A DNA stretch of 64,000 nt from the NCBI GenBank assembly GCA_025594325.1, contig JANHCV010000004.1:2046001-2110000 (forward strand). The letters run 5' to 3'. Shown here in pieces: positions 1-64,000 of this stretch; position 1 is the first letter of the stretch, and each line of letters starts with the position of its first letter. This DNA is from Blastocladiella emersonii ATCC 22665 (lineage: Eukaryota > Fungi > Blastocladiomycota). The notes beneath the pieces are model-generated. The model worked only from the letters and a program-made list of their open reading frames with translations, had not been told where the DNA came from and did no database searches. Position numbers and translations under genes: made by a program.

Positions 1-497
1 TAGACAGTGTGGGCGGGCGGTCGTGGCTCGTGGTGAGCTGTTTTGTACCCGTTTTTCTTCCCTCTTCTTGACATGTTTGCGTTAGTTTGCTGCGATAGCT
101 ATGCTTGGTCACTGAGCCCGTTGCGCATGGGAGGCTGTTCGGGCCAGGGTCGGCGGTCTGGTCGGCGGTCGGGCGTGTGCATCGCGTCGCGTTTCACTCG
201 CCCGCGTCGGCGCAGGTGCCGGCGCTTCTCACCTCACATCGCCGGCGGCATGATGGCGGTACTTCACAACCTACGCGAGAGTCACTCATGCACCCGTTCT
301 CGCAATTTGTGCACGGTAGAACGCGTTGCGCCACAGCGTGAGCCGGCAGCGGTGAGCCAACAAAACCGCGGTCGCTGCCAAGCGCGGCGGTCTCACTGCG
401 CGAATGTGAAGCTCATGGACTCGAATCTGACGATGTAATCAAATGACCCCTGCAACGTGCTCCCATCGACCAGCTTAACCTGTCGGGCGAGCGTGCG

Positions 498-869
498 GTG
501 CCGCCGCCGCCGCCGCCATCGTCCCCGTTGCCTCCCGCGCAGGCCGGACGCCCGCTTCAACTGTTGGACCTCCCACAGGACATTCTCGCGAACATTCTTC
601 ACGCTGTCCTCGAGTATGCGGGTCCACAGGGTTTCTTTGACACCGCACGCGCCCACTCCTCGCTCTTTCGTTTGACAACGTGTGATCCCGCCGTGTCCCT
701 GCCGCGAGTCCACTTGGTCATCTCGCCTCCGTACATCGAGTGTGATCTCATGAAAGTTGGAATAAAGTTGTTCCCGGTGCCCCTCCACTTTGTTTGCTCG
801 CGTCTCATTACGCTCGCCACGTCGCCATACATGCCGTGTCCGCTGGTCCATCTCACCGCTCAGCCCTGA
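498..869 (+). CDS. Small F-box-like protein; start codon uncertain (GTG or an upstream exon)
   Basis: N-terminal LQLLDLPQDILANILHAVLEY matches the F-box pattern L-x-x-LP-x-(D/E)-IL-x-x-IL. The rest is unrecognised. Confidence 0.45.
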   Translation: MPPPPPPSSPLPPAQAGRPLQLLDLPQDILANILHAVLEYAGPQGFFDTARAHSSLFRLTTCDPAVSLPRVHLVISPPYIECDLMKVGIKLFPVPLHFVCSRLITLATSPYMPCPLVHLTAQP

Positions 870-1122
870 GGTTAGACCACCATAACAACAAAAACGGATC
901 GCGAGCTCGATTATAGGAGAATGAGGGAGACAGTTGGGCAGGAGAAAGCAAGAAGAAAGGGACGGTAAAGGGCCACACTAACCCAGCGACAGCGAATTCC
1001 GATCGCTCACGTCCGCGGTCGCCGTTTGAGACGACTGAGAAGCGGGCGGCAAGTCACCGGTCGCGGTCGGATGCGGATGACCGTGTCCGCGTCGCTCAAC
1101 AACTGTGCGTCGTGTGGTTCGG

Positions 1123-2963
1123 TTACTTTGGGAGCAGGTCGACCATCAGCCGAAAGTATCGTTTGCCATCCACAAGCGGCGGCGGAACCGACTTGTCAAT
1201 GATCAAGTCCAGCCCCTGAAGCAAATCTGGAGAGCCCTTACTGATGAGCATCCTTTCCCAAGGCGTGCCGTCCGACATGGAAGCCCAAGTATGCATCGAA
1301 TCGACGATAGAGCAAACCGCCTCGCTGTGACCAAGTGGGCGCACTTCGTAGCTGTACAATCTGGAGAGAAAGCAAGCGCACTCGCGAGGATCGATGTAAG
1401 GGCTCGGTTCGTTGCGATTGATACGGTTGCTACACGATCTTGTCGCGTTAGCGGAACTCGTTCACGTGGGATTCAAGTATTCCATGGAAACGTACTGGGT
1501 CAGTGCAAGGACAACGTTACCATCCATGTCCTTTGCCTCCTCAGGCGAGAGGATGAACTTCCACCAGGATCCAGCAACAAAATGAGGGCCACTCGTGTAC
1601 GTGCGGGTCATGAAAGGGTCGTCCGTGACGTCAAACTGGATGTGGACTCGAAAAAATGGAGGATTGTTTGCGCGGATGACGCTTTGAAGCGCAGCAAACG
1701 GGTTCGATTTGCAAAGCTCATCGCCGCCTGCGTCGTTTGCGTCGTCCATCGAATCACAGTCAGAATTGCGCGCTTCAGGCAGACACCATCCAGCTGGAAG
1801 CATTGCATCGTCAAACTCCAAGCGCGTGATAGCGTGTTGGAGCGCGGACTTGTCGTAAGCAGCCGATTGATGATGACGCCAAGAATCGGGTCCCTGGCCG
1901 CGAGCGGCGATCGAAGGGTACGGCGCAGATCGTCCTCGGGCATGGCGTGAAAATGCACAAGCTGTGCAATTGGCTTGGAGCCCACGTTGAGCTCGCAAAG
2001 GAACTCGTACAGCGCAACTTCTGAGGGCGAGAAGAAATCGCCTTCCAGGACGCGAAAAAGAAGATTCTTGGGGCACCGCTGCAAGATCGCTTTGGTGACG
2101 GGATGCGGCCCCAAGTACTTGAGGTGGGCAATGGTCGCATCAAGAAGCGAGGCAACGGACTGCGGGACCATCCTGTCGACGCAGAAGGACATTACCCTCG
2201 GGGCGAGCTCGGTGAAGGTTGACAAAGGAGAGTTGGCGGTCGCAGCGGAGTTGGCGAGCGAGTTCGAGTAGAATCTGCAGCACGAGTCGACGACTAAATC
2301 AAGCCCTACGTATTTCCGCGGGACTCGCATTAGGTCAGAAATTGGACACGCCCGCCCGAGCAGGAACTCCGTACCAAAGTAAGTCCCGGCCTCGAGGTGG
2401 TCGAAAAAGTTATCAACCGTGATGCGCGATGCAACAAGAGCTTGGCATCCGCCGTAAATGGCAACAAGGGCCGATTCCCACACAAATAGCATGCGCAGTG
2501 TCACTTCAGCCGGCGCTTCGAGGCTATCCAAGTCGCTGAAGCCGGCTGAAGGCAGTGCGAAGTCGACGCGAAGCGCACAGCCCTCGGTTGGAGCGTGCCA
2601 AACGTCGTCAAGAAGCGCAGCGAAGAGAGGGCTCTGCATCAGGAAGTTGCGATGCAAAGCATACGTCTGACCCTGCAAGCTGATGTTGATGTCTGACTGA
2701 GCGCTGCTTCCGGCGAGCGCCCGGGAGAGGCGGACGATTGGAAGGACGGTCGGCGTGCACTTGCAGGCGGTCGCGAGCGTCTCTTGCCAGGACTTTGGTA
2801 TGGTCGATGCATCAGGTTGCTCCATGTTAGACTGCGTCAGCTGCATGAAAGCGTCCAAAGGGCGAGAGGCAACGCGGAGCTCGCCGCGATCAAGCCGACT
2901 CGGCTCGTCCCACGTGATGTAGACATCACGTTGAGGCGCATTGCCAGTACCTCCACCACTCAC
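1123..2963 (-). CDS. BTB/POZ-BACK-MATH-like protein (Cullin3-adaptor type); frame break near 1850-1877; 5' end not resolved
   Basis: BTB core SDINISLQGQTYALHRNFLMQSPLFAALL. Removing an in-frame 69-nt intron (2306..2374, GTACGG...TAG) gives AGTYFGLDLVVDSCCRFY. BACK-like segment LLFRVLEGDFFSPSEVALYEF. MATH-like segment SGPHFVAGSWWKFILSP...GNVVLAL lies in a second frame (ORF 1462..2076). A 57-nt intron (1439..1495, CTAAC branch) joins this to the last exon ending MVDLLPK* at 1123. Confidence 0.7.
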
Positions 2964-5037
2964 TCCGTTCGGGTGTCAACTGTGCGGGGCTTTGCCCAAG
3001 TGCCCTCTCGCTGCAATCACCAGGCGCGACTGAAGCGTCCGCAACGCGTGATTCAAGTAACTGCACAAATGAAGTGGAACACACAGAACTCGCTTCAGGT
3101 GTAGTAGCGCTGGCTGAGACCGTGCTTCGGATCCGCGTTACATGGAGGGACACGAGAGAATGGGTCGCGACGCGTCAGTACCGCGCGTTGGAGCTGTCCC
3201 GACACGCCTACCTCTCGCTTTTGCTCGCCTTCCTGCTCATGGGCTAGATCAAGTTGGTTACGGATGGAGCGGCGCAAGCTGGAGGCTGTTGATGCCGACA
3301 GAAGGAGGCGGGAGACAAGTAGTCAGGGATGTCTATTCCTGCCTTCGGCCTCGAACCCAAGACGGGTAGAGGGGAGAATGGATAACAAAGCAGGGCGCGC
3401 CGCAGCGGGGTGCGGCGGCGCGGGAGCGAGGGATTGCGGGCGGCTCACGCGAGATCAGATGATTGATCACCGCGGTCGTGGCCACATGAACGACACGCAA
3501 CAGAGGCTTCCGGGCGGATCGCCTTTCCATCCTGTGCAGCGACTCCTTGTGCAGCGAACTGCGCTCACGCGCGCAGAATCGCGGCCAGTCACGCTTTGGT
3601 GATGGTCCTCTTGATGGAGCCCTAGCGCGCCTTGGTTGTGCGCGCCGAGTACCTTGTAAAGCGCTTCACTGCAGCATACGCGCACGTAGCGCGTAGCTCG
3701 CTCAAGGCAACTGAGATCAGATTTATGACGGACGCGTCAAGGTGAGCCGCTCGCTCTCAACAGAATGCTGGTATTCTCGGCAAGCCGATATGGAAGTAGT
3801 TGGCAATCGTGAGCGAAGGGCATGAATAGACTAAGCACAACGAATGCGCGCGGCGACTCGATCTCGACCAACGCGTTGGTTTTCCGCCAAGAAAGCACCT
3901 GACGACGATGGCGTTCGCGTCGCACGCTATGATCCAGATTGAGGCCTTGAGCGAGCTCGATTCCTTGTGCACGGAACAAGAGAGCTCGGATGAAGCGGAC
4001 CTAAGGTGGAAGGATTGCGAAAGGTTGAAGTGCGTTACGGTGCCCACGACATGTCGCTGACAGCGACACGAGACACTCCCGACCGCGCCCGCGACGACCT
4101 CCCTGCTCAGCCGCCTTACGCTCGCCTCCAGTTGCGCGGTGGTCGACGTGTACAAATTTTGCGTGGGAAGCCTGTCAACGATGTTGAAAGTAATGATGGT
4201 TCGCGGCGCGCATAGAATAGAGCTCGTCCGAGCTCGACAAGGGTTCTAGTGATTTGATTGTACGACGTTCCGCCGCCGTGCAGGTGGCAGCGGTCGGGGT
4301 CAGAAGCGATCAGCAGCACAGCAGATGAGTCGCACGTGCTTGCGCCGGAGCAAATCCAGATGCGCTCTCCGCTCATGAGTTTGCATCCCGCACCACCGAA
4401 GCAGAGACACCGCGTAGCTAGTCGTTGAGAGGGTTAACGTGACTTTGTCGTGCCGATTCGCGCAGCACAACGTCCCGCGACAAGTAAGCGAGATGCGACG
4501 CGACGCTTGGCGGGCACAACGACAGTGTAGTGGCGGCGGCGGCAACGCAAGAAATGCGAGTACATGGACGCAAGCGGACGAATAAGAACACAAATAGCAT
4601 CAACTTCGAGCTGGGGTCGCTTTGCGACGCCAGATATTGCAAGCTCAGGCGACGCGAAAACGTCTCGCGACATGCCTCTCTGCTCGCGAGCTCGCCTAAG
4701 CAGCGCTCGTGCAGTCGCAAGAGCAGAGTGCGAAAGCCATTCTAACGGAACACTCAAGTCACCGGTCGAGTCGAGCACAGCACGTCGCCGCGCGAGCGCC
4801 ACTCAAAGCGCTGCAGGAGAGACGGGACCAGCCTGCCGTCGATTTCATGATTTATGAGATTCATTGCATGGAGTAAATCAGCTTCATTGATTGAGGGGAG
4901 CATACGGGAGGGGAGCGGAGCGGAAGCGAGAGCCGAAGCGAAGTGGCGCAACACGACACGGGGAGTGATGTCATTGGGAGCAGTGATCAGCGTTAGCCAG
5001 AAAATCGCGGTCACTATAGCTTGGGCAAAGCCCCGCA
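2933..5037 (-). repeat. Copy A of a diverged ~2-kb duplicated module (relic gene or TE; second copy at 59330..61327)
   Basis: Colinear shared blocks, e.g. CCTCCACCACTCAxTCCGTTCGGGTGTCAACTGTGCGGGGCTTTGCCCAAGTGCCCTCTCG, GCAGCATACGCGCACGTAGCGCGTAG, CTCAAGGCAACTGAGATCAGATTT and GAAATCGCGGTCACTATAGCTTGGGCAAAGCCCCGCA. Many indels; no long intact ORF in either copy. Confidence 0.85.
3287..3502 (-). mobile_element. Solo LTR (216 bp) of the chromovirus at 52223..57602
   Basis: TGTTG...CAACA termini. 5-bp TSD GAGGC at 3282-3286 and 3503-3507. Two substitutions versus the LTR at 52223 (counted by eye). Confidence 0.97.
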
Positions 5038-7070
5038 ACGCGACTCGTTCGCTCGCTCCCTCACCCGTCGACGGGCGGTGCGATTCAGAGTCACCAGTGA
5101 GATCATACCATGGCGCTGAGGTGCAGAAGGACTCAAAACTGTCTGTAAACCCCGGCTCGCTGGACGAGAGGGCCGCGATTTGCAGACTTTTGGTGGTCAC
5201 GGTGACGCCTGGAGAACAAGACAGTCACATTAAGACATGTAGATCATCGAAAGGACCATGATTGCATTGGTTTCGACAACCTGTTGAAAGTTGCTGCGTC
5301 ACGCTCAGTCGCTCGCCCGCTCCGCTGGATTCGCAGGAACCGCATTCTCGCGGCGCTCGTTGTCCTTCGAGTACACAGTCGAAGCGATCAGCACGAAGGC
5401 TGAGACGCCGAACAAATGCCGCGAGGCAAAGATCGGACGATCCGACGCCGGTTTGTCTCCATTGAGGGCTTCGAACTCGGCGTTCTCAACCCAGACAAGG
5501 TACTGCATCATGAAGGCGGACTCGAGCGGGACGCCGGACAGCGAGCCGAGTGCGGCGATCGGGGCAAGACCGGCCGCGATGCGCTTGCTTGTGCGCATGA
5601 TGGGCACTACGCGGGACGACGGTAAGAATATGCTCATGTTGAGCAGAGCGAGGGAACAGGGTCCGCGCACCCGTGTTGAATCGGTCATCGAACGAGCCAA
5701 CGCCGTGAATGACGCTCGAGAGTGCGAGGCATCGCGCGCCGGCGTGGATGAGATCCGGCGAGAGCCCGTGCCGTGCACAAGTGTACGCGTATGTGCTGCC
5801 AAGCCAAAATCTGGCAGCGAAAAGGATATTCTCGACGGTGAGAAGGGATCGCAACGAGAGCAGCTCATCTGGGGCCGCAGTATCAAGCTGAGCTGGTGCG
5901 GGTTGCCGCTGGTTTGGCAGAGAGGAACGGGCTCGGATCGGCAGTGCGCCGAGTCGAGCACTCATCCGAGTACCGCATAGTCGGCGGGCGCTTGATGTGG
6001 CCGGTTTCATGGTTGAAGCGCGGGAACGGAAGTGCGGGAGGGAGTGTGCGCGCGATGCGAGAGTCGTTTGACGCAAGGCTGGCCTGCCTCCTGTACACTT
6101 TGACAACGAAGCGCACGACACAGCATGCCCACTAACCTCGCGGGCCCGTTCGAGTTGAGTGAAGCTTGATCGATCCATGATGCGACACGGAGCGTGGCCG
6201 GATGCGCAACGCATCCCAAGCGTGCTGCGACTCAAGGGAGCATCGTTGAACGCGTATTCTTTGCGCGCATTCGACCGAGCACAGAAAGTTCAGTTGCGGC
6301 ACCACGCGTATTGGGGTCGAGATGCTGCGGACGGAAATTTTAATGATGGTGAAGCAGGTCCGTAGCGGCCGAGTCGCTCAGCGCCGCCCATGCGCTCGAC
6401 CGCGCGAAAGTAGATTGAACTTGTACGCGCGGCAAGCACATCGAGCCCGGAGCTGAACGTTCGACTTCCCACTTCCCAGGATCCATGGCGAGTAGCGATG
6501 TCCGAGGAAGTGAAGGCGCGGCGTATGCGACTCGCAGCGGAAGCCGGCCCAGCTCATACTCAGGACACCTTCCGTCGACTCGCCCGAAACTCGGCAGACG
6601 GAGCGCACATGTACAGCAAGAGCAGAGCGGTTCATAAAGCTTCCATTGCATGCAGTCTCAACGCGGCCGTCTTCGCCAGCGCGCCGCGACGGGCGGACCG
6701 TGAGAGAGCTCGGACCTCGCGACCGACGGCCCGAGCGACCCGTTCGAGCAGCCCCCCTGGTTCGAGTTCCACCACCGCCGTCATGGCGTCGACTTGGCTC
6801 GAAGCACCGTGTTCTCGAGCGCCGCTGTGTCACGTCGTTGAGGATCAGGGTCGGCATCAGTCAAGTCAGCTGGGCGGCCGATTCGTCAGCGCAACAAGCC
6901 GACCCAGAAGCCGACCCGGGCGAGTCAGCGAGTGGGCCGCGAGGTCGACTCGCCCGCGCGTCGCTCATCCTCACCCCCCAACCCGTTCGCTTTTCGTGCA
7001 ACGTCATCAACACAACGAACGCAACGGCTTCCTGCATCCGGGCGGCCCTCTATCATCTCCGCTGCTCCCG

Positions 7071-9080
7071 ATGCTCCGCGCGCTGCTCGTCCGCGGCGCC
7101 GCTCAAAACCCCTCCTTCCCCACCTCCCGCACCGCCGTCCTTCGTCTCCGCCACCTGCACACCACCATCACCACCATGTCATCAACCAACACGTCGGGCC
7201 TCGCGGGGTTCGCCATCAACTGCTACGACTACATCACGGAGCTGCCGCGGGACCCGCGCACGCCGTCGGTCGAGGCGACGCCCGAGTCGCTGATGCGGAC
7301 GGCGCGCGCGGTGCCCCGCGCCGCGTACAGCTTCGTGGTCCCCGAGACGCCGCCGGAGCCCGCGCTCGAGTGCGTGTCGCCGTCGGCGCTGGCGCTGCTC
7401 GACCTGTACGCCGCCGGCGACGATTTCCGCCTGCGCGCGTGGTCGGCTGAGGACCGTGACACCCTCGTCGGGTACCTGTCGGGGGCCGCGTCGGTCCCGG
7501 GCGCGAAGCCGTGGGCGCACGGGTACGCGGGGCACCAGTTCGGGTCGTTTGCGGGGCAGTTAGGCGACGGGCGCGCGATCTCGCTGGGCCAGGTGCGCAA
7601 CGCGGCGGGGGAGGTGTGGGAGGTGCAGCTCAAGGGCGCGGGCAACACGCCGTACTCGCGGTTCGGCGACGGGTTCGCGGTGCTAAGGTCGTCGATCCGC
7701 GAGTTCCTGTGCTCGGAGCATTTCGCGGCGCTTGGGATCCCGACGTCGCGCGCCGCGGTGCTCGTGCAGACGGGGCAGCTCGTCCACCGCGAGGCGCTCG
7801 AGCCGGGCGCGATCGTGACACGTCTCGCGCCGTCGTGGCTCCGGTTCGGGTCGTTCGAGGGGTTCGCGTTCCGCGGCGACACGGCGAACGTCGCGCGGCT
7901 AGCCGAGTACACGCTGCGCCACGTGCTGCCCGGGCTCGGCACGACCAAATCTCCGCGCACCGCGACCATGTTCGCCGAGATCGTGGAGCGCACGGCGCGC
8001 ACGGTGGCGGCGTGGGACCTGGTGGCGTGGGAGCACGGCGTGCTGAACACGGACAACATGTCGGTGCTCGGTCTGACCATCGACTACGGGCCGTTCGGGT
8101 TCCTGGACCACTACGACCCGGACCACATTGTCAACCACAGCGACGCCACGGGCCGGTACACGCTGCGCAACCAGCGCGCCATCGGCATGTGGAACCTGGC
8201 CAAGCTGGCGAATGCGCTCGTCGAGGTCGCGGGCCGCGAGGTCGCCGGGTCCTCCCTCGCCGAGATCGCGGCGCTCGAGCCCGACCAGGTCGGCGACGCG
8301 GACGAGCGCAAGAAATTCATCGAGCTCGGCCGCCAGCCCATGGTCGACGCGCTGACGGACTACGACGCGCGGTACGCGCACCACTACGCGGTCGGGATGC
8401 GCGCCAAGCTCGGGCTCGTGACGCCGCGCGACGACGACCACGAGACGGTGGTCGCCCCGCTGCTCAAGGTGCTCGAGCTCGGCCAGGTCGACTGGACCCG
8501 CTTCTTCCGCGCGCTGTCGCGCCTCGACGTCCACGCGCACCCGCCGCTCGATGCCGAGACGCCCGACGACGCCGTCGAGCCGATCGTCATGGCGGCCGCG
8601 CTCCGTGCCGAAGCCGACACTGCCGCGGCCTGTGCGCTCCCGGGCGCCGGGTCCGCGACGTCGCCGCCCGAGTCGCGCACGCCCGCGGGCGACGCCGAGG
8701 CGGCGGCCGCGACCAAGCCCGTGGGTCGCTCCGCCGACGTTCTCGCCGCGTACCGCGCGTGGCGCACCGCGTACACTGCCCGCGCAACGCACGCCGGCGA
8801 ACACGCGACGCCCGCGGCGCGCGCGGTGGCGATGAACGCGGCCAACCCCAAATTCGTGCTGCGGCAGTGGATCGCGCAGGCGACGATCGAGGCGGCCGAG
8901 ACGCGCGGCGACTGCGACGCCGTGGCGCGCGCGCTGTGCGTCATGAGCGACCCGTACGCGGACGTGCCGCGGGGTGTGGAGCGGTTTGGGGAGGTCGATG
9001 GCCGTGTCGACTGGTACGAGGCGTGGGCCGACGAGCCGCCGAGTTGGGGCAAGGGGCTCGTGTGCAGCTGCTCGAGTTGA
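7071..9080 (+). CDS. SELO: Protein adenylyltransferase SelO (YdiU/Fmp40 family), Cys form, probable mitochondrial presequence
   Basis: Motifs YAGHQFGSFAGQLGDGRA, QLKGAGNTPYSRFGDG..VLRSSIREFLCSE, HGVLNTDNMS, TIDYGPFGF, NPKFVLRQW and C-terminal CSCSS*. The Arg-rich, acid-free leader MLRALLVRG...LRLRHLHTT from ATG 7071 fits a presequence (alternative ATG 7176). Confidence 0.95.
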   Translation: MLRALLVRGAAQNPSFPTSRTAVLRLRHLHTTITTMSSTNTSGLAGFAINCYDYITELPRDPRTPSVEATPESLMRTARAVPRAAYSFVVPETPPEPALECVSPSALALLDLYAAGDDFRLRAWSAEDRDTLVGYLSGAASVPGAKPWAHGYAGHQFGSFAGQLGDGRAISLGQVRNAAGEVWEVQLKGAGNTPYSRFGDGFAVLRSSIREFLCSEHFAALGIPTSRAAVLVQTGQLVHREALEPGAIVTRLAPSWLRFGSFEGFAFRGDTANVARLAEYTLRHVLPGLGTTKSPRTATMFAEIVERTARTVAAWDLVAWEHGVLNTDNMSVLGLTIDYGPFGFLDHYDPDHIVNHSDATGRYTLRNQRAIGMWNLAKLANALVEVAGREVAGSSLAEIAALEPDQVGDADERKKFIELGRQPMVDALTDYDARYAHHYAVGMRAKLGLVTPRDDDHETVVAPLLKVLELGQVDWTRFFRALSRLDVHAHPPLDAETPDDAVEPIVMAAALRAEADTAAACALPGAGSATSPPESRTPAGDAEAAAATKPVGRSADVLAAYRAWRTAYTARATHAGEHATPAARAVAMNAANPKFVLRQWIAQATIEAAETRGDCDAVARALCVMSDPYADVPRGVERFGEVDGRVDWYEAWADEPPSWGKGLVCSCSS

Positions 9081-9252
9081 GCGGGTTGGCGGGAGTGTAA
9101 GCATACACAGAGTTTAGTTTCCAGCATTGAGGCGGGATCGGGTGACAGGTGGGCAGGGAGACAGTCGGCGAGGCGCGCGGCGGCACGCGTTGCGCCACCA
9201 CGGCGTCACTTCATGCATGCCGAGCCTCTGACCTCTGACCCTCAACGCAGCC

Positions 9253-10415
9253 ATGAATCATCGAGCAACTCACAGCAACGGCGACGCGGCGTCCAAACCA
9301 GCGCGGCGCCGGCGAGACTCGCGGTCGCGCACCACCACGGGCACCAACTCGCCGCTCGTCGCGCCCTCGTCGCAGAGCCTGCAGCGCCTGCTCGGCCTGC
9401 TGTCCGACTTCCCGCTCTCTCCGACCAAAGGAGACTCGCCATCGTCGACCACCACGGGCCGCCCCGCGACTGCGACCCGTAGCACCGCCGCGGCGGGAGC
9501 GGGGGCACCAAGCTCGGTGATCCAGCCTGATGCGGCCGTGTCGTGGGCCGCGCTGTGCCACAACGCGGGGATCGCGGAGCAGGGGTGGCTCGACGCGCCC
9601 ATCTCGCCTGTAAAGCGCGTCCGGTCGCCCGCGGCCGTCAAAACACCAAAGAAGACCGTGGCGGCGAGGGCAGCGGCGACCAAGTCGCCAGTGCCGGGGC
9701 TCAGTCTCGACGACCCGACGGCGTTTCCGGGGCTCGGCGGCGGCGGATCACAGCAAGAGGTCAAGCCTGTAGTCGTTGAGGTACGCGCTTGCCGTCGAGG
9801 TGAGTGCCGACCGCATGGCTGACTCGCGCGCGACCCGTGTAGTCATCATCTGTTCCTTTGTGGCCCGCCCTCCCGCTGGTCCCGCCACTGCCTCGACCAG
9901 AGAGCGACGACGACGACGACGACGAGTCGCCGATCCCGCTCGAGTACAAGCTGACGTCCGCGACACTCTCGCCGACGAAACAGACGCGGCCCGCCGCTGC
10001 CGCGGTGCACCTGCCCGGGCAAAGCCCGCGAGCCGCTCCGGCTCGACCCGCGACACCACCACCAACTCAAGTCACGGCCGACCCAGCCCCCGAGCCCGCC
10101 ATCGTGATCCCCGCTCCGCCGAAGTTTGTCTCGGGCGCACACGCCGTCGCGCTCCTCGAGGCCACGCTCGCGGGCGACGGCGACGAGTCGCAGGGCGACA
10201 GCATGCTCGAGATCTTCGTGACCGACTCGTCTAACGCGACGACGCGCCTGTACATGGACGCGTACGACGTGCGCGCCGCGGCGCTCGCGGCCCTGCTCCA
10301 GTCGGCCATGGTGGTGCGGCCCGCGGGGCACGGCGAGCCGCCAGCACCTACGGTTGTGTCGACGGCGGCCGAGGACGACGAGGTGTTGGCGTTGGCGAGG
10401 GTGGGGGTAGACTGA
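9253..10415 (+). CDS. Hypothetical low-complexity protein, 2 exons (9253..9780, 9843..10415)
   Basis: GTACGC donor at 9781, CTGAC branch and TAG acceptor at 9842 join ORFs 9253.. and 9858..10415 in frame. GC3-rich codons. Confidence 0.65.
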
Positions 10416-10542
10416 ATACACTGAGCTTGCTTTGAAGCTGGAGGGACGCGTCGCGCCACGCCCTTGAAACGCGCCGCGCCACAGCGTCAACGCACATCCC
10501 GGCCTGCTCGTTCTACCCAGCCGTGAGCCGAACACCGGTGCA

Positions 10543-11472
10543 ATGAAGTCTCGCCGCAAGCCAGCTGGTGCAACCGTACCGCGGGCACCCAAGCTGTCCA
10601 GCGGGCCCGGCAAGAGCCCGGCGGAGCACGCTCTTGCCGCCGCTGCCTTCGCGCCGAGCTACCCGCCGCGGCCGCTCGTGTCGGCCGATGCCGTGATCCA
10701 GCTCGCCGCGTCGTTGCGTTCAAGCTCAGACGCACCAAGCACCGCCGAACATGACTCGGAGTTGTTCGGTCCTGCGGCACCGTGGTCCGCGTTCCCTGGC
10801 CTCGCGGCCGACGGCGAGGACGGCGACTCGGTGCTCGAGGCGTGTCGCGCGGCAGCTGCCACGGCGCACGCTGCTTCGCCTCGCCTCGGCGACCAACCGG
10901 CCGTCGACAACGCGCCCGACGCACCACCAACCATCGACGACAACGACTCGCTCCTCCCGCCGCCGCTCGGCGCGCTCTCGACGGCGCGCTTCGACCCGTG
11001 GTCGAAGGCCGCGATCCCGCTACACCTCAACGACGTGCTCACGCGGTACCGCCGGCGCGAGCTCCGCCCGCCGCGTCCCGCCGCTGCCGCGCCTCTCCCA
11101 CCCCCGCACTCGCACGCCGACACCCCGCCCGTGCGCGTCGACCGCGAGCTCGACGGGCCCGAGGCGAGCGCGGCGCTCGAGTCGCTGCTGGGGTCGCCGT
11201 GGACCGACTCGCAGCGGATCTGGGTGCGGTGCCGCCCGCCCGCGCACGTCTGCGCGCAGCTCGGCGTCGCGACTGCGGCTGACGGCGACGGGTCGGTTCT
11301 GCTCGCCCTCACGCCCGAGGATCTCGGGACCGCGGCCATGGGCGCCATGATCGGCGACGTCGTGGCGGAGCTGCCCGGGTCTGGGGCGACCGCGGTGGCG
11401 GGCGAGGAGGAGGAGGGTCGCGAACTCGCCGCCCCGCAACCGTTCCCCTCAACTGCCCCTCCCAACCCATGA
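10543..11472 (+). CDS. Hypothetical protein, 309 aa
   Basis: Single ORF with genome-typical codon bias and AT-richer flanks. No recognised domain. Confidence 0.6.
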   Translation: MKSRRKPAGATVPRAPKLSSGPGKSPAEHALAAAAFAPSYPPRPLVSADAVIQLAASLRSSSDAPSTAEHDSELFGPAAPWSAFPGLAADGEDGDSVLEACRAAAATAHAASPRLGDQPAVDNAPDAPPTIDDNDSLLPPPLGALSTARFDPWSKAAIPLHLNDVLTRYRRRELRPPRPAAAAPLPPPHSHADTPPVRVDRELDGPEASAALESLLGSPWTDSQRIWVRCRPPAHVCAQLGVATAADGDGSVLLALTPEDLGTAAMGAMIGDVVAELPGSGATAVAGEEEEGRELAAPQPFPSTAPPNP

Positions 11473-11766
11473 ATACACAGAACCCACTTGATGCAACCAC
11501 GCGCGATCCCTTGAGAGAAGCGATCCCGCGCGTCTCCCGCTCGAGCGTGACGCGAGACTGACGTCGTTCCCCGCCCCCGTGACGGCGGCGGCGCATGTCT
11601 CCCACGCCCGCGAGCTTGGGCGGGCGGCCCGGAACCGCCTCGACGTCGGCCGGCCGGCGGCGCGTCGGCGGGCCCGACTTGATGAGGAGTGCCGTCACCG
11701 CGGCGTCCCACTCCTCGCAACTCGATCGCGCTGCCCGAACCATGAAGCGCGCGGAGGAGCTGGACC

Positions 11767-13581
11767 ATGGTCACCCCCGCTCCACGTAACCCGCGCCTCC
11801 CGCGCGGCGCCAAGCAGCGTTCCGTCATCGTCCGCCCGCAGCAGCACGCGGGCAAGCCGGCTACGGCGACCAAGGCGAAGCCGGCGGCGGCGGCGACTCG
11901 CGTGTCAGCGACTACGCCGGCCGCTGCTGCACCGACTACGCCTACGCCCGCACCCGCACCAACTACCCCCGCACCTCCCGCGCCGGCGCCTCCATCAACT
12001 CCTCTCCCCGGATCTCTCCCTCCCCTTCCTCCAACAGCCGCAGCGGCCCCGCCACAGCCGCCTGTCCCCGCTTCTTCAACCTCCGACCGCCCACCCCGCG
12101 CCTCGCGCTCGTGCATGTCGCCCCTGCGCAAGCACGACTCGGCCATCGATCTCATCCCCGTGCCACCACCCGTAGTCGCCGCCTCCGCTGCCGGCGCCGG
12201 CGCGAGCGCGCCCCGCGCCATGTCGCCGCCCGTGGTCCTCGACACGGTCCCGCCGCCCCGCACCCTGCCCGCCATCATCGTCTCCCGCGTCATCACCCTC
12301 GTCGGACGCGTCTCGCTCTTCGTCCTCGGGCTTCTCGGTGGCGGGGAGAAGGGGTCGAAGGCCGAGACGAAGGAGGGCGCGGGTGCGTTGCCCGAGGGCG
12401 TGCCGCTCCTCCTGCGCGAGAACGAGGTGCCGACGCGCGAGGATCCTGTCGCCCTCGTCAAGGCGGCCGAGGTCCTGACGCCGGTCATGGCCGAGTCGCT
12501 GCCGCCCGACAACGACGCGGCTCCGGCTCCGGTCCTGGTCGAGCCCTTACCGCCCGACGACGCGCCCGTCGAACCGTCGCCACCATCTGCACCCGTACCA
12601 CCGCCGCCGAGTAACGAGGCGCCGGTGGCCGCGACCCCGAAGACGTCGCCGCCGCGCAAACCGCCCAAACCGAAGCGCGCGCGCAAGTCCGCCGCCGCCG
12701 TCGCTCCCGCACCTCCAACCGCAAAACCTCAAGCTGATCCCGACCTCCTCGGTCCGTCAACCCTCGCCTCACCTGTCGCCTCACCTTCTCCGCCGTCGCC
12801 ACCACCCTCAACTACCGCGCCGCCTTCTGTACCTCCCGCCGACCTCGCACCCTCCCGCCCACCCCTCGCGCGCATCCCACTCGCGCGCCTCCGCGACTCG
12901 TACCTGTCCGACCTCCGCACAACCAAATCCACGCTCGCGACCTTCTACGCGCGCGCGTCGCTCGCCCGCGGACCGACAGCCGTCGCGCTCGCCGCCGTCC
13001 GCGCCTCGCTCCTGTCCGGCACCCACACCGCGTTCCCGCCGCTAAGCCCGCTGCTCGACCACCTCCCGGCGGACCTGCGCGCCGGCGCGCTCGCCGCCGT
13101 CGCGTCCCGCATCCCGTCGGTTCTCGCGGCCGCATCCACCGACGGCCAGCCGTGGGACCTCGCGGCGTACGCCGAGCACCTGGTGGGATCCGGCCCCGCG
13201 GTCGCCCGCGCGGTCGCGGTCTACCTCGCGCACGCGAACCCGGTGCTGCACGCTGTCCTGTTCGGCATGCCGACGTCGCACGGCAAGGGGAAGGTGACGA
13301 TGAGCAAGACCGACCTCGCGGGCCTCGTCCTGTGGCTCCTCGTGTCGCTCGCCGCGGGCGCCGCGCGCGACGTCGTGGCCGTGGTCGACGCGGCCGTCGA
13401 CGTGGCGGAACCCGCGGCGTGGGTCGCGGTCGCGGCGCGCGTACGGTGGGCGTTCGAGTGGGCTGCGGGACGCGGGATCGATGTGGCCGCGGAGCAGGTG
13501 GCCGTGGGCCGCACGCTGGCGTCGGTCCCGGGCGGCGGCGGCGGGGTGCGCGCGCTCGGCTCGTTTGCGGCGCTGTGTTGA
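11767..13581 (+). CDS. Hypothetical protein: Pro/Ala-rich N-terminus, helical C-terminal domain
   Basis: 604-aa ORF with GC3 bias; structured-looking C-terminal ~240 aa; AT-rich 3' region after the stop. Confidence 0.7.
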   Translation: MVTPAPRNPRLPRGAKQRSVIVRPQQHAGKPATATKAKPAAAATRVSATTPAAAAPTTPTPAPAPTTPAPPAPAPPSTPLPGSLPPLPPTAAAAPPQPPVPASSTSDRPPRASRSCMSPLRKHDSAIDLIPVPPPVVAASAAGAGASAPRAMSPPVVLDTVPPPRTLPAIIVSRVITLVGRVSLFVLGLLGGGEKGSKAETKEGAGALPEGVPLLLRENEVPTREDPVALVKAAEVLTPVMAESLPPDNDAAPAPVLVEPLPPDDAPVEPSPPSAPVPPPPSNEAPVAATPKTSPPRKPPKPKRARKSAAAVAPAPPTAKPQADPDLLGPSTLASPVASPSPPSPPPSTTAPPSVPPADLAPSRPPLARIPLARLRDSYLSDLRTTKSTLATFYARASLARGPTAVALAAVRASLLSGTHTAFPPLSPLLDHLPADLRAGALAAVASRIPSVLAAASTDGQPWDLAAYAEHLVGSGPAVARAVAVYLAHANPVLHAVLFGMPTSHGKGKVTMSKTDLAGLVLWLLVSLAAGAARDVVAVVDAAVDVAEPAAWVAVAARVRWAFEWAAGRGIDVAAEQVAVGRTLASVPGGGGGVRALGSFAALC

Positions 13582-13657
13582 CTCGAATACAAACTCGTTA
13601 CTATGGCAGCGGTTCAGCAAGGTTATTAGAGTCTAGTCAAGTCGCGCACAACAACAA

Positions 13658-15589
13658 TCACATCATCATCTCCCGAATCGCATCGCGCACACGCGAATCG
13701 AGACTCGTCGCCTTGATCACCTCGCCGCGAACGAGCTCGACCATCGCGCGCTTCGCCGTCTCGTTCCCACCATCCGCGAGGATCGCCGCCGTGAGCACCG
13801 CGCGGAACTTGCCCACGACACGCTTCATCAGCTCCTCGGCGTTCCCGCCGCTCTCAGCGCGCACGATCCCCGAGACCGCCGTCACGAACGGCGACGACGC
13901 GCGGAACTTGCCCGCGACGCGCTTCGCCTGCGCCTCGGCGACCGCCGCCTTGTCCAGCCCCGCGGCATCGACCAGCCCCGCGACCGCTGCCGCGAGCGGC
14001 GCGTGTGCGGCGTGCGCGGGCCACAGGGACGCGAGGCGCGGGTCAGCGACGAGGCGGAGCCATAGCTCGACGAGGGCGGCGGTCACCGCGACGTGCTTGG
14101 GCGACTTGGCGCTGGGAGCGGGCGCGGCAGGGTCGGCGAGCGACGCCAGGAACCCGGACCGCGACTCGGCCGCGACCAGCAGCGCCGTGGCCAGCTGCGC
14201 GTCGCCCGTGTCGAGCGCCGCGCGCGCGAGCTCCGCTGCATCGAGGAGGGTCTTGGGGAGCGTCGGCGACGCGGCGCGGCGCACGGGACTCGACGGCGTC
14301 GTCGGGCGGCGCGTCGGGCTCGTCGGACTGCTCGGCCGCTGGTAGTAATTCCGCGACGGACTCGTCGGCGTGGTCGGGCGCCGCATCGGGCTCGCCGTCG
14401 CACTCACCGCGGCCGCCTCCTCGGCCTGCGCGGCCGCGACGACCGCGATCCAGTCGACGGCGAGGGACGCGAACTCGACGGGCGCGCCGTCGCGCACCGC
14501 CGCCGGGTACCCGGCCTTGGCCGTGGCCATGAGCGTCGCGTACGCGGCGAAATCGGGCGGCGAGTCGGCCGACGCCAGCGACGCCGTCGGGCGGCCCGCG
14601 GCGACCCACAGCTGCTCCGGGAACGTCAGCGACTCGCCCGGCGCGCGCTTGAGCGACGGGAACGTCGCGCGGTACGCCGCGCGCGTCGCGGAGAGGGAGT
14701 CGGATGTCGCCGAGTACAGGCGCACGAGCGGCGTGACGGCCGAGGGCGGGATCTCGCCGTCCTCGAGGACCGCGGCGGTGGTGGTGGCGGTGGTGGTCGG
14801 CGACGACGGAACGGGGACCGGGGCAGCCGAGGTGGGCGTGATGGGCGAAGCCGACGGCGTCGCGGCGACCTCGACAGCGGGAAGCGCGGGGGCAGCGGGC
14901 GCGGCGTTGTCCTTGGTCTCGTTGATCTTGACCGAAGACGTCTCGATCTTGGCGGGCGACACCTCGACCGCAGACTTGGCCTCAGTCGGGATCGGGGCCA
15001 CGGGCGCGGGAACGGCGGCCATCTTGGGCGCCTTCTCGACGGCGGCCTCGACCTTGGCCCCGGGCACGCCTGGAGCAGTCGTCGGCGCAGCGGGTGATAC
15101 GGCCTCGACCTTGGTCGCGACAGCGGGCGTGGGAACGACGGCCGCCGCAGGCGCCTTCTCGACGGCCTCGACCTTGACGGCCTGCAAAGTCGCAGGCGGT
15201 GTGCTGGGCGACTTGTTCCCCTGCAGACGCGCGCGCAGAGCCGCGGCAGCCGCCGAGACGCGGGCGGGCGAAGCTGCAGTCGCCGGGGCCGCCGCGGTCG
15301 CCGTCGCCGCGGGAACCGGCTGCGCGCCGGTGGTGCTGCCTTCGACGCCGAGACCGAGCGCGCCGATCGTGAACGCCGCCGCCGTAGTCGGGGTCTGGGC
15401 GGGCGCTGCCGCGTCGCCGGCGTGATAAGACGATGATCCCGACGCGCCCGCGCTGAGCGACGCCGAGAACAAGATGCCCGAGTCAGCCGCCGCGGGCTTG
15501 ACGGGGCCGGGCTGCGCGGCGGGCGACGTCGGGCTCGAGGCAGCGGCGTCAACGGTGGCGGTGGACGCGGGCGGGTTGGTGTCGGCCAT
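13658..15589 (-). CDS. Hypothetical protein: Ala/Pro-rich N-terminus with KVEAV repeats, helical C-terminal domain
   Basis: 643-aa ORF, ACCATG start context, convergent with the preceding gene (76-bp gap). Confidence 0.7.
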   Translation of the reverse strand: MADTNPPASTATVDAAASSPTSPAAQPGPVKPAAADSGILFSASLSAGASGSSSYHAGDAAAPAQTPTTAAAFTIGALGLGVEGSTTGAQPVPAATATAAAPATAASPARVSAAAAALRARLQGNKSPSTPPATLQAVKVEAVEKAPAAAVVPTPAVATKVEAVSPAAPTTAPGVPGAKVEAAVEKAPKMAAVPAPVAPIPTEAKSAVEVSPAKIETSSVKINETKDNAAPAAPALPAVEVAATPSASPITPTSAAPVPVPSSPTTTATTTAAVLEDGEIPPSAVTPLVRLYSATSDSLSATRAAYRATFPSLKRAPGESLTFPEQLWVAAGRPTASLASADSPPDFAAYATLMATAKAGYPAAVRDGAPVEFASLAVDWIAVVAAAQAEEAAAVSATASPMRRPTTPTSPSRNYYQRPSSPTSPTRRPTTPSSPVRRAASPTLPKTLLDAAELARAALDTGDAQLATALLVAAESRSGFLASLADPAAPAPSAKSPKHVAVTAALVELWLRLVADPRLASLWPAHAAHAPLAAAVAGLVDAAGLDKAAVAEAQAKRVAGKFRASSPFVTAVSGIVRAESGGNAEELMKRVVGKFRAVLTAAILADGGNETAKRAMVELVRGEVIKATSLDSRVRDAIREMMM

Positions 15590-15958
15590 GGTGGTGGGCA
15601 GGTGCGTCGGATCCGTTGCGGGGGAGTGCAGGAGGTCTAAACCGGCGAATAGACTCGATGGAAGCGGAGAGCGGGCGTTGGGGGAAGCGCGCCGACGACA
15701 ACGAGCGCGGCAGGCACGTGGGTGTGTGCGACGCGTCGCGCCACGGAAGTGAAACGCGTCGCTCGTCGCTCAGCTCACCTCACCTCAACTCGCGCTGTCG
15801 CTTTCGCTCTCGCTTCTCTCACTCGACAAGTCATCCACGAGAGAGGGCAGATGCCAACATCTTCGATTCAAGGTCACAAGACGCGGGATGCTTCGGGACG
15901 AGAGTGGTGGGTGAGACGAAGGGAAAGGGACGACGGCTTGAGGCCGGTGCACCGTGTA

Positions 15959-16280
15959 CTAGCAGCCGTACAGCACGCTGACGACGCGCATCTCCTCGTC
16001 GACCGTGATGTTGAGGCGGTTCGAGCACCAGTCGAGCGTCATCGGGCCGTTCTCCTTGAGGATCCGGTACGGGCTGGGCAGCGCCGACTTGGAGTAGACG
16101 GTCCCGGCCTGATCGGTCGCAGTATCGTCAGCTTCGCGCTCAGCGCCATGCGTGGCGGGGACCGTCGACCGGTCGTACCTTGTCCTGCGTGACGGGCCCG
16201 TCGACGAGCACCTTGCCGACGAGGGTGCGCTCCCAGTGCGCCTGCGGCTTCTCGATGGTCTCGGTGGCGGGGATCGTCAT
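15959..16280 (-). CDS. Peptidase inhibitor I78 / potato-inhibitor-I-fold protein, copy 1 (83 aa; exons 16179..16280 and 15959..16108)
   Basis: Spliced product MTIPATETIEKPQAHWERTLVGKVLVDGPVTQDK-AGTVYSKSALPSPYRILKENGPMTLDWCSNRLNITVDEEMRVVSVLYGC. Intron GTACGA..GCTGAC..CAG. Fits the I78 pattern R(V/I)...T-x-D...RLN(I/V)..D....V..G. Confidence 0.8.
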
Positions 16281-16551
16281 GGTGGTGATTCGTAGCGCGT
16301 AATGACTTTAGTGCTTGGGAGAGGAGGGAGGGAGCGACGGGTGCCGCGGCCTTTTGAGGTGCGGCGGCGAAGCGCGGGCTGCAACGGCGAGCGAGTTCCC
16401 ACTTCGGCTGGCTTTCCTCACCGTTTGTGCTTGCCTGGCACGGTGAGCGGTTGGCCGCGCGACTCACAACCTGCCGATCCCTGACCGGCGACACGAAACA
16501 GTTACGGGACCAAATGATCAGGGAGTGTATCAAGCTCAGTTCATTCACGGT

Positions 16552-17279
16552 TCAAGCATCATCCTCGCCATCGTTCCCGTCCTCGTCTTCATCGCTGTCC
16601 GAGCAGCCGCCGTGGATCCGACAGTCGTGCCCGCCGCAGTCCTCTTCGTCATGTTCCTCGTCGCTCCAGTTGAGCCCGTCGTCGCTGTCGTCGTAGCGGT
16701 GCCCGCGGTACAGGTGCTCCCGTTCGGGAGGCACCACTCGCGCGCTGCGCGCTACTTGCGCGATGTCGCGGACGCAACATAGTCCGGATTGATTTAGTAC
16801 TCGACTCCCATGCTGTACCACCACTCGAGGACCCGAACGTTACCGTCGCGGAGCGCCGTCTTGAGGGCCGAATGGAAGAGGGGCTCAAGATCCGAGCCCT
16901 CCCACCATTTCAGGACCGCGAAATCAGCGTTTTCACTTGCAGCATCGAGTGCGTCCTCCGAGTACTTGACTTCCAGGCCCGATCTCTTCCACCACTCAAG
17001 TACGTTGACGTGTCCGTTCGCTGCCGCTTCGTCCATGGCAGCCCCCGTGTACTCGAGCGGGAGCCCCGATTCGACCCACCATTGAAGGCCACGAACACAG
17101 CCGCACGCCGATAGATCGTCCATGGAGCACCAAGGCAGCTTCGGGATCACGGCGCGGCGGAGCTGCTCGGTCGGGCGGAGCACCGCGAGGTAGGCGAGCA
17201 ACTGTCCCGAATCTTCGTGTTCCAGCTGAGCAACTTTGAGCCAGATGGCCTCGATGATTTCTGCAGGAAGTCGCTTCAT
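16552..17279 (-). pseudogene. F-box-like/ankyrin-like repeat protein, copy 1, pseudogene
   Basis: Homologous to the three downstream paralogs. In-frame stops at 16794-16796 and 16752-16754 (the latter is Gln in all three paralogs), then a frameshift before the acidic tail. Confidence 0.8.
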
Positions 17280-17389
17280 GGTATCACTGCTGCATGGACG
17301 CTAACGTTCAAGTCTCAAAGAGAGGAGCAGGAAATCTCAAAACGTGGCGAGCCGAGCCGAGCCCTCCCTCGCCTCGCATTTTCAAGCCC

Positions 17390-17415
17390 ATCACGATGCA
17401 CACGTGTGTGGCGCG
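17390..17415. promoter_or_regulatory. Conserved upstream motif CATCACGAxGCACACGTGTGTGGCGC (palindromic CACACGTGTG, E-box core)
   Basis: The palindrome lies at 17399, 19409 and 20469, about 107-120 bp upstream of three paralog ATGs, in otherwise diverged flanks. Confidence 0.55.
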
Positions 17416-17764
17416 GCGCGGGCAGAGGCTAGCTCGCGGCTGTCCTCCTTCGCGAGTGGGGCTTTTCGGGAGGAAACGCGGACGTCCGAAGCTAGGATGC
17501 GTCAAGCATCTAACAGCCAGCTGCTTTTCCCTCGCGTGTGAGGTGCCGTCATAATGGGAGCACGGCTATCTCAGCTGCTGTGCCAGCAGCGGCCCCACTC
17601 GCGCGCTGGTGTTGCTCTCAGTGCTGAGGCTGGTCGCGCCGATCCTGAACGCCGACGTGGCCGCAGTAGCATGCGACGTGATACTTGGCGCTGTGGCCGC
17701 GTCGCTCGCTTGATTGGACGATGATCTCGACGAACCCACGCTGCGCGACGCCAAGGACAGGACG

Positions 17765-17840
17765 CCCGAGTCGGCGGCCAATCCAGTGAACGGACTTGGG
17801 CACCCGAGTCGGCGGCCAATCCAGCGAACGGACTTGGGCA
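17765..17840 (+). repeat. 38-bp tandem duplication, 2 copies
   Basis: CCCGAGTCGGCGGCCAATCCAG(T/C)GAACGGACTTGGGCA at 17765 and 17803. Confidence 0.85.
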
Positions 17841-17993
17841 AGCAGAGGATCACGCGTCACTCAGCTCGGCTCATCCCGCACGCTCGCACCCGCGAGGAAT
17901 GGTACATCAAAAGGTTCCAATTCAAGGAGGTTTGGGCATAAGTGGATGATGCGATGCGTCGCACAGGGAACGGCGACAGGTCGCGGCGCACGC

Positions 17994-18334
17994 CTAGTAC
18001 CCGTAGAACACACCGATGACGCGCATCTCCTCGTCGACCGTGATGTTGAGGCGGTCCGTGCGCAGGTCGAGCGTCATAGGTCCGCCAACCGTGAGGATCC
18101 GGTGCGACGAAGGTAGGTTCGACTTGGAGTAGACGGTCCCGTTCTACGCAACCGCATGATCGTCAGCTTCGCCCACGGTCAACAAGGTAGCCAGCCGCAG
18201 TGAAGAGCAAGCCGGCAGCGGATGCAGCGCACCTTGTCCTGGGTGACGGGGCCATCCACGAGCACTTTGCCCATAAGAGCGTGCTCCCAGTACGCTTGCG
18301 GGTTCTCGATGGTCTCGGTGGCGGGGATCGTCAT
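17994..18334 (-). CDS. Peptidase inhibitor I78-like protein, copy 2 (83 aa; exons 18233..18334 and 17994..18143)
   Basis: MTIPATETIENPQAYWEHALMGKVLVDGPVTQDK-NGTVYSKSNLPSSHRILTVGGPMTLDLRTDRLNITVDEEMRVIGVFYGY. Same intron position and phase as copy 1. Confidence 0.8.
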
Positions 18335-18594
18335 GGCGATGATTCGTAGCGATCAAGTCCTTCGGTACTTTGGCGAAGAGGGAGGGAGCGCGGGGCGTCG
18401 CGGCCTTTTAAGGGCTCGGCGGCGAAGCGCGGGCCGTCACGGCCAGGAAGTCCGCGCCTGGAAGGCCTTCCTCACCGTTCGTTCCTGCCAAAAATGGGGG
18501 GGGGGGGGTCGGACCTGCTCTGAACAATGAGCCGCTGACAAAGCCAGTCGGAGTCACCAGAAACATTGTCAGCGTATATTGAACAAGGTACAGC

Positions 18595-19293
18595 TCAATA
18601 GTCACCGTCGCCATGAACCGAGCAGTTGTAGCCAAGGCAATCGTCAATGTCGTGTTCCTCGCTGCTCCAGTTGAGGTCCTCGTCGCTATCGCCGTAACGG
18701 TGATATTCGGACTGATGCACCATGTCCTCGTCAACCAAGTTCGCGAGGCACCACGCCCGTGCCTCACGCTGCTTGTACGAGGTCGCGGCCACGATGTCGA
18801 TGGGATCAATGTAGAGTTCGGCCATTCGGTGCAGCAACTTGAGGATCTGGACGTTCCCATTGCGGAGGGCCGACGTCGGGGCCAGCTCAAAGAAGAACTG
18901 CAGCCTGGAGGATTGCCACCACTTGAAGACCTCGAAATGGTCATTTACGCTTGCCGCATCCAGAGCGCTCTCCGAGTACTTGATCTTCAAGCCCGAGTCC
19001 TTCCACCACTGGAGCACGTCGATATGGCCCCCGCCAGCCGCGCCGTCCATGGTGGCATCGGTGTACTCTAGCGGGAGGCCCGACTCGGCCCACCACTGGA
19101 GGCCGCGAACGCAGCCATGCGTTGAGAGCTCGTCCATGGAGCACCAGGGCAGCGTCGGGATCACGGCGCGGCGCAGCTGCTCGGTCGGGCGGAGCACCGC
19201 GAGGTAGGCGAGCGACTCGCGCGGGTCGTCGTGTTCGAGCTGAGCAGCTTTGAGCAAGATGACCTCAATGAGTTCTGCGGGAAGTTGCTTCAT
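18595..19293 (-). CDS. F-box-like/ankyrin-like repeat protein, copy 2 (232 aa)
   Basis: MKQLPAELIEVIL (F-box-like) followed by MDGAAGGGHIDVLQWW / ALDAASVNDHFEVFKWW ankyrin-like repeats and an acidic tail with HDIDDCLGYNCSVH. Confidence 0.8.
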   Translation of the reverse strand: MKQLPAELIEVILLKAAQLEHDDPRESLAYLAVLRPTEQLRRAVIPTLPWCSMDELSTHGCVRGLQWWAESGLPLEYTDATMDGAAGGGHIDVLQWWKDSGLKIKYSESALDAASVNDHFEVFKWWQSSRLQFFFELAPTSALRNGNVQILKLLHRMAELYIDPIDIVAATSYKQREARAWCLANLVDEDMVHQSEYHRYGDSDEDLNWSSEEHDIDDCLGYNCSVHGDGDY

Positions 19294-19639
19294 GGTATCA
19301 CTGCTGCATAGGTCGTAGTGTTGAAGTTGTTAAGGTAGGGAAAGCTGGTCGCCTGAGAGAGCAGCGTCCTCAGCCTCACCTTTCGCTCCAGCCCACTACA
19401 TCACGACGCACACGTGTGTGGCGCAACACGGACCCGTTTGCCATCGACTTTCTTGGTTGCGGGCCGGCTTTTTCAGAGCGACCGCAAGGACATGGAAAGG
19501 GGATAGTGGTTCAAGACGCTGATGAGCATGGAGCTGCATGCTCCACTCGCTTAGTCGCAGCCACCGCTTTTAAGAAATATACAGCCAAGCAGATCATGTT
19601 TGGAGATGTTACCACACAGCTTATCAATTGCGAGACCAC

Positions 19640-20362
19640 TCAGTAGTCCGTGTCGTCGTCCATGCTATTCCAGCCGCCGTGGACTCGGCAGTAGTACCCG
19701 CCACAATCCTCCTCGTCGTGATCGCCGTCGCTCCAGTGGAAATAGTCATCACTGTCGCCCCTGTCGCGGCAGCCGTACTTGGACACCTTGTCCTCGTCAA
19801 GTTCCTCGGAGATGCACCATTCCCGCGCCGCGCCCTGTTTACGCGAAGTGGCGTCGACAATGGCCCAGGGGTCGAGTTCGAAGTGGGCATTGGAGCTCCA
19901 CCACCACTTGAGAACACGGAGCTTGCCACGATTGAGCGCCGTTAACAGGGCCGACTCGTACAACATGTCCAGTCCCGAGTTATTCCACCAATTGAGCACC
20001 GCAAAGTCGCCGTTTGCACTCGCGGCATCCATTGCACGCTCGGAATACTCCACTTCGAGCCCCGAGTCGAGCCACCACTGCAAAACTTGGACGTGACCGT
20101 TTGCAGAAGCCCGGTCCATGGCATCCTCCGAGTAGTCAAGCGGAAGCTCGGAATCGAGCCACCACTGGAGACCTTGCACGTTGCCTCGGGCGGAAAGCGA
20201 GTTCATGGACCACCATGGCAGCTTGGGCGCCACCGTACGGTGGAGCTCTTTGGTCGGTACGGTGACGGCGAGGTAGACAAGCAGCACTCGCGGATCGTCG
20301 TGTTCGAGGCGCGCAGATTCGATAAGAATACCTTCTACGACTTCTGCAGGGAGTCGCTTCAT
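19640..20362 (-). CDS. F-box-like/ankyrin-like repeat protein, copy 3 (240 aa)
   Basis: MKRLPAEVVEGIL; AMDRASANGHVQVLQWW and AMDAASANGDFAVLNWW repeats; tail HDEEDCGGYYCRVH. Confidence 0.8.
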   Translation of the reverse strand: MKRLPAEVVEGILIESARLEHDDPRVLLVYLAVTVPTKELHRTVAPKLPWWSMNSLSARGNVQGLQWWLDSELPLDYSEDAMDRASANGHVQVLQWWLDSGLEVEYSERAMDAASANGDFAVLNWWNNSGLDMLYESALLTALNRGKLRVLKWWWSSNAHFELDPWAIVDATSRKQGAAREWCISEELDEDKVSKYGCRDRGDSDDYFHWSDGDHDEEDCGGYYCRVHGGWNSMDDDTDY

Positions 20363-20738
20363 GGTTTACTGCATGGGCGTTAACATTGAGCACGGGTGCG
20401 GGAAAGTCGGCAGCCAGCGAAGTGGCGCAAAGCTGAGGGAAACAGCTGCGCTTCAGCGCATCACGAAGCACACGTGTGTGGCGCAACGCGGCCATACTTG
20501 TTCGCGACTACCCTCTGTAGCAAGCAAGTTGCTTCGGAGAGAGCATCAAGCCATGGAGTGACGATAAGGTGAACGAAGCGCAGCAGAAGTCCAGAGTGCA
20601 CCGCTCCTTCCCTTGACTGCGTCAGCTATGTGTCGTGAGCCACACACGGATCGCTGCTGACCGAGCAGGTTACGAAACAACGAGAACCGAGAGTGAGGTC
20701 ATCTAGCATGAGTCGAGTTGTATTATCGCCGCCCACTC

Positions 20739-21443
20739 CTACTCGTCTTCCTCGTCGTTCGTCGCGGGGCCACTACTCGTGTCCTCACGGCCGTAATCGC
20801 TCCAGCCCGAGCCGTCGTCGCTGTCGTAGTCTCTGTAATAGCCGTGTTTTTCGACCTTGCCGTAGTCGAGCTCGCGGTCGATGCACCACTCCCGCGCCGC
20901 GCGCTGCTGACGCGAGGTCGCGTGGAAGATGGCCCAGGGGTCGATGGTGAAGTCAACGTCCGCGTCCCACCACCACTGGAGCATTTGAACATCTCCTCGA
21001 GTAAGCGCCGTCTCCAACGCCTTGTCGTACGTGAGCTCGAGCCCCGACGCCTTCCACCAGTTGAGGACCGCATAGTCGCCGTTTTGGCTCGCGGCGTCAA
21101 GTGCGTCGAAGGAATGCAGTGGTTCTTCGACCGAGTCGAGCCACCACTGCAAGACTGGGACGTGCCCGTTCGCCGCCGCGTCGTCCATGGCATTCTCCGA
21201 GTACTCGAGCGGAAGGCCCGAATCGCGCCACCACTGGAGCCCGACAACGTCGCCTCGTGCAGAAAGCGTGTCCATTGACCACCAGGGAAGCTTGGGCGCG
21301 ACGACGCGGCGAAGCTGCTCGGTCGGGTGGATCACGGCGAGGTATGGAAGCAGCTGGTGCGGGTCGTCATGCTCCAGTTGAGCAACCTTGAGGAGAATGA
21401 CCTCGATGGCTTCTGCGGGAAGTTGCACTGCATTTGGATTCAT
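20739..21443 (-). CDS. F-box-like/ankyrin-like repeat protein, copy 4 (234 aa)
   Basis: QLPAEAIEVIL; AMDDAAANGHVPVLQWW repeats; acidic tail without the Cys/His motif. Confidence 0.8.
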   Translation of the reverse strand: MNPNAVQLPAEAIEVILLKVAQLEHDDPHQLLPYLAVIHPTEQLRRVVAPKLPWWSMDTLSARGDVVGLQWWRDSGLPLEYSENAMDDAAANGHVPVLQWWLDSVEEPLHSFDALDAASQNGDYAVLNWWKASGLELTYDKALETALTRGDVQMLQWWWDADVDFTIDPWAIFHATSRQQRAAREWCIDRELDYGKVEKHGYYRDYDSDDGSGWSDYGREDTSSGPATNDEEDE

Positions 21444-21814
21444 TTTGTGGCACCTTGGCTACGTTGCAAAGGAGCTCTGAGGGCGCCCCTGAACGTCGGC
21501 GCAGACCAAGCGTCGGACGCCACTCATGTGATGCCGCGTGAGCGTGAGACAGTTTGAGACACGACGCGTTTCCTCGTTTTTACCTTTGATCGCGCGCGCG
21601 GGCCTTCACAATCTGGGACCCGACAAAATTCGTACCATGGGACTTGTCGAGGTCCGCCGCACTCGGCTCGATGACCATTCGAATGGATTGTTAACGGAGC
21701 GCGACGTAGTCAGAAATCAATTCAGGGCTGGCGGGGTTCTCGGTCGGACTCAATGGCCTCATCTATCTTCTTGCACTTTGGAACAGCTCGGAGCTGTACT
21801 ACAAAAAACGGACC

Positions 21815-22597
21815 GTGTACTATGCCGTACTCTCGAGCGTTGCGATCGGGCGGCTGTTCATGCTGCTCGCCAACTTCGCCTGCTACATCGCACCCGAGCA
21901 GTTCCCGCTTGTCATGACTTGGTCCATCAACGTCGTCGATGCGGCGTGCGGCGTCTCATTCGTGCTATTGAACGCTGCTCGGTACGATCCGTCACCTGAA
22001 GACACGCAGCAAAGGCTAAACTCACCAACCGAAACGCTCGCGGTAGTCTCTACGTCACTTGCTATGATCGATACAGGCGAATGGTCCAGATCTTGTTGGT
22101 CGGTGTGCCCGTGTCCGCCATCTTGCAGATCATCACTTCAGGCATGTACCTCGCCAAAGAACAAGCTGGCTATCTTACGGCCGACTTGTCGGTTCCTGAC
22201 CAACTCTACGCCGGTACTTGCCATAAGCACACAGTTAAAGATGCGCCTCACTGACACGGCGTCGCTCATAGTTTGGAACTTGGTGGACGCCATGGTAAAC
22301 GGATCCATCTCGCTCGCGTTCATTTACTTTCTGCGCGTCTACACCGTGGCGACTCCAGGGCAACCGGTACTTCGGCGCGGTATGGCGAGCCTGATCCGGC
22401 ACATGCAGATTCTGCTCCTCATCGAGACAGTCTTGTTCCTCTCCGTGGCAACTACGCGGTTGGTCCGACCCGAGGTCGATCCGCTCTGGCTGCTCCTCAC
22501 GTTCGCTGACAGCGTCCGCATGCGATGCTTCACCTGGCATGTCTTGCGATTTGCACTTCTCCCGACGCGCCAAGGACTGACGTTTGTTCTGATATAG
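21815..22597 (+). CDS. Putative multi-pass membrane protein; exon structure unresolved
   Basis: Several hydrophobic helices (VAIGRLFMLLANFACYIA, VVDAACGVSFVLL, LIVWNLVDAMVNGSISLAFIYFL, MQILLLIETVLFLSVA). Polar intervening stretches probably include introns. Confidence 0.5.
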   Translation: MYYAVLSSVAIGRLFMLLANFACYIAPEQFPLVMTWSINVVDAACGVSFVLLNAARYDPSPEDTQQRLNSPTETLAVVSTSLAMIDTGEWSRSCWSVCPCPPSCRSSLQACTSPKNKLAILRPTCRFLTNSTPVLAISTQLKMRLTDTASLIVWNLVDAMVNGSISLAFIYFLRVYTVATPGQPVLRRGMASLIRHMQILLLIETVLFLSVATTRLVRPEVDPLWLLLTFADSVRMRCFTWHVLRFALLPTRQGLTFVLI

Positions 22598-23128
22598 GTT
22601 TCTCGGTGGACTCGATCGCGTGATGCGGAAGAAGAGCAAGACGGGCGTCAAGCTTGGCGGAAAGCTGTCCGTGCCGATTCTGGTTCAGGTCGACGCTGAA
22701 TTGGGAAGGAGCTCGTTACTCGCGCCCTCGTCAAGTCAATTGATGAGTCGCTAAAGTATAATATACATCAGTTGCAGGTCATAATCCGCTTGTTCTTCTC
22801 TACGAGGCACAAGTTTCGTTCAACTGCCTCCTGACCGCTGAGTCGCGGATGACGCTCCTTGACGTCTGTTGCGGTGCGAGGTTTCACCAATACTGCCGTT
22901 TTCTCCATAATATTGAACAGACGGAGCGATCAGACTGACCCGAAGGTCGGCGGGAGACGCGTTTTGATATCATGTGACGAGCGCGAGACAATTTGCGGTG
23001 ATTGTGACTCCCGCCTTCGCGATCACGGCGTTGAGGAAGGCTGCTCTTGCCCACGCGATCCACACACTCGCCCATGCATCGAATGAAGTAATTACTACTT
23101 GCAACGAACACATCTCAACATTGCACTT

Positions 23129-26100
23129 ATGTCCTCTGCACCGGGACCGCCGCGCCGGACTTCGGCTCGGCTTCAGGCGCGGGCTGCCGCTGCCGCGGGC
23201 GAGCCCACCATCGATGCCATTGCCGAGCACGAGCTTGCATCATCTGCTTCTTCCGTCGAGCTCGTGCCTTCTCGGAAGCGTCCTCGTGTGGCGCGTGTGC
23301 CTGTCGAGGTCATTTCGCTGATTGAAAGCGACGATGACGATCCCGCCGGCGACTCGAGGCCGGCTCCCGCTTTGATTGCTCCAGCTCCCGCTCCCGCCTC
23401 TGCCAACGCTCGCGATCCATCGCCGGTGCCACCGCGGAAGCGCCCCCGTGTGGTGGTGCGTCGCAAGGCGGTGGTATCGGACGGCGAGAGCGACGACTTT
23501 CAGCCCATGAGCGAGGACGACGAGCCTTTTATCGTCTCTGCTCCAGCCCCACGCACCACGAAGCGCGGTCGTGCTGCGCCTCCGAAGCGCGCCGCGACTC
23601 CGACTTTACCCAGTCGCTTTGTTCCGGACCCGATCGACGCTCCTGTCCCCGCCGCTCTTACCACCTCGCAGTCACCCGAGTATCGCGCGGCTCGCCTTCA
23701 CGCCGAGCGCGCCGCTTGCGGGTGGTGGGTTCCCTTTGACGCCGAGGAGTGCCTCGATTCGGCGGGTCTGGCACTTTCGACAACACCGGACCGTCTCGCA
23801 CCCGAGTCCGACGTTGCCGCGTGGATTGACAACCCGACGACGCAGTTTGGTCAAGCAGGTACGCCTACATGCTCATCGGAGACGGTTACTCGCTGGGTAA
23901 CTCACCACGCGACTCGTAATAGACCTGTTCCTCGGTGCCGACGCCGTCGTACTCGCTCAGCGACTTCCGATGCCCGAGGACTGCTTGAGCTCCCGCAAGG
24001 TGTGGCTCGACTTTGCGTGTCCCGTCCTTGCTGACGTCAGCTTCCACCGCGAGGCTGTCTTCCGGCTGGAGCGCGTGCACCACGATGGCGAAGGCGCGAA
24101 GCGGGAGGTGGACCACAAGGCTATCGAAGGCGTCACCTACCGTGCCATGGACCCTCAGCCGTACGACGCTTCGCGCAAGTACACCCTGGACGACTTCATG
24201 CCCCTGATCGAGGAGGACCCGTACTTTACGCGCCGGCACCGCAAGACGTGGGGCATCCTGAAAAAGTCGGGCCAGATCGTCGCCATGAACCTTTTCGCAC
24301 TCGATGGCGGTCCTGCATTCACGATCCCCGATGCGAGTCCGTATTCTACATCTAGCGGCATTCCGCCTGGCTCTTTCCGCTACTCCGCGCCGTGGGCGCG
24401 CACGGCAGGTTCAGTCCTTATGCCCGCTTCCCGCGATCTTCCTGCGCGTCCCTTTGTCGACCTCGACCCGAGCTTCATGCCGTACCTCCGCCTCGTGCTG
24501 CGACCCGTTACCGGCGAGCGGTACCCTGACGCGGGCGCGCAGTTCACGTACCAGCTTGCCGCTTACCTGCGCACCGACAAGGCGAACCGCGACCTGTGCG
24601 ACCCGGGTCGGCGTCTCGCTGCGCGCAAAGTCCTGCGCCAGCTCTTCCGGGTCTACCACCCGGCCATGACCAAGGAACATGCTGCCGATTCGATGCCCAT
24701 TCCCCTCTCCGACAACGGCAAGGTTACGCAGCTTACCACGGTCGCACCCGACGCGGCCACCGTCGCGCCGTTATCCGCTGCGGCGAGCGGTCTCGCCGCG
24801 TGGCTTCATCATCTCGAGGGCAGCGAGTCAGCTCGAACGCTCGATGTCAATGCGTCGCGTACCCGCACCGAGCCCTACTTCCGCCTCGGGCCGGGCGGCA
24901 TGATCTTCAACTACTCGACGGGCGAGTTTGCTGCGACTTGCCCGCCGTCGTGGCTGCTCCCGATTCCCGTGCCGCAGCTCCGCCAGTTCCGCGCGGCACT
25001 CGTGCACGGCCCCAGCGACCTGTCGTCCATCTGCGCGGGATTGCTTTCTCCCGTCTCGCCCGACATGCCGACGCCGCACAACGACGACGCCGCTGCTCGC
25101 ATCCCTTCTCGCGCGACGCTCGTTGTGCTGCCGTCGGAAGCGCTCGTCGACCAGTGGCACGCGGCAGCCCTGCGCGACCTTGGTCCCGCAGCTCGGATCG
25201 TCTGCCTGCGTGACGTGGCCGATTACCGCGCCACGACGTGGTCGGACGTTGCGCACGCGGACGCCGTTTTCTGCGACGCCCGCCTTCTGAACGACGAATA
25301 CCGCAGCGCCATGCAGGTGGCGGTGGGAAGCCCCAGACTGGTTGCGTGGCTCCCGCCTCGCGTTCGTCCGGTTCACCACGATGCGCCGACTGGCGAGTGG
25401 ACTATGTCTCGCGAGTTCGAGTCGATGGCCATGGGCCACGTCCGCGGTGCCGTCGACGACGGGCTGCCGCGCGGCGCCAAGTCCGAGGACCCCGACGCTT
25501 TCGCTGACCGCGTCGTGCTCGAGGGCTTCTTCTATCGGCGCGTGGTGATTGCTGTGCCGACCAGCGACACCCACACCGATTACTTGGCTCCGCTCTTTGC
25601 AAGCCTCCGCGCCGGGCTCATGGTGGGCGTTCACCGCGACTCGAGCACCATTTCCTTGGCAACGCTTCATTCTCGCCTGCGTCCCGTCCTCGACCATCAT
25701 CTCCCGCACGACGTCCATGTCGCTGCCGCTTTTATCGAGCGGTTCGCCCGCCACGTGTCGCTTTCGCAAGCCGATCACCGCGTCGTTTCGACCCTGGCCC
25801 TTCCCGCGCTCGCTGACGCGCCCGCCGACGGCCTTGACGGCCGCGCCCTTGCCTTGCGCCAGAGCCCGCTGCTTACACCGACTGTGTCGCGTCTCGGCGC
25901 CATGTTCTGCGGCCGCGTGGAGCCTGGAACCCAGTCAATCAACGATCTTGACATACACGCGTATTCACAGCTGGTCCGGCTTGATAATGTACCACACGAC
26001 GTGGGATGGGCGATTTCCCTTGGCGTAAACCGTAAAGCCGTCAAGATTGCTCACGCGCCTCGACATTCGTCTTTTCCGCCTGACTATGCATCGTGGGGCA

Positions 26101-26810
26101 AGAAGCGGCGCAGGGCGTGGCGACGGAACAACCCCCCATCTTCCCCATATGCGCGTAGCGCTCCGTTCTTTGGACTTGCCCAGCTGCTTATCGAGGCGCG
26201 GGCGGCGCGGACTGCCGGGATCCAGTCCGTCGAGGTCCCCGGTGCGACCGCCGCTGCGGCCGAGCAGCAGCCTGAGCCCAAGGCCGAGGCCGACACGGTT
26301 TCCGCGCCGCCGCAGCTCAACTACGGCCTCAAGATGCAGGCGGTGCTCGACCACCTGCAGACCTCCGCCGCCGCCGGCTCGCGCACCGTGATCTGGTGCC
26401 AGTCGCCCGAGCTCGCCGCCCTCATTGCGCGCGTGGTGACCACCACGACCGACCTTTCGATCGTCGACGCGGCCTCGCCGAACCTCGCGCTCGCGGAGCG
26501 GGCGCTCACCGAGTTCAACGAGGGCACGGCGAGCCAGCGCGCGATCGTCCTCTCGCTCCTCGCCGCAGACGGGTCAGTCGTCAAGGCGCCCCTCTTCCCG
26601 CGCACGCTCAAGAACGTGCAGCACGTCCTCTTCGTCCACCCGGTTGTCGGCGCGAGCGAGACCGAGACGCTCAAGCTCGTCCGCCGCGCGATCTGGATCG
26701 CCGAGGACGCGAACGTCGCGGTCAAGTGGCTCGTGGCCAAGGACACGGTCGAGGAGCAGCTCATGGCTCCGATTGCGGGCAAGTACGGCTTCTCGATGCA
26801 GGCCGTGTAG
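23129..26810 (+). CDS. SNF2/Rad5-Rad16-like protein with degenerate helicase motifs (exons 23129..23858 and 23923..26810)
   Basis: Intron GTACGC..TAATAG joins the two ORFs in frame. Motif Ia-like ATLVVLPSEALVDQW; VVLEGFFYRRVVI; HELICc-like YGLKMQAVLDHL, RTVIWCQ, ALTEFN, AIVLSL, QHVLFVHP, VKWLVAKDTVEEQL. Confidence 0.75.
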
Positions 26811-27750
26811 TGTTTTTTTTTTTTAGTTGTATTTTCTCGTTCATATATGATCTTATGTTTCCGACGCTGGACTTGAAGCTCGCGAAGCTGGTCGGCTGCG
26901 AGACGCGTCGCGAAATAACGTGAGTGGCGCATGCGCGGCGATCACTCCTTCGATCGATGTCCGCGACTTAGGCCGCGACTCTACCTGCCCCCTCCCATCG
27001 GCAAGCAATACACACCCAGCGCTTGATTCCGCGAACCCTAGTTCGAGGCTCTGGTTGTACGACGCGGCTCAAATCTCAGCATCTGAGTCGTGAGGGTAAG
27101 GACCTGAGGGCGACGACCCCGGCTCCTCACGGCCGCGGCCACTCACTCCTTTGCATCAAGCCCGCTCAGTCATGTCACCTCGGTGAACTCACGCGTATGC
27201 GGCAGATCCCACTGACCGTCCGTCCAGCAGTAGCCGAGTCGCGGGAGCAGTTGGGTGAGGACAAGCTTTTTAGCGCGCGGCCCCCTTCAGGAAAGACTGT
27301 GCAGGAAACATCGGGCCGCGCGATGCCCGAGATCAAAGGAGAGAATTTGAGTCGGTGGCGTCGGGTGATGCGGCGTGACGCAAAGGGGAGGACGCGAAGG
27401 GGAGCGCGCCGCTGCGCTCGCGTGCGAGTTCTGGACTCCGGAGCACTCGAAGCGTGAAGGGAAAGCAGACGACGGAAATAAATGTAACTCACGGCAAACA
27501 CTTCGTTTTGAGGTCTCCGACTGTGAGCCGCGACGACGGGGGTGGTCGGCGTGGGGTGCTGGAGTCACGGCCGCGCCGGCCACGGTCACGGTGGGCTCGA
27601 TGGCCGTCTGCGGGCCTCGGAGCGGGTCGAAGAGACAGCGCGGGATGTACCTCGTGTGTGGGAAGCGATGGTAGCGCGGGCAGCAAGTTCGGGTTGAGCG
27701 TGGTAACTGGGGAGGCCGCGAGCGCTCGTGGCGAGGCGCGCGGCGAGTGC

Positions 27751-27911
27751 AGCTTGAACGTGATGAACGGGAGGGTATGAGCGCCTGCGGCGCGGTTCGA
27801 CAGCGATTGCAGCTCGAGCGTGATGAGCAGAAGGGTGTGCGCGCCTGCGGCGTGACTCTACAGTGATCGCACCTTGAGCGTGATGAGCGGGAGGGTGTGA
27901 GCGCCTGTGGC
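27751..27911 (+). repeat. 60-bp degenerate tandem repeat, ~2.7 copies
   Basis: Units begin at 27751, 27811 and 27871 (A(G/C)CT(T/C)GA(A/G)CGTGATGA..G.AGGGT.TG.GCGCCTG.GGCG). Confidence 0.8.
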
Positions 27912-28094
27912 GAAGCCCCGTTAGAGACGATCCTGTGTGATGGGAGGGAAGCTGGGAAAAGCGCATGGCGACAGCGGACGTACGGCGGAAAGGGGCAGCT
28001 CGCGCGCGTTGCGAAGTAACAGGAGGGATGATGGCGCGAGAGACGACGTCCAGGTGTTGACGCGGCGACGCGGGCAGCGGCTACGCAGCAACGA

Positions 28095-28800
28095 CGGCGG
28101 CGGCAAGATGATCGCCGACCAAGCGCCTGCGGCGAGGATTGACGAACGGAGTTGAGTGATGGTGTGGTCGTCGGTTATGGTCGTCAGGATCGAGTGAAGC
28201 AATGAGATCTGGTCGTAGAGGCGCGTCGTGTTTCAGCCGCGGCCGCCACGGCACCTTGGCGACGACTGACTGTTGCAACGCGGCGCCGCACGAAACGCGC
28301 GCCTCAATACTCCAAGTAGGTAAAGGAACCATAACGAATAGCAACAGGGCAAGCCGCGAGCGAGCGAGCACCTTGGCGGCCAATGATCAAGGACACGGCT
28401 ATGAAGCGACGACGTGTCGCGCTGATCGCCCTCGCCGCGGCATGCGCCGCGGATCGACTAAGACGGCGGCAGAGTGATCGCAGACTTTGCGCCTGCGGCG
28501 AGGATCTACGGTTGAAGTTCAGTGATGGAATGGTCGTCGGTTATGTTCGCCAGGATCGAGTGGAGAAGAGGGACCCGGTCGGAGAGAAGCGTCGTGTTTC
28601 AGCCGCGGCCGCCACGCTACCCTGGAGACGGCGCGGCACTGGACGCGAAGCGCATCGCGAAAGTCCAAGGAGGGAGAGGGATCATAACGATTAGCATCAG
28701 GGCCAGCCGCGAGTGGACGCTCTGGCGGCCGGCGACCAAGGGTACGGCCGTGAAGCAACGGTCCGCGCTGTTCGTGCTCGCTTCGGCATGCGCCGAGGCT
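28095..28800 (+). repeat. ~366-bp degenerate direct duplication
   Basis: AGTGATGG..TGGTCGTCGGTTATG.TCG.CAGGATCGAGTG at 28155 and 28521; GCGTCGTGTTTCAGCCGCGGCCGCCACG in both copies. Confidence 0.8.
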
Positions 28801-29271
28801 CAACGAACGTTTGAGCAAACGGGAAACCGCGAACTGGAGCCGCGAGAGCCGACTTGCCTCGCAGAAAAGCTGGGCGACGTCGGCGACCGTGAGATACGTA
28901 CGCACGCACGCGCGACGGCAAGCACGACGACGATTCGGAACGGCACGCACGTCATGACCCATCCAGCGCGATCAACGGCTAGCGGGACCCAAACCGTCCA
29001 CCGTGAAGCGATCGACCTAGAGTGGCCGCCACGCGAAGAACGACACCGAAGGCTCGTAAACGCACGTAAACGCGGGATCACGGTGCAGCGTCAACGTGCG
29101 ACCGCCGAAACTCGCAGGCGGGGACCGACCACACGCCGTTGCGAGAGCCGACCGCGGGAATGTGTGCATCGCGCGAGCCACCGCCGAGCGGTTTACCGCG
29201 TAGCATTAGCATCAATATATGGAATAGGCACACGTCACTACGTGACGAGCGACAGCGATGCACTTATGCCC

Positions 29272-29610
29272 GCCACTCCCGCCCGCCCACATCTAGAGAG
29301 CGACCCTTGCACAGCGCCAACGTTGCATCAGCCGTAAGAAAGCAGCCGTACGCAGACCAAGGGTGTAGCGGGCCGAGGGACGGCGCGCGCTTCGCACGCG
29401 GTCGCGCTACCGCACGACGAAACGACGCGAGGGGCAAGCACTGACCCACTCCCCGCCCACATCTAAAGAGCGACCCTTGCACAGCGCCCACGCTGCATCG
29501 CCCGCGAGAGAGCAGCCGTACGCAGACGAAAGGAGAGATCGACCGAGGGACGGCACGCGCGCACTTCGCGCTCGCGGTCGCGCTGACGCGCGACGAACAG
29601 ACGACACCAC
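29272..29610 (+). repeat. ~170-bp degenerate direct duplication
   Basis: CCCGCCCACATCTA(G/A)AGAGCGACCCTTGCACAGCGCC at 29282 and 29452. Confidence 0.8.
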
Positions 29611-30053
29611 GGAGCAACGACGCCATGATACGTTGATCGACATGAGAGGAGATACGTTGCAAGTTGCTGGGAGAGCGAGAGAGGGAGAGCGACGATCGGC
29701 AGAGAGAGAGCGCCGAGGTCGAGGGAAGCGCCGAGGTGGAGAGAAAAAAACAAAAGAACGCTGGACGGTGATTGGCCGAGCACCAGGCAGCCATAGTTTA
29801 GCCAGGAAAAGCCGCTGCAAGGCAATGCCGAAGTCACACGACTGACCGACCAATGAAATGGCGGGACGCTCTTCAGGAGGTGGCGTGAATTGAGGGACGG
29901 CGGCTAGAGTAATTGTAGGACCTGTGCGCGACTCCGGCCCGACCACTCGCTCGTTCGCATCAAAGCCTTCACTCGCAACATCCTGCCACTAGTATTACAC
30001 TCAGCGAGATGCGAGATAACGTCGCGCGGACCGGCCTGTATTCCAATACTCGC

Positions 30054-30357
30054 CTACCCGTAATGCACCCGCGTCACGCGCATCCCCGCGTCGACCGTGA
30101 CGTTGAGCCGCTCGGGACGGAAGTCCATGGTGACGAAGCTGCCGGGCGGGACGACGCGGTGCGGGTTCGGGAGCGCCGACTTGGCGAAGGTGGTGGCGGC
30201 CTACAGACGGGCGTATGTCTCAGCGTCGCCGCGGGCGCCGAGCGGGAGCGCACGCGACGCGCACCTCAGACTCGGCGACAGGCCCGTCGACGAGCGTCTT
30301 GCCCATCAGGGCGCGTTGCCAGTACTCCTGGGTGTTTTCATGGGCGGGGGTGGTCAT
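30054..30357 (-). CDS. Peptidase inhibitor I78-like protein, copy 3 (79 aa; exons 30265..30357 and 30054..30200)
   Basis: MTTPAHENTQEYWQRALMGKTLVDGPVAESE-AATTFAKSALPNPHRVVPPGSFVTMDFRPERLNVTVDAGMRVTRVHYG. Canonical VTMDFRPERLNV loop; same intron position as copies 1 and 2. Confidence 0.85.
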
Positions 30358-30537
30358 GGTTTCAGTGCTTCGTGGTCAGGGTTGTTGGGGGAGCGAGGAT
30401 GGGCCGCGAGCGAGCACGCGCCGATGAGCGACGCGACGAGTGGACAGTGAACTAAAAACATGGACCGATGTATTGCAATTTCCTTCTTCTCCATTCCGTT
30501 CCTACCCGCGCTCCTCCTCGGAACCCGCCCGTCGGCT

Positions 30538-32082
30538 CTAGTTGGCCGGTGGCGACGGCCCGGCGGACGGGAGCCCGCTCGCCGCGGCGGCAGCGCCGCC
30601 CGAGGTCGCCATCGCGGCGGCGCCCTGCTGAGCGCGCTCCTGGTCGCGGAGGAACTCGCGCCGGAGCGACGACTCGAGGATGCGCATGGCCTGGTCGACG
30701 TCGCGCGGGTTGCCCGTGATGACAAAGGGGCGGTCGCCGCGGGCGTCGCGCGCGTCCTCGATCGAGATCTTGCACCCGGTCTCCATGCGCACGCGGTTGA
30801 TGCGGTTGCCGCCCTTGCCGATCATGGGGCCGACCTTGGCCGCAGGGCAGTAGAAGGTGCGCGTCTCCTGCGGGCCGCCGGCACCTGGGCCGGATCCGCC
30901 GTTGCCGCTGTGCCCGCCCATCATGGGCCCGTTCGACTGGCCGTACCCGCCGCCGCCGCCGCCCATGGTGTTGCCGCCGTGGTACCCGCCGTGCATCGGC
31001 GCGCCGCCGCCGGACCCGCCCATGTGCGACCCGTGGTGCCCGTACCCGCCGCCGCCCATGCCCGAGCCCGAGTAGTGGCTGCCGCCGCCGGCGCCCGAGT
31101 AGTGGCTCCCGCCGCCCATGCCGCCGGACCCCGAGTAGTGGCCGCCGCCGTGCGACTGCTGGTGATGCCCGCCGCCGCCGTGGTGCATCCCGCCGGCGCC
31201 CTGGTGGTGGTGCCCACCATGTCCACCGTGGTGGCCGCCGTTGGCGGCGCCGGGCGGCATGTGCAGCGAGTACTCTGGGCGGTAGGGGCGGTCGGGGCAG
31301 GGCCGGTCGGCCTGGTCCTTGATGGTGACGAGCATGTGGTAGGTGGCGATGTGGATAGCGTCGGGGACGCCGATCATCTCGAGGACGCGGTCCTGCGAGT
31401 TCGGGAGCGGGGTCGAGGTGGCGACGAGGCGCGCGTTGGACTCTTCCTGGATCTCCTTGATGCGGGCGCCGGCCTTGCCGATGACGGCGCCCATGCGCGA
31501 GTGCGGGATCAGGTACCGCACGGTCAGCGGCGTCGACTCGACCGCGTCGGGCGTGTTGCCGCGCAGGTCGCCCTGGTTGAGGTTGCGCGATACCTGCGCG
31601 TACGCCTTGGCCACCTCCTCGACGGCGCCCGTGATGGACACGACGCGCTCCTGGACGCCCGGCACGTGCTCCGACACCATGACGCGCGCGTTCGACTCCT
31701 CGCGGATCGCCTTGATGTTGGCGCCCTGCTTGCCGATGATCACGCCCGCCTCCTTGGTGCTGACCAGCGACCGCAGCGTGACGTGGTCCGGGTTGACCGG
31801 GTGCCGCGAGTTGTTTCCAGAAGCGGCACCGGCACCGCTGTTGGACCGGTGCGACGGCGGCAGGTCGGGCCGCGCCGCAGCACCGCCGCTGGCGGCCACC
31901 GCCGACGACGACGTGGGCGACCGCGCGCGGTCCTCGGGCAGCGCGTTGGGCGCCGACGCGGCCGCGCTGCCGTGGCCGACGGGACGGTCGCGGTCGCGCG
32001 GCGAGCGCGGGCTCGGGTCCACGGCCGCGAGGCTGACGGCCGCGGCAGGCGCGCCCGTGAAGGAGCTGGTGAAATCAGACAT
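30538..32082 (-). CDS. Three-KH-domain RNA-binding protein (PCBP/hnRNP K/Hek2-Pbp2 family)
   Basis: GxxG loops VIIGKQGANIK, AVIGKAGARIK and PMIGKGGNRIN. Gly/His/Tyr-rich linker between KH2 and KH3. Start placed at ATG 32082. Confidence 0.92.
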   Translation of the reverse strand: MSDFTSSFTGAPAAAVSLAAVDPSPRSPRDRDRPVGHGSAAASAPNALPEDRARSPTSSSAVAASGGAAARPDLPPSHRSNSGAGAASGNNSRHPVNPDHVTLRSLVSTKEAGVIIGKQGANIKAIREESNARVMVSEHVPGVQERVVSITGAVEEVAKAYAQVSRNLNQGDLRGNTPDAVESTPLTVRYLIPHSRMGAVIGKAGARIKEIQEESNARLVATSTPLPNSQDRVLEMIGVPDAIHIATYHMLVTIKDQADRPCPDRPYRPEYSLHMPPGAANGGHHGGHGGHHHQGAGGMHHGGGGHHQQSHGGGHYSGSGGMGGGSHYSGAGGGSHYSGSGMGGGGYGHHGSHMGGSGGGAPMHGGYHGGNTMGGGGGGYGQSNGPMMGGHSGNGGSGPGAGGPQETRTFYCPAAKVGPMIGKGGNRINRVRMETGCKISIEDARDARGDRPFVITGNPRDVDQAMRILESSLRREFLRDQERAQQGAAAMATSGGAAAAASGLPSAGPSPPAN

Positions 32083-32967
32083 GGCGGTGATGGTGATAGT
32101 GGTGATAATGGTGGCGCAGCTGTGGGTGTGAAGTGTCGCCGTTCTGCAGGGTGTACGACCGAGTAGTGGTGGTGGGCATCGATGGGACGCGAAGAGATGG
32201 GCCAGGGTTGGTTGCGGTAGTTGACGACAGGTTGGGTAGAGGGCCAAGTCGAAGGTGATGGTACAAGAGAGCGCGAGTGCAAGTCGCAGAGAGGGCAGGA
32301 ACGATCAGTCAACGAGGAGCGGTCGGCAGCGACGGCGGCGTAGGAGGGAGAGAGCGCGTCGATGGGCGGCGGCGGCCATGGTCGGATGGCACACGGGGAC
32401 GGACAGGGGTGGCGAGCGAGCGGGCGGGCCGAGCAGCGACGCAGGAGGCGTACCGGGGAGGATGGGGAGAGAGGGTAAGGAACGAATTCAGGCACGAGGG
32501 GAGGATGAGGCGGGCAGGCGGACACACACACGCAGACAGGCAGGCAGACAGGCACACGCTCCAGCAGCTCGATTCGTGTTCGCGAGCAGCTGGTGCGTGG
32601 TGGAGGGCGAGGCGATGAAAGAGAGAGCGGCAGGGACCGCGGGCACGGCAGGCCGCAACGCAACGCGCGCGAGCGAGCCGGCCGGCCGCTTCCCGCGAGA
32701 GCATCAGCTGAGGCAGCGTGACCGCCCGACGCGCCACGCGCCGAGCGGCCGGTCTGCGAGACGTCGCTCGCTTGTTCCTGGCCAAGCCCCGCGCGCCCCG
32801 AATTATCGCCGCAGACCGCTCCTCCCTCTCTCCTTTTGCTCGCACATTCGCACCGCTCGCCGCTGGGCGGCCTCCATGTATCTGCGCGCCCTTCACGGCC
32901 GCCCGTCGCCACCCGCCGCCGCACGACCACCCCGACCACCACCACCACCACCACCACCGCCGCCGCC

Positions 32968-34221
32968 ATGTACATTGGCCTGACGCTGCCCATCCTGCTG
33001 GGCCTGGGCGTCGGGTGCGTGGCCGCGGCACTGTGCCTCGTCTACGCCGTGCGCCGCATCACGTCGCCCCCACCACCGCCACTCGGCCGCATCTCACCCG
33101 TCGTCCCGCTGTCGGCCGTGACCATGCTGCGCCGCCGCCAGTCGGCCGCCTCGTCGCTCTCGCACCCGGCTTCCGGGACCTCATGGCCCGCGGGCGACGG
33201 CGTCGACGACGATCAGGGGCTCGGTGGTCCGGGCTCGCGCCGCCGCAGCGGCCGCCCGCGTCCTGACAGCGCGCACTCGACGGCGGGGACGGGCACGGGG
33301 ACCGCCCGCGCGCCGAAACCCATGTACCGTCTCGGCCGCATCCTGACCACGGTGCGCCGCGCCAAGTCGCAGCGCCACCACCAGAAGATGGTCGGCCTGC
33401 TCGCGACGCAGCACGACCTCATGAAGCAGTGGACGCACCCGGACGTGGCTCCCGCCGCCGACCCCGCCACGAGTTTGGCATCACCATCCTCGTCGTCGTC
33501 GTTTGCTGCCAAGTCGCTCGCCACGTCGGCGTCGCTGAGCGAGTTTGCGCTCGACACGCCGCGGGAACCCCCCGCGACACCCGCCAGCGCGCGTACGCCC
33601 GCGGGCTCGCCCGGCAAGTCCGCTGCGACGTCGCCCTCGCCGCGCCGCCAGCTCTCGGTGCGCTTCTCCATGGACCACCTGGCCGGCGGCGGGGGTGGCG
33701 GCCTACCGCCACCAAGGCGACCGTCGGCCTCGTCGCTCGGCCCGCTGGCGCGCCGCGTGTCCATTCTCGCCGGGCGCGCCCCACCACCACCACAACCGCA
33801 GCAACAACAGCCGACGCGCGGCCCGACCGACAGCTTCTACGAGCTCGCCGACCTCGGCCTGCTGCAGCCGCCTTCGCCAGCACCTGTACAGCCACCACCA
33901 CCACTCGCGGCAGCAGCATCGATTGACGGTCCACCTCGGAACGCGAGCACCGCGGCGGCTGCCGGTGTGACTTTCGCCAAGCTGCCGCCCGCGCGGCACC
34001 GTCCGCTGCGCGCCGACGCGGCTGCGGCAGAGCAGGTCATCCGGCCCGCGTCCTCGGCCGCGTCGCTCTTCACGCTCGATGAGGAGGAGGACGACTACGC
34101 GCCGTCCGAGGTCGCGCCGCCGCGCCGCGACTCGAAGCTCGTGCTGCACCCGCCCGCCGTCGCGCACCGCCGCGGCCCGTCGCCCGCACGTCTGGCCGCG
34201 GCTGCTGCGCTGCCCCGCTAA
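32968..34221 (+). CDS. Hypothetical single-pass membrane protein with an N-terminal anchor
   Basis: GCCATG start; MYIGLTLPILLGLGVGCVAAALCLVYAV followed by RR; Ser/Pro/Ala-rich cytoplasmic tail. Confidence 0.7.
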   Translation: MYIGLTLPILLGLGVGCVAAALCLVYAVRRITSPPPPPLGRISPVVPLSAVTMLRRRQSAASSLSHPASGTSWPAGDGVDDDQGLGGPGSRRRSGRPRPDSAHSTAGTGTGTARAPKPMYRLGRILTTVRRAKSQRHHQKMVGLLATQHDLMKQWTHPDVAPAADPATSLASPSSSSSFAAKSLATSASLSEFALDTPREPPATPASARTPAGSPGKSAATSPSPRRQLSVRFSMDHLAGGGGGGLPPPRRPSASSLGPLARRVSILAGRAPPPPQPQQQQPTRGPTDSFYELADLGLLQPPSPAPVQPPPPLAAAASIDGPPRNASTAAAAGVTFAKLPPARHRPLRADAAAAEQVIRPASSAASLFTLDEEEDDYAPSEVAPPRRDSKLVLHPPAVAHRRGPSPARLAAAAALPR

Positions 34222-34699
34222 AACCACCAACGATTGAGACTAGAGCGCTTGTTCGCACCACTGCACATACTGTAATCTATATCATCATCCATTCATCCGT
34301 CAACGTGCCGCGCGAAGCGAAGGGAAAAGGAAAGGAAAGTGTCTCTCAGCCGCACGTGATTTCAGCGCGCGATGGCGCGACGCGTCGCGCGGTGCGAGAC
34401 ACCGCTGCGCGCGCGCATGTTCGTTTGCGGAAGGCGCTCGTGCTTGTTAACGGCGCGTCTCCCTCCCCCTCCCTCCCTCCCTCCCCGGAATACGATCGCC
34501 GCGGGCACGCCGCCGGACAACGGTCGGCGGGCGTCTTGCCTGTTCACGCCGCCTCCCGACTTCCGTCCGCATGCGCGCGCACACCGCCCGCGCTTGCCTC
34601 TTCAGGAACCACGCACGCTCCTCCCCCGGCCGGCCGAAACACGAAACGCGACGCGTAGACACGACTCTAGACCGCGCGCCATAGACTAGACACGGAGCC

Positions 34700-36244
34700 A
34701 TGGCCACCACCAACGCCAGCTGGACTGCCGCGACTTCGCCTTCTTCTTCCTTTTCGCTCCCGTCAAACTCTTCTTCCGCTACGACTTCTGGATCCCTGCC
34801 GCCATCGACTCTGGCCGGTAATAACAACACCAACGCCACCAACGCATCGACGAACCCGCTCGACGACGGCGCCGCGTGGAATGCATCGAGTCCCGCTGCC
34901 CCCGCTGTGAATGTGACCCTGCCCTCGACCTCGCTCAACACCAACACCACCGATTCGTCTCCGCCACTCGTCAAGCAGGGCATCGCCACCATCATGAACG
35001 CCGCGTCGTCCGCGACCCCGTCAGCATCGTCGACCTCGGCGGCGACGACGTGGGAGGCCACGCCGTGGTTCCTCGCGTCCAAGCCGACCCCGCCGCCTAC
35101 CTCCTCCTCCTCGACCTCCCCGTCTACAACTACCACCACGGCGACCGCCGCCATCGCGCGCACGTTCCCGAACGCCGTGACCGTGTTCGACCCGTCATCC
35201 ACCTCGCCCGCCACGACGACGCCCGCCGACTCGTCCGCGTCCGCGCACACCGTCTCGCTGGGCCTGATGCTCGGCATCCTGCTCCCAATCGCCGCACTAC
35301 TCGGCGTCCTCGCCGCGGTCCTGGTCCACACGCGGCGCAAGCTGCACCGCCGCCGGCGGGGTCGCCAGGGCAGCAGCGCAGCCGCGTCGTCGCTCGGCGG
35401 GATCGACGAGGAGCTCGCGACCGCGTACGTCGCCGCGCACCATACCCACCCGGCGCTCGTGCCCTCCGCCTCGAGCCATCACCTACACCACCACCGCGTC
35501 CATCCCGGCGGGTTCGCGTCGCCACATACGACGCCGGCGGCGTCGCGCCGCGGCAGCCACGTGCCGTCGCTCGAGTTCCAGCGCCGCGCGGTCCCGCTCG
35601 CTGGCGCCGAGGTGCCCGTTGCGGCCGGCGCAGAGGCCGAGGATGGCGACGACGACGACGAGGCGCCCGCGGCGATCCGCGTCCTGCACACGCCGCCGCG
35701 GCCGCGGTCGATGCGCAGCCTGAGCCTCGTCGACGCGGCCGCGGGCGAGTCGAGCCCCGCGGTCGCTGGAATCGCGCCGTCGCCGTCGTTCGTCATGCAG
35801 CTCGACCACGCGCAGTGCGACCAGCTCGCCGAGTACGTCACACTGCCCGCGGCGGCTGAGGCCGTGGCGGTGGTCGCCACTGCGCCGACGGTTCCGGCGA
35901 AAGACGCGCGGCCGCGCCCGCGGTCCTCGACCGCGTCGGGTCCCGCGACACCCGCTGCCGACGCACGCCCACGGTCCCGCTCGGCGACATCTACCGCCGC
36001 ACCGGCGCCGCCCGCGGGCGCCGCGGCACCCGCCTCACGTCCTACTGCGCCCGCGTCGCGCTCCGCGAACCGCGCGTCGGTCCCGGCGTCCCCGCGCCGC
36101 GGTCCGCGCCGGAGCCACATCATTCCGCCGGCGTCGGGGCTGCCGGGGAGCCGGCTCGGGACGACGCCGCGGCGGCCGTCGTCGCTGTCGCTGTCGGTGA
36201 TCAGCCGGTCGGATCTCGAGTGGGAGGACGAGGAGGACGAGTGA
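34700..36244 (+). CDS. Mucin-like single-pass membrane protein (Mid2/Wsc-like topology)
   Basis: Ser/Thr-rich N-terminus with multiple N-x-S/T sequons, TM helix LGLMLGILLPIAALLGVLAAVLV, basic stop-transfer TRRKLHRRRR, disordered tail. Confidence 0.75.
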   Translation: MATTNASWTAATSPSSSFSLPSNSSSATTSGSLPPSTLAGNNNTNATNASTNPLDDGAAWNASSPAAPAVNVTLPSTSLNTNTTDSSPPLVKQGIATIMNAASSATPSASSTSAATTWEATPWFLASKPTPPPTSSSSTSPSTTTTTATAAIARTFPNAVTVFDPSSTSPATTTPADSSASAHTVSLGLMLGILLPIAALLGVLAAVLVHTRRKLHRRRRGRQGSSAAASSLGGIDEELATAYVAAHHTHPALVPSASSHHLHHHRVHPGGFASPHTTPAASRRGSHVPSLEFQRRAVPLAGAEVPVAAGAEAEDGDDDDEAPAAIRVLHTPPRPRSMRSLSLVDAAAGESSPAVAGIAPSPSFVMQLDHAQCDQLAEYVTLPAAAEAVAVVATAPTVPAKDARPRPRSSTASGPATPAADARPRSRSATSTAAPAPPAGAAAPASRPTAPASRSANRASVPASPRRGPRRSHIIPPASGLPGSRLGTTPRRPSSLSLSVISRSDLEWEDEEDE

Positions 36245-36315
36245 CGGGGCGAGGGATCTCATGCACACACGCACTAACCAAATCACAAAATACATTTTCT
36301 TGCACGAAGGACTAC

Positions 36316-38121
36316 TCATGGGGCAGCGGGTCCGTCCTCGGCGGCGGTGGGCGCGGGCGGGAACAGCGGGATGGCCTGGACGAGTCCCGCAGCCGCAGCG
36401 ACCTCGGCCTCGATCTCGCCGAGCTTCTTGGACGTCCATTCGCGCAGTGCGACGGCGGTTTCGCGGACATTCCCGATCTCGCGCGCGATAGCGGCGAGCT
36501 CCGCCTCGACCTCGGCCTCGGCGGCGCCGCGCTCGGCGATCGCGGCCTGGAGCCGGGTGGTGGCGTCGACGGCCTCGCACTCGGCGCGGTCGCGCATATC
36601 GGCGGCCTCGGCGATGCGTGCGCGGCGCGCGTCGCTCATCTTGTTGAGGTGGTCCTCGACGAGGTCCAGGTCGCGGCGCACCGCCGACTCGCGGTCCTCG
36701 ACCTCGTTGTGCAGCTTGTCGTTCCGCTTCTGCAGGTCGGCCACGGCCTTGTCCAGCTCCGCGTACGTCTCGGTGGCCGCCGCGAGCTTGTGCTCCACGT
36801 CGCGCCGCGACTGGCTCAGCGAGTCCGACAGCCGCGTCAGCGCCGCGACCATCTGCTCGAGCTCGTGCGCCGACAGCGGCGCGGCCACCAGCGGGCCCGT
36901 CACATTGTCGGACCCGGTCGCCGCCGCGGAGGCGGTCGCGGGGTTGGCCGACGACGATGACGACGAGAAGCGCGAGATGCGCGACTCGATGGCGAAATCG
37001 GACCCGTGCGCCGTGGCGAACTCGGCAAAGGCGCCGCCGGGGAGGAGGCCGAGGACGCGGGCGCGCGCCGTAAAGTCGGTGAAGGCCTTGCGCGCGGTGG
37101 CGCGCACGGCGCGGGCCTCGTCGACCGCCGCGTCGTTCCGCTTGGACCACTCGGCGACCTGGTCGCGCAGCACGGCGAGCTGGTCGAGGTACTCGGCCTC
37201 GCGCTTCACGAGGTCCTTGAGGCGGTCGACGGGGATGCCCTGCGCGAGCACGCGGTCCTTGAGGTCGGCGGCGGCGTGCTGCGCCTCGGCGAGCGCCGCC
37301 TCGACCCGGTTCAGCTCGGCGAGCGCGTCTTCGGCGTCGACCACGGCGCGGCGCAGGGCCTCGCGCTCGGTGCGGATCTGGTTCGCTGCCTCGACGGTCG
37401 CGGCCGCCAGCTCGGTCTGCTCCGCGACGAGCGGGTCGAGCTTGGGCGGGACCTCGCCCAGCTTCGCGACGGCGGCGTCGAGGTTGCGGAGCTCGAGGTC
37501 GAGCCGCTTGCCCTCCTCGTTGATGCGCGTGTTCACGGCCTGGAACTCGAGGTCGATGGCGACGCGCACGTCCACCTCGGAGGCGCCGGCCATGCGGGCG
37601 CGGTAGTCGCGGATGCGGTTGTTGTAGGCCGTAGCGTTGTTGAGGGTGGCGAGGCGGGCGACCTCGCGGAAGTGCGCCGTCTGCTCGATGACGTCGAGCA
37701 TCCAGTCGAGCAGGGCGAGCGACACGGGCCACCGGGTCGCGTCGTGCGGCGTCGCCATGTGCGCGGACGTGAGCATGTGCGCGTACGGGTACCCGAGGCC
37801 CTCGACGATGACGGGCTTGAAGTCGTTCTTGAAGTCCTTGGCCGACGTGTCGAAGCGGTACCGCGGGTCGATCTGCAGGTACATGAACTTGAGCATCTCC
37901 TCCCACATCTTCTTGGTCAGCTTGGTGAAGTCCTGCGGCTTGCCCTGCGCGCGGAACCACTCGTCGAGCCGTGCCGTCGTGCGCTGCCGCCACGCCAGCG
38001 TCTTGATGGGCCGCGGGTCCTCGGGCTTGGCCGCGTCGCCCCGCCGCCGCGGCGTCCCCGGCACCGACCCGGACGCGCCGCCGCCGCCGCGCGACATGCG
38101 CCGCGTACCGCTGCTGCTCAT
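36316..38121 (-). CDS. NDC80: Kinetochore protein Ndc80/Hec1
   Basis: CH-domain signature DPRPIK...MLKFMYLQIDPRYRF...EGLGYPY...RWPVSLALLDWM followed by a long coiled coil. Start placed at ATG 38121. Confidence 0.87.
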   Translation of the reverse strand: MSSSGTRRMSRGGGGASGSVPGTPRRRGDAAKPEDPRPIKTLAWRQRTTARLDEWFRAQGKPQDFTKLTKKMWEEMLKFMYLQIDPRYRFDTSAKDFKNDFKPVIVEGLGYPYAHMLTSAHMATPHDATRWPVSLALLDWMLDVIEQTAHFREVARLATLNNATAYNNRIRDYRARMAGASEVDVRVAIDLEFQAVNTRINEEGKRLDLELRNLDAAVAKLGEVPPKLDPLVAEQTELAAATVEAANQIRTEREALRRAVVDAEDALAELNRVEAALAEAQHAAADLKDRVLAQGIPVDRLKDLVKREAEYLDQLAVLRDQVAEWSKRNDAAVDEARAVRATARKAFTDFTARARVLGLLPGGAFAEFATAHGSDFAIESRISRFSSSSSSANPATASAAATGSDNVTGPLVAAPLSAHELEQMVAALTRLSDSLSQSRRDVEHKLAAATETYAELDKAVADLQKRNDKLHNEVEDRESAVRRDLDLVEDHLNKMSDARRARIAEAADMRDRAECEAVDATTRLQAAIAERGAAEAEVEAELAAIAREIGNVRETAVALREWTSKKLGEIEAEVAAAAGLVQAIPLFPPAPTAAEDGPAAP

Positions 38122-38412
38122 GGTGTTCACTATGCGTGGGTTTGATGCGCGCGTGATGGGGTTCGGCAGAGGGGAGAAAGAGGGAGAGCGCACTCGCGCA
38201 CACGGGACGACGTGCGGCCGTGGGATGCGCGCGCGTCACCTGACGCGGGCCATGAGGCGCGCGCGGTCTCTCTCTCCCTCTCGGGTCGGTCGGTCGGCGC
38301 CCGCTGAACGGCGAGCGCCGCTTCCTTCTCTCCTCATTCATCACCGCCCGACTCTGCACGCCCACCCATGTAACATCCCGGCCGGGAAGTTGGAGACCTT
38401 GAACCTTGAACC

Positions 38413-40218
38413 ATGGGCCGGAAACGCGCGCAGCGGCGCCGCCGGTCCACGCTCGTCCCCTCCTCCGCCGGCGGCGACGACGACCCGGCGTCCGCAGCCT
38501 TCTCGTCGGCCTACCCGCCGCCCACGCACGCGCCATGGACCGTGACGCACTGGGACGCCGAGCTGCTGGCTTCGTCGCCGCCGCCCTCCCTCAGCAGCAC
38601 CCCGACGCCGCCCGCCGCCTCCCGCTCTGCCGCCACCACGCCGCGCCGCTCGCACACGCCCGACGGCCGCCGTCCCGCCCACCTGCGCGCGCCCGACCGC
38701 TCGCGCGCTGCGTCCGTACAGAGCGTGCGCGACCGGGCGCGGTCCGACCGCGAGCGCGCCCAGCGGCTCGCCCAGCCGCTTGAGGACTACCTGCAGTACC
38801 TCGACGAGCTGCGCGCCGCGGCCTCGCGCGTCGGCGGGACCGGGTACATGCACGACCACCGGTCGATCCCCGAGAACGTCCTGGATCTCGCGGCCTCACT
38901 CATCCATAGCTGCTGCGAGGCCGTCGCGAACGCTGCGGCGCATGCGGCCAAGGGACGCGGCGGGAACCACCTCCACCACGCGACGCACGCTGGGGCGGCG
39001 GCGGGGGCGAAGCGCCGGCCTGACGATCCCGCGCGGTCGATCGCGTTCATGCGCCGCACGCTCGCGGCCGCCGACGTGTCCACGTCCTCGTTCCTGCTCG
39101 CCATCTACTACATTGACCAGATGCGAAAGCGGCAAGAGGCCCTCGCCCCGCCGCCTACCCCGTCGAGTGCAGCCGCGCCCGCTACGCCGCTAGCGCTAGC
39201 CGCGAACCCGGCGCCGACGCTACGACGATCCAACTCGCGCTCGCGGTCCCTGTCGCGATCGCGGCCCGGGTCGCCCGCCCCCTCGGCTACCGGGTTCGGC
39301 AGCAACGGGAACCTGTTCGCGTCGCCGTCGAGCGCGCCCACCTCGGCGGCATCCTCCCCGACACGGTCCCTGTTCTCGATCCCGTCCATGGCCGTTTCTG
39401 CCGCCACCTCGGCCGTATCCGCTGCCGTCTCGTCTGCGGCCGACCCGCTCGATTCCCTGGCCACGGCCGCCGTCACCGCCGTGGTCCGCGCCGCGATGCA
39501 GCAGCGCACGCCCGCCTCGTCGCCGTACCTGTCCCCGCTGACCCCGCCGCTCCCGCTGCACCTCGACGCCGTCGTCACGCCCGCCTACGCGCCGCCGGTG
39601 CCTCCGCTTCCCGCCGCGCCGTCGACGCTCCCGCGGCTTTTGATCACCACCACGGCGGCAACGTCCGTCCCGCGCGGTCCCACGACACCGACCAACTCGA
39701 CGTCTCCCTACGCGCACCCGCCCGCGCCGCCACCACCAACACCCCTCGCGGACCTGATCTCGCCAACCTCCCCCGAGTCCGGTGCCGCATGGACGCCCGC
39801 GTCGCTGTTCATCGCGGCGCTGATGGTCGCCGACAAGATGCTATTCGACTCGATCTACCGCAACGCCGACTGGGCGGTGCTGACGCCCTTCTCGCTGCGC
39901 GACATCAACCGCGCCGAGCGCGCGTTCCTCGCTGCCGCCGGGTGGCAGCTGCGCGTGCCCGACGCGAGCGAGCTCGAGCGGTTCGTCCTCCAGCTGCAGA
40001 CGCGCGTCGTGCGCGCGCGGTGGGCGAGGGGGATGGGGCTGACGTACTTTGACTTGGGCGTGATTTGGCGGGCCGCCGGTGGGCCATCGGTCGCGGCGAA
40101 GCAGGTCGTGGTTGCGGGGACCAGGCATGTGGCCGCGGGATTGGTCGGGTTGCTCGGCATGATTTTTGGGTGGCTCGCGCTGGTCATGGCGCGCGATGGG
40201 GTGCTCGATCTCAGATAG
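38413..40218 (+). CDS. Pho80/Pcl-type cyclin with a large internal insertion and hydrophobic C-terminus
   Basis: IAFMRRTLAAADVSTSSFLLAIYYIDQM ... LFIAALMVADKMLFDSIYRNADWAVLTPFSLRDINRAERAFLAAAGWQLRV, the PHO85-cyclin box pattern. Confidence 0.85.
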   Translation: MGRKRAQRRRRSTLVPSSAGGDDDPASAAFSSAYPPPTHAPWTVTHWDAELLASSPPPSLSSTPTPPAASRSAATTPRRSHTPDGRRPAHLRAPDRSRAASVQSVRDRARSDRERAQRLAQPLEDYLQYLDELRAAASRVGGTGYMHDHRSIPENVLDLAASLIHSCCEAVANAAAHAAKGRGGNHLHHATHAGAAAGAKRRPDDPARSIAFMRRTLAAADVSTSSFLLAIYYIDQMRKRQEALAPPPTPSSAAAPATPLALAANPAPTLRRSNSRSRSLSRSRPGSPAPSATGFGSNGNLFASPSSAPTSAASSPTRSLFSIPSMAVSAATSAVSAAVSSAADPLDSLATAAVTAVVRAAMQQRTPASSPYLSPLTPPLPLHLDAVVTPAYAPPVPPLPAAPSTLPRLLITTTAATSVPRGPTTPTNSTSPYAHPPAPPPPTPLADLISPTSPESGAAWTPASLFIAALMVADKMLFDSIYRNADWAVLTPFSLRDINRAERAFLAAAGWQLRVPDASELERFVLQLQTRVVRARWARGMGLTYFDLGVIWRAAGGPSVAAKQVVVAGTRHVAAGLVGLLGMIFGWLALVMARDGVLDLR

Positions 40219-40998
40219 CAGTGAGGGAACGAGGAAATGTATTATACAACTACTTTTGGACACCAAGGAACGTGTCTGATTGGTCGACGTGAATGGTTCG
40301 TAACCGTGGACATGGTCGCGACACGGCGGCCGCGAGAAAAGGCGCCCCAAGTTTCGCGTTGCTGCGCAGTCCTTGTGCAGAGCTTAGCGTATAACCTAAC
40401 CTTGGACACCGTGCTATTGTGTCTCTTTGTCAGTCGGCATCGTTTTACCCGCTGGTTGGTCAACGCGAACGGCTCGACCGCGTTGGCCGTGGCCATGGCC
40501 ATGGCCATGGCCATGGTCGCGTCGCAGCGGAAACCGGCGACGCGTCTGACAGCTTCGCGCGACAGCACACGTCTAGCGCTGAGCTTAGCTCATCAGCTCA
40601 TCGAGCGGAGATATGCTGCGACGCGAACAAGGGACGCGTCGCACATCGCGGCGGCGCGACGTCATTCCGAGTGGCGCGGCCGCAAGATGAAGCAGCCGCG
40701 CGAGATGGTGGCGCAGCCGCTCCAGCCACTCCCTTGCTCGACTCGAAATGAAATTCGCGGTGCTGCGGAATCCGTGAACGCGGACCACGCGGAATCGGAG
40801 CACCTGTGCGCGCGACGGCATGGCGTGCTGCTGCGTATAAGTACGTGCAGGTCCCCCGCCCCATCATCGCTGACCTCACCAATCCCACCGTCCATCGACC
40901 TACCCCGCGCCTGGAGCGCTACACGTCTTAAGACCTGCCTTGACGGCACTATATAGTTAGACAGACCACGCATCACCACTCCCATCACCATCACCACC

Positions 40999-42801
40999 AT
41001 GCCTCGCCGCATCCCCACCACCAAGAAGCTCTCGGCGCTCGCCCTCGTCGCGGCGACGCTGTTCCTCCTCGCGGCTGCGCCCGCCCCTGCCGCGTCGCTC
41101 CCCGTGTCGCAGGACGTGCCGCTGCCCATGGCCCCGATCGCTGCGCAGCCGCTCCTCGACCTCGCTGCGGCGCACGCGCGCCCGTCCAACTCGGTCCCGG
41201 CCAAGCGCCAGCTCGGCGTCAACGCCGACGTCCCGCTCCCCGTCGCTCCGACCGAGCCGGCCCCCGCTCCTGCCCCGGCGCCGCCCGCCAAGGAGGAACC
41301 CCCCGTCCCTGTTGCCCCGCAGCCGGAGCCGCCCAAGGAGCCTGCCCCTGCTCCCGCCCCGCCCGCCAAGGAGGAGCCCCCGGTCCCGCAGCCGCCCAAG
41401 CAGGAGGAGCCTAAGCCCGAGCCGCCGAAGCAGCAGGAGCCTGCCCCGGCTCCCGCGCCCGCGCCTTCGAAGCCTGAGCCGAAGCCTGAGCCTGCTCCTG
41501 CTCCTGCCCCTGTCCCTGCTCCTGCACCGGAGCCTCAGGAGCCCGAGCCCCCGAAGCGCCCTGCTCCCGCGCCGGCCCCGCCCAAGCAGAAGGACCCCGA
41601 GCCGCCCGTCCCCGCTCCCCCGGCGCCCGCCCCGACGACGCAGCCGCCCGTCCCCGCGCCTCCCGCGCCGACGGCCTCGACGCAGCCCCCGGTTCCGACT
41701 CCGCCCGCGCAGACGGCAACTTCGTCGCAGCCGCCCGCCGCAACGCCTACGGACCAGGTCGGCCCGATCGACAACTCGAAGCCGTCGAAGCCGCCCGCGA
41801 TCCCGCCGCAGCAGCCCGAGCCGTCGAGCACGGCGATGTCGGATACAAGTACCGCCACGTCGACGACCACCGCCTCGGCTTCGGCGTCCGCGACGTCGAG
41901 CGCTGGTGCTTCGGCTACGACCTCGTCCGCTGCCTCGACGACGGCGACGACTACTTCGGCGGCCGCGACCAGCACCTCGACCTCGGCCGCCTCATCGTCG
42001 TCGACCACGTTCGACGCTTCCTCGTCGACTTCGGCCTCCTCGGCGACCTCCTTCTCGACGTCGTTCGGCGCCAGCACCTCGGCCACGGCCACGGTCCCGA
42101 CGCCGACGGCGCTCCCTGGCCGCCCGGCCGTCACGGTGATCCCGCCTCCGTCGGCTGCCCCCGCTCCTGCTCCGACCGCGTCGGCTTCGGCTACGACGAG
42201 TTCGGCTTCGACTGCTTCGGCGTCGAGTTCGGCGAGCCAGACCGCGTCCGCTACGGCCTCGGCGCCCGCTGCTGGCCGCCCGACGGTGACCCCGATCCGC
42301 GCCACGGTTCCCGCTTCCTCTTCGACGACGGCGGCGGCTTCGACCTCGGCTAGCGCTACGACCTCCGCCTCGGCTGCCCCGACTGCGACCGCGACTACGG
42401 CCGCGCCCGGCAAGCCGAACCCGACGGCCGCCCCGCAGCAGCCTCCCGCGTCGACCTCGACCTCCGCCGCCGCGGCCCCCGCGCCAGCTCCAACGCAGCC
42501 CGCGTACCGCAAGTCGGCCAAGGTCGGCATCAACCTCGGCATGTCGGGTTCCGGGTCGGGCAGCATGACGGGCGGCCTCGTGACGGGCATCGACGCGGAC
42601 GTGCCCGGCGTGACGTCGGGCGCCGAGGGCACGATCGGCGGGTCGATTGGCGGCCCGCTCACGCAAATGGTGTCGGGCGTCGCCAACACGGCGCTCAAGG
42701 GCGTCAACGCGGCGCTCGCGGCGCCCATGGCGATGGTCGAGCCCGTCGTGTCGACGGTGACCAAGCCGCTCGGGCTGTTCGGGCGCCCGACTCGCAAGTA
42801 A
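40999..42801 (+). CDS. Secreted Pro/Ala/Ser/Thr-rich protein
   Basis: Signal-like KKLSALALVAATLFLLAAAPAPA; PAPAP/KEEPP repeats, then a Ser/Thr/Ala tract; TATA-like CTATATAG near 40949. Confidence 0.8.
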   Translation: MPRRIPTTKKLSALALVAATLFLLAAAPAPAASLPVSQDVPLPMAPIAAQPLLDLAAAHARPSNSVPAKRQLGVNADVPLPVAPTEPAPAPAPAPPAKEEPPVPVAPQPEPPKEPAPAPAPPAKEEPPVPQPPKQEEPKPEPPKQQEPAPAPAPAPSKPEPKPEPAPAPAPVPAPAPEPQEPEPPKRPAPAPAPPKQKDPEPPVPAPPAPAPTTQPPVPAPPAPTASTQPPVPTPPAQTATSSQPPAATPTDQVGPIDNSKPSKPPAIPPQQPEPSSTAMSDTSTATSTTTASASASATSSAGASATTSSAASTTATTTSAAATSTSTSAASSSSTTFDASSSTSASSATSFSTSFGASTSATATVPTPTALPGRPAVTVIPPPSAAPAPAPTASASATTSSASTASASSSASQTASATASAPAAGRPTVTPIRATVPASSSTTAAASTSASATTSASAAPTATATTAAPGKPNPTAAPQQPPASTSTSAAAAPAPAPTQPAYRKSAKVGINLGMSGSGSGSMTGGLVTGIDADVPGVTSGAEGTIGGSIGGPLTQMVSGVANTALKGVNAALAAPMAMVEPVVSTVTKPLGLFGRPTRK

Positions 42802-43409
42802 GTTGAGATGGTGGTCTGTCTGTACAGCAGTGTAGAAAGAATACAGTTTTTGATTTATTGGTTGATTTGATTGTATGAACTATGATACAAAGAAATTGAC
42901 AACTGTGCCGAGGAGCTTAGCGCAACGGACACTGCAGACTACGCTGAGGTAGATAAATGTACACTGGGCGCTAACGAAGAGGTCATCCAGTGCAGAACAC
43001 TCGAGTAGCGGGTCTAAGACACACGGGAAAAGAGGCTGCCAGATGTACAGCAGTGTAGAAAGAATAGGTTGATTGATCGGATCATTGATGGAAGGCGTGG
43101 GCGAGCGAGTCGCAGTGACTGAGGATGCGTCAGGGACGGCGCACGCACGTGTGGCAGGGCAAGCCTCCTCGCGAGCGCGTCGCTCAAGCGGTTTTGGCGA
43201 GAAAGCGGGCGGTCCCACGGCCATCCCAAGCCGCCACACGCGCTTCCTTCTCCCCGTAGGCTTCCCCTGCGACGTAGCTGCAACGTATCAACGACCCGCT
43301 GCAACTGCGCGAATCTACCACCAGGCAACGTGAGTGCCCTCTGCTCACCCGCCCGCCCCGCGCACCCGTCCGTCCACGACTCACACGCCCTCCCTCGCGT
43401 AGCAGAACC

Positions 43410-44631
43410 ATGTCGTCGACGACGCTCACCTTCTCGGCCGACCAACACGCGGCGCTGCGCAAGGCGTGGGCGACGGCGACGGTGGCGGACCTGCTCAAGG
43501 CGCACTGGAAGGCCGGGACCAAGGCGGTGGTGACGGTCAAGTCGTCGATGCCCGTCGAGGAGGCGTTCGACATCCTCGTGCAGAACAACATCAACGCGGC
43601 GCCCGTGTACGACGCGGACGCGGACGCGTACATTGGCATGGTGTCGATGCTCGACGTGGTCGAGTACGTGATGACGCTGGTGCGCGCCAACAAGGCCGTG
43701 TGGCAGGAGCTCGACGCCGAGCTCCCCTCGCCGACCCACGTCCAGGCCCAGGAGCCCGACCGGTCCGGGCTCGCCATCGCCGAGATCGTCCAGCGCATCC
43801 GCCAGGTCCGCCCGATCCCCGTTTCGTACATCTCGGACCTTGCCAAGCGCGACCCCTTCATGGCCCTCCCGCGCTCCGCCACCCTCGAGCACGCCATGGA
43901 CATCTTCTCCAAGGGCATCCACCGCATCGTCATCACCGAGGCCGACGACAAGGCCAACGTGCTCGTCGGCATCCTCACCCAGTCCGACATTGTCCGCTTC
44001 CTGTCCGAGCGCGAGAAGGAGGCCCCCTTCAACGACGTCCTCAAGATGCGCGTACGTTTTCTCTTCCTCGTCGTCGGGTCGCGTGTCCTGACGCGTCGCT
44101 CACTCCCACCCCGTCCGCTCTCCCGTAGCTCAACGACCTCAAGCTCTCCACCCCCAAGGAGATTGTCCTCGTCAAGGCCTTCCAGCCCGTCGTCGACGCC
44201 CTGCAGGCCATGCACACGAGCCGCGTCTCGTCCGTGGCCGTGGTCGACGCGACCGAGCGCCTGCTCGGCAACATCTCCGCGTCGGACGTCAAGGTACTTT
44301 GCTCCCCGCACCCCCACGGCCCTGATTATCGTACTAATGCCCTTTTTATGCGTAGCACATCATGCGGCACCTCCGGTACGGCATTTTGTTCGAAACTTGC
44401 TCGCAGTTCATTGGTGGGGTCAAAACACGCCAAATGCTGGACAACGCGGGCAAGGACACGGTGCCAGTTATCGAGATTGCCAAGGACGCTACCCTCTCCC
44501 GCGCTCTTCGCCTGATCGTCGTTACCAAGGTCCACCGGCTGTGGTGCGTCGAGCAGGACTCGCGGCTGCCGTCGTTCCAGGCCCCCGTCGCCGTCGTGTC
44601 GCTCACCGACATCCTGCGTGTGCTGCTGTAA
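43410..44631 (+). CDS. SDS23: Sds23/Sds24-like tandem CBS-domain protein (exons 43410..44051, 44129..44293, 44356..44631; 360 aa)
   Basis: Four CBS motifs (VEEAFDILVQNNINAAPV, GIHRIVI..GILTQSDIVRFL, VSSVAVVD..LLGNISASDVK, TKVHRLWCV..VVSLTDILRVL). Canonical introns; a further intron lies in the 5' UTR (~43330-43402). Confidence 0.85.
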
Positions 44632-44754
44632 GCCGCCGCCGCCGCGCAAGAGTTTGGGCCCGTGCCCTCGAGTTCGAGTTCGAGTTCGAGTTCCCTTTGT
44701 GTTTTTGTTCTCGTTTGTGCTTTGATTTACAGCGATATCTATTGAAATACCTCT

Positions 44755-45939
44755 CTACGACGATTGCGCGGGCAGAGCCAGCAGCGCCGCGACCACCTCG
44801 TCCGACACGCTTTCGCGGTTGGCGAGCACCGCGTCCACGGCGCGCATCACGACGGCCTGCATCCCCTCGTCCTCGCGCGCGAGCCGCCAGTGCGGGCTCG
44901 GCGCGTCGGCGACCAGCCAGTGGAAGTCCTTGACGCACGCGGCGCGGTCCGGGTGCGCGGCGATCACTTGGATCCCCGGCACTTTGGGCGTCTCGGCGAA
45001 CGGGACCACCACCACGCCGTCGCAGTCCTCGATGATCGGGTCCGCCACCGCGCGTACCGCAATCACCACGTTGTGCGCGTGGTGCACGCGCAGCTGCCGG
45101 CACCCCGCGAGGACCAGGACCGAGTCCCGCAGGCCGTCGACTAGCACGCTGCCGTCGATGGTCGCGGCGATGATGACGGCGGAGTTGGTGATGGACGAGA
45201 TGTGCGCCGCGCGTAGCGTCACGTCGCTGTCGTTGCTCGTCACGACGGCGACGGCTGAGCGAGAGGTGAGGCCGCGCACATGTACGTCCGCGGACGGCGT
45301 CGCGATCGACACCACGCGCGACGTGCCGGCGGGCAGGTCGCGCACCACGACTGTTGACGGGTCGGCGTCCGCGGCGGCGGTCGCGGCGGCGGCGGATGCA
45401 GAGGACGCAGCGGGGGTTGCAGTGGCGGCAGCCGATGCGGCGGCGGAGGCCACGACGGACGCGGTTGTGCCGAGCTTGGCGCGCGACTTGAACGCAAACT
45501 TTTTCGTCGCGCGCGCCGAGCTCCGTGCCGCCTCGATGCGCGCGAACATGGTGCGGAGGCCCTATGCCGCACACGCCGAGTCAGTTATCGCGCTGTTACA
45601 CGGCGGTGGCGTGGGAGCAGCGTACGGTCATGTACTTTGCCTGGTCGTACGACGGCAGGTACAGCCCCGCGGCCTCGTTGACCTGCTTCTCGAGCGCGAC
45701 GGCGTCGCGGTGCACGGCATCGAGGAACGGCGTGAACTCGGACGACGTGGACGCGGGTGCCGCGGTCAGGCGCGACGTCAGGTCTAGCGTAGTGAGGCGG
45801 GACGGCGTCGTCAGGGGGCGACGGAGAAGAAGGGTGGCGCGTAGGGACAGGCACACTCACCGGCGTGCTTGGCCGCGTAGAGGTCGGCAAACTGCTTGGA
45901 GAGCTCGACGGCCGACATGTTCGGCGAGTGGACATTCAT
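44755..45939 (-). CDS. TBCC: Tubulin-specific chaperone C (exons 45861..45939, 45626..45783, 44755..45561; 347 aa)
   Basis: N-domain YLPSYDQ...KKFAFKSR; beta-helix GCRQLRVH, PIIEDC, VKDFHWL..PSPHW. Confidence 0.9.
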
Positions 45940-46194
45940 GCGCTAGCGTTTCTGGGGGAGAGAGGGGGGACTGATCTTCCGCGGCGGCGGCGCTCTCAAG
46001 GGGAGAAGAAGCGGTCAGCTGATGCGCCCGCGCCGTCGCGTCGTTCACGTCGCTGTGGCGCTCTCTCCTCTCCTTAATCGTTATCGACCGATCCGCTCGC
46101 CGAGTCGACACACCCACTCCCTGCAACGCATCAACTGCCTTCGCGGCACCCAAGAGTCGCTGGCCGACCGACCCACCCACCCCCACTGTCAACC

Positions 46195-47123
46195 ATGCCG
46201 AGCGCCCTCGTCCTCAGCCCGCCGCTCGTCCACGTCCCGCGGTCGCCGGGCACCCAGGTCCCGCTCGCGCTCGCCCTCCCGCTCGTCGAGTCGACCGCCG
46301 ACAAGCACCGCGCGCTGTGGGTCGAGCTGTTCCGCCACGTCGCCCTGCTCGAAATGTGTCTCGCCAAGGAGGTCCAGCTGGCTGCTGCGGGGCCGAACGC
46401 GGTACGACTGAGCTCGAGTGTCTTGCGGGTTGCCTTGTTGACCCCACAAGACTGTGTGTGTATAGTCGGCCGACGCCCTCAAGGTCAACGGCGACAAGAT
46501 CGCGCAGCTCCGCGAGAAGCTCGACACGCTCGCGCTCACGTCGGCGCGCCTGCTCGACGGCGCGCCCAGCGTGCGCGACGCCTTTGTCTTCCACGGGTTC
46601 GCGGACGTGTTCCCGCTCTTCACGTCCGGTAACACCAGCGCGGCGGCGGGCAAGTTCGACCTGCGCTCCAGCACGGTCCTCAACCAAGTTGTCTCCATGG
46701 CGCTCCAGCTCCGCAACGACGTGGCGCTCCCGAACCACAAGTACATGGCCCACCAGATCGCCCTGCTCTACGTGCGTCGTTTGCGCGACACTCTGTGCAG
46801 CCGGATTGCTGATTCGACTTGCGCGTGTAGCAATCGCTCACGTCGTCGCGCGAGGACCTCCGCAAGTACCGCGCCCAGATCGAGGGCCAGTTTGACGCGT
46901 TCAAGGCTGCGTGCAGCGCCCAGGTCCCCGAGCCGCAGCTCCTTCCCGAGCAGCGCCAGTGGTACGCTCTCGCCGTGATCCTCGCGTACCGAGCTCTTGT
47001 ACTGACTCCAGCGGTCGCACAAGGCTCACGTCCCTCACCACCGATATCCTTACCGAGGCCCTGTTCACGGGCCGCAACATTGTCCCCTCGCAGCGCGCCG
47101 TCGAGTTCCTGCGCAGCTTGTAA
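46195..47123 (+). CDS. Hypothetical protein, 4 exons (46195..46401, 46466..46771, 46831..46961, 47024..47123)
   Basis: Three canonical introns give one continuous frame containing NHKYMAHQIALLYQSL. Confidence 0.75.
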
Positions 47124-47297
47124 TACACGCTCTCACCTTCCCCTTCTGCTCTCGCTCGTGTCTCTCCTGGATCGGCGAACCATCCGTGCAACTCCGCGAA
47201 GCCGGTGAGGAGTTGTGTCAGGGGACGCTCGCTCGACTCGCCATGGTGTCGACGGTGACGCAGCTGCTTCTCCTCCCGTCAATGAAACACCGCCGTC

Positions 47298-48553
47298 ATG
47301 TCAAGCCCGCCAGCCTCGCCCATCACGCACTGGACCAGCGAGAAGCAGTGTCCGCTGCTCAACAACTACCGCCCGATCCGCGTCGTTGGCCGCGGCGCGC
47401 ACGGGTACTTTGCTCCGCGACCATGACCATCACCTCTGTACCGCCACCACTCACCCCCTCCCCGTCGTGTAGAATCGCAACGCTCGCCGAACCCGTCGCC
47501 TCGCCGTCAACCACGGTCGTCGTGAAACAGGTCTTCACCGAGACCGGGCCCGATGCCGCCGACCACGGGGGAAGCAGCGAGAGCATGTCGCCGAGCGACC
47601 AGGCCAAGGCCGAGGTCCAGATCCTCGCCATGCTGCAGCACCCGAACATCATCCGGTTCCTCGACAGCGCGTCCTACTACTCGGACCACGACGCCCAAGG
47701 CCGACGCGCCCCGCAGCAGTGCTGGGTGCTCGTCATGGAGCACGCGAATGGTCCGTTGGAGAGGGAGGGGTGGCAACGACGCGCGGCGCTGACGATGGCC
47801 AGCGGGTGTAGGCGGCAACCTGCACGAGTTTCTCAAGTCGCAGGCGCCCACAGGGCTCGACGCGCTGGTTCGTCGTCATCGTTGGCCGTGGCCGTGGCCA
47901 CCACTGACTTGCGCGCGTGCGTGTAGACGGTCCAGTCGTTCACGGGCCAGCTCGTCCTGGCGCTGCACTACATCCACTCGCAGCACATTCTGCACCGCGA
48001 CCTCAAGTCGCACAACGTGCTGCTTCACCGCCGCCCGCGGCCGCCTCCCACTGATGAAGCCGCGCCGGCGTGGCACGCGTCGCAGTGGACGCTCAAGCTC
48101 GCCGACTTTGGCATCGCCAAGCTGTTCATCGGGTCGGCCGTGTCCACGTCCACCGTGATTGGGACGCCCAACTACCTCTCGCCCGAACTGTGCCAGGGCG
48201 AGCCGTACGACGAGAAGGCGGATATCTGGGCCCTCGGGTGTATCCTGTTCGAGCTCGCGACGGCGGGGGAGATGATGTTTGACGCGCCGGTACGCTTTCC
48301 ACCGTGATCAGCCGCCGTCGCCTCCCTGCTCACACCGCGGCGTGGCGTGTAGAACCTGCTCGCCCTGACGCGCAAGATCACGGAACGCATCCCGACGCGC
48401 GCGGTCCCGGACTCGGCGCTGCCGGTCCTGCACTCGCTGATCCCGCAGCTGACGGCGCTCGACCGCGCGCGCCGGCTCAGCGTCGCGGCCATCGTCGACC
48501 TGCCCGAGTTCCAGCCGTGTCTCGTCGCCGCGTCCATGCACTCGGTCGTCTAA
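47298..48553 (+). CDS. NIMA-related (NEK8/9-like) Ser/Thr kinase, 5 exons
   Basis: VVGRGAHG, VVVKQV, HPNIIRF, HRDLKSHN, DFGIAK, GTPNYLSPELCQGEPYDEKADIWALGC. Introns at 47405-47472, 47751-47811, 47868-47926 and 48290-48352. Confidence 0.92.
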
Positions 48554-48580
48554 CGCTGCAATGAAATATATTCCGTCATC

Positions 48581-50780
48581 TCAAAGCCGCACAACGTCCA
48601 CGCGCACGCGACAGTGCGCCGCGTGGTACACGAAATCGCCCGCCTCATCGCCCCCATCAGCCGCGGCGGCGGCAACGACCGCGCTGAGCGTGCCGGGCGG
48701 GAACGGGTGCAACGTGATCCACGCGACGGTCCCGCCGCCGACGCCGCGCGCGGCGTGGCCCGGGTTGACGACGAGCGACACGGGGTCGTCAAGGTTCGTC
48801 CCGCCGGCCTCGCCGAGCGGGAGCGGTTTCGCGGCGATGCGCAGCTGCGACGGCAGGATCACGAGGTCGGGCGCCGCCTGTAGCTCGAGCTGGCCGAGCT
48901 GCGAGTACTCGACGGCGGGCGCGGACTCGGGCGGCGGGAACAGCGGGTAGAAGGACCGCTGCTCCAGCACCCCGCGCACCGCGCGCATCGCGCGGTCCGT
49001 CCCGACGTGCGGCGGCGGCGCCGCGGCCGTCGTCCACTCGGCGCCCGCGAGCTCCAGCACCGTGTCGCGCGCCGCCACGCCGACGACCAGCTCGTGCCAC
49101 GAGAACTGGACCGGGTTCGGGAGCATGGTGAGCGCGCCCGCCGCTGTCGTCCCCAAAAGTGAGGAGGGGAACGCCGGCTGCGGGAACGTGCAGTACGGGT
49201 GCACCATGTCGTACGGCGAGAGGACGAGGACGATCTCGCACGCCTTGGCGGCCGCCACGCGGGCCAGCGGGTCCGCCACGCGGTGACGGAACAGGTCCTC
49301 GGGCAGCAGGTCCACGTCGCCCGACTGGATCAGCGGGTGCCGGTCGTCGACGAACGGGCCCAGCAGCACCACGGCCTCGGGCGCGTGCGTCTCGATCAGG
49401 TGCACCAGCTCCTGCAGCGGCGCGTAGTCGAGGTTGTCCGACGTCGTGTACGGACCCGCCGCGACTAGCAGCCCGTGCGGCTTCTGCGGCTGCGCCAGGA
49501 GCGCCGACGCACGTGTCGTTGGCGGGTCGGGCAGCGGGAGCTACTCGCGCGTACGTCGAGTGAGAAGCCGTGTCGTGCACTCCCAATTCGGGATAACGTA
49601 CGTGATGGATCTTCTGCACGTGGAACGCGTACCCCTCGGGGTTGGTCCCCTCGACGACAATCACCTGGCCGGGGAACAGCGAGTGGAACGGGAGCGCCGG
49701 GTCGAGGACAAGCTTGACGCGCACACCGTTGAACTTGCGCGCGCACTCGAACACCAGGTTGTCGTGGGCAAACTTGCGCGCGTCCTCGAGCACCAGGCGG
49801 CCCAGCGCAAACACGGTGGTCTGCGACGCGTACCCCGGGTTCGTGAACTCGTCCACGTCCGGCAGCGCCTCCCGGAACCGCTGCTCGAACACGTACAGGT
49901 AGTCCTCCATCACTACGAGTCCGAGTGTGAGTGGTACGATGTCGGGGTGGCAAAGCGGAAAGCCGTACTCTCGCCCAACTCGCCGACCTTGTCGTACATG
50001 TACTTGTACGGCTGAATGTCCTGGTTGTCGATGAGCGCGATCCGCCGCGCCTTGGCCGCGTCCGCGTGCAGGTTCGTCGTCGCGCACGACGCCAGGTGCG
50101 CGTTGTACGTCACCTCGACCTTGCCCTTGTTCTGCCGGTCAGCGAACTTGGTCCCCGTGCGGCCCGTCGCGGGCGTCGACGGAACGCCCTGCGACTGGCC
50201 GGGTGTCATGGGCACCTGCGACATTTGCGCCATCCTACACGCGGAGCGGCGCGGCACGGTCAGCCCGCGGACTCAGCGGGCGACGGGCAAAATGCGTACA
50301 GCTGGGTCAGCGACGCTTCGTTGTGCACGACGCGGTTCGGCGCCATGGGCACCGGCGGTCCCACCGGCGTCGCGGCAACGGGCACAGCGCGGGGACCCGT
50401 CCGGTTCGCAGTCGCGGGCGTTGCGGGCGGAGCCGGGCGCGGCGTGGATGGCGGAGCCGCGGCGGCGGCCGCGATCGCCTTGCGGTTGAACTCGGCCAGG
50501 ATCGAGCCGCGCAGCTCGTCGAGGTGCTCACTCGTGAGCGTGTCGAGCGACCGGTTCACTGCGTACGCCTCCCACTTGTTGAAAAAGTCCTCGGCCGTCA
50601 GCTGGTACATCTGGCAGATGTGTGCGCCTAGGAGGGTGATGGGTCAGGTCAGGTGGTGGGGGAGGGACGGCAGGCGGGGCCTAGGGTACATTCGCCGAGC
50701 AGGGCGTCCGGGATCGGGCCCAGCAGCCGCTTCAGCTTGGTCTCGAGGACCTTGACGGCCGTGGTTACATCCGACTGCAT
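48581..50780 (-). CDS. POL12: DNA polymerase alpha-primase B subunit, multi-exon
   Basis: N-terminal CAHICQMYQLTAEDFFNKWEAY; SLFPGQVIVVEGTNP; AAGPYTTSDNLDY; VLLGPFVD; LPNPVQF; SFYPLFPP; PDLVILPS; VNPG. Confidence 0.93.
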
Positions 50781-50879
50781 GGTGTGTGCTACTCTAGAGG
50801 AGCCGCGTTCTTGAGGCGAGGGAGAGAAGGGAAGCGGGCCGCCCGTCGCGTCTCGCACGGGTGAGATCGCCCTCGCTTC

Positions 50880-50915
50880 GCATCACGTGGCGGACCACAT
50901 GATTGTTCGACGCGT
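50880..50915. promoter_or_regulatory. 36-bp promoter module upstream of POL12 (CACGTG, CACATG, ACGCGT)
   Basis: 32/36 identical to 52112..52147, upstream of SUMO-like copy 1; similar distance to the ATG. Confidence 0.6.
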
Positions 50916-51331
50916 CTCGCATGTCTCCGCCGCGGCACCATGGCTGCAGCACAGTAAGTACGGAGCAGCTCGATCGCAATGGGCGTGTTCTGTAGTTGCA
51001 GGAGCTTCAAGTACGGTTCCGGGGCTTTGCGAGTTGAAAAGTTGACGCGCGCGCAAGGGCGATTGCTTCAGCGGAACAAGTGACTCCGGGTTGGGACGTA
51101 CACGATCGAGTTGAGACTGTCCCTCGACCGTGAGTGGCGGCGAGCTACCAGCATACTGCCAGAACTGGCTGCCGCTCGAAACTTTCTCCCGATGCCGCGC
51201 GAGAACTTCCTTCGCCGTGCCATCCGACGCAAACGGCTTCCGGGGTCAAATCAAGGACAAGAGAGTATATTGAAGAGAAAATAAAGGCTAAGGCGCGACG
51301 TGGCGGTGATTTGGACCGGCACGCTTGCGGG

Positions 51332-52021
51332 TCATTCGGAACTAGAACCAGCTCCGCCGAGCATGTCAATAACTTACGTAAATCTCATCCATGTTGCGGA
51401 TTCCGAGCTGAAGTGGATCGTTAGCGCCTAAATCGTGGATCGGTGCAAGATGTTGAGATTAGACGGACCTGCTTCAGCGACTTGTCGCTATCGTCAGGAA
51501 TACATTTCGCTTCCTTTGTAATGAATCTGATCTTCGTCATGGGGTTGTAGAACGATACATTGAGATGCTCGCACACAACTGTGGCAAGCTTACGGAACGC
51601 TGTGTCTTCCTTGGTCGTCACTCCTGAGTGCGTAAAGCAAGTGAGCGTGACAGACCAACAGCCTAAAGAAAATAGCTTGCTACGCACGAAACTTGAGCCC
51701 AGTGGCCATTCGAAACTTCACGGTCACGTCGCCGTTGCGGGGTCGTGAGCTGGCCTCCTCGGCCTCGAGCTCCGCCCACAGCGGGTCGTCTTTCACCGAC
51801 TTGACAAGATGGCGCAACACGGCCGTGTCTTGATCATTTTCCAAGATTGGCTTGATTGAGGAGAGAAGATCCCCTTGTTTGCGAAGGACAGCTGCTTGAT
51901 GACTCAAGGCGCCGCGGAGAATGTCGTTGTCGCGCTGGCATAGACGAACAGCTTGTGATAGTTCCGCGCATGTCTCTTCGAGACGGGCGATGCGTTCATC
52001 TGTTTGCATAGAGTCCGTCAT
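51332..52021 (-). pseudogene. Coiled-coil + SUMO/Ubl-like protein, copy 1; a 1-nt insertion truncates it just before LGG
   Basis: Exons 51688..52021, 51469..51623 and 51407 downward give ...VTVKFRMATGLKFRVTTKEDTAFRKLA...KIRFIT...SLKQLGIRNMDEIYVSY*. Skipping one T at 51368 reads DMLGG-AGSSSE*. Confidence 0.7.
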
Positions 52022-52111
52022 GACTTGGAAGTTGATGGCGAGCCCCAAGGAGAGGAGCAAGTAGAGCAGAGCTGGTGGTCGGGCGGTGCGTTTCCAAACG
52101 GGATCGCTGTG

Positions 52112-52147
52112 GCATCACGTGGCAGCTCACATGATTGTTCGGCGCGT
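52112..52147. promoter_or_regulatory. Copy of the POL12 upstream module, ahead of SUMO-like copy 1
   Basis: GCATCACGTGGCAGCTCACATGATTGTTCGGCGCGT versus GCATCACGTGGCGGACCACATGATTGTTCGACGCGT. Confidence 0.6.
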
Positions 52148-52222
52148 TTTTCACTCGTCCCGGTGAGGACCCAAACGCTTGGACAGGCTCCGATTTAAAC
52201 GCACGCAGAGCGGGGAACCGTA

Positions 52223-52438
52223 TGTTGATGCCGACAGAAGGAGGCGGGAGACAAGTAGTCAGGGATGTCTATTCCTGCCTTCGGCCCCGAACCCAAGACG
52301 GGGAGAGGGGAGAATGGATAACAAAGCAGGGCGCGCCGCAGCGGGGTGCGGCGGCGCGGGAGCGAGGGATTGCGGGCGGCTCACGCGAGATCAGATGATT
52401 GATCACCGCGGTCGTGGCCACATGAACGACACGCAACA
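52223..52438 (-). repeat. 3' LTR
   Basis: TGTTG...CAACA; preceded on the minus strand by the purine tract GGGGGGAGGTGA. Confidence 0.97.
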
Positions 52439-53844
52439 TCACCTCCCCCCAGACCGTGACCTGAGCGACTTGACGAACCCTTGGTGCACCGCGTTCTTGA
52501 GCTGGCGACCGGACCGGCTGCGCGTGATGGACGACAGCGGGTCGGGCGAGGGTGAGCGCGCGCGCTTTGGGTTGGCGCGGGCGGGCGATGAGGCGGCCGA
52601 GGACTGCGTGACCGAGAACTGCGACTTGTCGGCCGAGACTTGGCGAGGAGCAGGATCTTGGCGTGGAGCGGGCACAGGGGAAGACGTGGCGACCTTGGGG
52701 GCGAGACGCTGCAGCGAACGCTGGCGCTCGAGCCAGGTGTTGGCCGAGATCTTCTTGTGGTAGTCGTTGATGGCGCCGGCGGTGTCGAAGCTTCTGGCGG
52801 GGATCCACGAGTTCTTGGCGGAGCGATCGGGCCAGCGGACCAGGTACTCGCGCTCGCCGTTCGCGCTGGCGATGACGGAGGATGTTGCGCACGGTGTCCA
52901 ATTCGCCCAAAGGCGCCGACTCGGGCTGGATGAGGCGCAGGTGGTGCGCGGGGTAGATGGACTCGGTCATGAGCTTGAGGTGAGCGAGCTGCTCCTGCTT
53001 GGTCATGTCGCAGAGGGGCGGCTGCGCGCGGTAGTCACAGAGCGCGTTGGCGGGACGCGCGAACATGAGCGAGAAGGGCGTCGAGCCGTGGCGCGCGTGC
53101 GCGCGCGTGTTGTAGGCGTACTGGATGGCCGGGACCATGGCGGGCCAGCGGTTGAGCTGCCCGTTGAGCAAGGGGAGCAGCATCTCCTTGACTGAGCAAA
53201 CAAGACGCTCCGAGGCGCCGTTGGCCTGCGGGTGGTATGGCGACACAAGGCGGCAGTCAATGCCGGCCATGTCGGCGAGCGAGGCGATGATCTGGTTGGC
53301 GAACTCGGGGCCGTTGTCGGACTGGATGATGCGCGGGAAACCGAACTGGAAGCACGTGGCCAGGAAGCAGGTGGCGACCTCGCCGGCAGACGCAGAGCGG
53401 ATTGGGTGTAGCCACGCGAACCAGGTGCAGATGTTGATGATCACGAGCACGTGCGTGTATCCGTCAGGCGAGATGGGCAGCTGCATGCAGTCCATGGACA
53501 GGTGGTCAAGCGGCAGCAGCGCCTCAATCGAGCGCATCGGGTGGAAACCCTGCTGCGTGGCTGAGAACCGCGCGCACGGGATGCAACCGGCAATGACGCG
53601 CTGGCAGTCGGCGAGCATGCCAGGCCATTCGTGGCCGAGGACGACGAGCTTCTGCTGTGTGGCCGCGGGACCCGAGTGGCCCCAGTTGTGCACGTCGCAG
53701 ATGATTTGGTCGCGCTGGTCACGCGGAACGGGCGCCGTGTTGAGGCGCTGCGCGGGCGGGACAGTGCCGATGGGCGAGAACTCGGGCCGCGGCGCGCTAC
53801 CCTCGGGGGCGGGTGTGGCGGCGACAACGCAGGCGTGCACAGCG

Positions 53845-54224
53845 GGCGCGGGTGTTGAAGAAGAGCTGCCCCCATGGGTGGGTGTGGCAGCGAAAGCGCG
53901 GGCCCGCTCTGCGGGCGGGAGCGAGGCCGGCGCGAGGAAGAAGTGTCAAGCACGATTCTCCGCAAGGGAGAGATCGTGCGTCATGAGCTGCTCGAGCTCG
54001 CCATCGCCAAGGGCACACTCGGGGAGAGACGGCGCGGGTATTGAAGAAGAGCTGCCCCCATGGGTGGGTGCGGCAGCAAAAGCGCGGGCCCGCTCCACGG
54101 GCAGGAGCGAGGCCGGCGCGAGGAAAAAGTGTTGAGCACAATTCTCCGCGAGGGAGAGATCGTGCGCCATGAGCTGCTCGAGCTCGCTGTCGCCGAGGGC
54201 ACACTTGGGGAGAGACGGCGCGGG
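53845..54224 (-). repeat. In-frame 186-bp tandem duplication between RNase H and integrase
   Basis: GGCGCGGG anchor at 53845, 54031 and 54217; 62-aa unit PSLP(K/E)CALGD(S/G)ELEQLM(A/T)HDLSLAEN. Confidence 0.9.
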
Positions 54225-55242
54225 AGAGGATCCGGAGGGACCCCCCCCCACCAGCAGGCGCCCACGGGGGGAACGCGATACAGGACAATGGCCGGCGCGG
54301 TTGATGGCGACGAGATGGGCACGGGCGTCGGTATTATACAGGCGCGACAGGATGTCGGGCAGCACGTTCAGGACGCCGGGGAGGTGTGTGACCAAGAATG
54401 AGAGGGAGAGCAGCGTGTCAAGCCAGTTTTTGAGGATGGGCGACAGGCGCTTCTGCGTGAACATGTGGGTGAGCGCTGCGTGGTCCGTGAACAACGCGAA
54501 ACGGCGGCCGTGGAGGTAGTAGAAGAAGCGAGTGAGCGCAAAGACGATGCCGAGGAGCTCGCGCTTGGTGGCCAAGTAGTTCTGCTCAGCGGGCTGCAGA
54601 GAGCGAGAGGCAAACGAGATGTAGCGCGGGGACTCGCGGCTACCCTGGAACAGGACGGCGCCAAGACTGACGTTTGAGGCGTTGGTAGCGACGAAGAACG
54701 GCTTGGAGAAATCAGGCGGCGCGAGACATGGGGCAGCGGCGGCGGCGACGGCGGCCTTTAAGGCGAGGAACGCCTGCTTGCACTCGTTGGTCCACACGTT
54801 GCGGACGTCGAGGTCAATGCGCTTGAGGTTGCGCAGCGCGTCAAGCGGGTGCATGAGGACCGCGGCGAGCGGGATGTAGGCGCGCAGGTAGTTGACAAGG
54901 CTGAGGAACTTCTGGACCTGGTTGCCGGACCTTGGACGCGGCCAGTCGCGGATCGAGACGACCTTGGCCTCGGCGGGCTGCACGCCCTTGGCCGAGACGA
55001 CGTGGCCGAGCAGGTGCACGCGTGCGCAGTAGAAGAAGCACTTGGCGGGGTTGAGGCGGGGGTTCCACCGCGTGAGACGGTAGACGATGAGGACGAGGTG
55101 CTGCGTGTGCTCCTCGACCAAGGCCGAGAAGATGACGAGATCGTTGATGAAGACGCGCACAAACGGCATGTTGTGGAAGATGTTGGACATGACGGCCCAG
55201 AACTGCGCCGAGAGGGTCTTGATGCCAAACGGGCCGCGTGAC

Positions 55243-55551
55243 GACGACATTGGGCTGGATAGAGCCGGAATGATGTTGTCAAGGAACAGGTCTGCACGCA
55301 CGGTCAGGAACGCCGGGTAGCACCAAGAAGGCTCGCCGCGAACGGGCGTGCGGTTCGCCGCAGCCGAACGAGCGCGCGAAGATGACATCGGGCTGGATAG
55401 AGCCGGAATGATGTTGTCGAGGAACAGGTCTGCACGCACGGTCAGGAACGCCGGGTAGCACCAAGAAGGCTCGCCGCGAACAGGCGTGCGGTTCGCTGCA
55501 GCCAAACGAGCGCGCGAAGACGACATTGGGCTGGATAGAGCCAGAATGATG
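55243..55551 (-). repeat. In-frame 138-bp tandem repeat (~2.25 copies) at the RT deletion junction
   Basis: GA(C/T)GACAT(T/C)GGGCTGGATAGAGCC at 55243, 55381 and 55519. Confidence 0.9.
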
Positions 55552-55969
55552 AGGTCAGAGATATTATTATTGTGAGCGACAAGCGCCACGTACAGGTTGC
55601 AGATGGACGCGCGTGCCCAGGTCACGAAAATGCGGGCATGCCAGCCAGTCGGGGTTGACCGCACCGGCGCCGTTGTGCTCACGGCGCGCACCAGAGCGGG
55701 CGGGGGCGGCGAAATGCGCGACGGGACCGAGGCGGCCGTGAAGGGGATTGTTGTGGGTGACAGTGGCGGCGCGGGCCGAGGTGGGGCCGAGGCGGGAGCC
55801 GACAATGATGTGGTAGAACTTGTTGAGCAGGTGCGCGAACAGGCTGGTGGCGGACGCCGGCAGGAGGGCGAGGACACGGAGGTGGTGGGCGAGCAGGGGC
55901 TGGGAGCGGGGAATGCCGTCGACCACGCGGGCAGGCAAGGAGACGAACTCGGAGCGGGAGCGCTCAAGG

Positions 55970-57364
55970 TCATCCGCCAAACTTGGTCTCGAGACCCGCG
56001 GGCCAGACGGGCGCCACAGCCGCGTGGTAGTTGCGCGGGGCGCGCTTGCGCACAGCGGAGCGGGAGCGCGAGCGCTGACGCTTGTCGCTGCTGCCACGGT
56101 CACGATTGTGGCGGTCGTCGGGCACGGCGAGAAGCGCGCGCGGGGCGTCGCGGGACGCGCGGTCGTCACGGCCGGCCTTGCCCTTGTTGTAGTGGCCGTT
56201 CTTGTCGTGGGCACCGCCGCCGCGGTGGTTGTTGTAGTTGTTGTTGTTCTTGTTGTTGTAGTTGTTGTAGTTGTTGTTGTAGTTGTTGTAGTTGTTGTTG
56301 TTGTTGTTGTAGTTGTTGTTGTTCTTGTTCTTGTCCTTGTCCTTGTCGCCTGACTTGGTGCGTGCGGCTGGCACGGCGGACGAGGCGTCGCCAGCGTCGC
56401 CGGCGGGCGCCTTGCTGCGCGAGGCGATCTGGACGTAGCCGTGGGGGCCGATGAGGTCAACAAGTGTGAGCGGGGTGCGCTTGGAGGTGGCGGTGCCGAG
56501 CGTGTGGCAGAGGGCGTTGTAGACGTTGTCCTTGATGCCCTTGACCAAGTTGAGGAACGAGGAGAGGAGCGCGGGAGGCAGGTGGCTGGTGGGATCCAGG
56601 CAACCCCCCTTGCGGAGACGCCGGACAAACACAACGCAGTGGCGCTTGAGGGTGAGGCCCAGAGTGGCGGGGAACGAGAGGTCGAGGTAGCGGATGATGG
56701 CGGCGCAGTCCATGTGGTCGAAGAAGTGGGCAATCAGCTGGTGCTCCTCGAGACCAGCGCCCTCGCGGACCATCGACTTGTACACGACCTGGGCGTCGTG
56801 GCTGACGGTGGTGGTGGCGGCGTTGAGCAGCTTGTACAGGTTGTGCAGCGGGTAGAGGACGCGGAGGTTGCGAAGGAAGGTGGCTGGGTCTTGGCAGTTG
56901 CCGCGGGTTGGGTGGCAGTAGTTGATGCGGGTGCTCTCGATGTTGGCGCGCAGCTGCTTGTCGACGCTGGTGGTCAACGCGGCGGGAGCGGCTGGCAAGG
57001 CGGCGGCTGGCGCGGCCGGGGGCGCCTCAGCGGGCAGCATGTCAACGGCGAGGTTGATGATGTTGTTGTAGCGCGAGTGCGCGGCGATGAGCGCGTCCAG
57101 CGCCTTGGCGGCCTGGGCCTGCAGCTTGGGCGGGTGGGTGGCCGACGTGTTGTTGCCCTGGGACAGCGCGGGTTGCGCGGCGGCGTCGATGGCGGCCGAG
57201 CAGGCAGCGAATTGCTCACCAAGTAGCTGGCGCAGCTCGGCGGCGCGCGCGCGTGCGGCGGGCACGGCCTGGGGGTCCTTGGCCGCGGTGCTGCAGGTGC
57301 CGGGGAGCGCGGAGATGTCGCTGCAGAGCGCCAGCGAGATGGTGAAGGTGGGGTTCGAGGCCAT
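55970..57364 (-). CDS. gag: Gag-like ORF with an Asn/Tyr-rich tract
   Basis: First ORF inside the 5' LTR, ATG 57364 (MASNPTF), open to 55970. No CCHC knuckle seen. Confidence 0.7.
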   Translation of the reverse strand: MASNPTFTISLALCSDISALPGTCSTAAKDPQAVPAARARAAELRQLLGEQFAACSAAIDAAAQPALSQGNNTSATHPPKLQAQAAKALDALIAAHSRYNNIINLAVDMLPAEAPPAAPAAALPAAPAALTTSVDKQLRANIESTRINYCHPTRGNCQDPATFLRNLRVLYPLHNLYKLLNAATTTVSHDAQVVYKSMVREGAGLEEHQLIAHFFDHMDCAAIIRYLDLSFPATLGLTLKRHCVVFVRRLRKGGCLDPTSHLPPALLSSFLNLVKGIKDNVYNALCHTLGTATSKRTPLTLVDLIGPHGYVQIASRSKAPAGDAGDASSAVPAARTKSGDKDKDKNKNNNNYNNNNNNYNNYNNNYNNYNNKNNNNYNNHRGGGAHDKNGHYNKGKAGRDDRASRDAPRALLAVPDDRHNRDRGSSDKRQRSRSRSAVRKRAPRNYHAAVAPVWPAGLETKFGG

Positions 57365-57386
57365 GCGGAAAACTACTTGAAGAAAA

Positions 57387-57602
57387 TGTTGATGCCGACA
57401 GAAGGAGGCGGGAGACAAGTAGTCAGGGATGTCTATTCCTGCCTTCGGCCCCGAACCCAAGACGGGGAGAGGGGAGAATGGATAACAAAGCAGGGCGCGC
57501 CGCAGCGGGGTGCGGCGGCGCGGGAACGAGGGATTGCGGGCGGCTCACGCGAGATCAGATGATTGATCACCGCGGTCGTGGCCACATGAACGACACGCAA
57601 CA
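57387..57602 (-). repeat. 5' LTR
   Basis: 215/216 identical to the 3' LTR (GGGAACGAG versus GGGAGCGAG). Confidence 0.97.
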
Positions 57603-57777
57603 CCGTATGCTGACCGAGGCAACGGCAGGAATTGGAGTTGTGAATACGACGTATATAGGAGGAACAAATACGGTGGGTATGGGCGTCAACAAACATGGTG
57701 AAGCCACATGAGCCAGCGCATGGACAACCATCAGCTTTAGATGGGCGTCGCGCGAGATGCGATGCTTTGCGACAGAG

Positions 57778-58414
57778 TTAACCTGCAGCCATGAAGTAGT
57801 TGACGGAGATCTTGTCCATGTCGTTGATCCCAAGCTAAACCAGAGTGTTAGTGAGTGAAATGAGAGAGAAAGCTGGCGGGAAAGCGTACCTCGTTCAGGG
57901 TCTTAAACGACTTGGCACTGATACGCTCGCCGTCCTCGGTGATGAAGCGAAGCGCGGAGTTGGGGTTGTAGTGGGGAATGGCGTTACGTTCATGTAAAAC
58001 ACCAGCAAGCTTTCGGAATGGCGTGCTGGGTTTGGCCTTGATCTCTAGATAGACAACGACGCATGAGCGAATGGCCGACTGAAAGCAGAGGGCATACGCA
58101 CTAAGGTCCCGTCCAGCTGGACCCTCAAACACCACAGTGATCGAGGGCTCGCGATGCTGGCCCGCCTCTTCCACCCACTTGGGGTCCTTTTTGATTGCAT
58201 CCACCAGATGGCGCAGGACGGCCATATCGGGCTGGAGCTCGAGGAGCGGCTTCAGTGAGGAGAGAAGCTCTCCTTGCTGGCGAAGCGCATCCGACTGTGC
58301 GCGCACAATTGAACGGAGCCTTTCGAATTGCTTTCCGTCAACGATGTTTGGACCATCCTCGCACATCTCCTCGTGACGCTTGATACGTTCATCAAGTTGC
58401 ATGGAGTCTGACAT
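57778..58414 (-). CDS. Coiled-coil + SUMO/Ubl-like protein, copy 2 (intact, 174 aa; exons 58102..58414, 57890..58044, 57778..57834)
   Basis: ITVVFEGPAGRDLKIKAKPSTPFRKLA...ALRFITEDGERISAKSFKTLNELGINDMDKISVNYFMAAG*. SUMO-type pattern (I.K.T.F.KL, RF..DG.RI, TL.ELG..D.D.I.V). Introns of 57 and 55 nt, the latter with a CTAAC branch. Confidence 0.75.
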
Positions 58415-58693
58415 GATTTTTGATAAGTTTGACGAACTTGTACGGGAGCTTCAAGCGAGGCGGGTGTCGTGGCTGGACTGCGCCCGTCGCCTGTTTCGCG
58501 TGCGACGTTGTGCAATTACCTGATTTTTAGGCGCGTTTTCGCTCCTCCGCTTCACAGTGCATCCACAATTCCTCTCATGGTTTCTTCAACAAACGAGCAA
58601 TTCACACGAAATCCCCGCCTTCTCAATGTCGGGGTCCCAACATGTACAACACAGAGTGTTATTGAAGCCCGCGCTTCAACCCGCTGCAAGGAT

Positions 58694-59124
58694 TTACACC
58701 AGAGCTGCACCAGCGAGCTGCTCGAGAGCTAGCACAATCGTGTCCATGTCGCAAATATCAAGCTAGATGCGGGAAGCAAGCAGAAGGTGAGCGGCGCGGC
58801 GCGGACTTGGGTCGGTAGCAAGAACAGAATCTGCGCACCTCCTTAAGCGTCTTTTCAGTCGTTTCGTTGAGGTTCATACCATTGTCATGAACAAATCGGT
58901 AGGTTTCGGGCTTCACGCCGCGCTTCGCATTCACAGCGATGGCGAGCTTGCAAACTTGGTTTTGCCCTTGGCCTTGATTTCTGCACGTGCAAGCAAATCC
59001 CAGCGTGAGACGCCTCGGAAACGCGGGATTAGCACACGGATGACGCACCCAAGCGGTCATGGCCGTTGGGACCCTCAAACGCCACAGTAATCACGTCGTT
59101 GTCGCCGATAGTGCCAGACGTCAT
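58694..59124 (-). pseudogene. SUMO/Ubl-like protein, copy 3, with a 1-nt deletion in exon 2 (exons 59049..59124, 58839..58980, 58694..58762)
   Basis: MTSGTIGDNDVITVAFEGPNGHDRLEIKAKGKTKF/(fs)KLAIAVNAKRGVKPETYRFVHDNGMNLNETTEKTLKELDICDMDTIVLALEQLAG-AALV*. Same two intron positions and phases as copies 1 and 2. Confidence 0.7.
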
Positions 59125-59329
59125 ATTTGCTGCATGCACGCCACTTAATGGTCAGCGTCCGACATATTGCAGCAAGTTATACTTTGTAAAATGCGTTACA
59201 TGGTTGGTGGGGTGCGGTGGAGCGAGAGAGAAAGGACCCGGAGAGGCCATTCCGAGCCTGTTTCAAGTGACAGACGAAAAAGCTCGCGTCATGCGCATCA
59301 CGCGCAGCATCAATTTCTTCCCCACGTCC

Positions 59330-61327
59330 GAGGCGAAATTGCCAGCACCTCCACCACTCAGTCCGTTCGGGTGTCAACTGTGCGGGGCTTTGCCCAAGTG
59401 CCCTCTCGCCGCGATCACACGGCACTCCAGACGCGTCGTGGGCGCGCGATGCAAGGAACTGCATGATTTGTGAACTGAGCGACACGGAACTCGCTTCAGA
59501 TGTAGTGCAGACTGAGATCATGCTTCTGACTCGCATTACTCAAAGGGGCTCGAAAGAAAGAGTCGCGACGCGTCAGAACCACGCGTTGGGGCTGTCGCAA
59601 CACGCCTTCTTTGTGCTTTTGTGCGTTTTCCTGCTCTTGAGGTGGATCAAGTCGACTACGGACGTGGCGGAGATAGCTGAAGGTCGCTGAGCGTATCTTT
59701 GTTCAAATTGCGGGAGCGACTCCTTGTGCAGCGAGTTGCGATCAAGCGCGCACAAACACGAACTGGCTCGAGTGATGGTGGCTTTGATCAAGCGCTAGCG
59801 CGACTTGATTGTGGGCGCCGATTATTCTCAACATCGCCTCAATGCAGCATACGCGCACGTAGCGCGTAGTTCCAGCGCGCTCAAGGCAACTGAGATCAGA
59901 TTTGTGACAGACGCGTCACGGCGAGCCACTCGCTCATAACAGCATGCTGGTGTTCTGAATGAGCCGAAAATAAAGCAGTTGGCGATCGTGAACTAACAGA
60001 ATGTATCATGCACAACGAATGCACGCGAAGACTCGATCTCGACTAACGCGTCGATTTTCCGCTAAGAAAGCGACCAACGATGATTCCGTTCGCGTCGCAC
60101 GCTATGAGCCAGCTCGAGACCTCGCGCGAGCTCGCCTCCTTGGGCACGGAACAACAGAGCTCGGATGAAGCGGATCTATGGTGGAAGGATCGCGAAAGGT
60201 CGACGCGAATTACGGTGCCACGGGATGTCGTTGACAGCGACACGAGACACTCTAGCGCAGATGGATGGATATCGTGTACGTCTTGATGCGCGCATGAGCG
60301 GAGCGCTTTGTCTCGCTCTTGTTCGCCTGATGAAAGTTGCTGATGGAGCGATCCTCATCGTCGTGCGAAACCCCGGAGAACGTGAGGATTGTCAAAATTG
60401 TACTGACGCACGCCCGTCGGTGGGAAGCTAGCATCAACGGTTCCAACCGCGGTCGCGACGGTTTGCTCAGCCGACTTTCTCTCGCCTCCAGTTGCTCGGT
60501 AGACCTTGACAAGGAGTTTTTAGTGAATCGATAACACGTTTCGCCGCTGTGCAGGTAGCAGGGGTCGAGGTAAGAAGCGGCCAGCAGCGCAGCAGATGAG
60601 CCGCGGGTGATTGCGCTGGAGCAAAGCCAGATGTGCGCTTCGCTCATGATGAAATTCGCATCCCAGGCCGCCGAAGCAGAGATACCGCGCAACCGCTCGT
60701 CGCGAGGGTTTAAGCGACTTCGTTGCACAACCCTCGCTTGGCACGACGTCCCTTGGCAAGTGAACAGGACGCGAGGGGTCGCCGGGCGGGCACAACGGCG
60801 GTATAGTGGCGGCAACGGCGGTCAAGAAAAACGAGTTTTCGACACAAGGGGAAGAACTAGAACACAAATAGCATCGCCTTTGAGCCTGGGTCACCACGGG
60901 AAACAAGGCACTGAAAGGCCCAGGTACCGTGAACGCATCCCACAACACGCTGCTCCACTCGGCGAGCTCGCCTAAGCAGCACTTGTGCAGTAGCAAGAGC
61001 AGAGTGCAAAAGCGGTGCCAGCGGAACACTCAAGTCAACGGCCGAGTCGAGCACAGCACGTCGCCGTGCAAACGCCACCCAAAGGCGCCGAGGTGGGTCA
61101 GGACCGGCGTGTCGTCGATTTCATGATTTATGGAATCCATTGCGTAGAGTAAATGAGCTTCATTGAATAAGGAGAGAGCAAACGGGAGGGGAGCGGAGCG
61201 GAAGCGACAGCGAAGCGAAGTGGCGCATCGCGACACGGGGAGTGATGTCATTGAGAAAAGTGTGACTGTGACGTGACGAGCGTTAGCCACGAAATCGCGG
61301 TCACTATAGCTTGGGCAAAGCCCCGCA
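59330..61327 (-). repeat. Copy B of the ~2-kb module, without the solo LTR
   Basis: Colinear with 2933..5037; empty site near 59670-59690. Confidence 0.85.
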
Positions 61328-63093
61328 TCATTAGCTTCTTCGAACAATAACCTGACTCCATAACTGCACAACTATCGACATTGAACAGCTTGAAGCTTCC
61401 AAAACCCCGAATGTCAGGCCCCATTGTAGCGATGTTGAGCACCCGGCGGCGCATTCTCACGAGCGGCATTCTCACGAATGTGGCGCACCGCGGTTTGCCG
61501 TTCAGGGCAAGCGGGCGGGTCCGCGGTTCGCCCGCCGGCCCACGCGCACGCGCTCCCCCCCCCCCCGGGCCCGCCACGAGCTCGCCTCCCCGCTCCCCCT
61601 CTCGCTGAATAAACCCTCCACTTCGTGCAATGATATCCCTCAATGGGAACCGACATCTCCACTGAGCTGAGCTGAGCTGAGCTGCGGGGGCGACGCGGCG
61701 CGCCGCCGCCGCCGGGAGAATCTGCTGCGTGTTGAGCACATTCTGCAGCGCGCTGGCGACACTGCTGCTGACTGCTGCGGTGATGGTCGCCGTCACGGTC
61801 TTCTCGAGGTTGTCGATGCGGTTCTCGATGCCGTCCATACGTTCGCGGATCACAGGGTCAGCGGGCGGCGGCTCGGCGGCGCTGACGAGGTTGTGAAGTT
61901 CCTCGATGATCACGCCGTGGTGCTCGCGTGCTGCGCGTCTCGAGCTCGGCGAGTAGGCATAGTCGCTACCGTCGCCGCCCTTGACGGAAGCGTGCACGCG
62001 CTTGCGCGAGGTCGAGACGCGGGAACACGTGCTGGTGGTGATGAACTTCTCGGCGTTGGCGCGCTGCACCGCCTTGGGATCCGTGTCGCCGCCCCCGCCC
62101 GCACCGTCTCGAGCTGCGCCCCCGGACTTGGCTGTTGCCCGGGCTTCGAGGCGCGCCTTGGCGTGCTCGTTGTGCATCTTGATGAGGATGCGACAGAGCT
62201 CCGTCGGCGCCACTGCGCCGTTGCCCGACTGCATCACCTTCTTGCACGCGTCGAACATCTTCTTGATGTCGCTGAACTTGTTGTTGAGCGTCAAAGGCGG
62301 GACCGAGCGCTGGAACTCCATGTCGAGCTGCTCCACGATCTGCTTGAGCTTGTTGTTCTTCTCGTCCTTGTCCTTGGGCGAGCCACGCGCGAACACGTTC
62401 AGCTTGATCTCCTCGGCCTTGTTGAACATGGTGAAAACCTTGAAGAGGGTCCACGACATGGCCTTGATGTTGGCGCGCTTGTTGATGGCGTCCTCGGCCG
62501 CGTACTTGAGCGCGTCGTAGGTCTCGAACGGCTCCCACTTGAGCTCGAACCCGTGGTCCTCGTGCGCAAACTCCCAGAACCAGTTGGCGCGGTTCTCGTC
62601 GAGCACCGTGTACTTGTCGTTCTTGCCGTAGTCACCGGCGCCTTCGACCCCGTCCTAACCCGTTGCGGTTGAAGTGGTTGACGAAGAGAAAGCGCCGTCG
62701 GCGTCGGCCGCGGCCGCGCTGCTGCCCGTGGCGGCGGCCCCCCTTTTTCGACGTCTTGCGGCGCTTGCGGGAACGAGGAGCGCTGCCCTTGCCGTTATCG
62801 TCCGCGCCCTCGCCCTTTTCGTCCCGGCGGTTACCGCCGGGCGCGAGGTGACGGCCATTCTTGATGATCGCGGCCATTTCGGCCTCGGTGACGGCGGGCG
62901 TTGGCTGACTAGCGAAGCCGCGGCCCACCTCGTCGCCGGCCAGCGTCTCGCGCGCGTTGGGCGGACCACGAGACGGGTCGTTGGGCGGGCTGCCGGAGCG
63001 GCGCTCAGGGTCGAGCTCCTCATCGAGATTGCGGTCTGAGAGAACCTCGAGCGAGCTCTCGCGCGACGAGAGTTCGAAGTCGAGATGATTCAT
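61248..63093 (-). pseudogene. Broken gene for a Myb/SANT-like (trihelix/MADF-type) protein with a C-terminal coiled coil; true 3' end uncertain
   Basis: NNKLKQIVEQL...LNNKFSDIKKMFDACKKVMQSGNG resembles the KW/F.NLKK.Y...SG.G pattern. In-frame TAG at 62655-62657 and a frameshift in the A/G homopolymers near 62740. NLS-like RSRKRRKTSKK. Confidence 0.5.
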
Positions 63094-63348
63094 GGGTTCA
63101 AAGAGAGTTTATAAGTGCGCCAAACAAGCGCTTGCGGGAGGTCATGATACGTTGGAGCAGCCAATAAATAGCGCGACGCGGCGGGGGAGCGGGGAAGCGA
63201 GGACGGCGGGCGGGCGGGCGGGCGCGGCGAGTGCAAGCGCGGGTCGGCTCCTCTCGGCCACGGGTGGCGCTCCGCATGGGCACGCGAGCCGGAAGCGGAA
63301 CGGAGCCGGTTCGAAGCGCGCGCCGCGCATCACGATTTTTTTTGGTCG

Positions 63349-63520
63349 TTTTGAAGGCGATTAAGGCACCGCAGGCAAGCGGTGCTTTCAAAAGCCATGT
63401 CCAGCCGTTGAAGGCACCCACCAGCTTTCAAAAGCACTCCCCCGCCTTCAAAAGCACTCCCCCGCCTTTGAAGGCTGCGCACGCTTTTGAAGGCTATAAA
63501 CGCTGTTATCGCCTTCAAAA
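63349..63520. repeat. Cluster of 8 TTTTGAA(G/A)GC-type motifs in both orientations, including a 20-bp tandem repeat
   Basis: Copies at 63349, 63384, 63408, 63424, 63444, 63466, 63485 and 63511. Confidence 0.8.
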
Positions 63521-64000
63521 CGCCCAGGAAAAAATTCAATATAGGTTCGCCAGCTCACGCTCCAGCTTCGCTTAGGGTCCACGAGAAAGATATAGGGAGG
63601 AACAAAATGTATTGATCATCAGGCACATTGAGGGCGGGAGATGGTAGGAGGGCGACGACCGCGTCATGTCGCGGCCGATTCGAGAGGGCCGAAGTACACC
63701 GTGCTTGGCCGCCATCGACCAGCGAGCCGGCGCGTGCACGCGGCCGTGACCATGGGAATTCTTGGAGATCAGCTTGGGCATACAGTTGCAGCGCTTGGGA
63801 GATGCACGCTTGGGTACAGCATCATCAGCGCTACGAGGAAGATGCAAGTGAGTGACTGTCGTGGATGAGCAAAAGCCGCGGGGGGCGTACCGTGACCATG
63901 GCCGTGGCCTGCTAGAAAACGTGTGTCTTGTCGCGGTTGACCTTGCGCGCGCGAGCGAGTTCACGCGGAAGCCGACTACACGGTGCAGGCGGGGCGCGAC

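Follow-up and report, generated by a model that had tools for sequence, protein, structure and literature searches.

Diverged SUMO-like genes in Blastocladiella emersonii: a lineage-restricted family whose head-bearing members most likely act as non-conjugated adaptors or decoys

Three neighbouring minus-strand genes in a 64,000-nucleotide stretch of the Blastocladiella emersonii ATCC 22665 genome (hereafter the window) are very diverged descendants of SUMO. None of them has an in-frame C-terminal Gly-Gly (GG), and only one, copy 2, is a clean open model. Since only one gene is intact and none retains the attachment GG, we read them as SUMO mimics and a dead copy rather than as new tags. To this reading as a whole, in which the three genes are members of a SUMO-derived family, the long forms are non-conjugated SUMO-like adaptors or decoys and copy 3 is dead, we give about even chances.

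Results

A first-pass annotation of the window had described three adjacent minus-strand genes with introns alike in position and phase. This description holds: each gene has three exons, and the two introns lie at homologous positions in copies 1-3, intron 1 in phase 1 and intron 2 in phase 0. All introns have GT..AG ends and a branch-point-like CTAAC or CTCAC. Exon 2 measures 155 nt in copies 1 and 2, as had been claimed, and these two copies do carry an N-terminal extension that copy 3 lacks: their exon 1 comprises 104-111 codons, in which a head of ~90 aa precedes strand beta-1. No member of the family can be translated straight across its introns: every intron 2 brings a frame shift or a stop.

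Copy 2 (58414-57778, minus strand) is an intact open model of 174 aa. Exon 1 (58102..58414, 104 codons plus 1 nt) encodes the helical head and beta-1, exon 2 (57890..58044) the SUMO-like core (hhalign 97.7%, E 1.4e-12), and exon 3 (57778..57834) beta-5, ending in ..FMAAG with TAA directly behind. Ala-Gly therefore stands at exon-3 positions 17-18, where SUMO has Gly-Gly, and no tail follows the Gly. An AlphaFold2 monomer model of exon 1, of medium confidence (mean pLDDT 71, pTM 0.36), places helices at 4-19, 27-60 and 62-75, and the coiled-coil character of the head is predicted from this model only.

Copy 1, also on the minus strand, is intact up to its last strand and has lost its tail. Its exon 1 (51688..52021, 111 codons plus 1 nt, phase-1 donor GTGCGT) encodes the orphan helical head, which can be aligned with those of 10 other paralogs, and strand beta-1; exon 2 (51469..51623) encodes the SUMO-like core of beta-2, helix and beta-3/4 (hhalign 95.5%, E 1.6e-8). 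The in-frame part of exon 3 (51366..51407) runs for 13 codons to ..IYVSY and then meets TGA at 51368-51366, four codons ahead of the GG position. The former tail, DMLGG-AGSSSE-stop (51332..51367), was shifted into the +1 frame by a single additional T at 51369/51368; its GG falls on exon-3 positions 17-18, matching canonical SUMO.

Copy 3 is a pseudogene of the short, headless class. Exon 1 (59049..59124, minus strand, 25 codons plus 1 nt) shares 52% identity with exon 1 of the short paralog S2 and 56% with the N terminus of another, S4. Exon 2 (58839..58980) is one nucleotide short, at 142 nt where the four other short paralogs have 143 nt; the exon-1 frame therefore breaks at a 1-nt deletion near 58950-58951 and stops prematurely at 58933-58931. 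The downstream frame still matches in hhalign (98.2%, E 5e-14), and exon 3 (58694..58762) ends in ..EQLAG-AALV-stop, with Ala-Gly at positions 17-18 and a 4-residue tail that starts with Ala, as in S1-S4; this end can be read only past a frame jump. Third-position GC content (GC3) is 0.64 in copy 3, compared with 0.85-0.89 in the intact short copies.

What evidence, then, ties these genes to SUMO? Searched as single sequences against solved structures and canonical SUMO, the second exons of copies 1 and 2 gave no match, and only profiles reveal the link. A profile built from exon 2 of the 16 paralogs that we found in the genome gave 152 matches among solved chains, of which the best 60 were all SUMO1/2/3, Smt3 or SUMO fusion constructs (E 1.7e-10 for di-SUMO2, ~3e-4 for single SUMO domains). 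Aligned by hhalign to the corresponding exon of the canonical SUMO gene in the same genome, the profile reached 98% (E 2.9e-13). That gene, on contig C4 (G000:C4, ~603.2-603.7 kb), ends in ..VGG-C and shares with the family its three-exon structure, intron positions and phases, indicating that the family arose by its duplication. In a leave-out test, the exon 2 of each window copy was compared by hhalign with a profile from which the window copies were excluded, made from the other 13 family members and canonical SUMO, and each copy joined the family (95-98%), a likeness far beyond chance.

The paralog S4, which the NCBI annotation gives as its own gene model (H9P43_008767, 'hypothetical protein'; P0001 here) and which is identical to our own model of the gene, makes the fold visible. 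It covers 70 of the 72 positions of the Pfam Rad60-SLD profile (PF11976) with E 1e-4 and 22.4 bits, under the gathering threshold of 23.8 bits; in the exon-wise scan of the window genes, copy 2 exon 2 alone scored E 0.035 and 14.4 bits, likewise under this cut-off. P0001 aligns with SUMO2 from end to end, GG over GG. Its predicted fold, beta-beta-alpha-beta-beta..beta (pLDDT 79), has SUMO2, SUMO1 and Smt3 as best structural matches, with TM up to 0.87. The SUMO-type domain proposed in the first-pass annotation is thus supported by the exon-2 profile, the match to canonical SUMO and the fold of this paralog. Separately, an ESM Atlas search with P0001 returned Rad60-SLD clusters among the named matches, which we treat as a lead only. 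Ubiquitin was considered as the nearest relative and rejected: the best 60 solved chains are SUMO, and the ubiquitin genes of this genome lie at distinct loci.

The description of a 'family of three' proved too narrow. The genome-wide count of paralogs that it had called for returned 16 SUMO-like exons and 11 heads in addition to the canonical gene: the four adjacent genes on C16, the contig of the window, the fourth lying ~3 kb beyond the window end, and twelve on C4. The short class, with the SUMO-like domain only, comprises copy 3 and S1-S4 on C4; the long class, in which an orphan three-helix head precedes the SUMO-like domain, comprises copies 1 and 2 and nine others. The supposition of a lineage-specific, fast-evolving family fared well, exon-2 identity among members being 16-66% and the head being absent from 1.84 billion protein representatives outside this genome. 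The only match of the head profile above noise in that set was P0002, a protein model that contains the head exon of L19, a long member of the same genome. Solved structures gave the head profile only coiled-coil noise, and the ESM Atlas gave the head no usable match. In public proteins, a word search with the copy 2 open reading frame (exon 1, in-frame intron 1 and exon 2) found no match, a profile word search with the family found P0001 only, and no head gene is annotated as such in the public sets. The window genes are missing from public protein sets. As far as public data reach, the family is confined to B. emersonii.

The genomic setting invites a sobering alternative, namely that all three window genes are functionless, decaying relics, the copy 2 frame being simply not yet hit and the family a collection of dead SUMO duplicates in DNA rich in transposons. 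The break in copy 3 is unmistakable, and its GC3 is lowered; about half of the 16 members bear frameshifts, lost acceptors or an LTR insertion. Between copies 2 and 1 lies a degenerate, chromovirus-like LTR retrotransposon (52223..57602, minus strand; LTRs 52222-52438 and 57386-57602). This element is young, with an LTR identity of 99.5% and a 5-bp target-site duplication, CCGTA, and it sits ~200 nt ahead of the copy 1 start codon, on the upstream side. Codon bias is weak in copies 1 and 2 (GC3 0.62-0.66, against 0.71-0.87 in neighbouring genes and 0.98 in canonical SUMO), consistent with low expression or relaxed constraint, and the missing annotation of any head gene points the same way. However, copies 1 and 2 split long ago (dS >1) and still keep frames of ~175 codons, all four splice sites and their branch points. 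Their dN/dS is ~0.3-0.4, a rough value because dS is saturated, suggesting that both frames have been kept open over a long time. Moreover, six invariant columns and four nearly invariant ones in the alignment of the 11 heads show that the head is under constraint. On balance, we consider decay of all three genes somewhat unlikely.

The conserved head raises a different question: is it the functional unit itself, a mobile 5' exon spliced to various downstream genes, with the SUMO-like exons as passengers? In the NCBI model P0002, the exon for the L19 head is joined to a gene of ~540 aa further downstream, and the SUMO-like exons are left out. In addition, L19 and a second long member, L21A, have heads that are 82% identical and exon 2 sequences that are only 38% identical, which points to a mosaic history. 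P0002 may, however, be an annotation artefact, and all 11 heads precede SUMO-like exons, with the phase-1 junction conserved within the beta-1/beta-2 hairpin. A mobile head accordingly strikes us as improbable. The exon-2 tree (47 columns) leaves 10 of its 14 inner branches open, and we therefore make no claim of a single head gain.

The C-termini bear most directly on conjugation. The first-pass annotation had aligned the three ends and proposed precursor-like tails on a working modifier. The aligned end stands for copy 2 (..AAG-stop), whereas the GG tail of copy 1 is out of frame and the end of copy 3 follows only after a frame jump; copy 3 is moreover broken mid-domain. A short C-terminal propeptide is thus absent from copy 2, and in copies 1 and 3 the tail cannot be reached in frame, so that the working modifier finds no support in the window. 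Across the genome, the intact long copies end in AG-stop (copy 2), CG-stop (L1), LG-stop (L21A), without Gly (L23) or ahead of the tail (the truncated copy 1). The three long copies that do carry GG (L22, L17A and L21B) all have a frameshift in exon 1, within or just past the head. No intact head-bearing copy has an in-frame GG, and the link between 'intact' and 'no GG' has a Fisher value of ~0.03 on about ten genes. Of the two options that had been offered, modifier or SUMO decoy, the decoy or mimic therefore fits better. As to a dedicated protease near the family, the genome holds about six C48 peptidase genes, but neither C4 nor C16 has a match.

Could the window genes nonetheless be true conjugatable modifiers, copy 2 as a ready-made mature form ending in Gly, copies 1 and 3 as precursors that only assembly errors make look frameshifted? 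Copies 2 and 3 retain a Gly at exon-3 position 18, as does copy 1 once the frame is shifted; in length, the tails are similar to SUMO propeptides, and the intact S1, S2 and S4 carry a textbook GG with a 4-residue tail. N-terminally extended SUMO is still conjugatable, and a single terminal Gly serves some other ubiquitin-like modifiers, such as Atg8, Atg12 and Ufm1. But Ala replaces the penultimate Gly in copies 2 and 3, Ulp/SENP proteases grip Gly-Gly in a narrow tunnel, and single-Gly modifiers rely on dedicated E1s outside the SUMO pathway. The codon decay of copy 3 and the lack of GG in every intact long copy also speak against this reading. As for assembly errors, neither indel lies in a long homopolymer, and the published assembly of 21 contigs is HiFi-based with Illumina polishing (PMC9730499). 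We hold out little probability for such modifiers.

In a narrower version of conjugation, the proteins with a single Gly before the stop (copy 2 ..AAG, L1 ..CG and L21A ..LG) would be protease-independent, ready-made modifiers attached via this Gly. Their conjugates would carry a self-associating head and would resist de-conjugation by Ulp proteases because the penultimate residue is not Gly. We consider this very improbable; if true, it would amount to a new clustering, hard-to-remove SUMO tag.

Upstream of copy 3 lies a bipartite promoter-proximal motif, ATGTAAC..ACTTGCTG (59170..59201, minus strand), which is common to copy 3 and the four short paralogs on C4. Across the genome we counted 14 such sites, compared with 1 in the control; the genes that follow the remaining nine have no shared theme (prolyl oligopeptidase, MIF4G, BTB and unknowns).

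Discussion

Most likely, the long forms are non-conjugated adaptors or decoys built on a SUMO-like domain. The long proteins would stay unattached to substrates and act as non-covalent SUMO mimics, the SUMO-like domain engaging SUMO readers, be they proteins with SUMO-interaction motifs (SIMs) or Ubc9, and the conserved helical head self-associating or docking a lineage-specific partner. The outcome would be an adaptor or decoy for the SUMO pathway, in a family that would turn over by birth and death amid transposons.

Fungi usually have a single SUMO gene, and the same is expected in early-diverging fungi. B. emersonii, an early-diverging fungus, has sixteen SUMO-derived genes beyond the canonical one; eleven of these carry a head without relatives elsewhere, and annotation covers almost none of the sixteen. 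If the long forms act as non-covalent mimics, they would be a natural experiment in building decoys or adaptors for an organism's own SUMO pathway, and the fact that different mutations have repeatedly removed the attachment motif would show that attaching such a fusion is selected against. In practice the gain is small: B. emersonii is a model for optogenetics, and its public annotation omits the family and seems to join one head exon wrongly to the gene next to it.

Finally, we would like to place the family among known SUMO relatives. Plants have expanded their SUMO paralogs, as in the eight SUMO genes of Arabidopsis, some of them in tandem and non-canonical; tandem duplication and rapid divergence are common to both cases, and some plant copies are conjugated poorly or not at all. 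Among plant SUMO paralogs, we know of none fused to a helical head. With canonical SUMO (human SUMO1-3, yeast Smt3), the family shares the beta-grasp domain and the location of the Gly-Gly site at exon-3 residues 17-18. It differs in that exon-2 identity is 20-43%, the window copies lack the in-frame Gly-Gly, two of them carry the N-terminal head of ~90 aa, and their GC3 is ~0.64 rather than 0.98. Direct relatives of copy 3 are S1-S4, with the same exon sizes, promoter motif and Ala-first tails and an exon-2 identity of 41-57%; S1, S2 and S4 are intact, carry GG with a 4-residue tail behind it and have a GC3 of 0.85-0.89, in contrast to the frameshift, Ala-Gly and GC3 of 0.64 in copy 3.

A further comparison is with Rad60, Esc2 and NIP45 (RENi). 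Like these proteins, copies 1 and 2 bear a C-terminal SUMO-like domain without GG on a larger protein. The SUMO-like domain of RENi proteins works through non-covalent binding (Ubc9, SIMs), and this is the working model that we propose for the long forms. RENi proteins, however, carry SUMO-like domains as a tandem pair, and their N-terminal region is unrelated, whereas the B. emersonii family has one domain per gene and the orphan head. The genome also holds a separate RENi-type candidate, a gene on contig C17 with a SUMO-like domain without GG; in contrast to Rad60, Esc2 and NIP45, the family described here is a young offshoot of SUMO itself.

Gene structure of copies 1-3

Positions 51332-59124 of the minus strand hold three genes of three exons each: copy 1 (52021-51688, 51623-51469 and 51407-51366), copy 2 (58414-58102, 58044-57890 and 57834-57778) and copy 3 (59124-59049, 58980-58839 and 58762-58694). 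The first-pass annotation had described split genes with matching introns and a 155-nt exon 2 for copies 1 and 2, and both points are borne out. The introns are 55-76 nt long and have GT..AG ends, GTGCGT/GTACGC-type donors and branch sites CTAAC/CTCAC. Every intron 1 is in phase 1, within the beta-1/beta-2 hairpin, and every intron 2 is in phase 0. The C-termini it had proposed fared unevenly. Copy 2, the sole clean model among the three, has 174 codons and ends as claimed, ..FMAAG-TAA. In copy 1, the in-frame end is ..IYVSY-TGA, a single additional T having put the supposed Gly-Gly tail into the +1 frame. Exon 2 of copy 3 has 142 nt versus 143 nt in its four closest relatives; consequently, the exon-1 frame runs into a stop at 58933-58931, upstream of the end that had been read. 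An acceptor 8 nt downstream would keep this frame open, but would swap strand beta-2 for unrelated residues. The published assembly of B. emersonii ATCC 22665 comprises 21 contigs; it was made with HiFi data and polished with Illumina reads (PMC9730499).

A SUMO-type domain in a family of sixteen

Copies 1-3 were searched exon by exon, with the full-length public protein of the short paralog S4 (P0001) as whole-domain proxy. Against Pfam, single exons gave just one sub-threshold Rad60-SLD match (E 0.035). A profile of the exon-2 peptides from all 16 paralogs in the genome matched 152 solved chains, of which the best 60 were all SUMO1/2/3, Smt3 or fusion constructs of SUMO (E 1.7e-10 with di-SUMO2 and about 3e-4 with single domains), and hhalign aligned it to exon 2 of the genome's canonical SUMO at 98% (E 2.9e-13). 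A leave-out profile, built from the 13 members outside the window plus canonical SUMO, recovered exon 2 of copy 2 at 97.7% (E 1.4e-12), of copy 1 at 95.5% (E 1.6e-8) and of copy 3 at 98.2% (E 5e-14). P0001 is a 95-aa 'hypothetical protein H9P43_008767 [Blastocladiella emersonii ATCC 22665]'; its sequence is identical to the one that our own intron model of S4 gives, and this validates the splicing rules applied here. It covers 70 of the 72 positions of Pfam Rad60-SLD at 22.4 bits, slightly below the 23.8 cut-off, and aligns end to end with SUMO2, GG over GG. Its predicted fold is beta-beta-alpha-beta-beta..beta (pLDDT 79, pTM 0.63), and the closest structures to the model are SUMO2, SUMO1 and Smt3 (TM up to 0.87, rmsd 1.6-2 A). 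The beta-grasp assignment made at first reading is thus right, judged, for copies 1-3, by the homology of single exons to a family with a full-length member that is predicted to fold as SUMO.

The 'family of three' named in it is part of a larger one: besides the canonical gene, whole-genome profile searches found 16 SUMO-like exon-2 units, and exactly 11 heads, the N-terminal helical regions. The family has two architectures, the SUMO-like domain alone (short class: S1-S4, copy 3) and head plus SUMO-like domain (long class: the L genes, copies 1 and 2). Four members lie on contig C16, namely copies 1-3 and L23, an intact long-class gene some 2-2.6 kb beyond the window end (L023:3962-4603; about 2,111,960-2,112,600) that ends ..IPNQ with zero glycine. 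The other 12 are found on C4, at around 850 kb, 887-891 kb, 1052 kb, 1060 kb, 1147-1149 kb and 1154 kb. The family descends from SUMO: the canonical gene (L029:1340-1780; C4, about 603.2-603.7 kb; three exons, end ..VGG-C, GC3 0.98) shares intron positions and phases with the derived genes, and one contig, C4, holds both it and 12 of the 16 derived copies.

Loss of the di-glycine in the intact long genes

In canonical SUMO, exon-3 residues 17-18 are Gly-Gly. S1-S4, L22, L17A and L21B read GG plus a tail at this place; copies 2 and 3 read Ala-Gly, followed by a stop and by AALV, respectively; L1, L21A and L20 keep one Gly at position 17 and then stop; L19 and L23 are without Gly; copy 1 stops after position 13. 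An in-frame GG is therefore absent from all three window genes, and of the two options in the earlier reading, modifier or SUMO decoy, the first fails for copies 1-3 on this point. That they are nonetheless true modifiers attached via a terminal Gly seems to us improbable. Five long genes, namely copy 2, L1, L21A, L23 and copy 1, combine an open frame with good splice sites, and each has lost the di-glycine differently; the long genes still reading GG (L22, L17A and L21B) are all frameshifted in exon 1, within or right after the head. This pattern (Fisher about 0.03 for intact versus GG, by our own count and on small numbers) argues that the head-SUMO fusion is tolerated only where attachment is impossible. 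Further damage is found in L20 and S3, which have lost the intron-2 acceptor, and in L17B, which carries a solo LTR within intron 1 and lacks exon 3.

A conserved orphan head

Alignment of the 11 heads reveals a conserved core of the type EPL..LDPD.AVLRHLV.AVK.DP.W, with six columns invariant and four nearly so. AlphaFold2 models three helices (4-19, 27-60 and 62-75; pLDDT 71), which agrees with the helical part of the N-terminal coiled coil first proposed and leaves its coiled-coil nature unproven. Searching 1.84 billion protein representatives with the head profile returned two matches in all: P0002 (E 7.6e-19), an NCBI model from this same genome, and a repeat protein (E 1e-4). As neither these representatives nor solved structures and the Atlas yielded a true relative outside this genome, the head is an orphan, and a conserved one. 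In P0002 (604 aa), the head exon of L19 is spliced to a gene downstream of it, with the SUMO-like exons bypassed (L019:5031-5210 and 1440-4126; C4, about 1,049-1,053 kb); the model is either a mis-annotation or a genuine chimeric transcript. The remaining 10 head genes, copies 1 and 2 among them, were not found in public protein sets.

The paralogs at the L19 and L21 loci (C4, 1,052 kb versus 1,147 kb) have a mosaic history: the heads are 82% identical (dS 0.26) versus 38% for exon 2 (dS saturated), which suggests gene conversion or exon exchange among family members. We give little credence to the head being a mobile exon with the SUMO exons as mere passengers, a reading that the P0002 junction and the L19/L21 mosaic would both favour.

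Age, constraint and surroundings

Alone among all members, copies 1 and 2 carry four inserted residues in the loop from the helix to beta-3, which makes these two sisters. They are old all the same (dS > 1, amino-acid identity 39-48%; dN/dS about 0.3-0.4, a rough value with dS saturated). Sequence (57% to S2) and a common bipartite promoter motif both place copy 3 in the short class. GC3 is 0.98 in canonical SUMO, 0.85-0.89 in intact short copies, 0.61-0.74 in long copies and 0.64 in copy 3; the long-class values fit low expression or relaxed constraint, that of copy 3 fits decay. Such decay, with the frameshifts and lost acceptors, would be expected of functionless relics, an explanation for the family that we regard, given the frames kept by copies 1 and 2 and their dN/dS, as unlikely, if the most serious of the alternatives.

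Between copies 2 and 1 lies a degenerate, chromovirus-like LTR retrotransposon (52223-57602). Its LTRs are 99.5% identical, differing at 1 of 217 nt, and CCGTA is duplicated as its 5-bp target site; before it inserted, only about 375 nt separated the two genes. The same LTR recurs, at about 99% identity, at the window start (3287-3502) and as the solo LTR in intron 1 of L17B on C4 (L017:6073-6288).

The bipartite motif, ATGTAAC..(8-30 nt)..ACTTGCTG, has 14 genomic sites versus 1 for the reversed control. These sites, at 59170-59201 in the window and 13 others, lie 50-120 nt ahead of an ATG, five upstream of short SUMO-like genes and nine before unrelated genes (prolyl oligopeptidase, MIF4G, BTB, unknowns); the motif is probably an element of core promoters in general. 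Some 110-135 nt ahead of their ATG, copies 1 and 2 have another element in common, of the type GAAAACGCGCC..AATCA (about 52128-52154 and about 58517-58540), whose ACGCG core is similar to cell-cycle box motifs.

Comparison with known SUMO-like systems

Most likely, copies 1 and 2 are SUMO mimic or decoy proteins. Both would encode SUMO-like-domain proteins that stay non-conjugated; the domain would be a non-covalent binder of SUMO readers or Ubc9, and the head would self-associate or dock a partner. Elsewhere in the genome, L028 (C17:1257057-1257269) encodes a C-terminal SUMO-like domain without Gly-Gly, which scores 41.6 bits and so passes the Pfam cut-off, and is a candidate Rad60/Esc2-type gene distinct from the head-SUMO family.

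Compared with SUMO modifiers, which carry the Gly-Gly, copies 1-3 are not working modifiers by this criterion. Copies 1 and 2 would rather work like Rad60/Esc2/NIP45, with an independent, recent origin. Since the present family, unlike those proteins, has one domain and an unrelated N-terminus, and since the genome holds a separate SLD gene on C17, it is not their ortholog. What is new here is a lineage-specific family of SUMO paralogs that includes a novel head-SUMO fusion.
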